From assembly GCA_010093995.1 (NCBI GenBank), contig ML992503.1:859234-923233 (forward strand): a DNA stretch of 64,000 nucleotides. The letters run 5' to 3'. This DNA comes from Elsinoe ampelina. Lineage: Eukaryota. A program made the position numbers and the translations under genes. The notes below the pieces were generated by a model, which was not told the origin of the DNA, made no database searches, and saw nothing but the letters and a program-made list of their open reading frames with translations. Below are positions 1-64,000 of this stretch, piece by piece (positions within the stretch are counted from its first letter, which is position 1; the number at the start of each line of letters is the position of its first letter).

Positions 1-1226
1 ACTGCTGAGAGGAGGGGCAGGGAGGGGATGGAGATGAATACGTGGTCGGCTGGGGACCAGCCTGGGGTTATGTCTGGTTTGAGCCGACGGAGATGGTGGA
101 GGAGGGAGGGGCGGGGAGTTGGGAGGGGGAAGTTGGTGGAGAGGAGGAGGGTATGGTTATCTGGGAGAATGGTGAGGTCGGCTTTTGTGGTGTGCCGGGT
201 GAGGAAGAGGCGGTATAGGAGGCGGTCGGTGAGGAAGATGGCGAGGGCGGCGGAGACGTAGGGACGGGTGAAGTCGTGGTGGAAGAAGAGGAAGGAGAGG
301 CCGCCTGTTTGGAGGAGGATGTGGGAGGCGAGGAAGACTTCGTAGAATGCGGCGCGGAAGCTGGCGAGGGAGGTGAGGTAGAGGATCTCGTAGCAGGCGA
401 AGGCGGAGAAGCCGAGCCAAATGATGGGGGAGGAGAGGAGTTGCCAGAAGGTGAAGCCGATGGGGCGGAGCTCGTCGTACCAGATGTAGAGGAAGAGCGT
501 GGCGTGAATGAGGGCGTATAAACAAAGAATCTCTCCGAGCCGACGGTGGAGAATGTTCAGGTTCTCATAGCTGAAGCCAGTCATAGACTTCAAAGGGCAA
601 TTCTTTGCGCTGAAGAGGTATAGCAGAGGTAAATTCGCCACGAATAGTAAGCCAGCTCGGTCGGCAAAGACGTAGACTGCCCAATACACGAACGGGATGT
701 TGTAGAAGAAGAAGAAGGCGTTGAAAAGTATAAACAATGATATTGCCACGCTTGTGAGATTGGCTGGTAGTGTTTTGTTGACAACGGGTATAGGTCGGGG
801 TTGGTACATGAGCCAACTGGAGACTGACCATCTCACGCGAGTGACGAGAGCAGGACGACGTGCAGACCTCTTCTCTTGTTGCCCGAGCAGAGGGCTGGAC
901 TCGTGAATGATCAGAATTTTGCTCTCCGGCCGATCTGCCTGCGGTGCGTTCTCTGTCTTTCGTATATCATTGTCTCGTAAAGTCGTTTTGTTCCTGTTTC
1001 TTCGCGCTCTCATTCGATTTGTCCAATGCCACACGGTGAACCCGAGTATGACAGCCAATACTACCACATTGTAGTATATTAGAAACCTCCGACTGAACAG
1101 AACACCTCGGACAATATTGCGAGAGTTTGGTCTATCTCCTTCTCTTTCCTCTTCCTCCGCGATCGAGTATGCGGCATCCTGTCCAGCTGACTTGAGGGCG
1201 AACCGTGCCAGCTCCAGTTCCGACAT
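1..1226 (-). CDS. Ferric/cupric reductase transmembrane protein (FRE family), runs off the window start
   Basis: Not in the ORF track because there is no stop in the window. Manual minus-strand translation from ATG 1226: MSELELARF...SWLMYQPRPIP...DRAGLLFVANLPLLYLFSAKNCPLKSMTGFSYENLNILHRRLG...LIHA...FYEVFLASHILLQ...FFHH. This gives the ferric reductase TM signature with paired heme-ligand His residues. Confidence 0.88.
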   Translation of the reverse strand, partial: MSELELARFALKSAGQDAAYSIAEEEEREGDRPNSRNIVRGVLFSRRFLIYYNVVVLAVILGFTVWHWTNRMRARRNRNKTTLRDNDIRKTENAPQADRPESKILIIHESSPLLGQQEKRSARRPALVTRVRWSVSSWLMYQPRPIPVVNKTLPANLTSVAISLFILFNAFFFFYNIPFVYWAVYVFADRAGLLFVANLPLLYLFSAKNCPLKSMTGFSYENLNILHRRLGEILCLYALIHATLFLYIWYDELRPIGFTFWQLLSSPIIWLGFSAFACYEILYLTSLASFRAAFYEVFLASHILLQTGGLSFLFFHHDFTRPYVSAALAIFLTDRLLYRLFLTRHTTKADLTILPDNHTLLLSTNFPLPTPRPSLLHHLRRLKPDITPGWSPADHVFISIPSLPLLSA

Positions 1227-1358
1227 ATTCCGCACACAGGAAGTAGCGAGCACGGAATTCGAGGTCGTGTTGGTTTCGCACCACGGCGAGGTCGCCAGGT
1301 GGTATGCAAGTCGAAGATGGTGGCGCGACAGCGGTGCAGGTGATGTAAGATGGTGGTC

Positions 1359-1393
1359 TTATCAGATCAGATTATCAGATCAAGTTATCAGAT
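1359..1393 (-). promoter_or_regulatory. Three ATCTGATAA extended GATA sites (SreA/Sre1-type iron-repression motif ATCWGATAA)
   Basis: TTATCAGAT at 1359-1367, 1372-1380 and 1385-1393 (13-bp period), about 130-170 bp upstream of the ferric reductase ATG. Confidence 0.8.
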
Positions 1394-2758
1394 CGTGGGG
1401 TCCACAGCACGTGAGCCAATCAGCTGATCAGGGTCCGCTCTTGCACGTGCCCATTCTTGCCTCGGCCACGTGCTATCTTACCCTCATCTTCTCGGGCCCA
1501 ATTTGACCTGGCCACAACGTCCCTATGCTCCTGTCCTGTCCTCCACAGACCCCGTCGCTCTCCCGTCTGTTGGCAATCTATCCCGTGACACTGCTTCATC
1601 AACGAAGCACTCGAGATATCGGCCCGTCTTCTGGTAGGGATACGACTCCGCATAGCAATGCGACAACCCGTGAACCCAGACGACATCTGCATTTGATCAA
1701 AACCTCCGAATACATCGCTCGGTCACGCCGAGCCTCGCTTGTTTTCAGTCAAGTCCACCCAAGCTGCTGAAAGCTTCCTTGGCCTATTTATATCTTTGAT
1801 TACCGGTTCCTGGGTTGCACATTCCCCGACCTCCGCATGCCAATCACTTACGAGCCCGCTAGCGTCTTCTGGTAGTTGGCATTGTCTCCGCGCGCCATGT
1901 CGTGAGGTGGTCAAGACGAGTTTGGAGCGGACGTCTCATGTAAGGCAATCACTCCTGTCGGGTCATACCACAAAGACCGCGGCTTGTAGAGCGGCAGACA
2001 CCGATACTTGCCCTGACAAAGCTCGTCTATCTGTATCTATTGTTCAGTGATCAATATCAGAAGAATCGGTAAGCCTCATTCTGGGCTCGGGAAATACAAG
2101 AGCCTTGGAGTCTCCTACTTAAGCGAGCTCATATCCCACGTCCTCCGTAGCATATCATCAAACCCAAAGTCAACCCCCCTGAGCAGTCATGATGTATCTC
2201 ATCTCTGCAGCTTTCCTGAGCGTCTGGCTTGCACTTCTTCTCGGCTACTACTTGATCAATGTACGCCTCAGGTACAATTATCTCTGAATGAACGTCCTCT
2301 ATCCACACTACCAGAGACCGGGCCAAGCAGTTCGCGAGTAGCACGAAGGAGACACTACACCTAGCTCATCATACCGTTTGAGTCACCACGCGAGGCGGTG
2401 GCCATTCCGCTTCACAGGGAGCATAAACATCCTCTTCCCCCTTCACCGCCGGCAGAAGTACTTGCATGGGCCAGGACCTGGGGAGGCGAAGTATGGGCGA
2501 TAGAATGGCTGCATCTGGAGGGTGAAGGTGGAAGGAGAAAACATCAAAGGTTGACCAAAGGATAGGGGCGTGAGGCAGGAAGAACGAGCAGGGTAGAAAA
2601 GAGCAGAGAGCACAGAAGGGAAATCCGAAAGTGTTTAAGGGATCATTGAACGCCACCAATATTTACGCCAGGGCCAACCTCCACTGCGGACGTGAGTCGT
2701 AGCACCATCTAAACACCTGGCAATGCGAACCCAAGTACATAAGCTCGTACGAACACAA

Positions 2759-5700
2759 TCAAGCCCCCTTCCCCTTCTCCCGCCTCCCCTCCGCCCACGT
2801 CACCGCCCTCCCCAACCTCGTCCCCGCCCTATCCAACCTCGTCCCCACCCTCTTCAACGTCCCCACCTTCTCCTCTTCCTCATTCCCCACCACCTCCTCC
2901 TCATCATCACTCTCCCCCTCCCTCACCCTCCTCTTCCTCCTCCTCGACCCCCTCCTCGCCACCTCATTCACAGCCCGATACCCAAAATCCATCTCCCCGA
3001 CCAACGTCCTCACATCCCTCAACAACGCCCTGACATCATCCTCGATACACTTCGTCCCGATCTGGACACACGCAAACGCCGCGAACCCAGGCTCGGCCAC
3101 GTGTCGAATGCTCAGTATATCCCTGTCCATAGCATCGAGGCGAGCAGCGAGGGAGTAAGCCTGCGGCGCACGGAGGTAAGGCGGGAGGGGATTCCCGCTC
3201 GTCACGGACGCGGAGAGGAGGGACAGCAGCGTGGTGCATTCCCTGCTGCTGACGTTTGCGTCGTCGACGAGGGCGCGGAAGTCATGCAGCCATTCGGTGG
3301 CCGAGTCGAGGTTGGCGGGCGTCGGGGAGGGTGCGTCCGGCGGGACGGAGGAGGTGTCGCACATGTCGGCGAAGGTTTGGGAGGCGTGAACTACCAGGGC
3401 GATGAAGTTGAAGATGCTCTGTACGCGGTTGATGATGCGGGTGTAGGTCTCCACGGGAAAGCGGCCGCCGATGGGGACGTCGAATTTGAGGAAGCTGGTG
3501 TGCATGCGGAGGGTTTGGAGGGTAAGGGTGGATTTGGCGTAGATTTTGTTGCGGGCTTTTTCGAGCTGGAAGTAGGGCGAGGATGGGGAGGAGAGGTCGG
3601 CGTCGCCGTGGACGCGGGCGCGGACGGTTTCGTCCATGACGCTGTTGTAGTTGGCGAGGAGGTAGAGGGCTGAGCCGAGGTCGCGGCGGAGCTCGGAGTG
3701 TTCGGAGAGTGGGAAGGGGAAGATGGTCCAGATCCAGGCGAGGAGGAGACCGGCGCTGACAGCTGCAAGGCGGTAAGGGGCCAGGAGGTAGGTCGGGTAG
3801 TAGGCCTGTCCACTCGAGGTCGCTTGGTCTAGTCCTAGGGTCACTGCTTGGATTTCATAGGCAATTATTAGGGTGTTCGTGATAGAGTAGATGAGGCCAA
3901 CCGGGGTAATCTTGGGGAACTTTAAGATGATGAAGAACCCCCAAAGCATGAAGAACCAGTAGAAGACAATGACACCTGCAAATACCCCTCTCACGATATA
4001 CCATGCGACCATGGACGTGCACATTGCTGCGAAAGTGCCAAGCACTCTCAGCACAAAGCCGAAGAGTGACTGCGCAGCCGATGGAGTCATGGAGATCGAG
4101 ACGATCGTCTGGGCCCAGAACAGTCGATGATAGATATAGAATGTCCTTGTGTTGGACAAATACCCCACGACGGCCAGACACATTGTACCGAGTGCCACTC
4201 TCAATCCAAAGACGGACTCTTTCGACCTCAAGAAATGTGGTAGTTTTCTGACAAAGTCACCAAACACTTCCCAAGCAGTCTCTGGTGGCAAGTGCTCGGG
4301 ATCATGTCTTCGTTGATTCGCTCCACCCATGTACACGTTCGAAGCTCGAGATCCATCTTCGTTCATCAGACCACTCGTGTCATCATGGTAGTTATCTTGC
4401 CGATGGCTCATCAGTTGGCGAATGGATTTGCGGAGACGCTTGTATCCAGGAACCACAAGTCGCTTCCTGCTCAGTTTACCGCTGTTCGCTTTCTCATCTG
4501 CGTAGATACAGAACTCGTGGACCCGGTCAGCTATGGATTCCAGAAGGAAATCCATGAAGAGAATTGTATACAGTTGTCGCCGATATCGCTGGCGAGTTTG
4601 AGTCCTTGGGAAGCTGTTGTACCATTCTGGTGTCACTACATCTTCCATCTTCGGGTCCCTGAAGAAGTTCGGCGGGAGTTCGATGCCTCTAGAGTCACAA
4701 AACTGTTTTAGGATGTAGACCTTCTTGCCTTTGAATTCCTGCACCTTCTTGCCAAAGAGCTCGGTGAATCCTGCTTCGCCTGGTGTAGGAGTATCTCCAC
4801 CGTTTTCAAGGTCTGGTAGTGCTTTCTTCTTCTTGAGCAGTTGAAGACTGATGAGGATATGTGCGAAACCGTCATCGATATGACCGGTGATATGTTGAAA
4901 AGGTCCTTTAAGCATGCCTGATATCTGATGCCAGTCCTCTACAGACTGGACACGGCGTCGCTCAGCATCCTCGGCATCCTCGACCAGAGGTGTCTCATCG
5001 GCTAAATCCTGCCAGCCGTGCTGCTCAGTCGTCCGCTCGAAGACGTCATTGAGTGAGCTGTACCCGACCATAATGAAGATCAGTGCCCTCAGCTTGCGAA
5101 AGATGTCTTTCAAGTCGTCGGGGCCAAGTTTCCCATAAGCGACTTCCCGCTTGGCGAAAGGCAGGTCCACACCGAGCTTTGCGTGGACAGCCGTGAGGTC
5201 TGCGAGGATGTCCTTAATCTGTTGCGCTTCCGGCGTCCGTGGTCGGTCAGTCCTACCAGTCGGCGTTCTGGTGAACATATCTCCCTTTTCTAGGCTCTGC
5301 AGAAAATCCACGTTCGCTTTCATCAGCTTACGCATCGTCTGGATGTAAGAGGTCATCTCCTTGAAAACAACACCTCTCATATTCGTCGGGAAAACGAAGA
5401 TCGACACGGCGAAAGCGATGCCAGTTCCAGTGAGCATGGCTTGCAGCAGACGATAGACAAAGGTACTACCAGCTCTCGTGTCCGGGAATTGTGGCGCATA
5501 CGCCATCGTGATGTTGCAGAAGATGCCGATCAAGATCCCAGGCGCATTGAATTGAGGATAGATTGCACGGACAGTATTCAGCGTATAGATCTGTAGAAAG
5601 AGGAACAGCCCAGCTACCGCCGCAGCGGAGGAGTCATATGTCCTTGTGTTGGGCCCATTGAGGACTGCGGACCGTGGTGCTCCTGAAGACGGCGAACGCG

Positions 5701-6100
5701 CTTGTACGCAGCAGAAAATGGCAAAGATACTACCAGCGAAGGATACCACTATAGCAGACAGCAAGATAATAACGCTTTGCACGAATTTGGCTCGAGGTAG
5801 GATGGGAAAGCTGAGGACAGCGGCTAGTGCCACTAGATAGCCAGACGTGGTATATGTCTCTGCGAAGGCAGGCGACTGATATGCTGCTAAAGCAATCGTT
5901 GGGGCGAGTGCTCCTTTGGCCATTGTCTGCAGAGTCGGCAGATCCAGTTTTGTCTTTGTCCATCTTCGACGAAGTTTGTCCAAGATGGATTCCGGCTTTG
6001 TCGAGTTGTCTTGGTCGGTATAGTCATCTGAAAGTTGTGCAGTTGTGGCCTTTGAGAATGTTCTCCCAGACGTCGTTGACTCAGTCGGTCTTCGTTCCAT
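2759..6100 (-). CDS. Multi-pass membrane protein, fungal ArAE/FUSC-like transporter family (Bre4-like architecture)
   Basis: 1113 aa ORF with two hydrophobic TM blocks separated by a long soluble region; motifs FAKREVAYGKLGPDDL, DPEHLPP, LRVLGT, RRDLG. Confidence 0.75.
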   Translation of the reverse strand: MERRPTESTTSGRTFSKATTAQLSDDYTDQDNSTKPESILDKLRRRWTKTKLDLPTLQTMAKGALAPTIALAAYQSPAFAETYTTSGYLVALAAVLSFPILPRAKFVQSVIILLSAIVVSFAGSIFAIFCCVQARSPSSGAPRSAVLNGPNTRTYDSSAAAVAGLFLFLQIYTLNTVRAIYPQFNAPGILIGIFCNITMAYAPQFPDTRAGSTFVYRLLQAMLTGTGIAFAVSIFVFPTNMRGVVFKEMTSYIQTMRKLMKANVDFLQSLEKGDMFTRTPTGRTDRPRTPEAQQIKDILADLTAVHAKLGVDLPFAKREVAYGKLGPDDLKDIFRKLRALIFIMVGYSSLNDVFERTTEQHGWQDLADETPLVEDAEDAERRRVQSVEDWHQISGMLKGPFQHITGHIDDGFAHILISLQLLKKKKALPDLENGGDTPTPGEAGFTELFGKKVQEFKGKKVYILKQFCDSRGIELPPNFFRDPKMEDVVTPEWYNSFPRTQTRQRYRRQLYTILFMDFLLESIADRVHEFCIYADEKANSGKLSRKRLVVPGYKRLRKSIRQLMSHRQDNYHDDTSGLMNEDGSRASNVYMGGANQRRHDPEHLPPETAWEVFGDFVRKLPHFLRSKESVFGLRVALGTMCLAVVGYLSNTRTFYIYHRLFWAQTIVSISMTPSAAQSLFGFVLRVLGTFAAMCTSMVAWYIVRGVFAGVIVFYWFFMLWGFFIILKFPKITPVGLIYSITNTLIIAYEIQAVTLGLDQATSSGQAYYPTYLLAPYRLAAVSAGLLLAWIWTIFPFPLSEHSELRRDLGSALYLLANYNSVMDETVRARVHGDADLSSPSSPYFQLEKARNKIYAKSTLTLQTLRMHTSFLKFDVPIGGRFPVETYTRIINRVQSIFNFIALVVHASQTFADMCDTSSVPPDAPSPTPANLDSATEWLHDFRALVDDANVSSRECTTLLSLLSASVTSGNPLPPYLRAPQAYSLAARLDAMDRDILSIRHVAEPGFAAFACVQIGTKCIEDDVRALLRDVRTLVGEMDFGYRAVNEVARRGSRRRKRRVREGESDDEEEVVGNEEEEKVGTLKRVGTRLDRAGTRLGRAVTWAEGRREKGKGA

Positions 6101-6784
6101 GCTGATGTCCGCGCCGTCTACGGTGGATAGTACGGTGTTTTTAGCATCGATGACCAGTGTCTGTTAGCCATGAGAACCATTCGGACGCGTTGCACTTGTA
6201 TGTATCCTCGGAGTGAGACGCGATCTTGCTGCAGCCGTATCATGTGCAGGGCTGGAAAGGTTTCAGGTGGGGTGAGCATCTACGGTTCGCATCAAAGCAC
6301 CAAGAAATCGGCGCAGGGCTCACGTGCACCAAAAGTAATAACTTGCTCTTAGGACGGGAGTGCATTCATGAATATGCTTTCACGCATGATGTCGTCTAGC
6401 ATGTCATGTCATCGATATACATCGTTCTGGTCCCACCTCCAGCGCGTTCTAGGACTCTATGGTAGTTTCACTCTGCTGTTCGATCCATTTCCCGTCCAGC
6501 GCTTGGACCCGAGCTGAATCGAGCTCATCAGCATTCATGAGCTGGTCGCCAGGCTGATTTTGAAATCTGAGCAGGTGGTATCGCGCCCGTGCCCATCTCA
6601 AGGAGCGTAAACCTGCAGCACCAGGGTATGGGGCCGTCGACAGTCGAGAGCAATCAAAGGACGCTGAGATCTCACTTTCCGAGTCTACGAGGGAGGACAT
6701 CTCTGGATGTACACGTCCCGTCCTGCCATCTGGACACTTAATAATGACCGAGACGTCGCGACTTCCATCTGCCGTTGGGTATGC

Positions 6785-7398
6785 TCAGAGGACCTCGTCA
6801 ACTGGTACCTGTTCTGGGTCGCCTTCCGCTGGCGTGGCCCCAATCGCCGCCAGGCTGTCGAGCACTACATCGTCTACTTCCGCCACGTCTTTTTCAACCT
6901 CATATTCGCCAGGGTCACCATCGGCATGCGTCCGGACATTCGTGGTGACTGGCTTGACCACAATCTTCTCGTTCAAGTCGTCCCAGGCGGCCTAGCAGAC
7001 TGGTCAATGCGATACGTCGTAGCCAGAGTTTTTCACCTACATTTCTTGTCTTGACCTTCTTCTCCCTGAGGTGACTGTCTGCAACTTTCTTGGAGAGCTT
7101 GTCCAGGTTCTGCTCTGCCCTCTCCATTCCCTTCTCTTGCCGGACTCGCTGTTGACGACTCAGTGGCTTCTGTTTCTTCTTCTTGAGTATCCCTCCGTAT
7201 GTGCTCGCATGTCCGCCGGATTCCTTCTCGGTCTTTGTGTCTAGAATAGATTTGTCCACATCGAGTGACGGTGAGGCTGCCCGCCGTGCGGCTCTTGAAT
7301 GGACCGAGATGTCTGATCGACCTATCAGCGAGGTGTTTGATTTCTGAGCATGCATACGCCTCACCACGATTCTTCTTGGATTTGGCGACCCGCGCCAT
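6785..7398 (-). CDS. Alb1-family 60S ribosome biogenesis protein (3 exons)
   Basis: Spliced product MARVAKSKKNR/DISVHSRAARRAASPSLDVDKS...LSRQQRVRQEKGMERAE...KTRN/AAWDDLNEK; two GT-AG introns at about 7309-7364 and 6991-7039. Confidence 0.75.
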
Positions 7399-7711
7399 AA
7401 TGTCTGGGAATTTACGAGCAGTTCATGTGCCCGTGATCAGAATTTCTGCTGCAGGTCATTCAGACCAATAAATTTGGCCGCGGAAGTGAGGGAATGCGCC
7501 GGATCATCCCCGCTAGCGGCAGATCACTGACTCGCGGACAGTTCGCGCGGCTTTGTTCTTCAATTTGCCAGCGTCTTGCTTCCTCCGTTCCAAAGTCATT
7601 CTCAACTGAAGCGCACCCTCAGTGTACAGGCTCTATCACTGGATCCGATCGCACATCGAGAACGCCGAAACCACTTGTTTCAGCGGCGCAAGCAGGCATG
7701 CGCATACAACA

Positions 7712-9814
7712 ATGAGCAGCTACCGTGTCCTTGATGGAGAACGTGGCTTTCGGCATATCAGGCTCGATGATACGACTGGAGTAAGGTACTCGCTGCAGAC
7801 CTGGACCGCCCTTGGATTTGCTCTCATCTACGCCTTTCACGTTCTTGTCAAGCACTTCGACCTTGCAATCCTGTCTCCTGCCGAATTGCTCTGGAATGCC
7901 ACCATCCATGTCATTCCGATCCAGCTGATACAGTTACTGGGTAGAGCGACTGGCATGGCTGTTGACGTCGAGACCAGGATTTCAGAGGCAGGAACGAGAA
8001 GTGAGATGAGGGCAATCAAGAGCGATGCGTTGAGGCAGGTCTTGCGACTAGGCTCGGGCGTGCCGAACATGCCGATAGGCCTCCAAAACCTGAAAGGTCA
8101 ACACACCGCGAGTGCTCCGGCCAAATCAGACAAGCCACCCGGTCTGGGTAATTGGGATAATTCCTGCTATCAGAACAGTATTTTGCAGGGCCTTTCGTCC
8201 CTTCCGAGTTTCGCCAGATTTCTGAATACGTCGACGGCCCTCCTCAGCGACGACGCGACAAGTACCACTGGTTCTTTGCATGCTCTGACAAAGGATCTTA
8301 CCTCACTGGGAAATAATGGCAAGCGAATATGGACGCCCGCAAAGTTGAAGTCCATGTCGAGTTGGCAACAGCAAGATGCGCAAGAATACTACTCTCGGAT
8401 ACTGGACGACGTCGAGAAGGATCTGAAGAAGGTTCTTGGCTCGAAGACCGATCACGTTGGGCTGAAGGTGGTCAACGAGATCGCACAAGGAGAGCGGAAG
8501 CAGGACAACGTCCCTGAACGTGTTGCAGAGAATCCACTAGAAGGATTACTTGGGCAGCGTGTCGGGTGTACGTCTTGTGGCCACTCTGAAGGACTTACTC
8601 TACTACCTTTCAATTGTGTGACTGTCTCCCTTGGTAATGGGCACCGATTTTCTCTTGAGAACCTTCTGGACGAATACACCAACCTTGAGAACATCGATGG
8701 AGTGGAATGCCTCAGCTGCACATTCAAACGTCAAGAGCAACGACTGCAAGCGCTTTTGGGATCGGACGACGCCGCAGCATCAGAGAGTGCAAGTCCAGCG
8801 AAGCCGTCGACTATGCTGCCTGACGCAGTTCAGAAGCAAATCTCGGAGAGATTACAGGCTATTCGCCAGGCAATTGAGGACGGCGAATTCTCAGACCAAG
8901 CAGTCAAGAGGTGTGCCATCACCAAAGATGCCAAGGTGTCGAGCACGAAGACCAAGCAAGTTGTTCTTGCTCGGCCACCAAAATCGCTCACAATCCACGT
9001 CAACCGCAGCATCTTCGACGAAATGACCGGTGCGCTGAGAAAGAACATGGCACGTGTCGACTATCCAAAATACATTTCCCTTAAGCCATGGACATTAGGA
9101 CAGGATCGCCAGTGCGAAGCTGGCTCATTCGAGTCATGGCCATTGACACCAGGTCAGTCACTGGTGTCTCAACATCGGGGTTCGCCTCCCAAAGCATCCC
9201 CTGACTATGTTCTCCGCGCTGTCGTGACACACTACGGTCGACACGAGAACGGCCACTATGTCTGCTACCGACAACATCGCACAGATTCGGGCGCGACTGC
9301 TCAGGACGACGAACAGCAGAAGAAGGCAGATCAATGGTGGCGACTAAGCGATGACGATGTAATTCAAGCGACAGAGGATGAGGTCTTGAAGCAGGGGGGT
9401 GTTTTCATGCTGTTCTATGAACATCTCCCAGCATCTGACATCCCATTGCCTGAGAGAGAGGTCACAATGGAAATCCCTGAGGCTGTGGCTGAAGTCGCAG
9501 CATCAACGAAGGACGTAGATGCTGAAGAGGATGAGAACGTACAACAACCGGATACTTCTGTAGCCTCGAGTGGGCACGACAGCGAGGAAATTGTAACGGT
9601 ATCATCGAACCAGTCTGAGGTAGCACAACCTGTCCTTCCTACAGGCGCTGCTCACATCGATGTGCAAGATGGGTCGAACAATGATAGTAACGAGAGAGGA
9701 CAGAAACAGCAGCCGGTAACGCCACCGCCCCAGATGCTGAGGACCTCACGAGCAAAATCACGCAAGGGGTCCGCGATGCTCACACGGGGTCTGCCCGCAC
9801 TGACTGCGCAGTGA
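7712..9814 (+). CDS. Ubiquitin carboxyl-terminal hydrolase (USP/peptidase C19) with an N-terminal hydrophobic segment
   Basis: Cys box GLGNWDNSCYQNSILQ, QQDAQEY, His box HYGRHENGHY, WWRLSDD. First in-frame ATG is at 7712. Confidence 0.92.
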   Translation: MSSYRVLDGERGFRHIRLDDTTGVRYSLQTWTALGFALIYAFHVLVKHFDLAILSPAELLWNATIHVIPIQLIQLLGRATGMAVDVETRISEAGTRSEMRAIKSDALRQVLRLGSGVPNMPIGLQNLKGQHTASAPAKSDKPPGLGNWDNSCYQNSILQGLSSLPSFARFLNTSTALLSDDATSTTGSLHALTKDLTSLGNNGKRIWTPAKLKSMSSWQQQDAQEYYSRILDDVEKDLKKVLGSKTDHVGLKVVNEIAQGERKQDNVPERVAENPLEGLLGQRVGCTSCGHSEGLTLLPFNCVTVSLGNGHRFSLENLLDEYTNLENIDGVECLSCTFKRQEQRLQALLGSDDAAASESASPAKPSTMLPDAVQKQISERLQAIRQAIEDGEFSDQAVKRCAITKDAKVSSTKTKQVVLARPPKSLTIHVNRSIFDEMTGALRKNMARVDYPKYISLKPWTLGQDRQCEAGSFESWPLTPGQSLVSQHRGSPPKASPDYVLRAVVTHYGRHENGHYVCYRQHRTDSGATAQDDEQQKKADQWWRLSDDDVIQATEDEVLKQGGVFMLFYEHLPASDIPLPEREVTMEIPEAVAEVAASTKDVDAEEDENVQQPDTSVASSGHDSEEIVTVSSNQSEVAQPVLPTGAAHIDVQDGSNNDSNERGQKQQPVTPPPQMLRTSRAKSRKGSAMLTRGLPALTAQ

Positions 9815-10196
9815 GAGATGGTGCGTTCACGATGTCATGAAATTGTTTTAGCATAGCAAGGAGTTTGAATTGTCTCCGGCTAAGGCCGTTGAGCTGGCAG
9901 GGAGGTAACAACGAGGATATCTGTACATTTTGAATGCGAGAATAACGAGTGAACAATCTGCGTGCTTCTCTTCCACTCCAGTCCACCAGACCATGTGTGA
10001 AGTTGTGTGATGGGGGAGAGTGAAAGGGTCCGTGCATGATAATTCTTGGCGCCCACACCCGCTTGTCTGGATTTTGAACTTCAGATCTTGACGAACGACA
10101 GGATTTGCGCCATCACTGTAGAACCGCAACGACAAATCGACAAAGGTATCATTCTCGACATTGCTTTGAACGAGCTTGAATTAACATATTGCAAAG

Positions 10197-10852
10197 ATGG
10201 CCGTTGCAAAGAAACACGTCCCAATCGTCAAGAAGCGTACGTCAATCCTGCCTCCGAAGCACCTCGAAAATTCCCAGCGATCACGAACACCATGAGAAAA
10301 TGGATGGAAGAGCATGAAAGGACAGACGTTGACATTCTGCGATTACAGGCACTGCGCACTTCTGGCGTCACCAGTCCGACCGCTTCAAATGTGTCCCAGC
10401 ATCATGGAGGAAGCCCAAGGGTATCGACAACAGGGTTAGGAGACGATTCAAGGGCCAAGCCGTCATGCCAAAGGTGTGTACATCCATATCCGCGGGATGA
10501 GAAAGAGAAAGAGGACTGTCTCGTGGGACATTGAACAATTAAGGATCAAGGACTGACGGATTGGATCTTAGATCGGTTACGGTTCCAACAAGAAGACCCG
10601 CCACCTCATGCCCTCCGGCCACAAGGCTTTCCTCGTCAACAACGTCCGCGATGTCGAGCTCCTCCTTATGCACAACCGCACATTCGCCGCCGAGTACGTG
10701 GACCACAATCTTCGCAGTGAGGGCAAGCACTAACAAAACCCAGGATTGCCAGCGCCGTCTCATCGCGAAAGAGGATCGAGATTGTCTCCAAGGCGAAGCA
10801 GTTGGGTGTGAAGGTCACGAACGGCAAGGCCAAGCTCACTACCGAGTCGTAG
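10197..10852 (+). CDS. RPL32: 60S ribosomal protein L32 (eL32), 4 coding exons
   Basis: Spliced [131 protein letters not shown]. Confidence 0.97.
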
Positions 10853-11132
10853 ATGGAGCGCGAAAAGCATGGTCTGGGTCGGCGTACTGCGGTTTATTCA
10901 TGGCATATGAAGTAGCCATAGATAAGACAGCTATGGAAGTGATTCTGCATGACAAGTTTTATCCCCTCCATGTTCTATGCTGCGAATGCTTCGGTATGCT
11001 ATGTTATGGTCATGAAGTGCTCCTTCAGCTCATGTTCCCTTCTGAGCCTGGACATCGAAGACCCCGTCGCCTCTCATTGAGCCATGCCACGCCGTGGATG
11101 AATTCTACAACTCTTGATACAACGCCCTCCTC

Positions 11133-11855
11133 TCAACCCTCCTCCATAACCGCATCCTCATCCTCAAACTCCTCCACCTCCTCCGTCTCCTTGTCCCATA
11201 CAGCCTTGATCCTCACCTTGAACTCCACCATCGTAATCCCAAACACCTTCAACAACGCCGTCTGATGACTATTCAACACCTCCCCCTCCTTACACAACGT
11301 CCACTCCTGATCCAACATCACCTTCCCCTTGTCCAACCTCGTCGGCATCCCCCACTTCCTCAACGTAACCTCCAAACTATGCGGCACCGCCACATCATCC
11401 TCCACCGGCACCTCACCCACCCTACTCATCACCACGCCCCCAGGAACCGTCACCTCCCTCGTGGCCCTGACACCCGCCCTCGCAAAATCCATCTCCGCAA
11501 ACCCCTCACAGAAACCCCTCACCTCCTCCTTCGTCCGATCCGTGAGCAACAACCCCACGCTCCCATCCACCAGCCCGGCCAACTTCGCCAGCCCGGGCGC
11601 CGCCTCTTCTGCCTCGCTCATGCCCAGCGCTTTGGCCATGACTTTTGTCTTCCCGAAGAAGATGCGCGAGTCGGAGAAGTGTTGCCGCACGTCTTTGAGG
11701 AAGGTGTTGCGCATGTGCGCCACGGAGAAGATGAAGATGCGGGCGTAGGTGTCGACTGCTTCGCGGATGGAGGTGTAGAGGAGGGTTTTTTGGTCTTTGT
11801 CTTTTTTTTGGACTTTGGTGAGGTGCACGATTTTGGAGCGTTTGGATTTGGGCAT
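11133..11855 (-). CDS. MRT4: Ribosome assembly factor Mrt4 (uL10/P0 paralogue)
   Basis: MPKSKRSKIVHLTKVQKK...MRNTFLKDVR...SRIFFGKTKVMAKALG...DFARAG...HSLEVTLRKWGMPT. Confidence 0.96.
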   Translation of the reverse strand: MPKSKRSKIVHLTKVQKKDKDQKTLLYTSIREAVDTYARIFIFSVAHMRNTFLKDVRQHFSDSRIFFGKTKVMAKALGMSEAEEAAPGLAKLAGLVDGSVGLLLTDRTKEEVRGFCEGFAEMDFARAGVRATREVTVPGGVVMSRVGEVPVEDDVAVPHSLEVTLRKWGMPTRLDKGKVMLDQEWTLCKEGEVLNSHQTALLKVFGITMVEFKVRIKAVWDKETEEVEEFEDEDAVMEEG

Positions 11856-12196
11856 TGTGTTGGTAGGGAGAAGGGGGTGGGTGGGTGTGTCCGAGTCTGT
11901 TGATGTGTTTGTGACTGTGTATGAGATGGTATGAGCAGTTGTCCGGGTCGAGTAAGGGTGCGAGATGTGGTCGATTCCAATGCGAGGTCGGGCTGCTTGC
12001 GGAGTTTGTCGGCGCAGAGAAAAATTATGGATCTTGAGTCGGGTTTTGCTATCGATAAGGTATAACGAGTCATGTCGGGACCTGCTATCCTTGGCGGCGA
12101 CATGTCGGGTTGATGACTGGTCCGGATTTTGCAGTTGACATGGACGGCATAATAGAGATCATGTCGTGTCAATGACAATGGTCCTGATCAATCGAA

Positions 12197-13411
12197 ATGC
12201 TCCAATACATGGACTACGTCCAGAACGCCTTCTATGGGACGACAAGATGGAACCGCGATAACTTCTATGGCACGCTCACAGCAACCGCAAATGCTCTCCT
12301 GGACTTTAAGACCCCGCATGGACTAACATTGAATCTTTCGTCTCTGTCATCACCCAATTTGGCGACTTCATATGCGCTGGGCAGCAAAGGTGTGGTCGAT
12401 GGCTCGGTGTCGTTCCTGTACTCTTCGCTCCCCCTGAGGATTCCATCGAAAAGTCACGAGGTGTACTTACGGCATCTGGTACCTGGATATCGCAGGTTAC
12501 GAGAGCTCGTACAGCCTGGGGAAGCATACAAGCTGAGGGAGAGGCCACTCGACAAGAAGGATACATTGCTTTATGGACGTTTGTTTCTGCCAGCATCTAC
12601 CCTTCATGCACTCTATCTACGCCGCATTTCGCCGACTCGCCTTCTGCGATTGACATGTGTATCGGACGCAAATCTGCCGAATGGTGGCAACGTGCTTGCC
12701 ATCCTGCAGGAGGACCGTGGCAAGTACTCGACAGAGTGGCTCTATAGTACCGATAGCTCTCTCCTGGGATTCAGAGGCCTGTACAACTTCGGCTTCGACC
12801 CTCGAAACGTCGCATCAGGGACGGTAGCTGCGGAGACTCCGCTGTTTGCTTCGAGACATCCATTGCTCTCCGGCTCCGATCACCATCATGGCCGACTGAG
12901 TGCCGGTGGAGAAGTCTACTTCTCGCCACTCAACAAGTCAGGTGGCATGTCCACCGCCATTCGTTTCGCCACCCTTCCAACACATCCCGGCTTCCCATAC
13001 ACCATGAGCTTGACGTTCAATCCATTGATGGGAAGTATCTCCTCATCATACGCCGTTCAAGCAGTCGACGATCTCGCCTTCTGTTCTCGATTCAATTTCA
13101 ACTTCTACAGCTACGAGTCTGATGTCCAATTGGGCATGGAGCTGTGGCGTCGAAAGCTGGGTGATGCTGAGACCGCATGGGCTAGGAGACTGCTGAGATC
13201 GGATTGGCGCAGACACAGTGATGACTTTGCGACTGCGACTGAGGAGTTCGAAAGCGTTTTGAAAGCGAATGTCGACCAGAATTGGAAGATCGGAGTCCTT
13301 TGGGAAGGTAGGATAAATGAGCTTCTGGTGAGCATTGGCGGCAGACTGGATCTGAGAAATCGGGATCGACTTTTTGGTGGCGTGGGGGTGGAGGTATCGT
13401 ACTCGTCGTGA
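12197..13411 (+). CDS. MDM10: Mitochondrial distribution and morphology protein 10 (ERMES/SAM beta-barrel)
   Basis: MLQYMDYVQNAFYGTTRWNRDNFYGTLTATANALLDF...LLYGRLFLP...GFRGLYNFG...KSGGMST...NPLMGSISSSY...C-terminal GVEVSYSS. Confidence 0.96.
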   Translation: MLQYMDYVQNAFYGTTRWNRDNFYGTLTATANALLDFKTPHGLTLNLSSLSSPNLATSYALGSKGVVDGSVSFLYSSLPLRIPSKSHEVYLRHLVPGYRRLRELVQPGEAYKLRERPLDKKDTLLYGRLFLPASTLHALYLRRISPTRLLRLTCVSDANLPNGGNVLAILQEDRGKYSTEWLYSTDSSLLGFRGLYNFGFDPRNVASGTVAAETPLFASRHPLLSGSDHHHGRLSAGGEVYFSPLNKSGGMSTAIRFATLPTHPGFPYTMSLTFNPLMGSISSSYAVQAVDDLAFCSRFNFNFYSYESDVQLGMELWRRKLGDAETAWARRLLRSDWRRHSDDFATATEEFESVLKANVDQNWKIGVLWEGRINELLVSIGGRLDLRNRDRLFGGVGVEVSYSS

Positions 13412-13494
13412 GACATGTTAGAGACTCAGGAGAATCAGCGTGAGAATACAAGTCGAATTTTCTCCCTGGACGTGACACGCTGTTGACAACGATA

Positions 13495-13908
13495 TCATCC
13501 AGCATTGCCAGCACGTGCCTGGATATCCTTGAGCATGGCGAATTTCTTCTGCTTCATGTGCTCCTCTCGATATTGCCAATAGTAATAGACCAGGGGCGGA
13601 ATACCAATGATGGAGGCAAAAAAGATAGCGAGGACAGGTGGATTTTTCGCCGGATCTCTCGCCTTCAGTGGTGGTGTTGGTGTATTCTGAAGCTCGACAA
13701 TCTCATCGTATGTCAAAGTCCGAGGTTGTTTGCCATAGTCCTGCGGAGGCCGGAGTTCAGTGTTTTTGCTGCTTGACGTGCTTTGACATCTGATCCATAC
13801 ACGATTGTGATCTGGATTGCCAGGAGCAGGTCTAGCAGATTGGCACAGCGTTTTGATAATAGTACGAGAAGTCCGAGGTCTCATGATCGCGGTCCGAAAT
13901 AACGCCAT
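13495..13908 (-). CDS. Hypothetical small protein; Arg/Ser/Thr-rich presequence-like N-terminus and one TM helix (possibly mitochondrial)
   Basis: ORF MALFRTAIMRPRTSRTIIKTLCQSARP...PPVLAIFFASIIGIPPLVYYYWQYREEHMKQKK fills the gap between MDM10 and PRP4. Confidence 0.6.
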   Translation of the reverse strand: MALFRTAIMRPRTSRTIIKTLCQSARPAPGNPDHNRVWIRCQSTSSSKNTELRPPQDYGKQPRTLTYDEIVELQNTPTPPLKARDPAKNPPVLAIFFASIIGIPPLVYYYWQYREEHMKQKKFAMLKDIQARAGNAG

Positions 13909-14239
13909 GTGAAGCAAGAAGGAGAACGTGACTTTGGACGTAACGAGCACAAAAAGTTAAAGTGGGTCGTAGATGCCAAGACCTCGATTTGACCTCATCT
14001 TCGTTTCACTGGGACAAGTTTGACATAGCAATTCGCAACACTCTCGATATCTGGTCGTGCAGACCATGATCGATACAGGGAAACAGTAGCTTATACCTGC
14101 ATATTCCTGCAAGGACTCATACTGTGAGACCGCTACCTACTCTGCTGGCTCGATTCGATCAGCAACACCAACGTTGAAGAACCTGAGGCTAACATTGTAA
14201 CCTTCTTCACCCTATAGATCCTGTGCCCAAGCATCAATC

Positions 14240-16612
14240 ATGGGATACAGCTCAGCATCCGAGGGCGAGATCGTGGAGACGAAGGCAACTACGACGCAAA
14301 AGTCTGGCAGAGAACAGAAGATTAACGGACATGACAGACCTCGATCGCACAAGTCGGGGTCAGCAAGACCTCTTTACTCCGACCATGATTCCGACGGATT
14401 CGACTACGATGATCGCAGCGCCTCTAGTAGAGCTGGCAGTCCGGACCGAAGACGATATGATCAAGGGTCCCAAGGCTTGAAGAGGAGGTACCCGGACGAC
14501 GACAGAGATCGGGAATATTCCGATCCAAGACGCTTCAAGGTCCACTATGAGGATGGTCAAGGGCGTGGCGGTGGACATGGTCATGATTCGCGCAGGGATG
14601 GACAACGAGGCTCGTACCACAACGACAAGCACGACCGAATGAAGTATGATGATTACAATGGCTCGTCGACAAGATATCGAGACGCTAGAGGGCACGACTC
14701 TCACCCTGCAGCAAGTGAGGAACGTTCCAAGCTTGACCCTCATGGTCGGACGGCGGTAAAGCAGAAGACCGCTGAACATGTTCGCAGTGACCCCGGTTTG
14801 AGTTCTCGAAGTGAGAACCCATTGTTGGGAGGCGGATCTGCAGATGGGTACGAGATTCGTCCTTGGATGACTGAGTTACATCTGACCATGCACAGAGCAC
14901 AACAGAATATCGTCGACGATGTCGAGCCGGCTCAACCAAAGGACGAAGCTGCTTTGATTGAGGAACGTCGCAAACGCAGAGAAGCATTGCGAGCGAAGCA
15001 CAACCGAGATACCCCACTGGTGCAGAAGGTCCTGCAGGCCAATGCATCTACAGTGCAATCAACAGCTGCGCCTATCGACGTGGCCATTCTACCAAAGGAT
15101 AGCACGACTTCCACACCGGGCACCCCTTTATCTCCAAATCCTGCATCCCCGCAATCAACTTCACCGTCCACTCCACAAGCCAACTCTCCAGGGTCGCCTT
15201 TCGAGATCTCTGTCCTTGACGACGCTGAACTTGCCAATGACGCTTCGAAACACAATGTTGGGACGGAGGATGAAGGAGGACCATCTGCGGCCGATTACGA
15301 CCCGAGTATGGACATGCAAGAAGATCGTGTTCTCTCGAAGCATGCCAACGAGAATGCTTCAACGTCCAAGGATGTCAAGAATGGTTCTGCAGAACGCTCG
15401 GTCAAGCAGACAGATGACGATGACGGCTTCGACATGTTTGCCGATGACGTTGAGATTGAAAGTCCCACTGCTGTGTCTAAGCCAGAGGACGATGGTATCC
15501 AGGCTGTCAGTGGTCTGAAGGGCAAACAGCTGGATCAGAGTATGCTTGATGATTGGGATGATCCAGAAGGATACTACCGCATCATTCTCGGCGAACTTCT
15601 CGACAAGCGCTATCAGGTCCACTCCAACCTCGGAAAAGGTGTGTTCTCGGCTGTTGTACGCGCGACCGACAATCGTACTGGCAACACAGTGGCCATCAAG
15701 GTCATTCGCAAGCAGGAATCGATGTATCGAGCAGGTCTTAAAGAGATTCACACTCTTGAGAAGCTGGCTGAAGCTGATCCGGAAGACAAACGTCATGTCA
15801 TTCGTCTTGAGAGGCACTTCATGCACAAGGGTCATCTCTGCATGGTCTTCGAGAACTTGAGCATCAATCTGCGTGAAGTTCTGAAGAAGTTTGGTCGAGA
15901 CGTGGGCATCAACATCAAAGCTGTCCGCGCATACGCACAACAGATTTTCCTTGGACTCAGTTTGCTCAAGAAGTGTGAGATCATACACGCCGATCTAAAG
16001 CCTGACAATGTTCTGGTCAATGAAAATCGTTCTCAGCTCAAGATTGCCGACTTGGGTTCAGCTTTCGATGCGCAGGACAGCGAGATCACCGACACCTTGG
16101 TGTCACGCTTCTACCGGGGTCCTGAGATCATGTTGGGTCTGAAAGGTGATTACGCATTGGACATGTGGAGCATTGGATGTACCCTCTTCGAGCTCTACAC
16201 CGGACGGATCCTTTTCACCGGAGGTAGCAACAATCAGATGCTCAAGTCCATCATGGAATGCCGTGGCAAGATACCGAACCGTGTTCTGAAGAGGGCAGAG
16301 TACTGGGATCAGCATTTCGAGCCAAACGGCACCTTCCTCAGTCAGGAGTACGACCCTGTCACACGCAAGGACGTTGTTCGCCCCATGAATATTGTCCGCA
16401 CTGTTCCGAACAAAGAGATCAGAGCTCGAGTCTTTGCAAGTGCAAAGAATCTCAGCATTGCCGAAACCAAGGAGTTGAACCTCTTCTCTGATCTTCTCGA
16501 GAAGTGCCTTGCCGTTGATCCAGGGAGAAGAATCAGTCCCAACGAGGCGCTCCGGCACGGATTCATCAATCGATCTGCTGCACAGCCCGTGCCTTCCGCA
16601 AAGGCAAGATAA
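14240..16612 (+). CDS. PRP4: Serine/threonine kinase PRP4 (CMGC, splicing kinase)
   Basis: R/D/S-rich N-terminus, IEERRKRREA, DWDDPEGYY, GKGVFSAVVRA, NLREVLKKFGRDVGINIKAVRAYAQQ, HADLKPDN, LVSRFYR. Probable in-frame intron at 14848-14895. Confidence 0.95.
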   Translation: MGYSSASEGEIVETKATTTQKSGREQKINGHDRPRSHKSGSARPLYSDHDSDGFDYDDRSASSRAGSPDRRRYDQGSQGLKRRYPDDDRDREYSDPRRFKVHYEDGQGRGGGHGHDSRRDGQRGSYHNDKHDRMKYDDYNGSSTRYRDARGHDSHPAASEERSKLDPHGRTAVKQKTAEHVRSDPGLSSRSENPLLGGGSADGYEIRPWMTELHLTMHRAQQNIVDDVEPAQPKDEAALIEERRKRREALRAKHNRDTPLVQKVLQANASTVQSTAAPIDVAILPKDSTTSTPGTPLSPNPASPQSTSPSTPQANSPGSPFEISVLDDAELANDASKHNVGTEDEGGPSAADYDPSMDMQEDRVLSKHANENASTSKDVKNGSAERSVKQTDDDDGFDMFADDVEIESPTAVSKPEDDGIQAVSGLKGKQLDQSMLDDWDDPEGYYRIILGELLDKRYQVHSNLGKGVFSAVVRATDNRTGNTVAIKVIRKQESMYRAGLKEIHTLEKLAEADPEDKRHVIRLERHFMHKGHLCMVFENLSINLREVLKKFGRDVGINIKAVRAYAQQIFLGLSLLKKCEIIHADLKPDNVLVNENRSQLKIADLGSAFDAQDSEITDTLVSRFYRGPEIMLGLKGDYALDMWSIGCTLFELYTGRILFTGGSNNQMLKSIMECRGKIPNRVLKRAEYWDQHFEPNGTFLSQEYDPVTRKDVVRPMNIVRTVPNKEIRARVFASAKNLSIAETKELNLFSDLLEKCLAVDPGRRISPNEALRHGFINRSAAQPVPSAKAR

Positions 16613-19600
16613 GACGGAACATCGGATCAAGACTGGAACAAGGTGGCAGCAAGAATGAAAACACACGTGGCCCATCTGTACATCCTGCGACAAACGGGTT
16701 CGCGCAAGCCAGGCACACACAGCTGACGAATGAAACAAATCAATACTTGATGATCAGTATGCTTTCTTGACCCACCACGTACGAACATCATAGCTTTTCT
16801 TGCATGACATACCGGTTCCGTAATGGCAATCGACTGATCGAATCCTTCTTTAAGGAACATAGCGTCTCTCGGCAAGATAATCGGAAGCGGTGGGCAGTAG
16901 TGTCAACGGTGAGTATCCACGTTGCATGTCCGGTCGTTCATACTTGGTGCATTGTCAGAGCATCTCAAGGCAGTGATCCACAAGACCATCTCTGCAAAGC
17001 TGCCGAGCAGCGCGAATACCGTTTCAGCCGCATCAACAATCGTTCAACAAGAGGCGCAGATCTACTGATATTCACGATTGAGTAGATCAATGATGTCTCT
17101 GAGTAATGTCCGCAAACGGCGAAAACGCCACAGATCCGTGGTCAGCAGGTCCTAACGAGGGGAGTTGGAAACAGACCAATTTACTACCAGCATCGCTCGA
17201 GTCAACGGCGACCAATGCGCATCTTGAGACAGAAGCTCTCATACCCGCAGCACGTTACCAGGTCGTGTCGGGAATACAGATATTGAGACATACGAAACAA
17301 GCGGAGCCGATTTGGCCACTGGTGTCAATGAGTTTCATGTGGCAACGGCTTCAATGAACATGCTTATAGCGAATAGAGCTGAATCAAGCAACCACTCTAA
17401 CCCAACCAACACACGATAGAACTGTTGGATGTAACACCTGTCATGTCTCTCGTCTTGGGGGGAATGCATCATACATCAGAACATCGATGTCTCGTCGACA
17501 ACCTGAGCGAGAGACAACGGGAAGAAAGCTTCGATATTCCAACGACTTCCAAAGTACTGAAGGCATAGTGTACAGCATTCACTCAAGATCACCCGGCAAT
17601 TGATCATCGAGAAGATCCATACGAATTGCCACTATTGACACCAGTGCTCGGAGTTGTGTAACATCTGATCATGGCTGGGAGCTGAACAAAGAGTAGAAAG
17701 GATAGCCACGCAGCTACTCCTGGTAGTACTCCACCATAACCGTTGTCGGACCCGCGAACGCGCACCCTTCAATGAGCTTGTCTGCGACCCTCTCATAGCG
17801 TTGCCAATTGTCTCGCATCGTCTATTTCAGCCGCTCGCTGACGTGGATACTATGCACACCCGAGGGAGCCGTCCCCGCCAGCATCCCATCACCGTGAATA
17901 TGCAGGCTGAGCACGCATGGTGGCACAGCGCATGGAATGTTGCACAGCACGAGGAGGCGAAAATACCTGCTTGACTTGACGGCACGGCAAGCAGAGAGCA
18001 TCGGCATCATCGCCGGTTCTCGCCTTCGCACTAACGACGTGCGTATGGAGCAAGTCTGAAGATGCTCCCGCGTATTCCTATGTAGGACCGCAGAAGCAAC
18101 GAAAACCGTGCAATTAAACAGTGGATCTATTGCATGGACAAGCATCTTCAAAGGCAAGCATGGGCTTTGATTATGCACATCCAAGTATCAAGGCAAATAA
18201 CTTGAGACTTCCATTCAACCTACAGACATGGATAAGTAAGATGCACTTGCTTCGATAGCCTGCCGCACAACCTGGCAGTTTATTGTGTCAATTGGCACCC
18301 ATAACAAATGCTTTGACCAAGTCTCACGGTACTGCTTTGCCGCCTGCCTCATTCCTCAACCCGACCGTTTTGAACGTCCGGCGTTGGAAGCCAGTTCGTG
18401 GACGATGGAACAATAGCATCAGATCTGCAATGCCGCCCGACGTCAAGTCTCTTGAGACGTGTCGTTCGACCCGCCCTCCACAGGTTACGCGCGCGAGCCA
18501 ACAGCCATGCAACCCCTGCCTCTGACCTGCAGAGGGCAGAATTCGAGACAAGCAGAGAAGCAGCTAGGCTGGTGATCGACAACGCACCAGCGTTTGCTCA
18601 CACCACAGGAAGGAAATCAACCCCTGACGAAAATTCGATGCGGTCAGCTGGCCGATGCGGTCGTCGTACGAACTGGGCCCAACACACCGTCCCCGGCTTG
18701 TTGCGCCATCTCCCCCAGCAGCGAATGACAGCCACTCGTATGACAGGCGGCGGGTCAGGAATTTCCACTCCAGCCTGGTTGGCCGGCAGCAGTCATCTCA
18801 TGAATCAGGTTTAGCGCAAATGAGGCTGTCGATCATTTGCTTCGCTAATTCTGTGACGGGCAAGGTTTCCATAGTGCTCGTTCATGAGGAAACCCTTGAG
18901 TCTCAAGCATACATGACACTTGTCGACAAAAACACGACCCGATTTGCAAATTTGCATCTATGATTCACCGAGTGGTCGGACTGTATGACATTTGTTGTGG
19001 GATGGTCGAATTCATACTCTGCAGCCTGGAGTACGGAGTGACCGCCACCGTTCTCTCAGTGCTCAGCTGCCTCCTGGCGGCGCTGTAGAATGGCTGGACC
19101 ATGCAGGAATAAGCATGCTCCTGCAGGTTCACGTGACCATGCACCGCTTGTCTCAGCTTGACAGGCCGACTTGAGTCAGCTCGTTGGACGGCAACTAAAC
19201 AGCTTTGATGGAGGCTGGCTTGGAACAACAGTGTACCTTGACTGTACATGGAAGGGCAGTTGCAGTCGAATTTGGCCCGCCTGACAATCTCCATCTCGGT
19301 CAAATTTGCATCGTCCATCACATGGCCGGATGTGACTTTCTACGTGGCTGAGACCCACGATTGCAATATTGACGACTGGTGGAGTGACTCACTGTCTTTG
19401 ATTGGCCCGATTCGAGGTTTCCTCCTTGTGGATGTCAGCCTATCAGAATCCTTCTCCTTGTTGTCTCTGCTTCTGGCTGCACACGGTCGGCGCGGTAAGG
19501 ATCGCCATCCCAGATTTGAAAGGAGAGTCTGGGCTGCCACTATTCTCGAATCCGGCCCGCCTTTGTTGCATCATGTAGCAAGGCCCAATCACGACCCGCG

Positions 19601-21283
19601 TCCAGTCCATGTCATGGATCTGAGAATCGAAGGACCTGGCGCCACGGCTTCTGTGAGTCCAATTTTTTTTGGCCTGGCAAGCCAATTCCGTCCCGAGCGG
19701 TTCCACTCATCACTGCCACCGTGCCACGCAGACGAGCGAGACTGCCGGTACAAGCTGGCTCACGGCGCGTGCCAATTGTTGCAAATCTTGACCTGATTTG
19801 ACAGTCAACTCCGCTAAACAGAGTTATTCTCGTCGCATTCCTCTGGGAACGGTCAACATTGGATCCAGGGACGCTGCCTGCCGCGCAAGCTAGTGAGGGC
19901 TCACAGCGTCACGCACAAGCACAGATCGTGCTCCCACTATATTGCACCCTTTGACACATGGAATGGTTGACACAAGCAGCAAGCCGCAAATCTGCTCGGA
20001 CATGTCCATGTTTGATTGCCTACCGGTGGCGAGCAAGATCTTGGTTTGCGCCACTGCTATCCCGCCAAACGCCGAAGCCTGCCGCGTCTGCCTTTTGCAC
20101 AGCACAGACACGAGTGAAGAAAAAATACCAGAGGTGATCGTGGCTCAGCATAACGCCGGCCAGTCAAGAGCGTTTGAAGATTGAATGATCGTCAGCTATT
20201 GCACCTTGTGTGAAATTACAATCCTGGTGGGTACTGTCTAGGGCCAGCGACCTAAAACTCCTTTGTTGCTGCTTATCGGGACGCCAGCGAAACGATGTCC
20301 ATGTCAATCATATTGCATAAAGTGATGGATTTGAGAGGCGTCGGTTGTAGGCAGATCCTGCACTGCACAAGCGGGAAAGACTGGCGTGTCTGGGAAGGAA
20401 TCAACGAGATTACGTTGCCAAGGGGGCAGAGTCCAGCGAAAATGGACCAACCTTTCACCCGCCACGGATGGGTCACAAAGGTCAGTCTGCAGCCAACGAA
20501 GGCCGACGGATGCAGGAGGGATCGCCACTGCGTCAATCTTCTTTGCACGCCTGCGAATCAATCGCGTCTTTGCTTTTGGGCCACACACTCGACGCTTATG
20601 CTTGCCCTACGAGTAGTGCAGCCTGGTCCAACTGACACTAGGCAACTTTGGTGGCAGCTCTTGCCTTGCCACACCCTTGTCTAGTCGCCGAGCACTAGCG
20701 TGCTCAGTGTGCATGGTAACGAGTTATCCTGTGCGCTAACCTTGGTGCGAGCCTGCGCGGCATCCAGGAGGGGGGGAGGGCGCTTTGGTACTCTTCCAAG
20801 TCGTTTCGTACCCAAGCCGTGGCTTTTTCAACGTGCGAAAAGAGTGGATCTCAATTTAGCCTTGACGCTACTGTCGATGCTTGACCACCGTTTTCGTTCG
20901 TCATACTCCATTCCTCAATAATAGGAGCACCATTTCACCTCTCATACAACGGCTACCCTCCCGCGCGTACAGCATTGTAAACGACACCTCAAACCTCAAA
21001 CTGATTTCAACGTCCACGTCCAACGCTTCTTCACGGTCCTTTGTCTTTTGACTCTTCAACGCCTGCTCCTTTTATACCGTTTTAGTCAATCCGCCTTCTT
21101 CACAGCCGAACCTCTGGACACGCTACTCAGATCCGGAGTTTAATATACCTCGCCGACCCCGCCATATATCAACACACCCAACATCTTATGCGATTTTAGT
21201 TTTCCGGTCGAGCAAGTGGTTCTCTCGGGAAAAGCGCTACTTCTTCGACTCTCTCGCCCACTTACGAACTCTCCTCCCACACT

Positions 21284-22489
21284 ATGCTCCCCACCCCACC
21301 TGCGTCGCCAAAGCCAACATGCACATCACAACCTGTTGATAGAATCGGGGAGACCATCGACAACAGATATCGCCTCACAGAAGTCCTTGGATTCGGCGCC
21401 TATGGCGTGGTGTACAAGGCCGTCGACTACTATGGCGTCGAGTACGCCGTTAAGACGCTGAACAAGGTCGGTCTGGAACCGCGCCAGCAGAGCTTCCAGC
21501 AACGGGAGATTCAGCTTCATTGGCAGGCGAGCCAACATCAAAACGTCGCACGCCTCCATGAGATTCTGGACCTCCCGGACTGCACCTATGTGATCATGGA
21601 GTTCTGCCCCGAAGGTGATCTTTTCGCTAAGATTACCGAGGAGGAAGTCTACACTGGTGACGATGAACTCGCCCGCGGTGTCTTTCTTCAGATCCTGGAC
21701 GCAGTCGAGTACTGCCACTCCATCGGCATTTACCACCGCGATCTCAAGCCGGAGAACATCCTGGTCAAGGACGGTGGCAGGACTGTCAAGCTTGCTGACT
21801 TTGGTCTGGCTACCAAGGAGCGCATCACCTCGGACTTTGGCTGCGGATCGACTTTCTACATGTCCCCGGAGTGCCAGGAGACCAACCCGCACCGGTATCA
21901 GTCCTATGACTCTGCCGCCAACGATGTATGGTCGCTCGGCGTCATTCTTGTCAACCTCACTTGTGGGCGCAACCCATGGAAGCGTGCCTCACGTGATGAC
22001 TCGACCTTCAGGGCCTACATGAAGGACAGGAACTTCCTCAAGACCATCTTGCCTCTGTCTGACGGCCTTGATGCTATCCTCCGTCAAGTCTTTGAGCCCA
22101 ACTGGCAACGCCGTATTTCGGTCTCTGAGCTCAAGCAGATGATCTTGCATTGCCCTCACTTCACCAAGACCAACATCGTCGCTCCTCCCTCACCACCATA
22201 CAGCCCCGTCGAGCCTGTGCAGGAGGTCTTCGCACCTTACGTACCCGCTCCGATGCCCCAGGTATTCGAGTACCAGACCAGCCCTCAGTCTCTTGCCACC
22301 CATTTTTCCCAGCTCTCCACTGGCTACAAGACACCGTCTCACACACCAAAGACGAGGTCGACGGCGTACATGCCAGCTCAGCCCAAGATGCAAATGTGCG
22401 GACCTCAGGCTTACCTCAGCCCGTGGTGCAACACTTTCATCTCAAGCCTCTCCAAGCACGCCACCTTCATTCCCCCCCGTGTCTTCTAG
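21284..22489 (+). CDS. Ran1/Pat1-Sks1/Vhs1-like serine/threonine kinase
   Basis: MLPTPPASP start, LGFGAYGVVY, YHRDLKPEN, DFGLAT...SDFGCGSTFYMSPEC, LVNLTCGRNPWKRAS. Confidence 0.9.
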   Translation: MLPTPPASPKPTCTSQPVDRIGETIDNRYRLTEVLGFGAYGVVYKAVDYYGVEYAVKTLNKVGLEPRQQSFQQREIQLHWQASQHQNVARLHEILDLPDCTYVIMEFCPEGDLFAKITEEEVYTGDDELARGVFLQILDAVEYCHSIGIYHRDLKPENILVKDGGRTVKLADFGLATKERITSDFGCGSTFYMSPECQETNPHRYQSYDSAANDVWSLGVILVNLTCGRNPWKRASRDDSTFRAYMKDRNFLKTILPLSDGLDAILRQVFEPNWQRRISVSELKQMILHCPHFTKTNIVAPPSPPYSPVEPVQEVFAPYVPAPMPQVFEYQTSPQSLATHFSQLSTGYKTPSHTPKTRSTAYMPAQPKMQMCGPQAYLSPWCNTFISSLSKHATFIPPRVF

Positions 22490-25400
22490 ACATTACGGCC
22501 TGTACAAATACGCTTCTCTGTCCATCCTAGGCTACCGGAGGCTTCTTTCACGCTCTTCTCGATACAATTATACACAAAAGCCCCAGCTTCTCATGTCAAC
22601 GTTACCAATTTGGACTTCTGGTTTTTTTGGCTTTACCAGACTACGACTTTACGGACGAACGGATATGGACGATAGCGACTTGATTTTAATTGCTTCCTTC
22701 GCTGGTCGGACTTGATTTGCTTCTGGCGATGGCGTTGTATTCATGTCAATCTCATCCAAACAAAAGATACCACGGAGCGACTTGCTTTATTCACGGACGG
22801 TGGAGGGGATTCAGCCGAAGGATAAAGGCTTTGAAAGGGGATTCGCGGAAGACCAAACCCGCTGGGAGATTGTATCATTAGATAAATGAAGTCTGCTACG
22901 CTGCAGCACGCCCAAGTTGGCGATTGAAACACAGAATACTATCTATTATCCAAGTACACTACCTCTTCTGCTCCATCTCTACAGCGAACATTAGCCAAGT
23001 CTCGTTGCCAGATACCCGTCGGTACGAAGCTGGAACACGCGGTCAAGCATGGTACCACAGCCATCAGAGCAAACGCCAGACCCAAGCTTCACCCTGATCC
23101 CCTCCATCTCGAGTCTCAAACACGGCCCCGCCGTCTGTGCAATATCCACTAGCTCAAGCCACGCTCAATCAGACCGACAACCGAAGGCACAAGCCTCGTC
23201 CCATGGACTCGCACCAGAGTTCCAACAATCCACCAGCGGGTAACACCTAGTACCTACAGTACAGGTGTACTACTCTCCACGTAATCTCCGCCGCGATACC
23301 GTGATGCAATATCGAGACACAACGCCAGGCTGAATGAACTCCACCTCGACCAGTCCTGACAGGCAATCAACCGCAAAAAGATTGGCGTCGTGCCACGACT
23401 CAATCCTCGATGCACGATTATCTCCCCAACCCACCTGTCTCCCCCCTTGTCAAATATCATTAAGATTTCACTTCCATCGATGGACCATGCGCGCCACCCT
23501 GTCCTGCATGACAAGCAACTACTGTAGCCTCAAAGCCCACACATGCAAAACTGCGGAGTCAGTGACGCTGCCCTTCCACCCTCCGCGCGCGGATCACACG
23601 AGGCTGCTGATCATGATTGACAATCGTGGATTCAGATTCACTCGTGCAAGAAGCGCCGCCCGTGAGAGCGACGAGGTGTGGGTGGAGCCCCCGCCAACCC
23701 GCATGGCGCTAGGCACGTTCAGCCCTTTTTTTTTGTTTCTGCTGGGAGGAGCAAAGAGGGCCGCATGGTCTGCGCCGCAAGGTGGGCGTGCAGGGCTGGG
23801 ATGCACTGAGTAATGGATGGTGCCGGTACACGGCGGGAGCGAGAGTGCGGGTTGGCCTCAGGTTGCGGGATGGAGGGAGTTGGGTGGGGTGACTGAGTGG
23901 GTGTTTGTGCGCGTGTTCTCTTCCAGAAGGAATGCGTGTGATGTCCAGGTGCTGTGGTGTCAGAGAAGGGTCGTTTCGGGAGGACAGTGGTTTCAGAGCG
24001 GCGCTGCTGAGGGCATTGCTTCATGCGGGTGAGGGCTGGCTGGATGGGGAAAAGCAGACATGAGAGTGCAAGCATCATCGTTTGTGATTGCCGTATAGTG
24101 CTGTGCATACAGCTGTGCCCGAGGAGAGTGACTCCTTCTGCTGTGCCTCTTTTTGTCGCATTGGCATGCTCACCACTTTTTGCTGCATGCATTGGCACGG
24201 CGCGACTGCATCTTGATGTGCTTCGAATAGATCATCAGGTGAAGTGAAGCAACCACCGTCCGCGATGACGGTACCGAGATTCACGGCTTGCGACTGCTAC
24301 GCGAAGTGTCTGCGCAATACCTAGCCGTCTTGACACGAATACGGTCACAGGCTCTTCATCACCCACTGGTCCACTTTCCACAAAAGCCCTCGCTCGCATA
24401 CGAACATCTCTGACCAGGTGTTCAAGCTTTCCAAGTCCGTGGATAGAGATCTGCCCCTCCACGGCGCGCCCATCAGCAGCCGTCTCATCCATGGAGAGCT
24501 CCTCATTGGGTCTCGAAAACGACCTCAAAGAAGGGCTGGGACGGGGACACCCGCGTTCTGCAGGACGCTAATGCACACGATCGAGACGTCAGAATTCGAT
24601 CCTTGAGCTCGATGCTCGTCGCCTGTGATCCTCCATGCCAGTGCAGCATCATGAGTGGCTCCACCGGTACGTGGCTTGCCTTTATCAGATGTCTCTCCCA
24701 TGCGAGGCCATCCACCGCTTGGAAGACAGAGCGAGGCACGAATCCCACGGCGGATTCTTCCATATCGGTGAACCCTGATGTGCCTTCCATGAGCGGGTCA
24801 GTGACATCTCGTGCGCACCTTGGCTTCTGCACTATCGAAAATCTGAAGAAACAACCACTTGACGCTTTGTGGTGAACACAGACACGTCAGGACCTGCGGG
24901 AGGTCGCAGCATAGGCCGCATCGGCTTGAGCGACACTGAACACAGGCCCTTGCGCAAGTGATTGTAACACAGGCTGAACTCTCACCTGCAGTAGCCGGTA
25001 AGGTCTCGGCATTGATGTGGCTTGCTATAACAAATTCCATAATGGCGTCCAACAGATGGTGGCCAGGCCGCCTTTGTGCAACACTCCTCGTGCAACGCTC
25101 ATCTCGATCCCGACCCGGTACCACGGCAGCAGCTAGGTTGGAGGAGCCGCAAGAACAGTCGCGTGGACATACCTGAGACCGCAAATGGATGCCGTCCAAA
25201 AAAGGTACATCACAAGGTCTCTTCTGTTGCCGAGCTCCTGAGGCTCCGCATGTGTCGTCAGTTGTTGGATGCGCAGACAGTCGCGATCCTCGATGAGACA
25301 AGGCTGCACAAGCCGCTCCTGCCACATTCGCAGTCATCCATGCGTTCACTCAATTTGGATCATGCACGTCTACGGTTGGACTTGACGATGTGAGGTTGTG

Positions 25401-26267
25401 GGCAGGCATGGCGTAGAATGGACCTTGGTCTAGACCGGTCCTAACTGTCCGGCTTCCAAGCACAACCTTCTCAACCACTACCAGGAAAATGCCGTGCGCC
25501 ATTCTGCAACGGCAATTTTCTAGACGTACGATCTGCGAGATCAGAACACCAACGTTGTCGGGGAAGGCCACGACGCCTTGTGGCTTTGGTATGCATGCAC
25601 CGACGGTTTCCACGCCCTGGTGACCTTGCGAATTTCGGCAGGAGACAAGGTTGAGGCCCTGGACGCGATGTCCGATATACGAGATGATGAACGGATCTCG
25701 AAATCGACCGCTGTGGGTCTGGATGCCGAAAGGCTTGACCATCTTGGTCGACATGGAATTCTTGCAACGTGACCGTGCATCACGGACCCTGATCGACTTT
25801 TGTCAAATTCTCCATCCACAAGCAGGCTGTTTGCAACGCTGCCGAATCTTGACCATCTGCGATCGTCGACCCACCCACTGGTGATGGTCCTTGACATTCG
25901 GCTCACCTCGCTCCTGACTCTGAAGTCCCTGATGGCCACGAGCAGGTTTCGTTGCTGATCATGCGGCTGATCATGACTACTGTCGTGTTCCGACCCCTCT
26001 AACCTTGGGAACGTGCCGTCCGCCCCCTGACCGACCCCCCGATCGCAGATTGAGCTGAAACCAGTGCGAGATCGAGCTTCCCATCTCGGCCACGGACAAG
26101 GCTCCACCCCCAACTCATTCCGCGCTCGTCATGACGGCGAGATCTGCGGCCTTCAGACATGTGTGGTGAAGCCGCGGTCATGGCAAGTGACATGCTCGGC
26201 CGGCGTTGCCGACCATTGATGGCTGCCATGGCCGGAAATTGTGGTCATTCCTGGCGCTTCAATGCGT

Positions 26268-27100
26268 TCATCCACCAGAAGCCTCATGCATGAATGCCGG
26301 ACTCCAGTACTCCCTCTCATCTCCTTGGGCATCTACCCATACCAGCGAATCGCTGATCAGATCTTCGATCACAGCCACGGCTCGCGGACGCTCCCACTGC
26401 AGGTTGATCTGCAGCATGGAGACGGACACGTAGCCCAAAACCTGGATGACCTCGAGGACTGTGGACTGATCTGTGTTGAGTTCTTTCGGAACAGACCTGA
26501 TCATTTGCTTCGAACCGAGCTTGATGACATCGAATCCTGAGCCCAAGGGTTTGAGAGACTCGACTGCGCGACGAATGTCATCTCTGAGACACATGTCAGC
26601 CATGTCCTTGCAACGGTAGGGAAATGCACCCACTCCGATACCTCCATACCACCACCTATGCGTTTCCCCTTCTCCAGTCGCTTCTGCACCTCGGTCACAG
26701 CCATCATACCTCCGTTCTCCGATCTTGTTTCTCTGCACACTTCAACCACTCTTACAGCCAGCTCAAAGTAGAAATCGTTCACGCTGCCCCCAAGCATCTG
26801 ACTCCAGAAACTGCCGTCCTTCCCTCCCTTCGCTCCTTTGTGGTTGCTGCTCGCCAGAGGATCTACCCCGATCGCGTTGCACATGCGCGCGAATTCTGCG
26901 CGAAAGCTAGGATTCGATCTGATCTCTGCGCCGTGGGATACCGAGAAGTTGTGTAGCGCAGCCTGAAAGACGGAGAGCTGGTTGGCGAGGGACTCGGCGT
27001 GAGCACTGCGTAGGGATGCGCCGTGAGATGCATACTGGTCGGAGGTGAGAGCATTGCGAGAGAAGGCCGAGAGACCAACTCCGCGGCGATTGCTCGCCAT
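26268..27100 (-). CDS. SNF8: ESCRT-II subunit Snf8/Vps22 (2 exons)
   Basis: RRGVGLSAF...IRSNPSFRAEFARMCNAIGVDPL...DFYFELAVRVVEVC; intron at about 26584-26633; then DDIRRAVESLKPLGSGF...RSVPKELNTDQ...LVWVDAQ...YWSP. Confidence 0.95.
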
Positions 27101-27336
27101 CGCTAGAGTGCGCGTGCTTCTTTATGTGATGTCGAATGTTAAGTGGTGATGTTCGCAATGGAGCTGTCCGCGGAAGTGCCTGATGTGGAGTAGTGTGGTC
27201 GGAGCGGCATGTGCCGCCCGACTTGTCTTGGCGCACACTTTTCGAAAACCTCACTTCTCCAATTTCGGTTCTGAAAGATCACGCCCAACCACGACCTCCG
27301 ACAACCAACACCTAATCCACCCCACAGGTCAATACA

Positions 27337-28644
27337 ATGGCTCCTAACAAGAAGACCTCTTCCACCAAGGCGTGAGTCAATCATCATCCAGGAGAAAGAG
27401 AATGCAGTACAGTCGGCCCGCTCGCTGGAGAAGCTTCAATCGCTTCGAGTGTCTGTACGAAATTGCAGATAGATGTCCACGACTGTAGTCCTGCAGTTGT
27501 CAGGTAGGAATATCTGGCTCTGCAGAATGTACGGTCAAGGAACAGAGGTCGTTGTCGCCATTGGCACAGAGATGAAAATCTTTTATACCTCGAAGACATG
27601 CATCCTCTTCACTGAGTACATGCTGCTTCAATCCTCGGACGTCGAGTCCTCTCCAGCAGAGAATGCCGCTGTGCTGCAGTTCTCCGCCTCGGAGACCTCA
27701 TCGCGACCACTGTACTGACATCCCTTGCAGGAGCGTTGCGTCCAAGGACGACATCCTCGTCCCGGAGACTCTTCTCAAGAAGAGAAAGTCCCAGGAGAAG
27801 GAGCGCGAGGCCAAATCCGCTGAGATCCAGAAGCAGCGCAAGGTATGTCTCTACCATGTTCTATTGTCCTGTCATCTAGTGATGATATCAACCCAACCTC
27901 ACGACTAGGCTCTCGGGCCAATGCTGTCGTTTTGTTAACCATCTTTCGGGACTGAGCGACAAGCAATTCCATTGCATACTTTGTTACAAACCGGTGAACA
28001 GTCTCTGACTTGTACAGGCCAACAAGGAGAAGCGTGGTGTCATCTTCAAGCGTGCCGAGGCCTACGTCAAGGAGTACCGTGATCTGGAGCGCGAGAAGAT
28101 CCGTCTCTCTCGCCAAGCCAAGCAGGAAGGTTCCTTCTACGTCCCCGCCCAGCCCAAGCTCGTCTTCGTCGTCCGTATCAAGGGTATCAACAAGATCGAC
28201 CCCAAGCAGCGCAAGACTCTCCAGCTCCTCCGTCTTATTCAGATCAACAATGGTGTCTTCATCAAGCTCACCAAGGCTACTTCCGAGATGTTGAAGATCG
28301 TCGAGCCATACGTCGCCTACGGATACCCCAACCTCAAGTCTGTCCGTGAGCTGGTCCTCAAGCGTGGTTACGGAAAGGTCAACAAGCAGCGCATCGCCCT
28401 CACCGACAACCAGATCGTCGAGGAGAACCTCGGCAAGTACGGCATCGTCTGTGTCGAGGATCTGATCCACGAAATCTACACTGTCGGCGAGAACTTCAAG
28501 CAAGCATCAAACTTCCTTTGGCCATTCAAGCTTAGCAACCCCAACGGCGGATGGCATAAGCGCAAGCTGCAGAATTTCGTTCTCGGGGGCGACCTTGGTA
28601 ACCGCGAGGAGTTTATCAACGCCTTGATCCACCGCATGAACTAG
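27337..28644 (+). CDS. RPL7: 60S ribosomal protein L7 (uL30), 3 exons
   Basis: [31 protein letters not shown]...[17 protein letters not shown]...VRIKGINKI...[14 protein letters not shown]...[20 protein letters not shown]...NFLWPFKLS. Introns at about 27372-27730 and 27843-28017. Confidence 0.97.
27874..27960 (+). ncRNA. Intronic box C/D snoRNA (snR39/snR59/snR39B-SNORD2 group) guiding 25S rRNA 2'-O-methylation
   Basis: Box C GTGATGA at 27879-27885 and box D CTGA at 27952-27955. The guide ACCATCTTTCGGG (27938-27950) is complementary to the conserved LSU sequence CCCGAAAGAUGGU. Flanking TGTC/GACA can form a terminal stem. Located in RPL7 intron 2. Confidence 0.88.
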
Positions 28645-29194
28645 ATGGAAATGGTTGGTTGGCGAGCTGGTCACTTTTGAGGTAGCATGGGTCATCTGGA
28701 GTTAGTCGCTCCAGCAGCATGAAAAGCAATTCAATGAATATCCAGACGTACCGACTACATTCATGTTGTTGTTATTTAATAGCGCCTGATGTGAAAGTGG
28801 CGATGTCGTCCAGTCCAACCTGGTAGTTATACTTCAACGCCTGAAATATTGATACGAGATGTTATTCCTGCCTGCTTGCGTGAGCCCTCTCTTCAATGCC
28901 CCAATCGTCGTTCGAAATCGCGTTTGACATGTACTCGACACCCATGTCAATTTGTAAAGATCTATCATCCATCCGAGCCAACATCATTACCTACTTCCTT
29001 AAAGTACCCCTTTGACTACCAAACATTCCTCACCTACCAGTTCTATACTCACCACGGTCATCCAAACCCATCTCTATCGCCCACGTCTACACCTACCACA
29101 AGTCAACCCCACCTCTTCGCCCCTCCCGGTCCGCTCCCTGGTAGTACCACCCCCAGCACCTCCCACCAGCCCCTCCCACCGTTCCCCTCGTCCA

Positions 29195-29965
29195 ATGTCC
29201 ACCCCCAACCGCGCCACCCGCCGCTCCAATGCCAAAAAAACCAACACCAAATTCATCCCCCTCAACCCCCCCCTCTCCGCCTCCACCATCCCCCTCGCCC
29301 AACCCGACCGCTCCGGCCCCAAAACCAAAACCCTCTTCGACATCGCCGCCGAACGCAACGCGCTCCTCGCCAAAGGCCAGCCCTTCTCCCCTATCCACGG
29401 GGACGGCCTCGTGCGAGACGAGAACGGCCGTGTCATCCTCCCGATCAAAGACATCTCCACCTCTCCTTCCTCACAAGCAGCCTTAGCCGGGGATGGGCAC
29501 GGCCTGGGGAATGGGAACGGGGACGCGGAAGGGGAGGAGGTCGTCGGCCCCCTAGGCGAGGCGGTGTTCTACACCATTACGTTATCGATGCTGCACTTTA
29601 CGCTCCTCCTCCTCGTGCACCACCAGTACGGCACCACGCCCCCGTCCCTCCTGCCCCTCGCGGCCGAGACCGCGAAGACCATGCCGGTGCTGGGCGTGTT
29701 CATCTGGTTGCTCAAGCTGCGGGCCGTGGGGAGGTGGGGCGGGGGACGGGTCAAGCAGGGGGTGCATCTTGTGCTCGGGACCGTGGCTGGGTGTTATTTG
29801 CTTTGGGTGGGGAATCGGGAGAATTATCTCGGGGTTATGAAGAGGGCGCCGCCTGTGGGGACGGTGTGGGTTTGGTCGGTGATTGAGATGAGGTTGGGGT
29901 GGGCGCTGGGGAGTTTGGGGGTTGCGGGGGCGTATGCGTGGTGGAATGGGTTTGGGGTGATGTGA
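29195..29965 (+). CDS. Hypothetical fungal membrane protein (several TM helices in the C-terminal half)
   Basis: MSTPNRATRR...IPLAQPDRSGPKTKTLFDIAAER...LSMLHFTLLLLVHHQY...YLGVMKRAPPVGTVWVWSVIEM. Confidence 0.7.
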   Translation: MSTPNRATRRSNAKKTNTKFIPLNPPLSASTIPLAQPDRSGPKTKTLFDIAAERNALLAKGQPFSPIHGDGLVRDENGRVILPIKDISTSPSSQAALAGDGHGLGNGNGDAEGEEVVGPLGEAVFYTITLSMLHFTLLLLVHHQYGTTPPSLLPLAAETAKTMPVLGVFIWLLKLRAVGRWGGGRVKQGVHLVLGTVAGCYLLWVGNRENYLGVMKRAPPVGTVWVWSVIEMRLGWALGSLGVAGAYAWWNGFGVM

Positions 29966-30320
29966 TAAGGGGGCTGGGGCAGAAGGAGGACTGAGGGAGG
30001 GAGGGAGGGAGATGAGGTGAGGATGGCGTAGCGAGGGCGGTCATCATTGTAGGTATGGATGGGGAGGTAGAAAGTGGGAGTGTACAACAAAGTAGTGGTG
30101 AACAAGCTGATCAAGGGAGGTGTAATAATATTGTAGCATTTAAGCCGCTATCTAATGACCTGACCCAAGCATTATCTGAACATTAAAAGGGGCCCGACCA
30201 TGACTCTGTACAATGCGAGTGACCCAACCAAAAGACCTAGCCCTTTTTTCAACGCCGTAGTTCCAATGACCGCTCATACATCATCTGTTTGCGAACGCGA
30301 GGTGGACGATCCGGATAATC

Positions 30321-31437
30321 CTAGTATCCAGTCGAGCCACCCACCGACGTCCGGTGCCGCGGTTGGTACATGCTCGCGGCGTAGTCGCTGTCTTGGTAGT
30401 CGGTGTTGGTGTGGTCGTTGTCCTGCATGAGCTCCTTGACCTCCCAATTGTTTGTGCGTTGGCCAACGGAGAATTCCAGATCTTCTCTCGTGATTGAGTC
30501 CCAGTACTGCATAATGTTAGCTTTGCCAATCCCGCAGGCCTGTTGGATTTGCTCACCTTGTAAACCATCATGACAGCGAGCAAATTGCAAACGGTCGCAA
30601 AAAGCAGACCATCCATGTAATGCTGTACACCCTCGCAGACACTGTCGGCGAAGACGTAAAGAATCACCTGCCCAGCAACGAAGAAGAAGACGCAGAAAGC
30701 CAAATGTCCAGCTGGCCATCTCTCAGTCAGGGTACCAAACACCAACAAGAACTGCATGACAATGTACACAAACACGAAAATCGCAGTGGCAATGTACAGC
30801 ACAACAAACAGCCCAATCGTCTTAGTCGGCCCGAGTCCAGCAATCCCCTTGAAGGTAAAGATGTTGACCGCGAACGTGACGATGAACATTACCAGGGCGC
30901 CAGTGCGGAGCAACCAGACCGAGAGCTTCGTGCCGTCTTCATAGAGCTGGAACCCGACCATACCGCTGATGAGAAGACTGACTGCAGTGGCGCTGGCGAG
31001 ACCCGATTGTGCTGCGACAAAGTATGGGTAGGCCGCGGATCCGAGAGGTACCACACCGGCGTCCAGGACGAGGGAGAAGGCAGAGAGCAGGAAGTAGAGG
31101 TAGAAGAAGGTCGTGATCTCCTTGCGCCCTGGTGTGTGTTAGTCCGTGTCCCAACGATCCGCTGTACCTCTTGCTGGTCTTCGATCTTGGGCTACGTACC
31201 GACTGCTGTGAACTTGCTCCTAACGTGGATAATCATGATGATCGTCATGATCAGAGCCATGATGTGTGCGAATGCCGCCGCGCCTTGGAAGATGATCGTA
31301 TTTGCGAGCGAGATACTCCGGCTATAGCAAAGCGGTTGGATGCCTCGTTGTCCGGTAAAGGCATTTGGCGGTCCGACCAGCGGACACAGAGGGAGTGCCG
31401 CCTTCTGGCATAGCACGTCGAAGTCTCCGAAACCCAT
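30321..31437 (-). CDS. CHS7: Chitin synthase export chaperone (3 exons)
   Basis: MGFGDFDVLCQKAALPLCPLVG...CYSRSISLANTIIFQ...HVRSKFTAV/GRKEITTFFY...GFQLYEDGT...CNLLAVMMVYK/YWDSITREDLEFSVG. Confidence 0.96.
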
Positions 31438-32060
31438 CCCGGCTCTTTGAATGTGTGAGTCGCCCAACGATCGGCAGGCTGTGGAAAGGGGCGCGATGTG
31501 TATGCGTGTAGCCGCCGCTCTGTCGGAGTGTTATGTGCTGGTCGCGTCGGTGAAACGAGTGTCGGAGGCGCAGAAGATGAGAGAGGTCGTGAAGCGAGCG
31601 AGTCGATGAGAAGCACAAGGCAAGGCGGCGTGAGTGATCGTCCGTCGTATTCGTCTTTTCATGAGGATGAGCGAAGTTGTTTCGCAGCACGGACCACATG
31701 CCGTTGCTGCGCCAATTTTGGGACCTTGGAGGTTCGTTCCGCATTCGAGGGATCTGCTTTATCGTCCTCAATACTGTCCTCCAGCTATACAACATGGATA
31801 TGCCAACAGGTGGAGTATGCTCTCCATCGTCAATTTGCCGTACACAGACGTGCAGCTCACACGCTTTTGGGCTTCCTTCAACGTGTAGCTGTACCCAAGC
31901 TGTGCAAGTTTAGGACATCTCCAGACAGCACTGCCTTCGTCAGTGAGCACCAGACCCTTCAACTGTGCACTTCGTCTTGTGTTATCAGGATTATCACAGC
32001 AAAAGACGCATCATTCCATTGGTCAGGTATCTCATCATTATCACTCAAGTTTTCTTCAAT

Positions 32061-33410
32061 TCACGCGGCCTTCGATCCCATTTCCATCCCGGCCTGCTTC
32101 TCCGCCACGTACCCGCCAGTCGGCCCATCATATGTCGGTGGCGGTGGTGCAGCAGAACTGGATCCCGCCTGCCCCTCTTCATATGCCGGTGCTGTGCTTC
32201 CTCCGGCTTCACCATACGAAGGCAATTGGGCATCCCCGCCACTTTTCTCTCCCGGCGTCTCCCAACCACTCCTGTCGTGCGGCGGGTAGTACTCGAACCT
32301 CAACCTCTCGCTCTTGATCTCAAATAACTTGTCTGTCTCCTTGTGACGTATCAGGATCGTTGCCTTGAGGTAATGGCTATGATTGATCGTCCACGTGATG
32401 AAGTCAGGAGGTAGAGCCCTCGCAGCGACCATTGGTGGTGAACTTGGGGTTGTCTTGAAGCTGTGTAATCCAAAGTCCGCCACGGGGTGTACGTCGCTAC
32501 CATCCAGCGGCATGGGAATGTTACATCTGTATGATACAGCGGCCTTTTCCTGCTGTTCCTCCTTGTCCCAGTCCGAGAAAGTGGAGCGAGCGCGGAAGAT
32601 GGTGTTTGTCTTGATGACGACGCGGACATGTTCGAGGATGAGTGTCGGCGCGACTGGGTCGACGTCGTTGGAGCGGGTGTAAGTGAGAGAGAAGGCCAAC
32701 GGGGCATTCTGGCCAGGACAAAGGCGCGAGGGGATGCCGAGTTTAGAAGTAAACCTGATTTCAGGGGTCTTGAGAGACGGGTCAGAGGTGAAGACATGGC
32801 GCATCTTCTGCTTGAAGTCATGCCTTTCGGGTCGAAGATCGCGGGAGGACCAGGAGGTGATTGGTAGGCGGGCGAGTTGGAGCACTGGGTCTGGGACCGG
32901 TGAGGGGCTGAGAGGGTTGAAGCGTAGAGGAATGACCTCTTCGCGGGACCTCGTCAATGATCCTTCATTGATTTTGACTTTCAGCATGTAGTCGACCACC
33001 GCTTCTGCACCTCCGATCGATACGGAGAACGAGGGTGGCAGAGGAATTTCGCCAGGAGGTGCATATTTTGGGTCGTCGCCGTGCTTGTCTCTGTCCCACG
33101 AGCTCGAGACGGGAAATGAGACTTCGAAAGGCCACTCAAGGGTTTGAGGCGACATATCGAAGGGGCCACGAAAGAGCGTCGTGACATTCTTGAAGAGGTA
33201 TATCTCTTCTCTATTAGTCTTTCTGTTGTTGCCGTTGCTGCGACTGATCTTTGTGGTCATCTTTCCACGAAAGACCAACTGGACATCATCCAGCTTTTCT
33301 TGCCCCGCCTGTGGCTGGATCTTGTATGTCACCTTGCCACGAATCGTGTCGCCCGCGGTGAATATGTGTGAGCTGGGCTGAACGCCTAGATCGACCTTGA
33401 TGAGACCCAT
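32061..33410 (-). CDS. Alpha-arrestin / arrestin N-domain protein with C-terminal PY motifs
   Basis: FTAGDTIRGKV, WPFEVSFP, LPPSF, VDYMLKV; tail contains LPSY and PPPPTY (Rsp5-binding type). Confidence 0.78.
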   Translation of the reverse strand: MGLIKVDLGVQPSSHIFTAGDTIRGKVTYKIQPQAGQEKLDDVQLVFRGKMTTKISRSNGNNRKTNREEIYLFKNVTTLFRGPFDMSPQTLEWPFEVSFPVSSSWDRDKHGDDPKYAPPGEIPLPPSFSVSIGGAEAVVDYMLKVKINEGSLTRSREEVIPLRFNPLSPSPVPDPVLQLARLPITSWSSRDLRPERHDFKQKMRHVFTSDPSLKTPEIRFTSKLGIPSRLCPGQNAPLAFSLTYTRSNDVDPVAPTLILEHVRVVIKTNTIFRARSTFSDWDKEEQQEKAAVSYRCNIPMPLDGSDVHPVADFGLHSFKTTPSSPPMVAARALPPDFITWTINHSHYLKATILIRHKETDKLFEIKSERLRFEYYPPHDRSGWETPGEKSGGDAQLPSYGEAGGSTAPAYEEGQAGSSSAAPPPPTYDGPTGGYVAEKQAGMEMGSKAA

Positions 33411-34646
33411 TTTGAGTGACTGATTATTTATCCGGGCGTCCAATGAATGTTCCTGACGTCCGATAGCGCGCACTCCAGCACCAGCGCTCTTCAGTGTGAA
33501 GCAGGCGCGAGAGGCTGACAGTCAGTGTATGCGATAGTCGCGGGTTGAATGTCGAGTGAGTTGAAGCGAGGGTAAGCTCGCATCTATGTCACAAGGTGCC
33601 AGCTACAGTACAGTACCCTAGAATGAAAGAAAATGGTAGCAGTGTTGAGATCGCTTACGCATTCAAATATTACAGTCACGGGATGCATATATACAGAGTA
33701 TATGTCCCAAGTGAGAGAGTGACGAAGGTCCGTGCCGTGGTATGCCTTGCTGCGCCTTGAAATAGCCGTGCCTGAACTTCATTCAAACGGGAAGGATCGC
33801 ACCGTTCGGCTGACCTTTTGTGCTGATCTCACTCGGCATGCGGTAATGTCCATTGACGTGTGGGAGTTGATGGAGTACCAAAGCGGTAATAAAGCTCAAC
33901 GGTTGTGATGAAAGTCATTTGCAAGGCAGGAAGTCTGAATGAAGATTGGTGGCACGCTTTGGACCACTAGAGAAAGCTAACAGGCATCCATGATACTACC
34001 AGACACACAGTCACTGTAAGCTGTATATCTGAATAGCGTAAAATAGTCCTGGTAGTACATTGTACCACACTACCAGGAAGCAAGACTAGCTAGACATAAG
34101 GGGTGACACGCCGCTCAGAGGTTCTGGTAGTTTTGGTCATGTTTAACTAGTATGCGGCAACTCGGAGGTCACTTTGCCAGCCAAGCACGCCTGCACTACT
34201 ATCGATGTGCGGATAGGTTTCAAAGTGACCACAAAGCTCTCTGGCCTGCATGAACCATATCGCAAGGCTTCATAGACCCATGGTTGAATACAGTTAGACA
34301 TTGATCCGAAAAGTCAAAGGACTCTTTTTGCTCCACGCTACAAATCAAATGGACCTTGAACAGTCGACAATGAGCCTGCTCGACCAAACATACGCCGGTC
34401 TACTCCAAGCACGTGTTGCCGTGTCCAGGTCAATGTCCTCTCCCGTGCTTGATGATAGTGTTACAAGATGAAAAGTCATGCCGTGCCTCCCGGTATCATC
34501 GCCATGCACATCCCTCACTTCCTGGTTTGTTGACGCCATTGAAGTTCCGTTCCGTGTCTCCGTCGTGCAAATTCGTGTCATGCGGTCAGATTGCCTGCTC
34601 TTCGCTTGATTGTGACCCTCTTACTTGGTATCTCACCATCGGAATC

Positions 34647-35667
34647 CTAGCCGACGGACTGATATAGAAGCAGAGGCTCTCCGACGTTCTCGATCTCCGG
34701 GATGGTGCAGCGTAGGTCGAATGCCTTGGCAAGAACAATCTTGAAAATCTATGGTTATCAGTGTCATGCCCAAAAGTGTCATTGGTAATCTGACCTTTTG
34801 CACATTGATGCTGTGGCTGGTACTGCTGAAGATCAAGCTGGCCTTCATTGCCTTTGCAAATCTCTTGGCCTGCAAGCTAATCTCTTCCTGCTCTTCGCGG
34901 GGAAAGTTGACAAAGTGGTCGTACTTGGTACCGACCAGGAAAGGGATAGCAGTCTTATTGAAGCCACGACCTTGACGATACCACTCTTTGATCGAGTTGA
35001 GTGTGCTTTTCCGAGTCAAATCGAACATGAAAAGGATAGCGACTGCGTCATTGCAGACCAGTGGAAGCATGTTGACGAATTCTCGTTGTCCACCAAGATC
35101 CCAAATCGAGAAGGTGATTTCTGTGTTGCGTATGCTGATAGTCTTTTCCATGAAATTGACACCTGCAAAAGTCAGTGCCATCTCTATGCCCCCTTGGAAG
35201 CTGCATACCAAGTGTCTGGATGTAGTCCTCGTCCCAGCTCCCCTCGACGTATTTCACCATTAGACTTGTCTTGCCGATCTGTGCATCTCCCACCATGCCC
35301 ACTTTGATGACCACACTGGAATTCTTTTGTGTTTGTTGACGCTGACCCTGGTCTCCATACTGGCTGCCGTTCATCGCCGAGCCCGGTCTTGAGATGCTTT
35401 GAGGTTGGCCATTCTCATATCTGCAGTTCGTTAGCGCCGGTCGAGTTCAGAGAGCGGTAAGCCGAACCTGTAGTGCGCATCAGGTGTATTCTCGGCCGAG
35501 TGATAAGGTCGACTGAATCCCGTGTCCGAGTATGAAGTTTGCGGCCGATGTTCCCCTGACCCTTGCCGTGCGCCTTGCATCTGTTGGACCGAGGATGCAG
35601 TCACTGTGTGCATACTCTCGTCGTCCATGGCGGGATCGTGCTTGTAAGCGCCGTCCTCGTATGACAT
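34647..35667 (-). CDS. SPG1: Septum-promoting / mitotic-exit GTPase Spg1/Tem1 (4 exons)
   Basis: [42 protein letters not shown]...[21 protein letters not shown]...LVGTKYD...[22 protein letters not shown]. Confidence 0.96.
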
Positions 35668-36222
35668 GATTCCGGCCGAGTGGACAGTCAAGTCCTACGG
35701 CTCGTTGATGTAGAGCAGCAAAAAGGATTGTAGAGCGTGAACGCTAGTTGTGGTATGGATAATTTCGGCTCTTCTTCCCTGGAGTCAGGAACGTTGGTCC
35801 CAGGTCGTGCTTCTGACGGAGGGGCCGCTCAAATCTAATCGATTCTGATCTGGAACCGCGTCAATCATGCATCTTCCTCAACGGCTTGTTGTTTGTCCAG
35901 AAGCCGTCTTGAGATGGTCCGGTGATTTCACGCGAGGTTATTGGCCGCGAAAAAGGACTCTCGTGAAGGGGAGCGCGAAGGCAGTCGAGGAGTGTTTTCT
36001 GTTTGGAGCTGTCGAGCGGGACCACGAGCTGAATTGGTCCACCTTTGCAACGCGATTGGACACACATCAACAGGGCCAGGATTTGATTAAACTTTGCCCC
36101 ACGAGTGCCCAAAGTGCCCGAGCCTCTAGCGCGGAAATCATCCGCAGATCAGAGGGTGGAAATTTTGGCCGTCGTCATGGTCACTTTTATTTTAATTCTC
36201 TTCACGATTGACGGCCGCAACA

Positions 36223-37812
36223 ATGAGCAAACGCAGCGCCGCAGAGACAGACCATGATGCGCAGGCGCTCAAGTCTGGACAACGACCCGAGCAAGAGCAG
36301 AATGGCGGAGACATACCAGAGTTTGAAGATGAATTCGAAGATGAATTCGAGAGCGAGGATGAAATCTTCGAGGCGGGTGTAGATGGACGACCAGATGCAG
36401 AACGGGAAGCAGAAGAGCAGGAAGGTCAGTACTCGATCTGGCAAGGTCAGTGGTCTGCTCTGACACACTCTAGCCATGGATTTGGACCAAGCTACATTCA
36501 TCCCTGGTCGGACAGCACTGGGAGCTGGAGAATCGTTGGCCCCGGATCTTTCGACGTATGAGATGCTGCACACTCTGGAAGCTCCATGGCCATGTCTCTC
36601 GTGCGACGTGCTACGGGATCACTTTGGCGACAACCGCAAGACATACCCAGCGACGGTGTACTCGGTGGCAGGAACACAGGCAGCGCGAGGAAGGGAGAAG
36701 GAGAACCAGATCATGGTCATGAAAATGAGCGGTCTAGGGCGCATGGAGAAGGAAGGCTCAGACTCGGAAGATGAAGACGAAGATGAGGACGAGAACTCGG
36801 ATCCTATCCTCGAGACCAGGACCATACCTCTTGCCACATGCACCAATCGAATACGAGCCCATCAAGCTCCTCAAGCGACAGCTGCGCGACCTGGCACGAC
36901 TCTCACAGCAGCCATGACAGAATCGGGAGATGTTCTTATTCATGACGTTACACCGCATCTCTCTTCTTTCGATACCCCAGGAACAGTCATTTCAATACAG
37001 CAGGATAAGCCAGTGAGCACGATCCGAGCACACAAGAAAGTGGAGGGCTACGCGCTGGACTGGTCACCTTTGGTACCGACAGGCAAGCTCTTGACCGGCG
37101 ACAGCGATGGGAAGATTTTTGCAACGATGCGGACCGAGGGCGGAGGCTTCGTTACAGACACCAACCCGTTCACCGGCCACCAGGGAAGCGTCGAGGAAAT
37201 CCAATGGTCACCGTCAGAGAAGAACGTGTTCGCTTCAGCGAGCAGCGACGGCACAGTAAAGATCTGGGATGCACGATCAAAGTCACGGAAACCTGCCGTC
37301 AGCGTACAAGTCAGCAAACACGACGTGAATGTCCTCTCATGGTCGAAACTGACCACACATCTCCTCGCATCCGGAGCGGACGACGGCGAGTGGGCTGTGT
37401 GGGATCTTCGACAGTGGAAGCCTTCGAGTCAAGGGGCCTCCGTGGCGACCAAACAGAACGCTGTGGCGAGCTTCAATTTCCACAAGGAACAAATCACGAG
37501 TGTCGAGTGGCATCCGACAGATGACAGCATCGTCTCGGTGGCTGCAGGCGACAACACGGTATCACTGTGGGATCTCAGTACCGAGATTGATGATGAGGAG
37601 AGCAAGGATACTGCTGGAGTCAATGACTACCCGCCGCAGCTACTTTTCGTGCATTACATGGATCAAGTAAAGGAGGTGCATTGGCATCCTCAGATTCCCG
37701 GAGCTCTGATGGCTACCGGTGGTAGCGGATTTGGGTATGTTACATGCGTACTGGCATGGCGGGATCTGCTTGCTAACCTTCCGATAGCGTCTTCAAGACC
37801 ATCAGCGTGTAA
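36223..37812 (+). CDS. RRB1: WD40 ribosome assembly protein Rrb1 (GRWD1), 3 exons
   Basis: Acidic N-terminus EFEDEFEDEFESEDE, WPCLSCDV, EGYALDWSP, GHQGSVEEIQWSP, PPQLLFVH, HWHPQIPG. A final intron at about 37735-37787 gives the ending GFGVFKTISV*. Confidence 0.95.
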
Positions 37813-38095
37813 GCTGATCCTCTTCGGGCAAAGTCGCAGTGCCACGACGGGAAGTCCAGCATTTCGGAACCAGCCGATTCTTGATCGCCAGCGACCTGTC
37901 AAGACAAGCGTCACGCAGATCAGGCTAGACCGCCATGGCCGCTCCTCCACATTCGTCGTGATGTATCGACGCAAATCAGCTCCTTCTAAAGAGAGCAGAG
38001 ATGACGCTGATGGCGGGTTTCTGCTTAGTTCCTGAATGCAGAGCATCGGAAAAGAAAAGCTCATAGCAGGATACTTGTGGTGAGCTTGGGCGAGA

Positions 38096-38935
38096 TCATT
38101 TGATGTCCTCCCGTCGCAGATCATTCACGACCATATATCGTGATATACTGATCCAACCCCATCTGAACCATCGCATTTGACTTTTGTGTGCTTCCGTCAT
38201 GGCTCTCTGCCCACTTCTGTACCCTCCAACGCCGCTGATCGCAAGGAGCGGATCCGGATACTCCCCTCCCTTCTTCCTGCTCAAGAGCCTCGCGACGACC
38301 GTAATGGGGACATCCAAGATCGATGCGTACTTCCTCGCAACCCCCAGCGAAGGCAAAACGTACAACTTCACAGCAGCATCCCAACCTTCCCTCCCCTTGA
38401 CCAAAGTTCGCACAAATGCCTTCGCCCCATGATACAGCGAGATATGATTTGGATGACCCGACACCCCCTGCCCATCAAACGTGATCAGCACATCAATCCC
38501 AGCTTTCACCGGCCCATCCCTCTTCGCCTTTTCCAACTCCGGCACAAACGTCTTCGTCAATAAATCCACAATCGGACTCTCATCCCACGTCCTCGTCATC
38601 GAATCCGGGAACCTCTCATCATCCAAAACCAGCACATCGCTCTCGTTCCGCACCCCCAGCAGCAAGCCGGATTTGACCAATTCCTGCCGGCGGATCGAGC
38701 CCAAGCCGTCAGCGTTGCCGGTGCTGAGGCAGAGGATCTTGAGGTGATTCCCCAGGTGTGGTTTGGTCAGAGCGAGGATCGAGGGGGAGAAGAACATGGC
38801 TTCGTCGTCGGGATGGGCGATGAGGAGGAGGATCCGTTTGCCCCTGAGGGTGGGGAAGGAGGGGGTCAGGTTGGCGGTGAGGAGCCAGAGGGTAAGAGGG
38901 AGGAGGGGGAGGAGGTACCAATTGAGGAATTCCAT
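38096..38935 (-). CDS. GPI12: N-acetylglucosaminyl-phosphatidylinositol de-N-acetylase (PIG-L)
   Basis: N-terminal TM, IAHPDDEAMFFSP, LCLSTGNADGLG, TFDGQGVSGHPNH, HKSQMRWFRWGW, SRYMVVNDL. Confidence 0.96.
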   Translation of the reverse strand: MEFLNWYLLPLLPLTLWLLTANLTPSFPTLRGKRILLLIAHPDDEAMFFSPSILALTKPHLGNHLKILCLSTGNADGLGSIRRQELVKSGLLLGVRNESDVLVLDDERFPDSMTRTWDESPIVDLLTKTFVPELEKAKRDGPVKAGIDVLITFDGQGVSGHPNHISLYHGAKAFVRTLVKGREGWDAAVKLYVLPSLGVARKYASILDVPITVVARLLSRKKGGEYPDPLLAISGVGGYRSGQRAMTEAHKSQMRWFRWGWISISRYMVVNDLRREDIK

Positions 38936-39296
38936 TGATGCTGGTGTTGTGCTAGCTTGTCATATTGATTTGTGAACGATTTTGTCGTACTTGTCGAGTG
39001 CTAAACGTGAGGTGAGGTTGGGAGGGAGCCCGCAACCTCACCTGCCAAGACCTTCAATTTCACTCGGAAAATTCGATTTCACATCCGATATCCTTACCAC
39101 TTGTTAGACTTTACACATCAACTTCACCTCTACCAAATCAACCCCATTCAAGCCGCAAAGTTTATGTTCAAATCAAGTCCGGATGGTGAATTGTGCTCGC
39201 AAGAGGCGTACCAGGTTCACGACAACGACTGCCGATGTTTGACTTTAGCCGCATCCGCCCGAGGTCCTGGATAACCTCGCTATTGGTCGGCACCGT

Positions 39297-39368
39297 CATG
39301 CATACGGTAGCTTCCGCCAAAACAGTCAAAACAGTCAAAACGCTCAAAACCATCAAAACGCTCAAACC
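39297..39368 (+). repeat. Left TIR plus 9-bp subterminal repeats (NNTCAAAAC)
   Basis: catgcatacggtagcttccgccaaaac agtcaaaac agtcaaaac gctcaaaac catcaaaac gctcaaacc. Confidence 0.9.
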
Positions 39369-39789
39369 CAGTATTTGCTATTATACCACCTCCCCGCGTA
39401 CCACCTATACCACTTATTGCAATGATTCTTATTGCAATTGACAGCTCTTATAACGCTCTATCGTTTAATATAAGTATTATTCTCTTATTATATACCTTTA
39501 GTTTTTTGTGGCTTAGCGCTAGTATAAAAGCTAGATGCGCTGGTTTTCTATACCTTTCTTCCTATTACCCCTTAATATACTACACTACTCGATATAGCTT
39601 TATAATCCGCTACAATCGAGGTAGATAGGCCTCTTATCAAGTACTAGTTACTACACAAGCGCTATAATTAGCCTAAAGTACTCTAGAGGCTATTAAGGCG
39701 TAGTTACACCCTGTCGCTTAGAATGCTCTAGCGCCTCTTATAAGGCTAGTAGCTCTCTATCTACCCTAAGGCACTAGTTAACTCCGAGG

Positions 39790-40980
39790 CTCTCTACTAT
39801 AGCATTAAGGAGCTATTCTAGCTATGTATTAGCTAGTAAGAGACGCTAGAGGTACTAAAAGAGTAAGGCTTTAATATATCGTTAGGGACGCTAAAGCGCC
39901 TACGTAAAGAGTTAGGCCTTATCTATTAGATTAATCGAGAAGAGGACGAGGTTAAGTATAAGCGAATATAGTAGCTACTATAAAGTAAATACGACGCTAG
40001 TAATATTAAGGATTAGAGCCTTAGCTACCTTTATACCTATATAAGGCAGAAGTATAGGATTGTCGAGAGGTAATACATGTTTGTAATACGTTTACTAGTT
40101 AGTTTACTAACTCTAACCTAGTCGGCGCCTTTACTGCGCTATAATTGTAATTAATTCCTTAGCGTTCTAGATTTATAGTAACTAGCGGCCTGCCGGTCAC
40201 GGCGTATAAGACGTACTAGAGCTAAACTATACCTAGTCGATAGACGCCTATTATAAGCTTAAGGAGTATAGTATTGAGATTTATGCCGTAATTAACGAAT
40301 TTTCACGCTATATTATTTAGGCCTATATAGGCTTCTTAGTAAGGAAGGCTATATTAATTATAAAGTAGTATACTACTATTACTACCTTATATAGCCGAAT
40401 CCCCCTCGAGATCCGCATAGATAGAGGGAGTAAGACTATAATAGTCTTATAAGTGTATCTCGACGCTTGGCGTTAGCTAAGTAGTCTCCCTTTAGAGGTG
40501 AATAAAGCCTTCTTATTCGGCACAAGTAAGCAGAATTAGCGTATTAAATTATAGTAGGCCTAGCTTACGAAGAGTACTACGAACTACTAGCGAAGATAGT
40601 TTACTAAGCTAAAGAAGTTAAAGCGCTAGAAGCGTAATCTTATTACTTACTAAGTCGCTCTTATAGCTATATACATGCCTATTCTTCGTATAGAGGTATA
40701 GCAATTCGTGTATTAATAGAACTATTACTGTATCCGGAAGTAGCTAAGACAACTGTATATAATTATAGAGGTGCTAAGGCTTTTATATTATTATCTAGAG
40801 ATAGTCGACGTATAGAACTATACTATTGCTATACTACCTAACTAATTCGATAATTTAGACTAGTACACTAGCGAATTTAGTAAGGTATAAGTACTAATAG
40901 ATATTTGTAGCTAATTAAGCACTAGATTATAAGTAATATCTACCCTCTAACACCCTTAATCTCTATACCTTAATTCTCTC
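39790..40980 (+). pseudogene. RIP-degraded transposase (N-terminal HTH plus integrase-core DDE); boundaries approximate
   Basis: Still readable as is: GFNISLGTLKRLRKELGL. After reversing RIP-type changes: PGPNYTWSxDAYxKLxEYGIEIYA.ID.FSRYIIW (~40215-40320), IPLEIRxDRGSET (~40400-40437), FGTSKQNQRIExWW (~40515-40557), FV..WNHH.IRK (~40705-40740). Intron-like GT...CTAAC...TAG at ~40069-40121. Confidence 0.82.
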
Positions 40981-41318
40981 CGCCGCTGGCCTCTAGCCTT
41001 ATAATAGTTAAGTAACTAATACTTACGGTGTTAGACTCCACTAGAGGGCTTATTTTATGCTTCGTAATGTACTAATTAAGCACAATTAATAGTAGTGCTA
41101 TTCTCTACTATTGGAGTGCTAAAAACTAGATAATTCTTAAGGCTATTAATTATATATAGAAGTTGCCGAGCAAATCGTAAACGCTAAGTAAATACACTAT
41201 AAACATCTAACTTATATATATTAAATCCCCTCTCTAATATACTAGGGCTTTCCTACTCTATTTTCTCTACGGTTTTTACTTATTACTACTATATTGTTTA
41301 TTTATTACTACTAGCGAG

Positions 41319-43085
41319 ATGCCGCTACCTTCTTAGGCACCTTTTTACAAATATAAAGGCTCTAATTACGTAGTTAAATATAGACACCTCGCTAAGTGTT
41401 CTATTTGCTATAAGACTAATCTAAACTATTAATAAGTAAGTATAGTATTAACGCTAGAAGAGCCTTAGTACTAACCTATATAGGCTAGTCTATCTCGCGT
41501 ACTATCTAGTAGTCTAACTCGCGCGCTATCTTAGGCTAACATAGACTAACTCGTAATTATAGTAGCGAATATAAAGCAATCTATAGCGCCGGCGCTAACC
41601 GTATATAGTAGTCTCTTAACTAAAGCTAATACGGCAAGGCGTGCTAGATACTAGAAGGGCAAAAAGGCTAAAGGCGTAGTAGTATAATTGCTATATATAG
41701 GATCTTTGCTAGTCTCTTAGTGTTTATATAAGGACTTACTAAATAATTCGCCTAACGAAGAAACTCCTAAAGGACTAAAGGCTAATAAAGAGTAAAGAAT
41801 TAGACTTTACCTCTACGGCCTAACAATCGAGATAGAGTATAAGCTTAAGCATAGTATACCTTATAAGAAGATTATCTCTTAGCTAGAGCTAACTAAGTAG
41901 ACGGACTAGATTACGCTATCGGAGTTTAATACCGAATTACTAGAGAGTAACTACTAAAGAACGTCCTTCTTGTTAAATTTAGTCTATAGTTACTACTCTA
42001 ATCCTACTATCCGCGATCTAGAAATAGTAATACTACGCTTTACAAAGCGCTATTTCGCACTAATAGAGGACAATAAGGCTATGCCTATTGCTAACAACGT
42101 CTTCTAGTAGCTAAGCATCTAGAAGATATTAGTTAGCCTCCCGCGTAAGCCGAAATTAAAGCGTACTACTATCGAGTATCTCCTTTATGTCGTAATTAAA
42201 CAAGCTAAGGACGACAAGTCGAAGAAACAGTAGAAGTATATAGAGTATCTATAGAGAGAGTTAGAATCTCTAAGTTACGCTACGAACGCTAATATAAATA
42301 TAATAATATCCCTAGCTATAAACACTAAAGCGAATATTAAGGCTAATTCGTAGAATAAAAATCTTTTTATAGAGGACACCGACTTCTCGTTTTTAAATAC
42401 TTCTAACGACGTTAATGTTAAGCTAGAACCCTCGTCGGTTAATAATAAGATTAAGGCCTTAATTGAGGAGCGTATATAGCAAGTTTTAGTAGCTAGGGCA
42501 AAGGGGAAGGAGAAGTAGCCTAGCTAGCTTGTCGACGGCAAGGAGACTATTAACCTTATAGAGTCTTTACTAGCCGCACCTACTACTACTATGCTAGCTC
42601 TACTACTAGAGACTCTACGCTTCTAGCTTTATACTAGGAGCCTTCTTATAAGTATACCGACTAGTATAGTTAGCAGTGTTAAGTCATCGACTATATAGGA
42701 TAATCTCTTTAACTTAGATAGTACTACCGAGCCTCTACTACCTTTTAACACCCCTCGGTAGCTATAGCGTATAGTGCTAAGTAAGGAGACTCTCGGTAGG
42801 CTAATAAACTTACTATATAGCTCTCTCTTTAAAGCTAAGTCGTCTATAGAATTAGAGTAAAGGATTAAGACTAAGGCAACCTCTAAGGAGTATTAAGAAC
42901 AGCACAAGCAAGTTAATAAGCCTAAGTAATTATATTAACCTCGAATATATAAGCAAACACGAAGCAATTACTCGGTTAAGGCTAGTAAGCGTTAAAAGAC
43001 TATAGTTAATCTAACTAACTATACTCTCTATAGTTATACTAGCTATAAGGCTAAAAGGCCTTATAAGTCTATACTAGGGTCATAG
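41319..43085 (+). pseudogene. Second RIP-degraded gene of the transposon, function unknown; 3' end approximate
   Basis: ATG at 41319; Cys/His-rich start (HLAKCSIC survives); canonical intron GTAAGT...TACTAAC...TAG at ~41436-41483; codon-like sequence continues with many TAG/TAA stops. Confidence 0.5.
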
Positions 43086-43364
43086 GCTTGCCTAAAAGGG
43101 TAAGGCGTAGTTTGACACCCTATATATATACTTCTTCTTACTAATAATTCTCTTCTAGTAAAAAACCTCTTTATAGAGAGGAGAGAGAAAGAGAGAGGAG
43201 ATAAGAGCCCCCTACGTAGCGGAGAGTATAAGCACCCTCTACTATATCCTACCGCCTTACTATTAGGGTAGTAGGGTAGAGAGGGGAGATACGAGGGGGG
43301 GTAGGGGTAGGGGTAGTAGTAGGGGTAGAGTTAGGGGTAAAGGTGTTAGTTAGAGGTGCACGAA

Positions 43365-43565
43365 TTAGATAGTGCAAGTTAGACAGTAGTAGAACAGTTT
43401 ATAGTACGAGCTAGATAGGTAGTAGACTAGTTCGTAGTGCAAGCTAGACAGCAGTATACGAGTTAGACAGTAGTAACGAGTTAAACGGCAGTACGAGCTA
43501 GATAGTAGTAACGAGTTAGATAGTAGTATACAAGTTAGATAGTATAAGGTAGACAGTGCAAGTAG
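43365..43565. repeat. Degenerate tandem repeat (about 12-20 bp units, GAGTTAGACAGTAGTA-like) inside the transposon
   Basis: Recurring agttagacagtagt / agctagacagcagt / agctagatagtagt units. Confidence 0.6.
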
Positions 43566-43699
43566 GATCGCTAGTAGTTCGCTAAGCAATTTATAGTACA
43601 TATAGTTACGATTTAACATTGACTAGAGGAGGCAATATAAAGGGAGTAAAATTATAGTCTATAAACTCTAGAAGAATATATAGGTATTATATTTACTAC

Positions 43700-44400
43700 T
43701 AGTTTATAGGCCTATTTACAAGTTCCGCAATTCTATCCCTTAGCTACTATAGCTTAGCCTTAGTAGCGAGCGTATTATTCTCTAGCGCCTCTACTCTCTA
43801 CTTAAGCTCCTTAATACAGCCTATAGTTACTAGCTTCTAATCCTCTAGCTTCTCCTTCGTAAGCTAAGAGGCACACCCCTAGCGATAGTAGCGGCGGTAG
43901 TATATACACGACTTAGACTACTTGTTAAGGAAGTAAGTATATAGCTCGTTTGCCTTTATACACTGTTCGTAGGTGCGTTTACTAATGCCGCCTTCGTTTG
44001 TCTCTATAATGCGGCCGATAGTGTTATATATATAGAGCATTATAAAGTTCTTACTACGCTTGTTACTACTAGTCTCGCAGGTGTTAACGAGCTTAAACTA
44101 GTTTAACTCAGAGATAAACTAAAATCTAGCTAGATTCTCAGTCTTAGAGTAGTAGTATAAGTATATAATAGGGTAGCTATGCGAATTAGTGGCGAACACT
44201 AGCCTAAGGAGCTATAAAGACATATACGGCCTTAGAGTTACTAGTTGTTTCCTTAGAGGTATTAGAGGCATAAGGATCGTTATTAATTATAGCATCTAGC
44301 GCTTACGAATCGTATCTTCTAGAAGGTAAAGTTAGTAGTAAACTAGCTACAAATATGCTATAATATATACTTAGTAGAGGTTGCTTTAGTAGTGTTAGCT
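43700..44400 (-). pseudogene. Third RIP-degraded gene: Zn(II)2Cys6-like cluster plus coiled coil; boundaries approximate
   Basis: Minus strand 43971-43873 gives C-x2-C-x6-C-x10-C-x2-C-x7-C when three TAY codons are restored to TGY; the other three Cys are intact TGT. It is followed by IKELK*RVEALEN...L**LRDRIAEL. Confidence 0.62.
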
Positions 44401-44904
44401 ATAGTAAATATTTAATTAAATTTAACAGGGTTATAATAGTATAGTAGAGTTCTAATTAAACTATATAGTAACTATAAGCTTATATATATTAAAGCTACTA
44501 TTATTGTTGCTAGTTTAAATAGTGACAATAGTAACAATAGTGACAATATAAAGACCTAAAAGCGGTAAGGAACAATAAACACCTACCGGATTAAGCCTTA
44601 CTCTTAGTAGCTTAAATAGAGAATAATAGAGATCTATTCTAATAGTATTTATAGTACATTCGCCGCCGTAGTTGCATGATGTAGGCAATATCAAGGTGTT
44701 AGAGGTAGGAGTGCTAGCGGAGTGCTAAGCACCTCGCCGCCTAGCCGCTGTGACATGCACTAATTACGCTAGTACTAAAATTAGCTTAAAAAAAATACTT
44801 AAAGTTAAAGGATGATAGAATAGATTAATCTGATCAATTTACTGTTAATTATATATCAATATTGACAGAATTAAGGGAGTTAGAGGCCTCTAAACTTTGA
44901 TGAT

Positions 44905-44963
44905 TTGGGGATTTAAGTGTTTTGATGGTTTTGACGGTTTTGGCGGAAGCTACCGTATGCACG
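44905..44963 (-). repeat. Right TIR plus 9-bp subterminal repeats
   Basis: Reverse complement reads cgtgcatacggtagcttccgccaaaac cgtcaaaac catcaaaac acttaaatc. Confidence 0.9.
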
Positions 44964-45604
44964 ACCGTCGTCGGTAAGACGAGGGGGCCAGCGCAGGATC
45001 GCCTGCTCCCAGGTTTTGGAAATGCCCCGCGTCGGAGGAGACCCCGCATCTCCACACTGGGCGATGTACAAAGATGCAAGCCAAGAAACTGAATACAGTG
45101 ACGAAAACACCAGAGTAATTCCTTACAACAAGCCAATTGGGTTGTCACTTCACGTACAACAGTCGGTAAGTACATTTCATCAACTTCTGGCACTTCAAAG
45201 GCCTCAAGTGGCACGCTTGCAACCAAGACAGCCCCCGCGAAACGTCCGTGACCCCTCCAAAGTCTATCCCCAATAGCATCCGGCTGTTCTGGCCGTTGCT
45301 CTCGGCTCACGTCGATTGTGGTCTGTGGGCTACCTCTAGCTCTTCCTTATAACGATCTGCCCCGCCATATTCCCCCACCATGTCCTCATTCGCTTCAAAT
45401 AACATACCACCATCTTTACGCCGCGCCTGGGAAGAAGCAGAACTACTCGAGCAAAAGCTACGTGAACATATTGGGTCAAGACAGCCAGAGCAAAGCAAGA
45501 GCACCTCCGAAGAAAAAGAGCAGGCAACAACACCAGCAGCAGTCAAGCGCAGCACGCAGCAATCGTCCACCACTGAGCAGAAGGCTGTCTCTCCTCCGAC
45601 CACC

Positions 45605-46791
45605 ATGGCCGAAGCATACAAGGCCCGCGCCATCGTCACCCGCAGCTCCCTTCACGACGATGGCTGGCAACTCGAAGACGTCTCCACCACCACAGACGTC
45701 CAGGACGACGAAGTAGTCGTCGAGATGGTCGCCTCAGGTACCACCTCCTCCCCAACCCCTCAGCCTCACTAACCCCCAAAGGCATCTGCCACACCGACAT
45801 CCTCATCGGCACCCTCCCCGCCGGCACTCCCATGACCCAATACCCCCGCATCATGGGCCACGAAGGCTCCGGCTACGTCCGCTACGCCGGCAAATCCGTC
45901 ACCTCCGTCTCCATCGGCGACCCGGTCCTCCTCTCCTACACCTTCTGCTCCACCTGCCACACCTGCCAGGCCTCTCACCCAAGCTACTGCGAACAATTCG
46001 TGCCGCTCAACTTCGGCGGCCGCCCCACCTTCACCGACGCCTCCGGCTCCCCCATCCCCGGCTCCTTCTTCGGCCAATCCTCCTTCGCGAGCTACTCCAT
46101 CGTGCGCGCGTCCTCGCTCGTCAACGCCTCCTCGCTCGTCTCCTCCCGCGACGACCTCGCCCTCTTCGCCCCGCTCGGGTGCGGCATCCAAACCGGCTCC
46201 GGCACCGTGGTCAACGCATCCGGCGCCACTCCCGCCTCGACCCTCGTCGTCACCGGCCTCGGAGGCGTGGGCCTCTCGGCCGTCATGGGCGCGCGCATCG
46301 TCGGCGCCCGCACCATCGTCGGCATCGACCGCGTGCCCATGCGTCTCGAGCTGGCGAGGACTCTCGGCGCGACTCACGTGGTGGACAGCTCCAAGCTACC
46401 GGAGGGTAAGTCTCTCAGCGACGTCGTGCGGGACATCTGCGACGGCGTGGGCCCGCATATCACGGTCGAAACGTCGGGCGCGCCGCCGCTCATCGAGGCG
46501 GCGGTGGATTTCACCCGGGCCAAGGGGAGTGTACTCCAGGTCGGGGCGGCGCCGCCCGGCTGGGAGTTGAAGCTGGAGGTGTTTAGCTATTTGACGCAGG
46601 GGAAGAGTTACAAGGGGGTCGTCGAGGGGGAGGCGAATCCGCCCGACTATGTGCCCAAGATGGTGCAGTGGTATAGGGAGGGGAGGTTCCCGGTGGATAA
46701 GTTGGTCAAGTTTATGAAGGCGGATGAGTTCAAGAGGGGGTTGCATGAGATGCATACGGGGGAGACGATTAAGCCGGTGATTTTGTGGTAG
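45605..46791 (+). CDS. Zinc-dependent medium-chain alcohol dehydrogenase (aryl-alcohol dehydrogenase-like), 2 exons
   Basis: EMVASG/ICHTD, GHEGSG, structural Zn motif CSTCHTCQASHPSYC, PLGCGIQTGSG, GLGGVG, IKPVILW. Intron at ~45738-45781. An alternative in-frame ATG lies at 45380. Confidence 0.92.
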
Positions 46792-46972
46792 GGTGGAGGA
46801 GAGGACATCTGAGGATGATGGAGTTGGGTAAGCCAGAGAGTGGGAAGGAGGCCCTTTTTTGAGATATCCATGCTAGATCAGATGTTGGTTTTGAATATTG
46901 TATATGAGCCTGTTCCTGTTCACATTGATTGCAATCGTGCATCTATGTGTCCTTCAACGCCGTCAGATGAGC

Positions 46973-49877
46973 TCAAGTGTAGACCTCCTCAGTCCATGCG
47001 TTCAAAGCCACACCCTCCTTGGCGATGTCTTCCTTGTCCAAGAACAAAAGCGGCATCTCCACCAGCGTCCCCCTCACCCTAGCCAGCACCTCCTTGACCT
47101 CCCGGGCTCCCTGCGCACCTGCACTAAACTCCTCGGAAACGACGTGTCCCCATTTCCACGTGCTTGGTCTCTCCGGCTGCCCGCCCTGCTCGCGGATCTT
47201 TTGCTCATCTGCCTTCTTTTCTTGCTCTTTACTATCTTCCTTGAGCACGGGGAAGAAGCGACCATAGTAATCGTCGTACTCCTTCCAGGTGCGAACCTTG
47301 TCCGTGGGCACAGGATGGAAGACCTTCTCAAAGGCCTGTGTGTTCTCATGAGCAGTATTGTTCCAGAGGGACGTGAACTCTTGGCCGAGCGGGTCTGCGA
47401 CCACGCGATCTTCGGGAGAGTTCCAGTCGTATTCGTTGACGGGGACACTGTTGACGGGCTGGAAATTGGGATCCCGGCCGTTCTTGTAGTCCTGTGGTGG
47501 GACAAGACCGAGGTGCTTGCGGAAGATGAAGCGACGGAGGGAAGCAGCGAATCTCGATGCTTGGTAAGGGCGACCGTCCATGGTACTGTCGACAGTCTCG
47601 GGATCCTCGATGCAGATCGCGATCTCACTGTCGTGAGTACCGAGTTGGGAGCGATCGTTGAGGTTGGCGGAGCCGCAAATGACGAGGCGGTCGTCGGCGA
47701 TGAGGAGCTTGGAGTGAACATATAACTCTTCGGAGACGAAGGAGTCGATCTCGGACTCTGGACTACCGCTCCAAGGGATATTGAGCACAGATTGTTGATT
47801 CAGCATGTAGGATGATGAGATGGTGTCGTATTGACCAGAAGCCAGACCATCATGAGAGCCAATATCTTGTGTGGCGGACTGGAACTGCTTGTAGTTCTGA
47901 ATATCATCTTGTGGGCGTCCATATGGCTCGTTGGATTGCTGCTGTGGATCACCACCATACCCAGCACCATAGCGCTGATCGTGTCCTCTACGGGCGTCAT
48001 CGTACGAGACCCCCGACTTCTGTTCAGCCTCCTTGAGAGCATCCGACGCATTGATCCGGTCGTAGTTACGAAGGTTGAAGAAGCGGATGTATCTCATGGG
48101 ATCAATGCCTTGCTTACTGAGTGACTCGTAGATGGAATAGCCGCCGCGGTTGATGGAAAAGTATTGGAATTCCATGATCGCTCGAGTGGAGATGGCATCG
48201 TCAGCCTTGAGATCGCCGGCAAAAGCAGGGACGGCGGGCATAATGACAATGATTTTGTAGTTCTCGTTGTTTTGGTGGGCACGGACAATACGCTCGACCA
48301 TTGCTGCGCCGATCTTGTTCTTGATTGGCTTTTGTTTGTCATCCGTGGCAGTGATGAAAAACTGGTTCTCGATGTAGACAAAGTGCTTGCTGTCACGAAT
48401 GGCGGTGATGTACGCATCCGCAATGCTGTGCTCGATTTTACCGCCATGAGACCACTTGCAGGCAGACCTCATGATCTGGCAAGGGGTGCTTCCCGGCATT
48501 CCCTTGTCAACACCCTGGAAGTATTGCTGCTTGAATTGGTCCGTCTGGTTGGCAAGTCTACCTCGTCCTTCCTCGTATTCCTGTCGTAAGCGTTGTCTTA
48601 GGTGGTACTCGCCACTCTCAGGCCTGTCATGACCGATGATGCCAATGTGACTAGCCTCGAACTCGATGGGCGCATGACGTTCAGTCTTCTTCCTGACATC
48701 GTACTTTTCTTCGTAGATGAAGTTCCAGCGTTGAGCAAAGTGTGCCTTGAGATCTTCGACCACGGGGCCGATGAGAGAAAGAGACACGTCAGACCAGCCC
48801 ATGCGAGAGTTGTACTTGCGGTCCAATTTGTTGTTCTGCCAGTTCACGACATCTTGGAAATCCATGATGCGAGCATTGTTGTAGTCCTGGCCGGGGAAGA
48901 CGATCTCGTTCAGATCGCCCGGATGTACATCGGCAATAGGGTGATTGTGTGTATCCCAGCGACCATAGCAGAGATCGAGACCGCCCATGAAAGCGAGATC
49001 GTTATCGACCACACACAGCTTCTCGTGATGAGCCCAATAGAGGACCGCATCATCGTTCATGCCGTAGATTGCCTTGAGAGCATCGCCAGGCATCTTGGAC
49101 GCAGTAGCTGCTGTCAAGTTGAGATTGGAAAAGGAAGACATGAAGTTTGAAGCCAGAACTTGCTTGTCCGGTAAATGGTCGGGGTGACGGAGCACAGTGA
49201 TGTTTGGATGCATATCCTCCAGTGCATGCTTGGTATGCGAAGAGGAGAGTGTGAGGGCTTGAGTGACCTCCTTATAGACGATGACTCTGACTTTGACGCC
49301 ACGCTCCGCAGCATTGCGAAGCATGCGGTCAAGCCGATATTGCTCGTTGAGTGCTGGCGGCCTCCTGAGGTAGACTTCTGGTGATAGCCACCAGTCCAAG
49401 ATCCAGACGGACTCACGGGCACGTTCCAAAGCAATGCTCACGGCGTAGAAATAGCTGCAGCCGTCGACATACCATTTGACCTGGTTGCCGGCTCGCTGGG
49501 GTGCGAAGGATTGGAAGCGATGGGCGCTACTAGAGTGAGAACCGTCCGAGCACTGTTCGACGCCATGGGTGTGCGTATGGGCGTCGTCCTGGTTGCTTAG
49601 CTTGGCATTGATACTGCGGCCGACATCATGCATGGCATAATTCATCTTATCCATGAAGCTGGCGGACTGGCCTTGTGGCTTGGGTGCAGCCTCTTCGCTC
49701 TGCGATTGGTTGCCGCCCTGGTCAATAGTCAATTGGGGAGGTTTCGATGAGTTCAGTTGGACTGACAGTGAACTTCTCAGCCGACTGCTTCATCTTTCCC
49801 ATCATGTCACCGAACATGCCACGGTCTTGTTTCTCACCGCCATCACCTTTGTCTCCGCCCGAGCCAAATTTGAACAT
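46973..49877 (-). CDS. Phospholipase D (two HKD motifs, no evident PX/PH domains), 2 exons
   Basis: KWYVDG, DWWLSPE, WAHHEKLCVVD...GGLDLCYGRWD, YIENQFF, YVHSKLLIADD...GSANLNDRSQ. Exon 1 from ATG 49877 (MFKFGSGG...EKFT), intron at ~49718-49766. Confidence 0.95.
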
Positions 49878-50387
49878 GATCGCGGCACTGCTGTGGCTCT
49901 AAGTCGGTCAATTGATGTCAACTGAGTATGGTGTTGACTGTCTGAACCAGTATGGAATGGTCTTTAGGGACGAGGAGCTGTCTTCCGAGCTAGGCGGCCA
50001 CTGGCGCTTAGTGCCCAGCTGAAGCCGTAGTTGGTTTTGAGCTTGAAATGGATAAGCCGGATAGCTAACACCGATGGGAATTAGCTCCGGGGAGATGCAA
50101 ATGTGGGAATGGAATGGAAGAAGTCTAGATCAGGAACCGGAGAGAAGGGTGACCACGAGTCGGGGGGTCAAGGAGAGAGTGGAGCTTTGACATGACGTTG
50201 CGTGGGCGATGATCAGAGATGAGGGGCTACTCTTACTGTACCCTCAGAGTCCCCACTTGACGATAGCCAACAGCTGCAAATCACTCGTCATAGTGTGATA
50301 GATTTGACAAATTCCTAGAGATCGCCCTCGTCTGTACGGAGGCTCATTTTGTATATGATCCGGTGTCGGTCCTTGTTCCAACAAACA

Positions 50388-51096
50388 ATGTCTACCCTTC
50401 GACTTTCCGCCCGAGTTGCTCGACCTCTTGCCTTTCGCACAGCACACGTGACATCGCTCAGAACATTTACCAGCACCGCTTTGAGAATGGCGCCCCAGCA
50501 AGGAACCTCATCTGGTCACCCAATTGCGACTCTCGAGGTAAGAACTGGACCAGACGGTTGGAACTGACAAAGCTGACACGAGTCACAGTCGTCCATCATT
50601 CCTCGCCTGCCCGAGTCGTCTCCCACCCTTTTCGAGGCAAAGGCGAAGAAGAACTTGTCTTTCGAGACCATTGGCAACGAGATTGGTCGCAATGAGGTTG
50701 CAGTAGCCTCGCTCTTCTATGGCCAGTCCAAAGCCTCCCCAGAAGACGTTGAGAAGCTCTCCAAGCTGCTTGATATCGACCATGCCTTGCTCTCCAAACA
50801 ACTCGCAGGCTGGCCAGACCGAGGACACGCTTTGGAAATGCCACCCAAAGAGCCATTGATTTACAGATTGTACGAGATCGTTCAGAACTACGGTCCGGCC
50901 TTCAAGGCTGTAATGAACGAAAAGTTCGGAGACGGAATCATGAGCGCCATTTCCTTCAGCACAAAGGTTGAGAAAGAGACTGATGACAAGGGAGAGTGGT
51001 GCAAGATCACCCTCAGGGGCAAGTGGTATGTCGCTTCATATAACCTTCTTTCGCGCCCCTTCTGACCTCCGCAGGCTACCATACACCCGCTTCTAG
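50388..51096 (+). CDS. CYN1: Cyanate hydratase (cyanase), 3 exons
   Basis: [71 protein letters not shown]. In-frame ATGs at 50355, 50388 and 50487. Confidence 0.96.
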
Positions 51097-51373
51097 ACAG
51101 TGTAAAGATATTGGAATGAATGTACATATCCGACATGGTCGATGTGGGAATTTGACATGTGATAGCCACGTCATTGCGGGCCCACGCGTCTGTTGTGTTG
51201 CTGCCACGTAGTTTAGCGCGTTTCTGATATTGATCTTTTCTGCCGCAGATACGAGTTCGCCACATTCCCACCACCAACACAACCAGCACGTGCGATCAGC
51301 AGCAGATCACCTACCTGCAGCAAGGCGAGTAAGGACTCCAGATCTACACAGACGATACTAATGGTTCCTCAGC

Positions 51374-51979
51374 ATGGGTAGCTCCTCGTCCCGACCGTCC
51401 TCATCTGGCTCGGCCACCAAACCTCTCAAGCTCGACCAGCCCTTCGCGACTTACGAAGGCATGCCTCGCAGTCCGGCGTCGCCCCAGCTCACCTGCTCCG
51501 TAGAGTCGCCGCAATCATTCCAGTCATACAACACCAGCAATACACCTGCGCTTGCTGGTCCGCCCTATGGCCACGCTCGCCTCCACACCGAGACTGAGGA
51601 GTACGGCATCTCCCTCCCCTTCAAGCGCCAGCACGTCCGTCAACTCTCCGAGCTCATCGATCCGACTAAGCTCTGTGTCGACGACGACTATGTCAAGAGC
51701 CCATCTGGCAACCTTCTTGGCCATGCCGATTTCTGCGCCCGCGAAGATCGGCCCTTGAGCCTGCGCGAACGCCAGGAACGTATCCGCCAGCAAATGAACA
51801 ACCGCAGCCAGAACAGCGCCTATGCGGTTAGCGGCATCAGCTCTACCAAATCCTCCCCAACAGAGAGCGGCTTTGGCATGTACGACATTCCCGAAGAGAA
51901 CTCGTCGTCCATGCTCGGCGAAAAACAGTCGTCCAGAAAGCGGACAAAGGGGAAGAAGGCCGGCTGTTGGTGTTTCTGA
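51374..51979 (+). CDS. Hypothetical 201 aa protein with putative N- and C-terminal lipidation signals
   Basis: Clean ORF with coding-like codon usage; starts MGSSSS, contains DRPLSLRERQERIR, ends RKRTKGKKAGCWCF. Confidence 0.7.
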   Translation: MGSSSSRPSSSGSATKPLKLDQPFATYEGMPRSPASPQLTCSVESPQSFQSYNTSNTPALAGPPYGHARLHTETEEYGISLPFKRQHVRQLSELIDPTKLCVDDDYVKSPSGNLLGHADFCAREDRPLSLRERQERIRQQMNNRSQNSAYAVSGISSTKSSPTESGFGMYDIPEENSSSMLGEKQSSRKRTKGKKAGCWCF

Positions 51980-52687
51980 GCAGTACTGTCGCCTGTGATT
52001 TGGTTTTGACCAACGGAAGCGAATTGAAGCATTGTCAGGTGTCTATGAAGGGAACGAAATTGGTGTTCGGAGCGAGGCGTCGGGAACTGTATATCATCTT
52101 GGTGGCCAGGCATGGAGCAATCATGATCACCAGGTTGAGTCGAATGATCGTGAGCATAGCACGGGACTGTAAATTGAGCCAAAATGAATGATTTCTGCCT
52201 CATCCATGGCTAGTAGCTTCTCGTCAGCCACTAGTCAGTCTGGAAATCATTGTCGTCGGTATCGTCTGTATCGCCATTGCTCTCCGGACTGGCCCCTGTC
52301 TCAAAGACAAGGGTCTACACTGGTAAAAGTGACAGTCACATCGAGCTCAGAGTCATCATTGCCAAAGTCACTCTGACGGACTTGCCACGTGGTTCTACCT
52401 GCGGTTGCCTCACACTATCCGCACATCGGCTTGTGGATTGCTACCCAATCCGAACGAACCTTCTCCAACAGCTCTCCAGCACCATCTCCACCACAATCCT
52501 TGACTCACCTCAGTCTCTTCACCGTTCGCAAATATCATCTCTCCCACCGAACAAGTTCTTCATCCCTTCTGTGGATAAATCTCTCACAATCACTCACCTC
52601 AACCTGAAGAAGGTCGCTCGACACTCATTCATATCAGAACTTGCTCTGATCACCTTCGCTTCAACATTACAGCACGCGCACAACAAA

Positions 52688-54431
52688 ATGTCATCGAACG
52701 ATACCACCGCCATGCAGCAACTCCCGGTCAAGTGCACACTCAAACGCTGCGGAAAGATGTTTGCTACCGAGAAGGAGATGAAGTCTCACAAATATCACGA
52801 CCCCGATCATTACTACTGTAGAAAATGCGATTATGATGCGAAGGACTGGGATGACATGCTTGACCACAAGGTTGCATCCATGGCTCCCTTCATTATTGGT
52901 GAGAAGCGTCACGACAAGTACAAAAAGATGAAGCACCTTTGCTGCGAGTACTGCGGCGAGGACTTCAAGAGCATGGAGGGACGAATGGATCATCGTCGTG
53001 AGGTGAGTGGTATGGTTCGATCGCAGCATCCCATTGCTGACGGTCATCCAGGCACACCAGGCAGCCCAGTACATCCAGTGTCAGGGCTGTGGACCTGTTT
53101 TCGACGAAGAGACTCAGCAGATTGTGACTGCTACTTGCACTGCAGTCTTCATGCGTCCAAGTCACCTGATCGAACACTTCGAAAAGGGAAAGTGTCGCTT
53201 CATCACTGCTGACGAATTCCATGCCGAAAGACAGCACAAGCATATCATCAAGCAAATTCTTGCTGACGCTGATGTCTTCTCCGGCATTATCAGCGCGAGC
53301 AAGGCAATGGTCCACAACAGCGAGTGGGACGATAACGACTCAAGTATCAATGATGCTGCTTCCAACGGGGGCGTCGGTTTGCTCGACGACGACAGTAGCT
53401 CTGCAGAAGCTGATGCCTACGAAACGCTTGTCCCGAGACTGGAGCGGCAGAATCTCATGGATCAGGACATTAACGACCCAACTAATCCAGCCAAGCTTCA
53501 TACCATGAACTACACGGCGTGGCCTCTTCCTGGTGCCCAGGCCCTTCCACGTAGCATGTTCAAGCGTGCGAGCACCAAATCCACCAATTCCCAAGCTGAA
53601 ATAGCTGCCGAAGCTGGGAGTCCCCCTCCGCTTGTCGATAATGACGCCAGGTCCGATAGCGGTAGTGAACATTCTGCGAGCACAGTCCGCGACCAGACTG
53701 ACACCAACAACCCCTCTCGCGCTGTCTCTATCGCACCAAGCCAGGCGAGTCTTGCAAGCTACATCTCGGATCTCCACATGGAACCCGTTAGCATCGACTG
53801 GGCTGCTGTCGCTCGTACTCGCGCCATCAATGCCTCCCTCGCCAACAACAACACGTCGACTCTCAACAGCTCCAACCTCTTCACTGCTCGCTGGTACGAC
53901 CCCTCTTCACCTAGCTACAACCCGGATCTCTTTTGGCACACTATTCTCGAAGTCTACAAGTGTCCCTTTGCTTCTTGCGGCACTGAGCTCGAATCTCAAA
54001 GCGAGATGGAGTCCCACCTGCGCCACAACCACGTCATCTCCAAGAATAAATGTCCCACCTGCTTCAAAGAGTTTCATCAGGTGTCTGGGCTGGTCAGGCA
54101 CTTTGAAGCTTCCGTCAGAGGAAGCAGGTGCTGGATCGCCGGCACGAGACAGTTCGCTCAGGTGTTGTGCGAGGTTACCGGTGGCTTCCTCGACGCATTT
54201 GATGTGAGCAAGAAGAGTGGAGAGAACCAGCTCGCAGGTTACGTCAAGACTCGCGAAGGAGTGGTCAAGGTCGAAGGCCAAGTGGGAGCGCAGGGTATAG
54301 TAACGAAGCGTTTCGAAGGAACGAGGCCAGAGGGACTGGAGGGAAGGAAGTTGGAGGAGAAGGGGTTGGCTGGGGAAAATGAGTGGAGGAAGATCAGAGG
54401 GAGTAGGGTGCATGAAGGATGGATCTCTTGA
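52688..54431 (+). CDS. C2H2-type zinc-finger protein (2 exons)
   Basis: CTLKRCGKMF...HKYH, CRKCDYD...H, CEYCGEDF...H; intron at ~53003-53051; C-terminal CPFASC...HLRHNH and CPTCFKEF...LVRHFE. Confidence 0.85.
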
Positions 54432-54882
54432 GTCACAGGTGATACTGAGACGGGAGCACAGCACCTTGCAGACGATGACACGGCGTATGGTGATCCAGAG
54501 CAAGGCTAACCCGGGCTACAGCTCAACGTGAGTATGATAGCATGAGAGACGGGTATAGTCAATGACAGCAGGCTTCACAATCGGTCAGAGAGAACGTGCG
54601 ACGGAGTCGATAGCGTCGATAGCAGACAGTCAGAGAGTGCAGTCCAAGTAGAATCCAATAGTGATTTCATTCAAGGACCGCGCGTGCAGCCCAGAACCCA
54701 GCTTTTTTTTTGCCCCATCTATACCGTACAGATCCCAAGGCCTCGTACATCCAGAAACGCCCCCTGACAAGGATTCATACACGCCAAAAACCCCTAGCCG
54801 CCTGGAGCGTCGAATCAATCCATCTCGGATTCTACCCAAAAAGGTCCCCACCACCCACAACCCTTCCCCTTGCCATAACACC

Positions 54883-57800
54883 TCACGTCCTTCCAATCTC
54901 CACACTCCCCCTCACACTCCCGCCCCCCTCACTGCTCCCTCCCCTCGAACCACCCTCCTCAATACTCAACCGACTGACCTGACTAACCCAGCTATTCCCC
55001 CTCAGCAGACCCTTCCCCCCTCTCCCTCCCTCTCCATTCACGGGCCTCAATCCCAGCCCGGCGCCCAGGCCCGTATCCCCTGGAATCCACTCCCCGTCAG
55101 CCCCCTCGAGAGCATCGTGCCATTCCTCCCCCTCCCCTTCCCTGCCCCTGTCCCTGTCACTGCCCCTGTCCCTGTCCCTGTCCCGTTCTTTGTCCCTGTC
55201 GCTCTGCCTCTCCATCCTCTCCTCCGCCCTCTCCCTCTCCTCCCTCTCCTCCGCCCTCTCCCTCTCCTCCCTCTCCTCCGCCCTCTCCCTCTCCTCCCGT
55301 CGCCGCAGCTCAAAAGCCTGCTTCGCTCTCTGCGCTTTGATCTTCGCCAGGCCCACGTTCCAGAAGAGGTTGCTCTGCTCGCCTTGGAGCATCAGCGGGT
55401 TGGTCTCGGTTGCTTGGGCTGTAGCGGGGAGGGAAGCGGAGGTGGTGGGTGCGGGAGGGGAGAGGTTCTCGGAGCTGGAGGAGGAGGAGGAGGAGGAGGA
55501 GGAGGAGGAGGAGCGGGGGGTGGCGTGGGCTGAGTCGCGGGCGGGTTTGGGGGAGGGGGGCTTGGTGTGGGGAACGGGGTTGGTGGTGGTTGGAATGGAT
55601 GGTGAGGGGTGGGTGGCTTCCTTTTTGGAGTTGGGGAGGGCAGGAGATGTGATCTTGGCTAGAGAGGGGAGGGAGGTCTTCTTGGTCGTCACCGAGGCAA
55701 AGGCTGCGGGCCCGGAGCCGACGCGTTGGGCGCCCATCCTGGGTGCGGCGGGGTCGATTTTGGTCATTTTGAGACTATCGGAGCTGAGTAGGGCGGGACT
55801 TTGGTGGATGGGCGTGGAGGCGCCGCTGCTGACAAAGCTGTCTGTTGGTGTTTTGGTGCCGCTGCGTGGGAGGTCTTTGCTTTGGCGGGCGAATGACTGA
55901 GGACCGGAGACGCTGCGTGGGAGCTGGCCTGACTTGCGCGGGGAGATTGAACGGGTGGAGTGTTTGGAGGAGATGGATCCGGCACGCATCGATGGGGCCG
56001 TGGTGACAGTCTGTCGCCAGGAGAGGATCCGGTCGGAAGGAGCTTGGGTCGAGGTGCTGTCACGACCTGAGCGTAGGGAGCGATTGGAAGACTTGGTCTT
56101 TATGCTGTTCGGTCGAGAGGAGAGGGACGTGCATGTCCGGGTTAGGCGGGCACGGTGACGGTATGCACAGTCTTGACGGAAGACTTTGATAGCGCCTGTC
56201 ACGGAGCAAGTGATGATGATATTGCCGCCAGGATGAGTTGCCTTGGATAGAGATGGAGTGGTGGGAGTTGATGATTGACGGTGAAGAGGCGCGGAAGTAG
56301 CATCCCCAATGTCAGTGGGCGGTCGCGAGGACGACTGAGATGGGCTACGCTGCTCGCGTGTCGCAGGTAAAGATGGATTGCAGAGATCATAGATAGGATC
56401 GCAGGATTTCGAAAGCAAATACCTGGACTTGGTGGGAGCAAAGCGGACGCAGGTAACAACCGAGTTATGCGCCTGAAAGTGTTCCAATGGTCGTCGAGTG
56501 GGATCTTCGTGATCCTCGAAATCCAATGGCCATATGTATGCTCGACTGTCCTCGGAACCGCAGCAGATATACTTTTGGTCATCAGAGATGGAGCCTCGGA
56601 GTTGCGATGAATTGTTCTCGCAGCCTTTGAACTTCATCTCCACTGACTTGTCGCGAAAGTTGTAAAGACGTAATCGGGAGTCGTTCGTGGTAACGAGCAG
56701 TTTGATGTCGCCGCTCGCCGAGTTGAGAGGGTGCTGAAACGCTTGTATGCCAGTGATCTTGCTGCCATTGGAGTGTCTCCCGTGCGCTGACTTGGCCCTG
56801 ATCTGCGTTTGGTATCTCAATCCCTCGGTCTCGTAGAATGTAAGCAGACCATTCGAACTGCCAGCCACAACGGTCTTTCCATCAGGTGTGAAGGACACGG
56901 CGGTGACCATCTCTGGTGTCTGATGCCAATACGTCACGTGCTTCTCGGGAATCGACCACATCCTGATCTTGCAGTCCAACGACCCTGCGAGGAAGAATCT
57001 GTCATCCTTGGGATGGAAAGAAACGGACGGGACAAAATCAGAGTGTTTGAAAGTACACAAGCACTCATTTCGCGAGACGTGCCATAGTCTGACGGTCTTG
57101 TCCATTGACGAAGAGAGAAGGAAATTGTTCTTGCTCCAACTAAGATCCAAGATTGTTGCCGAATGACCTTTGTACTCCTTGATAGGTTTGCTCTTGAACA
57201 CTTGAGCCGTTAGGCTGAGTGGATGCGGCATTGATTCAAGTGATGATCCAGAATTGCGGCGAATTTCTGCCTGTCGCTCTTCCGGTGTGGTCAAGACTGC
57301 CCAGACTCGAATCACTTTGTCGTGTCCTGCAGTAGCAAGATACTTGCCATCTTTGCTGAACTCGGCGGCCCACACGGTAGGTGGCTCTGGAATGGAAGAT
57401 TTGCGTCTCACAGTAGGGGGTGGCTTCTCCGAGACACCCGTGTTGAGCTCCTGCGCCAGGAAGAGAGTATCGAACTGCTTCCTCTTGGTGTGTCGAGTGC
57501 GGATACGAATGTAATCGGGTGCCTGCGGCTGGGCCGGGTTGAACTCTGCGTCATTTGTGATGGGTGAGAAGATCTCGGCATCATGCCCCTCAGGCCTGCT
57601 CTCTGCTATCGATGCATCGTCTCTTGCTAACTCGTGATGCTCCTTCTTTTTCCCAATTATACGACTCAGAAACGAGACGCCCTTCTCTTTGCTCTTGATC
57701 TGCCTTGTAGATCCTGTGTCTGTTCTAGGAGGGGGGCCTGGCGACCGTGCGGTCCTTGGTCGTTCGGACTCAGCGATTGAATGTGTAGTATCGTTCGAGT

Positions 57801-58128
57801 TCTGCCTCGTTGCTTGTGGAGCCTCCCCGGTGCGATTGAAGATCTGCTGTGAAAGAGGATCGACCGTAACGGTCATTTCCAATTGCGCGCCATTGCTCTC
57901 CTTGCTCTGCGGCGCATTGGCGACATTGTTGGACAGCACGCGGAACACCTTGTTCGCGGCCGCGCTGGGGGATGTCGGTCGTGAACTGTCTTTCCTCGAG
58001 GCCGGAGAGGTCGGCCGGCGAAACTCTCCATCCCATTGACTGCCAGACTTTGCCGGAGATAGAGGATATGATGGCATTACATCCTTTCGCGTGGGATCCG
58101 TGACCCAGATAGCAGGTAGCGGATCCAT
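54883..58128 (-). CDS. WD40-repeat protein, WDR44 / yeast Dgr2-Ymr102c-like
   Basis: LFLAQEL, FSKDGKYLATAG, GHSATILDLSWSKNNFLLSSSMDKTVRLWH, FHPKDDRFFLAGSLDCKIRMWSI, TTNDSRLRLYN. Confidence 0.92.
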   Translation of the reverse strand: MDPLPAIWVTDPTRKDVMPSYPLSPAKSGSQWDGEFRRPTSPASRKDSSRPTSPSAAANKVFRVLSNNVANAPQSKESNGAQLEMTVTVDPLSQQIFNRTGEAPQATRQNSNDTTHSIAESERPRTARSPGPPPRTDTGSTRQIKSKEKGVSFLSRIIGKKKEHHELARDDASIAESRPEGHDAEIFSPITNDAEFNPAQPQAPDYIRIRTRHTKRKQFDTLFLAQELNTGVSEKPPPTVRRKSSIPEPPTVWAAEFSKDGKYLATAGHDKVIRVWAVLTTPEERQAEIRRNSGSSLESMPHPLSLTAQVFKSKPIKEYKGHSATILDLSWSKNNFLLSSSMDKTVRLWHVSRNECLCTFKHSDFVPSVSFHPKDDRFFLAGSLDCKIRMWSIPEKHVTYWHQTPEMVTAVSFTPDGKTVVAGSSNGLLTFYETEGLRYQTQIRAKSAHGRHSNGSKITGIQAFQHPLNSASGDIKLLVTTNDSRLRLYNFRDKSVEMKFKGCENNSSQLRGSISDDQKYICCGSEDSRAYIWPLDFEDHEDPTRRPLEHFQAHNSVVTCVRFAPTKSRYLLSKSCDPIYDLCNPSLPATREQRSPSQSSSRPPTDIGDATSAPLHRQSSTPTTPSLSKATHPGGNIIITCSVTGAIKVFRQDCAYRHRARLTRTCTSLSSRPNSIKTKSSNRSLRSGRDSTSTQAPSDRILSWRQTVTTAPSMRAGSISSKHSTRSISPRKSGQLPRSVSGPQSFARQSKDLPRSGTKTPTDSFVSSGASTPIHQSPALLSSDSLKMTKIDPAAPRMGAQRVGSGPAAFASVTTKKTSLPSLAKITSPALPNSKKEATHPSPSIPTTTNPVPHTKPPSPKPARDSAHATPRSSSSSSSSSSSSSSENLSPPAPTTSASLPATAQATETNPLMLQGEQSNLFWNVGLAKIKAQRAKQAFELRRREERERAEEREERERAEEREERERAEERMERQSDRDKERDRDRDRGSDRDRGREGEGEEWHDALEGADGEWIPGDTGLGAGLGLRPVNGEGGRGGKGLLRGNSWVSQVSRLSIEEGGSRGGSSEGGGSVRGSVEIGRT
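55216..55296. repeat. 27-bp coding minisatellite, 3 copies (EERERAEER)
   Basis: Three exact copies of cctctcctccgccctctccctctcctc within the WD40 gene tail. Confidence 0.85.
55477..55512. repeat. (GGA)12 microsatellite encoding poly-Ser on the minus strand
   Basis: Direct reading of the sequence. Confidence 0.9.
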
Positions 58129-59185
58129 TATGGCCTATCGTACACCCTAGCATATAATACACGCAGCGATAAGAGGAGAATCGTCATCGGTCGAGTCTCG
58201 GACGTCGGAAGTGAAAGAGATAAAGTATACAATGGATCAATGAAGGCGGAAGTCGGCGGAGTAGAATGAATAAGTCGGTTTGAACGGAACAGATCTTTTG
58301 CAAGCTCGCCGCATGTCTGAGGAGCAGCGCGCAAGCATTGGTAGGTGAAGTAAGCGTGCGTAGGAGGTGGATATGCGGCGCGGAAGAGCGTGGATGTCGA
58401 CGGGTAAAGATGGTAACGGTTCGCCTACGCGATGTCTCTTACTGCGCGAACTACCAGGACGAGGTAGCGAGACACGAGCAGACCGTTTGAGACGAAAGGA
58501 CAATCGCGTGGGTAGGGAGAGGGAGCTGTGGCAATCTTGCTGACATCAGGTCGAGACGGAGATGGTCCCAGCTGTCACTGTAAGGCCATGAGATCAGGCT
58601 TGTGAGGTGGGTCCCCCTTTTGCCTTTTTGACCCAATTTGTTTAGACGGCTTCCCCAGAAACCAGTCCAGAACCAGGCAGAAAAACGAAACGGCAGCGTC
58701 ATTCCGCAGGATGCGATCCTGGGACAATTGTAGGTACTTGTTTCGCTGGCAATCGGTGGTGTAGAGCAGGGAAGTCGACACGACGAAGCAATTTGGACGT
58801 GAACAAGCAACATTATCGCTCGCTGTTAGTTCTTTCAATAGGTCTATCGTTCAGGTGCTGCACAATGTACCACAAGCAGCATCTCACATCTCCGCCATGC
58901 CCGCGAATAGTATGCGGCTGATTCGCGTATCAGCCTTTCCGACCGGACTCGACTCTCACGTGGAAGATCGCACTAGCTGAACTCTGTATTCTTTTCATTG
59001 ATGAGAAGCGTCTCTCCATACTATTGTCACATGAAATTTATCTGTCCATACCAGACAGAAGGTAAAGTACAGGACGATTGCCTATACCTGTATCCAACTC
59101 CTCGTAATGCATCGCAACCTAGTGCGTCCAAACTGTAGCTTGAAAGGAATTTGTTTCGTCAATATGCGCCGCCCATTTCACACGT

Positions 59186-60631
59186 CTAAAAGTCTTCGTC
59201 GAATGCAAAGTCACCACTGACCACCGCCGGTGCTGAGTTGGCTGATGTACCGTCCTCCTTCTTCTCGTGCTTCTTCGTGCTGGCCATGACACCGGCCTTC
59301 TGGTAGTCACCGACACGCTTCTCAAAGAAGTTGGTCTTGCCTGTCAACGAGATGTTCTCCATAAAGTCGAATGGATTGGTAGCGTTGTAGTATCTCGAGT
59401 TGCCAAGAGCCAGAAGAAGGCGGTCGGCGACGAACTCAATATACTGGCGCATGAGAACGGCGTTCATGCCGAGAAGAGCGCAAGGAAGAGCATCAGTCAA
59501 GAACTCTTGCTCAATCTCGACAGCCTCGATGATGATCTTTTCCACGAGTGCCTTGTCGGGCTTGTTCTTGAGGTGCGAGAACAACAGGCATGCGAAGTCG
59601 GTGTGCATGCCCTCATCACGCGAAATCAGCTCGTTGGAGAAGGTGAGACCTGCCATGAGACCACGCTTCTTGAGCCAGAAGATGGCAGCGAAGGAACCGC
59701 TGAAGAAGATACCCTCGACAGCAGCAAAGGCGATGAGACGGCAAGCAAAGGTTGACTCCTTGTCGCAGATCCATCTGAGAGCCCAGTCGGCCTTCTTCTT
59801 GATGCAAGGAACTAAGAACAGTCAGCGCGAGTCTGCAGCGAGGAAGATTATATACTGACTGTTGTCAATGGCGTTGAAGAGGTACGACCTTTGTCGGGGC
59901 TCCGAAATGTATGTGTCGATGAGAAGGGAGTAGGTCTCGGAGTGAATGTTCTCCATCATTATTTGGAAGCCGTAGAAGCAACGAGCCTCCGGGATCTGTA
60001 CCTCGGAGCTGAATCGCTCGACAAGGTTCTCGTTGACAATACCATCCGACGCAGCAAAGAAGGCGAGTACGTGTGAGATGAAGAACCGCTCATCGTCGTT
60101 CAGGCGCTTGTTCCAGTCGTGAAGATCCTTCGACAAGTCGATCTCCTCTGCAGTCCAGAACGACGCCTCGGCCTTCTTGTACATCTGCCAGATCTACATC
60201 ATGTCAGTCCATGTCCACCTTGGTTTAGGTATGCTAAAGTGCATCGCGTCCGGCGCGTGACGCGTCCGTGGACGGCGGCACTATGACTTACCTCATGGTA
60301 CTTGATTGGGAACAGCACGAAACGGTTCGGGTTCTCCTGAAGGATAGGCTCCTGTGCTTCCTCCTCTTTCAGACCGGGTGCTACTGAAGCTGTGGCTTCT
60401 TGCTCGGGTTCGTAGTCGAGGGGGATACCCTTGACAGGGACGGCGACTTCGTCACGCTCGATGTTTTCCTTGTTTGCCTCTATCGAGAAGGAAGGCTGCT
60501 TGACTGGGGACTCCATCTTGAAGTTCTCAACTGCTTCGGCGACCTGTGGAAGGTCAGCTCTGGCACGCGTAAAGTGGTTTGTTACGGCGACGATGACTGA
60601 CCCTTTTCGATGGCGTCACTTGAGTGGCCAT
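59186..60631 (-). CDS. RNR2: Ribonucleotide reductase small (R2) subunit, 4 exons
   Basis: [10 protein letters not shown]/...[35 protein letters not shown]...[13 protein letters not shown]...ENIHSETYS...[17 protein letters not shown]...[10 protein letters not shown]...FAFDEDF*. Confidence 0.98.
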
Positions 60632-61196
60632 TGTTGTCTTTGTCTGATTGTGCGTGGTCTAAGGATAAAGGACTGGTCAAGGACAAGTATGAGGTTCGAG
60701 ATGTGTGTAAGGTAAAGGAGAGGACTGTAGCTGGGAGCTCGAGTTTATGTAGAAAAAGTAGGACGCGAAGAGGAGCGCGTTCATGCAGGCAACGCAAAGC
60801 AGAAGATTGATTGAATCCACTTCTTGGCGGTACGCGGTGGCTCGTGCGTCGATCCAGCCGCCATGATGTAACGGGACAAAGAGACGCATCTTATCAGATC
60901 ATCTCGGCTTTGAACCGCAGCATCGTTCATGCGAGTGGGGTGAGTTGTTATATGCTTCACAATCGAAACCATCGCATAGCATTCACCAAGTGGCATCATT
61001 ATTTGAGAACGACGAAGCGTGTATTGCTCGTCGCCTGTGCCGCCATCTCAATCCGACGCCGTGGCCCACTCATCATACGATCTGAAGCCTCTCTGCCTGG
61101 AACGCGTTGGCTGGCCACGCACAGGCATTCACTCCAAACCGCCGCATCTCCGACAGCGGCCGGCCTCACACCTGCCTTACTGACGACTTGGTAGTC

Positions 61197-63245
61197 ATGG
61201 CTACGGGTAACCCTCTCATCGAAGCTCTTCCTCCGAAAACCGATTATCTTACCTACCTTACTGTCATCGAATACAATTTGACGCCAGAACTTCTACCAAC
61301 ACTGCACGAGGTGCTGCAGGATACTCAATTGAATGTCAACATCGGATGGGATCTAGTCCACTTGCTCCTACCGCTGCTTCCCGCCTCACAGCAATGTCTC
61401 CAAGATATAGCACGTCTGGGCAATCCGCGCGAGGTCATTCTCAAGGTCACAGAATGCCTTCGCCTCATAGACTTCCAAGGACTGGAGCCAGACACAGACT
61501 CCGACTTGGAAGAACCTCCTTCCTTGGATCCTGATTCACATCGCCATCCACATACTACTGCTCTTGTAGAGCATCCGACCTCAGCCGGAGCAGAGACCAC
61601 GCAGGCAAAGGAGGTCACACCCGCTCCATTGGCTGTCGACCAATTCATCTGTCTGCTCTCTATGCTTTCCATTCTGCATCCACGAATCAAGACGCAATTT
61701 CCAAGCCGCTTCCTCTCCACGTCCTTGCAAGCGGTCCTTCACGCTTTCTCGCAATCCGTTTCTCATCGTGAGGAGCTGCTGTCTGCCGTCTTGCGATTCA
61801 TCAAGGATACGGGTGGCACAAAGCGTCCGCATCTTCCCCCAAGAGCTAGCAGCTCGCAGGTCACGCCAACAAAGTCTAACGAAAGAGCTCCAGATCCTGA
61901 GGCAGATGCAGAAGCCGGGGGTCCGCCTCTGACGGAAGCCGACATCCAGACAAGATTGCTCCAATCACTTCTGACTTTCGTTCTTGAGGATTACATGATG
62001 CGCCTCTACAGCAAGGAAGATATTCCTGGATTGTGTTGGTCGAACAGGCTGCAAGAAAAGCTTCATCCAGAGCGGACTGTGCCAGGTCGATCTTCTTTCA
62101 CTGACAAGTTTGAGACGCAACCCGCCTTGAAGGCAAGACTCACTACAGTCGGAGAGATCCTGGCATTGTCGCAAGATCTTGGTATCAAGACTGAAGAACT
62201 CCTGAAGGTAGCTCGATCAGCCGAACAGCCACATATCCGAGAAGCCAGCACAGAGTCAGAGCCACCAAAAACAGCCGCCGATATACCCTACTCCAAGTCT
62301 GGATCGCTATTCTTGTACGTCTGCAGAGTCATGCGCAGGGTACTCTATTCTACACTGGCCCACGAGGAGGCATTACCTATCTTCCCTGCTCATAACGAGC
62401 TGTTATCGAGCTTTGTCTCTGACTCTTCTGCTGCCGGAGCATTGATAGGATCGGAGCCCGAGGCGCTTCTCGATGCATTACTTGCGTTGGCTTTACTCGC
62501 CGTCGAGAAGGACGAGGTCGGTCAACCCGAAAACACTGAGATGTTCAACCGGTATCTTCAATCCATGTCGCTTGTCTCGTCCAATTGTCCGTCGCCCGCT
62601 CTTCGATACATCGCATACTACCTCACTACTACAACTTTGCGATCAAATCCTTCCGACGTGGAAAGACTAGCATTCATTCGAGACACTTTGGAGCACTGTC
62701 CGTTTGACAATCTGCGAGTCACTGCGATAAGCTGGATCAAAGGTGAGACAATTGAGGCCAATGATCCTCGCAACCCTGCTCGGCCGAGCAGCTCTTCTGG
62801 CAAAGACGCCACAAATACACGCAAAGAGGAATCGTCCATCTTCGCTACCCCTGTAGCACTCGACACGCTCTCGCCATATCTATTCCCGGACCTGACACAT
62901 GACCTCTCTGCCGCGACAATTTCCGATGCATGGACGACCTTTGACCAGAATCTCCAATTCTACCTCGCGTCGTTGAACTTGTACTTCCTCTTATTGTCGG
63001 CAGAGCATTTGACCAAGACGCTCAACATCGGTGACTTGCACAAGAACAACGATATTGCAGGCTCATTCCTCGGTCCATTGAGGGAGGCTTCTTCACGATT
63101 CCAGGAAGATGCGAAATCTGGCGGAGAGCTGAGCAGACGATGGACGGAAGATGGAGATGTGAATGTTGAGCTTGCAAAGTTGCAGCTGCTGGATGCGACG
63201 CTGGAGAAAGTGACTGCAGGAGTGGTCAAGCTGAACGAGAAATGA
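61197..63245 (+). CDS. Ybp1/Ybp2-like (YAP-binding/ALF4/glomulin, DUF1760) protein
   Basis: NPLIEALPPKTDYLTYLTVIEY, IGWDLV, IARLGNPREVILKV, HPRIKTQFPSRFLSTSL, LEHCPFDNLR. Confidence 0.8.
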   Translation: MATGNPLIEALPPKTDYLTYLTVIEYNLTPELLPTLHEVLQDTQLNVNIGWDLVHLLLPLLPASQQCLQDIARLGNPREVILKVTECLRLIDFQGLEPDTDSDLEEPPSLDPDSHRHPHTTALVEHPTSAGAETTQAKEVTPAPLAVDQFICLLSMLSILHPRIKTQFPSRFLSTSLQAVLHAFSQSVSHREELLSAVLRFIKDTGGTKRPHLPPRASSSQVTPTKSNERAPDPEADAEAGGPPLTEADIQTRLLQSLLTFVLEDYMMRLYSKEDIPGLCWSNRLQEKLHPERTVPGRSSFTDKFETQPALKARLTTVGEILALSQDLGIKTEELLKVARSAEQPHIREASTESEPPKTAADIPYSKSGSLFLYVCRVMRRVLYSTLAHEEALPIFPAHNELLSSFVSDSSAAGALIGSEPEALLDALLALALLAVEKDEVGQPENTEMFNRYLQSMSLVSSNCPSPALRYIAYYLTTTTLRSNPSDVERLAFIRDTLEHCPFDNLRVTAISWIKGETIEANDPRNPARPSSSSGKDATNTRKEESSIFATPVALDTLSPYLFPDLTHDLSAATISDAWTTFDQNLQFYLASLNLYFLLLSAEHLTKTLNIGDLHKNNDIAGSFLGPLREASSRFQEDAKSGGELSRRWTEDGDVNVELAKLQLLDATLEKVTAGVVKLNEK

Positions 63246-63410
63246 TTGGAAACAAAAAATGGGACAATGTAGTCATAACGAATACACGAACGCAATGACT
63301 GTCAATCTTGCCATGTTCGTGCAGGCTACTGACTGATTGATATCCATTACACCCTTCCGAGCAGAGTATTCGCTAATGTACACACTCGAGTCTACTTATT
63401 GATTCCACCT

Positions 63411-64000
63411 TCACCTCCTTCCCAACCCCCACCTCGAAATCCGATCCTGAATCTCCTCCCACCTCACATCCAACAACCTCACCCCCTCCTCCTCCCCCTG
63501 CTGCACCACCACCGTCGGCGCCCCGCTCCCGCCCCCTACATTCTTCACCTGTCCCTCAAACACCCGTCTCGCCACCTCCCTCAACTCCTTGACCCCCACC
63601 CGATCGATCCGTTCAATCATCTCCTTGACCCCGACCCTCCTCCCATGGACCTGCACCTGCCTCCCCAAATCCTCCAACTCGACCATTCGACTCTCGAGGT
63701 TCATGAGCAGACTACTTTTGAGCTGATTCTTGGCGCGCTGCACCTCCCCCTCTCCCAGTCGACCGAAACCGGTCTCCGCCTTGAGGAGGGACAGTTCGCG
63801 ACACATGACCTCGAGCATACGCATGGTGTACTGCGTCCCGCACGCCGCGGAGATGCCGAAGATGCCGCTGTCCGTGTAGGCGTGGTTGAACGAGACGCAG
63901 TTCTCCACCCAGCCGTGTTGGTTGAGCACGTTGGTGTAGAGGCGCGAGTACATGCCTTTGCCGGGTCCGCCGGCGGAGAAGGAGCCGCCGCCGCCGAGGA
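63411..64000 (-). CDS. MAS2: Mitochondrial processing peptidase alpha subunit, 3' part only
   Basis: Glycine-rich loop [67 protein letters not shown]. Confidence 0.96.

Follow-up and report, generated by a model that had tools for sequence, protein, structure and literature searches.

The window, by which we mean the whole 64,000-nt stretch of Elsinoe ampelina DNA that was analysed, contains an AT-rich island of 5.7 kb with matching inverted ends at both sides. The island lies in the promoter region between a divergently transcribed PIG-L gene and zinc-ADH gene, and it is probably heterochromatic within the shared promoter region of these two host genes. Its features are collected in Table 1.

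Table 1. Positions and characteristics of the features assigned to the element and its ends.
Feature	Position	Strand	Remarks
GTCGG, favoured target-site duplication (TSD), left copy	39286-39290		direct repeat of 5 bp without mismatch, symmetric in register to 44970-44974
Left terminal inverted repeat (TIR), 33 nt	39291-39323	+	30/33 match the right end; mismatches at TIR positions 1, 4 and 8
ACCGT, TSD of the first-pass annotation	39292-39296 and 44964-44968		direct repeat; probably TIR positions 2-6
TACGG in left TIR	39303-39307	+	has its mirror motif, CCGTA, at 44953-44957
Subterminal 9 bp repeats, CAAAACNNT, left end	39318-39366	+	tandem repeat, x5.4
Gene 1, transposase gene remnant	39700-40740	+	frame of 39298; Pfam rva_4 core 40225-40737
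Candidate gene 2	41559-43001	+	frame of 39297; belongs to no known family
Spacer separating candidate genes 2 and 3	43170-43560		(GGGGTA)n, G-rich, and 18/33 bp tandem repeats
Candidate gene 3	43699-44220	-	frame of 44961; weak, C-terminal half coiled-coil-like
Subterminal 9 bp repeats, right end	44919-44946	-	tandem repeat, x3.1
Right TIR, 33 nt	44937-44969	-	pairs with left TIR
GTCGG, favoured TSD, right copy	44970-44974		pairs with 39286-39290

The inverted arms (39292-39351 and 44909-44968, 60 nt each) are 87% complementary. The 64 kb contain exactly two copies of the 20-mer TGCATACGGTAGCTTCCGCC, one per end, and two matches were obtained in 0 of 100 shuffles. The TIRs proper exceed the roughly 30 bp expected of IS3EU and GingerRoot elements, and the 9 bp repeats CAAAACNNT beside them are likely to be transposase binding sites. 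No further fragments of the element were found elsewhere in the 64 kb window, and the 20-nt TIR core had 0 exact matches in metagenome contigs.

RIP is indicated by TpA/ApT values above about 0.89 and (CpA+TpG)/(ApC+GpT) values below about 1.03. Within the element these indices are 2.01 and 0.37 at a GC content of 36%, versus 0.52 and 1.26 at 53-54% GC in the flanks. Other copies were assessed via contigs from two sequencing runs (X1 and X2) of one source sample, the only runs found to contain this DNA. Contig depth over the whole element was approximately 8-20 fold relative to the flanks (summed depth in X1: 1565-3781 inside versus 182-192 outside), and the places that differ between copies were transitions at 785 of 824 in X1 (95%) and 840 of 905 in X2 (93%). 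The multi-fold depth and the dominance of transitions thus point to a RIP-mutated repeat family, in line with the RIP fossil proposed in a first-pass annotation of this DNA. Stop codons now account for about 10% of the codons in every frame, and only one ORF of 90 aa or more, counted from stop to stop, lies wholly within the element (39311-39628), so the absence of long ORFs noted earlier holds.

Purine/pyrimidine periodicity was used to trace former genes, since RIP cannot alter the purine/pyrimidine pattern. Together with the reading of stop codons as X, this makes a RIP-wrecked element classifiable from a single copy. The only family match in six frames was Pfam rva_4, "integrase core" (E 1e-6, 29 bits, cut-off 26), which improved on a shorter segment (E 5.2e-8, 33.3 bits, cut-off 26), and Pfam searches with seven sub-segments at E up to 10 yielded nothing beyond it. 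As read, the gene 1 frame gives xSIDAYYKL, AVINEFSR, IRIDRGSKT and SKQNxRIKLxx, and every departure from the IS3EU motif pattern can have arisen through C>T or G>A. A four-block motif series is readable in this frame, and with the rva_4 match it makes up the transposase core expected of IS3EU/GingerRoot. The two D residues of the DDE triad (40243 and 40420) are intact, and the E position (40546) reads K (AAA). Among the rows available from Data S3 of Kojima & Bao, the signature WHxD; IDGxSR; RxDxGxEN; NQRIExxW is found in 14/14 IS3EU and 7/7 GingerRoot rows, in 0/10 named Ginger2 rows and in 0/8 complete bacterial IS3-family rows. The predicted placement in IS3EU/GingerRoot is derived from one Pfam profile and these motifs, the link between rva_4 and IS3EU being a motif comparison and not a named database record; a literature search for PF24764 returned no related paper.

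The N-terminal extent of gene 1 is suggested by purine periodicity, and the helix-turn-helix previously claimed could not be confirmed, as the heavily damaged region upstream of the rva_4 core, where IS3EU/GingerRoot transposases have no HHCC zinc finger, has no Pfam match. Stop density misses even the transposase frame (16 stops in 171 codons versus 11-20 in the other frames). A word-indexed protein search with the X-masked transposase scored 4030 candidates, with none at E<=0.001 and none at E<=10; this null shows that the method is blind through RIP, and not that relatives are lacking.

We conclude, with a probability of roughly 0.85, that the element is an inactivated single copy of an autonomous, multi-copy cut-and-paste DNA transposon of the IS3EU/GingerRoot superfamily in a filamentous ascomycete host, mutated by RIP. 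The Pfam match, the motifs, the RIP indices and the transitions between copies all agree with the TIR transposon with an integrase-type DDE transposase that had been recognized at first pass. When active, the element would have encoded an RNase-H-fold DDE transposase on the + strand at about 39.7-40.7 kb. By analogy with the family, this protein would bind to the inverted ends as well as to the 9 bp repeats next to them, excise the element and integrate it via a short staggered cut. The family grew to roughly 10-20 copies in the genome before RIP hit all of them at CpA/TpG, giving rise to the stop codons in each frame. The element belongs to the already known IS3EU/GingerRoot group, and is a useful annotation and no new kind of element.

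Three genes had been proposed for the element, and homology supports the first of them but not genes 2 and 3. Gene 2 exhibits a purine periodicity of 0.60/0.49/0.52 (p=0.0014), which is RIP-invariant and resembles that of host genes, and contains 26 stops in 481 codons versus 55 and 67 in the other + frames. This signal is statistical only, and we lean slightly towards a real accessory gene of the element. Pfam, the PDB and 1.84 billion proteins were searched for relatives of gene 2 and gave none: phmmer with the X-masked sequence found 0 at E<=0.001 among the 1.84 billion representatives, a null weakened by RIP damage, and the PDB sequence search gave one match only, at E 1.3. The region of gene 3 is weakly coding-like on the - strand (p=0.037), with 11 stops in 174 codons both in this frame and in the matching + frame, and neither the PDB sequence search nor Pfam assigned it to a family. 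We accordingly propose only tentatively that the - strand carried a third gene around 44.2-43.7 kb. Genes 2 and 3 had no Pfam match to alpha-kinase, TET/JBP or DUF3716 (for Alpha_kinase in the gene 3 region at E up to 10), with sensitivity limited by RIP damage. A purine/pyrimidine Markov model built from 16 host ORFs placed frame and strand correctly in 42 of 87 held-out windows and strand in 45 of 87; it can therefore not decide on strand and was dropped.

It is possible, though we consider it the poorer account, that the transposase gene is the only gene of the element and that 41.5-44.3 kb is non-coding filler, a single long extension of the transposase at its C-terminus, an intron-split part of its gene, or captured host DNA. 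This would fit with the failure to find a family, a structure or a related sequence for the two regions, with the weak periodicity and ambiguous strand of gene 3, and with the gene-fragment capture known for GingerRoot. On the other hand, it leaves the RIP-invariant periodicity of gene 2 and its stop density, half that of the other + frames, to be explained, and a second and sometimes a third gene in such a layout occurs in described fungal IS3EU elements. The negative searches weigh little here, because identical searches miss the transposase too. Furthermore, the gene 2 and 3 regions are no private nested insertion of this copy, since repeat depth is similar over all of the 5.7 kb. The spacer between them is deleted in at least one other copy (joint 43087>43532, one contig per run).

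The limits of the element were derived from the break points of k=31 contigs and one loose-end row among the rows listed. On the left the unique flank contigs stop at 39319, and on the right they start at 44940 (X1) or 44941 (X2), from which it follows that other copies share the sequence from 39290 through 44969/70. Among the loose-end rows listed, clipping at 39290 is seen in two contigs that differ in their upstream sequence. We therefore favor, with good but not full confidence, an element spanning 39291-44969 (5.68 kb) and flanked by GTCGG as a duplication of 5 bp. What counts against these outer limits is that 3 mismatches, 2 of them transversions, fall within the last 8 nt of the TIR. 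The 27-bp TIR of the first-pass annotation (39297-39323) does match the right end, with one transition mismatch only, and looks more like a working end.

With these inner limits the same element would span 39297-44963, its TSD would be ACCGT, and the outer GTCGG repeat would be due to chance. A perfect 5 bp repeat then abuts the cleaner TIR, and ACCGTC, which fits only if the ends are asymmetric by 1 nt, would suit the 6 bp TSD of IS3EU, GingerRoot and REP9. We nevertheless regard the inner limits as unlikely. The contig breaks and the loose ends at 39290 imply that copies share 6-7 nt past this TIR on both sides, so a strong target-sequence preference would be required for other copies to bear identical flanking bases; such a target consensus is absent in REP9 and GingerRoot, and the outer GTCGG would be a coincidence of roughly 1 in 1000. 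The direct repeat ACCGT is thus present as annotated, but since other copies share it and the GTCGG repeat is equally symmetric, it is probably part of the repeat unit and not the TSD.

Whichever limits apply, the symmetric perfect repeats at this one insertion are 5 bp long (GTCGG or ACCGT) instead of 6 bp. The tips read CA..TC with the outer limits and CA..CG with the inner ones, and TACGG..CCGTA is located 12 or 6 nt inside the tip, respectively. As T-to-C changes are not possible by RIP, the tips never were TA. The duplication length, seen at one insertion, and the ends other than TA..TA are atypical for IS3EU/GingerRoot. We also considered whether TACGG..CCGTA might mark the actual ends, with 6 bp duplicated outside them, and rejected this: the hexamers next to the motif, CATGCA and TGCACG, relate to each other as inverted sequences instead of direct repeats, and other copies have them as well.

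A more far-reaching proposal, which we put forward as doubtful, sees the family as a Pezizomycotina lineage of its own, placed inside IS3EU or next to it, with 5 bp duplications, non-TA tips, an ancestral TAYGG kept 12 nt inside, and two lineage-specific accessory genes that have no detectable relative in a set of 1.84 billion proteins. Descriptions of IS3EU/GingerRoot elements are sparse, and hand-curated fungal families are few. Should other copies likewise show a 5 bp duplication and ends other than TA, the superfamily would have to be defined more broadly, and two unassigned genes would join alpha-kinase, TET/JBP and DUF3716 as passenger genes.

The element resembles REP9/Styx of Zymoseptoria, an IS3EU-like element for which PMC8232023 gives four genes and a length of 7.9 kb. 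In both cases a TIR element of IS3EU type with several genes resides in a RIP-competent ascomycete, and REP9/Styx copies in a sister species are RIP-mutated, as here (PMC8232023, PMC10853768). That our element is a copy or close relative of REP9/Styx is nonetheless improbable, given its length of 5.68 kb, its 5 bp repeat and the lack of a DUF3716 match, as opposed to the 6 bp TSD, the 36-43 bp TIRs and the two of four genes with DUF3716 given for REP9/Styx in these papers. Moreover, none of three pieces of the TIR core, each 9-10 nt long, occurs in the Styx supplement, which may not contain the Styx sequence. We can practically dismiss the reading that the element is a decayed LTR retrotransposon or belongs with other integrase carriers (Ginger, Polinton), despite the integrase-like fold of the transposase and the 4-5 bp duplications of Ginger2, as the ends are inverted and not direct, RT, RNase H, protease, rve and polymerase are unmatched in any of the six frames up to E 10, and the E block is of the IS3EU and not the Ginger2 type. 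With Ginger2/TDD the element shares the nature of an integrase-type DNA transposon, but the Ginger2 E block is S-Q-G-x-x-E-R in 10/10 named rows of the available data, not N-Q-R-I-E, and Ginger termini are TG..CA.

According to PMC12730594, canonical IS3EU elements carry two genes in opposite orientation, rust IS3EU termini read TAYGG..CCRTA, the motif that occurs here inside the TIRs, and a TET+ IS3EU is present in Tuber indicum. Together with REP9/Styx (PMC8232023), the Tuber element precedes ours, contrary to the first-pass suggestion that such an architecture was undescribed in ascomycetes. The putative order of transposase, middle gene and opposite-strand gene, and the fungal host, are what our element has in common with the TET+ IS3EU of rusts and T. 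indicum, as described there. In those elements the middle gene codes for a TET/JBP dioxygenase and the third gene for an alpha-kinase; we detected neither of them, with RIP limiting the sensitivity. From IS3EU/GingerRoot in general, with GingerRoot duplications varying between 6 and 8 bp, the element differs in its tips, in the internal position of TACGG, in the 5 bp duplication and in that alpha-kinase was not detected. It shares with them the core motifs W-x-x-D, I-D-G-x-S-R, R-x-D-x-G-x-E-N/T and N-Q-R-I-E-x-x-W with the rva_4 match, the long TIRs, a GC-rich duplication, TACGG..CCGTA in the ends and, possibly, a second gene on the opposite strand.

The element is one of many copies of an IS3EU/GingerRoot-type transposon and has been inactivated by RIP. 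It forms an AT-rich island at 39.3-45.0 kb, with a GC content of 36% against 53-54% in the rest of the window, and its RIP indices are extreme (TpA/ApT 2.01; (CpA+TpG)/(ApC+GpT) 0.37; composite +1.64). The usual thresholds for the first two indices are 0.89 and 1.03, and the corresponding values in both flanks are 0.52, 1.26 and a composite of -0.73. Each of the six frames contains 165-210 stops in about 1890 codons, and a single stop-to-stop ORF of at least 90 residues lies entirely within the element. The first-pass annotation had described an ORF-poor, RIP-marked island with inverted ends, and inverted repeats, RIP indices and stop counts all bear this out. Since the element is located between the PIG-L and zinc-type alcohol dehydrogenase genes, it occupies the upstream region that these two divergently oriented genes share, and the four flanking host genes have normal RIP indices. 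No further fragments of the element's family were found within the 64-kb window.

The transposase (gene 1) was identified by reading through all six frames, with X at every stop, in a Pfam scan with E up to 10. Only one family matched, rva_4 (PF24764, "integrase core domain"), at residues 310-480 of the + frame of 39298 (nt 40225-40737; E 1e-6, 29 bits, cut-off 26). On a 301-residue segment alone the match scored 33.3 bits (E 5.2e-8) and covered profile positions 8-170 of 194. The same scan gave no match to any rve, RT, RNase H, protease or polymerase family. The comparison between superfamilies drew on a portion of Data S3 from Kojima & Bao 2023 (supplement of PMC10045372). In that portion, four blocks (W-H/S-x-D-G-x-x-K-L; I-D-G/A-x-S-R; R-x-D-x-G-x-E-N/T; N-Q/V-R/K-I-E-x-x-W) are common to 14/14 IS3EU and 7/7 GingerRoot rows, and the last of them is absent from all 10 named Ginger2 rows and all 8 complete bacterial IS3-family rows. 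The element reads xSIDAYYKL, AVINEFSR, IRIDRGSKT and SKQNxRIKLxx, and wherever this departs from the blocks, reversing C>T or G>A can recover the family residue (e.g. TAG from CAG or TGG, AAA from GAA, AAC from GAC). The catalytic aspartates at 40243 and 40420 remain D, and the glutamate position at 40546 is now K. The profile match, the four blocks and their RIP-reachable departures support the motif series and the IS3EU-group assignment proposed earlier. A 60-codon stop-free stretch (40647-40826) lies outside the transposase frame, in the + frame of 39297, and is probably due to chance because the rva_4 alignment runs on in the transposase frame through 40737.

Other copies were assessed by comparing contigs from two sequencing runs, X1 and X2 (one sample, probably the assembly source), with 38900-45400 at a likeness of at least 80%. 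In X1 the summed contig depth rose from 182-192 in the flanks to 1565-3781 across all bins within the element, a roughly 8-20 fold difference that is not a copy number and was taken only to mean many copies. The copies differ by transitions at 785 of 824 places in X1 and 840 of 905 in X2, which is what RIP leaves. Relative to the transposase region, depth was about 82% over candidate gene 2 and about 71% over candidate gene 3. Both regions are therefore part of most copies and not a private nested insertion at this locus. Four internal deletions were found among the copies, each in single contigs. One of them (43087>43532, present in at least one other copy) removes the repeat-rich spacer, over which depth is below that of the rest of the element.

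Features of the element and its surroundings (window positions)
Feature	Position	Strand	Remark
WD40/CAF1C_H4-bd protein gene	36464-38032		further-out neighbour
PIG-L GlcNAc-PI de-N-acetylase gene	38099-38959	-	flanks element
GTCGG	39286-90 and 44970-74		outer symmetric perfect repeat
ACCGT	39292-96 and 44964-68		symmetric perfect repeat; duplication in first-pass annotation
TGCA			symmetric perfect repeat; palindrome within TIR
End motif TACGG..CCGTA	39303-39307 and 44953-44957		12 nt inside favoured tips
Candidate gene 2	41559-43001	+	
Spacer between candidate genes 2 and 3	43170-43560		G-rich (GGGGTA)n and 18/33 bp tandem repeats
Candidate gene 3	43699-44220	- (preferred)	
Zinc-type alcohol dehydrogenase gene	45577-46788	+	flanks element
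Phospholipase D gene	46976-49789		further-out neighbour

Over 60 nt, 39292-39351 at the left end and 44909-44968 at the right form inverted repeat arms with 87% complementarity. Each element end carries one copy of the 20-mer TGCATACGGTAGCTTCCGCC, which is found nowhere else in the 64 kb, and two matches were seen in none of 100 shuffles. Subterminal 9 bp repeats are present at both ends (5.4 copies left, 3.1 right).

An exhaustive check for perfect repeats in symmetric register returned only TGCA, ACCGT and GTCGG. ACCGT had been taken as the target-site duplication, which would place the element at 39297-44963, and the contig ends decide between it and GTCGG. The unique left-flank contig stops at 39319 in both runs, and the right-flank contig starts at 44940 (X1) or 44941 (X2). 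Because the contigs were built with 31-letter words, an end falls where the final 30 letters recur at another locus, so other copies must share the sequence from 39290 inward at the left end and out to 44969 or 44970 at the right. Had ACCGT been a random-target duplication, the contigs would be expected to reach about 39326 and 44934. At least two more contigs, with unlike upstream sequences, clip precisely at 39290. As other copies thus share ACCGT, it is probably not the duplication, and we favour, at a probability of roughly 0.7, an element of 5,679 bp (39291-44969) with GTCGG as its duplication. ACCGT would then occupy TIR positions 2-6 and be palindromic except for a single mismatch at its centre. 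An objection to these outer boundaries is that three TIR mismatches, including two transversions, then fall within the terminal 8 nt. With GTCGG or ACCGT alike, the duplication measures 5 bp. The two form nested perfect direct repeats, GTCGG-C-ACCGT ... ACCGT-C-GTCGG (39286-39296, 44964-44974); one speculative reading is that an old ACCGT duplication was carried along and absorbed into the mobilised unit.

The candidate passenger genes were assessed from the purine/pyrimidine sequence, which is unaffected by RIP since RIP makes transitions only. The purine excess at codon position 1 is 0.55-0.62 in the window's host genes. Candidate gene 2 (frame of 39297) has a periodicity of 0.60/0.49/0.52 (p=0.0014; p=0.0006 for its core, 42099-42890), and its frame contains 26 stops in 481 codons versus 55 and 67 in the other + frames. 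An equally stop-poor - frame over the same region would require that no more than about 30% of second codon positions be purine; as no host gene shows this, that frame is read as an antisense shadow. In candidate gene 3 the periodicity is less pronounced (p=0.037) and the two strands have the same number of stops, and we prefer the - strand only because its predicted translation is K/N/I/Y-rich, like other RIP-damaged frames, with a C-terminal half that is heptad-like. A Markov model of the purine/pyrimidine sequence was dropped as a strand test after finding the right strand in 45 of 87 control windows. Neither region matched a Pfam family (E up to 10) or, meaningfully, a PDB sequence, and candidate gene 2 had no match at E<=0.001 among 1.84 billion representative proteins, but little weight attaches to these negatives, as single-sequence searches miss the transposase too.

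The architecture had been put forward as new to ascomycetes, which overstates the case: in the portions of the literature drawn on here, fungal IS3EU and REP9 elements have already been published, so ascomycetes were already known to carry multi-gene TIR elements of the integrase type. REP9/Styx of Zymoseptoria (7.9 kb, four genes, 36-43 bp TIRs, 6 bp duplications) is classed as a distant IS3EU member (PMC8232023, PMC10853768), and a TET/JBP-carrying IS3EU family is reported in another ascomycete, Tuber indicum (PMC12730594). In Colletotrichum lupini, IS3EU is the most abundant DNA transposon by automated annotation (PMC11645255). Identity with REP9/Styx was rejected on size, on domain content and because the TIR core does not occur in the text of the Styx supplement, which may lack the Styx sequence. 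The IS3EU elements of rusts have TIRs of over 30 bp with ends TAYGG..CCRTA, and carry a transposase and an oppositely oriented alpha-kinase, sometimes with TET/JBP between (PMC12730594). In contrast, the tips of the present element are not TA..TA, though TACGG..CCGTA is present further inside, and its passenger regions match no known IS3EU passenger. Relative to the rust motif the ends look extended outward by CACCGTCRTGCA. Short A-rich tandem repeats (39318-39366, CAAAACNNT) lie some 20-30 nt inside the element end, and the rust IS3EU-1_PGra, in the part of its description drawn on here, likewise has short GAAAAAT-like repeats about 20-30 nt inside its end, a loose resemblance. The 5 bp duplication also differs from those of known IS3EU, GingerRoot (6-8 bp, GC-rich; PMC6839031) and REP9 elements, and the family is possibly a variant lineage of the IS3EU/GingerRoot kind.

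Follow-up and report, generated by a model that had tools for sequence, protein, structure and literature searches.

Did a DNA transposon of the fungus Elsinoe ampelina once carry a gene for its own fungal-type DNA-binding protein? The question is raised by a minus-strand stretch in the 64-kb window studied here (the whole 64,000-nucleotide stretch of contig ML992503.1, within which all positions below are counted). An initial annotation, made from the letters of the DNA, read this stretch as the remains of a transposon-borne gene that joins a Gal4-type Zn(II)2Cys6 cluster to a coiled coil, with three of the six cysteine codons changed to tyrosine codons by repeat-induced point mutation (RIP).

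Stop-to-stop open reading frames of at least 110 codons were compared with Pfam, and the 75 scanned, of 161 in the window, describe an ordinary fungal gene space that includes MDM10, ribosomal proteins, kinases and ribonucleotide reductase. An AT-rich island lies at 39-45 kb, where the GC content is 0.34-0.42 as against 0.49-0.65 in the rest of the window. Between 39501 and 44500 the TpA/ApT index is 1.7-3.2 (0.2-0.9 in the flanks) and the (CpA+TpG)/(ApC+GpT) index is 0.20-0.36 (1.05-1.63 in the flanks), which together are the signature of RIP. GC content, RIP indices and a terminal inverted repeat (TIR) delimit a degraded DNA transposon (Table 1). The 5-bp direct repeat GTCGG, present at 39286-39290 and 44970-44974, is a candidate target duplication; an alternative parse of the ends gives a duplication ACCGT(C) of 5-6 bp and an element running from 39297 or 39298 to 44963. 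The DNA around the transposon is gene-dense and un-RIPed, with RIP indices that are normal again about 500 bp beyond either end. Its neighbors are a PIG-L (GlcNAc-PI de-N-acetylase) gene on the minus strand (38099-38959) and a zinc-type alcohol dehydrogenase gene on the plus strand (45577-46788).

Table 1. Positions of the transposon and of the features recognized within it, counted in the 64-kb window
Feature	Position	Strand	Remarks
RIP-degraded TIR DNA transposon	39291..44969		5679 bp; flanked by GTCGG direct repeat; delimited by GC, RIP indices and inverted repeat
Left terminal inverted repeat	39292..39351	+	60 nt, 87% complementary to 44909-44968
Right terminal inverted repeat	44909..44968	-	Partner of the left 60-nt repeat
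9-bp subterminal repeats CAAAACNNT, left	39318-39366		5.4 copies
9-bp subterminal repeats, right	44919-44946		3.1 copies
CGG-N6-CCG motif CGGTAGCTTCCG, left TIR	39305..39316	+	Twin in right TIR
CGG-N6-CCG motif, right TIR	44944-44955	-	Twin of the left motif
Integrase-core (DDE) domain of transposase gene	40225..40737	+	Pfam PF24764 rva_4, read through RIP stops
Second gene-like stretch (approximate limits)	41484..42984	+	Fewest stops of the six frames
Tandem-repeat spacer between convergent genes	43298..43528		Repeats within ~43170-43550; 6/12-bp GGGGTA-type and 18/33-bp units
Putative dead accessory gene	43699..44043	-	~115 codons, 8 internal TAG
Cys/Tyr pattern Y-x2-C-x6-Y-x10-C-x2-Y-x7-C	43873..43971	-	Zn2Cys6-like spacing if Tyr were Cys
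Five-heptad coiled-coil segment IKELKxRVEALENNTLATKAKLxxLRDRIAELVNR (predicted)	43711..43815	-	Top heptad score

The motif CGGTAGCTTCCG has two matches against 0.17 expected, one in each TIR arm, so that the CGG and CCG triplets which the initial annotation had pointed out in the TIR take the form of CGG-N6-CCG in both repeats. This arrangement occurs three times in the element in all, the third copy lying at 41590, and it is the half-site arrangement of Ppr1. The 9-bp subterminal repeats adjoin the CGG-N6-CCG of each TIR on its inner side and are candidate protein-binding sites in their own right.

When the element was read through in six frames with stops as X, a single Pfam family was matched at E ≤ 1. 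This family is PF24764, which covers residues 312-482 in the frame starting at 39292 and scores 29 bits (cut-off 26; E 1e-6); by it the element has a DDE transposase of the IS3/integrase type, as IS3EU/GingerRoot transposons do. The integrase read-through found no match in a protein collection, among either longer or near-length proteins. A second plus-strand frame has 2-4 stops per 60 codons over 41631-43250, the lowest of the six, and this stretch had no Pfam match at E ≤ 1. As had been claimed, the minus-strand stretch is convergent with the integrase gene, PF24764 being on the plus strand. Between the convergent genes, 43087-43532 (444 bp) is skipped in one other genomic copy, which means that the length of the spacer differs among copies.

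Other copies of the transposon were surveyed in Logan contigs from two runs (X1 and X2) of one sample at a likeness of at least 80%. The two runs gave 1005 and 872 contig pieces on the element, or about 4-12 contigs per place, and in run X1 979 of the 1058 kinds of difference are transitions, as expected of independently RIPed copies. The transposon family is multi-copy and its copies are differently RIPed, and the placement of the minus-strand stretch inside a TIR-bounded, RIP-killed, multi-copy element is borne out. Among the 40 variant places listed, of 1154, three fall in the putative accessory gene (43924, 43998 and 44039) and none at the Cys candidates. Of about eight other copies, one differs by five small gaps, with a net change of -4 bases, in the interval from Cys3 to Cys4. 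Positions 43998 and 44039 are mutated in this copy alone, by C>T in the contexts CpT and CpG, which means that RIP in this fungus extends beyond CpA. Scans of metagenomes with a 22-nt stretch of the TIR and with a 45-letter, transition-tolerant pattern over Cys1-Cys3 each returned 0 stretches.

Read on the minus strand from 43971, the codons are TAC GAA CAG TGT, six further codons, TAT, ten codons, TGT ATA TAC TAC, seven codons and TGT; three intact TGT and three TAY codons thus stand exactly at the places named for them by the initial annotation, with the spacing given there. The frame goes on, interrupted by TAG only, as LTKEKLEDxKLVTIGCIKELKxRVEALENNTLATKAKLxxLRDRIAELVNRPIN (x = TAG) and then meets TAG TAG TAA. 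Upstream, an ATA at 44043-44041 may once have been ATG. RIP produced the ATG at 44040-44038, since most other copies have ACG there (44039 is A>G in 6 contigs of run X1 and 7 contigs of run X2, at 84-89% of depth). The accessory gene is dead in this copy.

The first 56 residues comprise nine Tyr, three Cys and no His, which points to a Cys-rich ancestor. If Cys or Tyr is accepted at all six positions, the element has a single match to CX2CX6CX5-12CX2CX6-8C over its six frames. Among 1000 copies simulated with a second-order Markov model, 16.5% contained at least one such match and 1.0% one with at least three true Cys. When nine Tyr and three Cys were placed at random in 56 residues (200,000 trials), the spacing arose in 1.5% of trials and used all three Cys in 0.15%. 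The Cys/Tyr pattern exceeds what chance provides. No all-Cys Zn2Cys6 pattern was found in the six frames of the 64-kb window, and no Zn_clus gene among the 75 of its 161 long open reading frames that were scanned.

Some 19 codons beyond the last Cys, without a change of frame, comes a segment of five heptads. Its score of 20.6, on a purpose-written measure that is not a published predictor and was applied to 35-residue windows in six frames with the sequence already known rather than blind, is the highest of the element (99.9th percentile 15.9) and of the 64-kb window (next 17.2), and is above the maximum of each of 60 simulated elements out of 60 (mean 15.2, s.d. 1.0, maximum 17.9). The heptad-like segment said to follow the cluster is thus confirmed as the top-scoring one, in the expected frame. 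The putative cluster is followed by a linker and a predicted coiled-coil dimerization element, a trait of a subclass of Gal4-type proteins. A bZIP reading was dropped, as no basic stretch precedes the zipper. Given the improbability of the pattern, the heptad score, and the fact that the two share a frame at a distance of about 19 codons, the 43971-43711 frame was very probably once coding, and it likely belonged to a former gene for a Cys-rich module and a coiled coil.

Whether that module was a Gal4-type cluster is the harder part of the question, and here the initial annotation fares unevenly. The spacing that would be cluster-like if the Tyr were Cys, and the probable coiled coil, stand, whereas its assignment to the Gal4 family finds no support from Zn_clus, from homologues or from the basic residues. 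The Zn_clus HMM, which it had put forward as a check, gave no match when run on the read-through. Neither Zn_clus nor any other Pfam family matched the 117-residue or the 44-residue read-through at E ≤ 10, and masking all TAY codons as X brought up no family either; the Zn_clus miss is weak evidence against the family, because the sequence is RIP-damaged. Searched with phmmer, 1.84 billion representatives (E ≤ 0.001) yielded no credible homologue and a single match, which was rejected as coiled-coil noise: a 617-residue protein of ADLQSLREQV-type repeats that aligned solely to residues 72-110. A word-indexed search of near-length proteins with the ORF read-through gave three candidates, none at E ≤ 10, and comparison with PDB sequences gave nothing at E ≤ 10. 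No intact homologue with six Cys was found by phmmer, in the word-indexed search or in the PDB. An AlphaFold2 single-sequence model of the read-through (mean pLDDT 48.9, pTM 0.32) was too poor for use.

Canonical Gal4-type clusters have an Arg after Cys2 and a Lys or Arg one and three places before Cys3 (R-x-x-K-x-K/R). In the present frame the residues between Cys2 and Cys3 are IKANEL (ATA AAG GCA AAC GAG CTA), which lack these basic residues. Undoing C>T and G>A changes on these codons yields T/M, K/R, A, N/D/S/G, E/G and L/P, so that a reversal of RIP cannot restore the consensus, there being no Arg at +1 and no Lys or Arg at +4 or +6. Elsewhere the frame does fit the Gal4-type consensus, with KRT ahead of Cys1, an acidic residue (Glu) behind Cys1, and Arg-Arg following Cys5. 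TAY codons can derive from CAY (His) as well as from TGY, and the Tyr may be original.

Our tentative preference, held at a little under even confidence, is for a RIP-killed accessory gene of about 115 codons (minus strand, ~44043-43699) in a 5.7-kb integrase-type TIR transposon, which would have encoded a six-Cys zinc module and a dimerizing coiled coil. The closest competitor, which we consider somewhat unlikely, likewise takes the frame for a real dead coiled-coil accessory gene and gives its N-terminal module another Cys or Cys/His zinc fold instead of the Gal4-type one. It may have been a finger with four Cys, C-x2-C-x17-C-x2-C, or a module like DUF3716 or like the 'GATA' or 'CCHC' types described for the accessory genes of the IS3EU-related Styx/REP9. 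With a gap of 17 residues between Cys2 and Cys4, the same letters fit C-x2-C-x17-C-x2-C. Nine Tyr beside three Cys in 56 residues are more than the ligands that a six-Cys cluster needs. By estimate from the RIP indices, about a quarter (~23%) of CpA/TpG sites survive RIP; at that survival, at least three remaining TGY codons of six are unremarkable (binomial ~14%), and a remainder of three Cys is somewhat more in keeping with 8-12 in the ancestor than with six, which favors an ancestor with more than six. The failure of Zn_clus even with Tyr masked, the lack of canonical basic residues between Cys2 and Cys3, and the Styx/REP9 precedent (REP9-1, of 193 aa and six Cys, and REP9-2, with DUF3716) also speak for another fold. 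Against it, Pfam returned no match to GATA, CCHC or DUF3716 either, in a test limited by RIP damage, and the six-position spacing with all three surviving Cys falls in the above 0.15% of random placements. The order of the parts also argues for the Gal4 type, as Gal4-type factors have an N-terminal cluster, a linker and a coiled coil in that order. A GATA reading in particular is a coincidence of spacing: GATA fingers carry a conserved Trp-Arg, which is missing here.

A distinctly improbable account retains the coiled coil as the whole of the former gene and regards the upstream Cys/Tyr pattern as coincidental in a RIPed sequence enriched in Tyr. The heptad signal is far stronger than the Cys/Tyr pattern, no domain is matched, the pattern criterion was picked after the sequence had been seen, and the [C/Y] pattern without a Cys requirement is that found in 16.5% of simulated elements. 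The frequency falls to 1.0%, however, once at least three true Cys are demanded, the pattern lies in-frame directly upstream of the coiled coil, a placement shared by about 0.5% of six-frame codon positions, and Cys and Tyr are locally enriched (12 of 56 residues). Most improbable is that there was never a gene and that both features are accidents of RIPed composition in non-coding transposon DNA: the stop density shows no preference for this frame (5-6 stops in 60 codons, where two frames of the plus strand have 2-3), the searches gave no homologue and the ATG is a RIP product, yet the heptad segment scores above all 60 of the composition-matched simulations and above the rest of the 64-kb window, and has the pattern in its own frame.

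The six-Cys reading thus preferred can be set out as follows. The host element would be a 5.7-kb integrase-type, putatively IS3EU-like TIR transposon. Before RIP, the protein would have begun with an N-terminal six-cysteine zinc-binding module of Gal4-like spacing, three TGY codons of which have since turned to TAY. A linker of about 18 residues would have followed the module, and then a five-heptad coiled coil pairing two chains. By analogy with Gal4-type proteins, the dimer may have bound paired CGG half-sites, for which the CGG-N6-CCG present once per TIR is the candidate target. The protein might have helped the transposase to find or hold the ends of the element, or have controlled the element's own transcription. 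We infer that the three Tyr were formerly Cys, that the protein bound zinc and DNA and dimerized, and what its target site and its role in transposition may have been. The wrecked gene probably encoded a cysteine-rich, coiled-coil DNA-binding protein.

The putative protein resembles Gal4, Ppr1 and Put3 (PF00172, Zn_clus) in its CX2CX6CX10CX2CX7C spacing, in the N-terminal position of the module, and in the linker followed by a predicted dimerizing coiled coil. It differs from Gal4-type proteins in having three of six Cys, no HMM match and no Arg/Lys between Cys2 and Cys3, in being transposon-borne, and in its length of about 115 residues, without a middle-homology or activation region.

Among transposons, Styx/ZtREP9 of Zymoseptoria is a close comparison. 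Styx is an IS3EU-related element of 7.9 kb with four genes, 43-bp TIRs and 6-bp TSDs, whose accessory proteins are of DUF3716, GATA and CCHC types with putatively DNA-binding Cys motifs; its authors did not find it outside Zymoseptoria, and its copies in sister species are RIP-killed (PMC8232023, PMC10853768). REP9-1 is described as a protein of 193 aa with six Cys, and both REP9-1 and REP9-2 carry DUF3716 (PMC8232023, section 2.4). By these descriptions, the literature already contains fungal DNA transposons of the integrase type whose accessory genes bear Cys motifs. Styx and the present element share the features of a TIR DNA transposon with an rve/integrase-type transposase, a RIP-active ascomycete as host, and small extra Cys-motif genes (putative in the present case). 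In a comparison by description only, the Styx accessory proteins differ in being given as DUF3716, GATA or CCHC and not as Zn2Cys6. No Pfam match to DUF3716 was found in our element or the read-through, where RIP damage limits the test.

IS3EU elements are described with TIRs of more than 30 bp, TAYGG..CCRTA / TA..TA termini and 6-bp TSDs (PMC10045372, PMC12730594), and in the TET+ IS3EU families an alpha-kinase gene runs in the opposite direction to the transposase gene (PMC10045372, Kojima and Bao 2023; PMC12730594, Kojima 2025). So described, IS3EU/GingerRoot transposons are similar to the present element in their integrase-like DDE transposase, TIRs longer than 30 bp, second gene in opposite orientation and TACGG near each end. 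By contrast with those descriptions, TACGG of the present element starts 12 nt in from the edge of the inverted repeat, its ends do not appear to be TA..TA, and its flanks carry as direct repeat GTCGG (5 bp) or, in the other parse, ACCGT(C). Alpha_kinase had no match in the six frames of the element at E ≤ 1, and the putative opposite-strand gene is the small Cys/coiled-coil one.

An antisense extra gene, brtn, is described for the Boty/BcGypsy1 retrotransposons of Botrytis cinerea in the part of that report referred to here (PMC8365987). Like the present stretch, it is a small additional gene on the strand opposite to the main genes of a fungal transposable element, as far as that description goes. 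The host element of brtn differs in being an LTR retrotransposon, and the two were compared by description only. Zhao et al. 2011 is reportedly the source for brtn of Boty/BcGypsy1.

Cut-and-paste transposons are usually thought to need their transposase alone. Partial precedent for a further element-encoded function comes from the accessory genes of Styx/REP9 and from brtn, as those sources describe them. At the level of titles and abstracts, searches of the literature outside subscription journals and Repbase reports turned up no paper on a Zn2Cys6 gene carried by an IS3EU element or any other DNA transposon. A broader proposal, which we rate as unlikely, is that unrelated classes of transposable element in one fungal genome each carry a mini-Gal4 zinc-cluster dimer as a recurrent and perhaps exchanged accessory function, the carrier in the present case being IS3EU-like and the function end recognition or self-regulation through CGG-N6-CCG. 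The finding concerns a dead copy of unproven family, so its value lies less in this locus than in pointing to a family that can be tested. If the six-Cys reading is true, the element would, through a fungal-type, sequence-specific DNA-binding dimer of its own, have had a further means besides the transposase of recognizing its ends or regulating itself, and new transcription factors of the host might arise from such a dimer.
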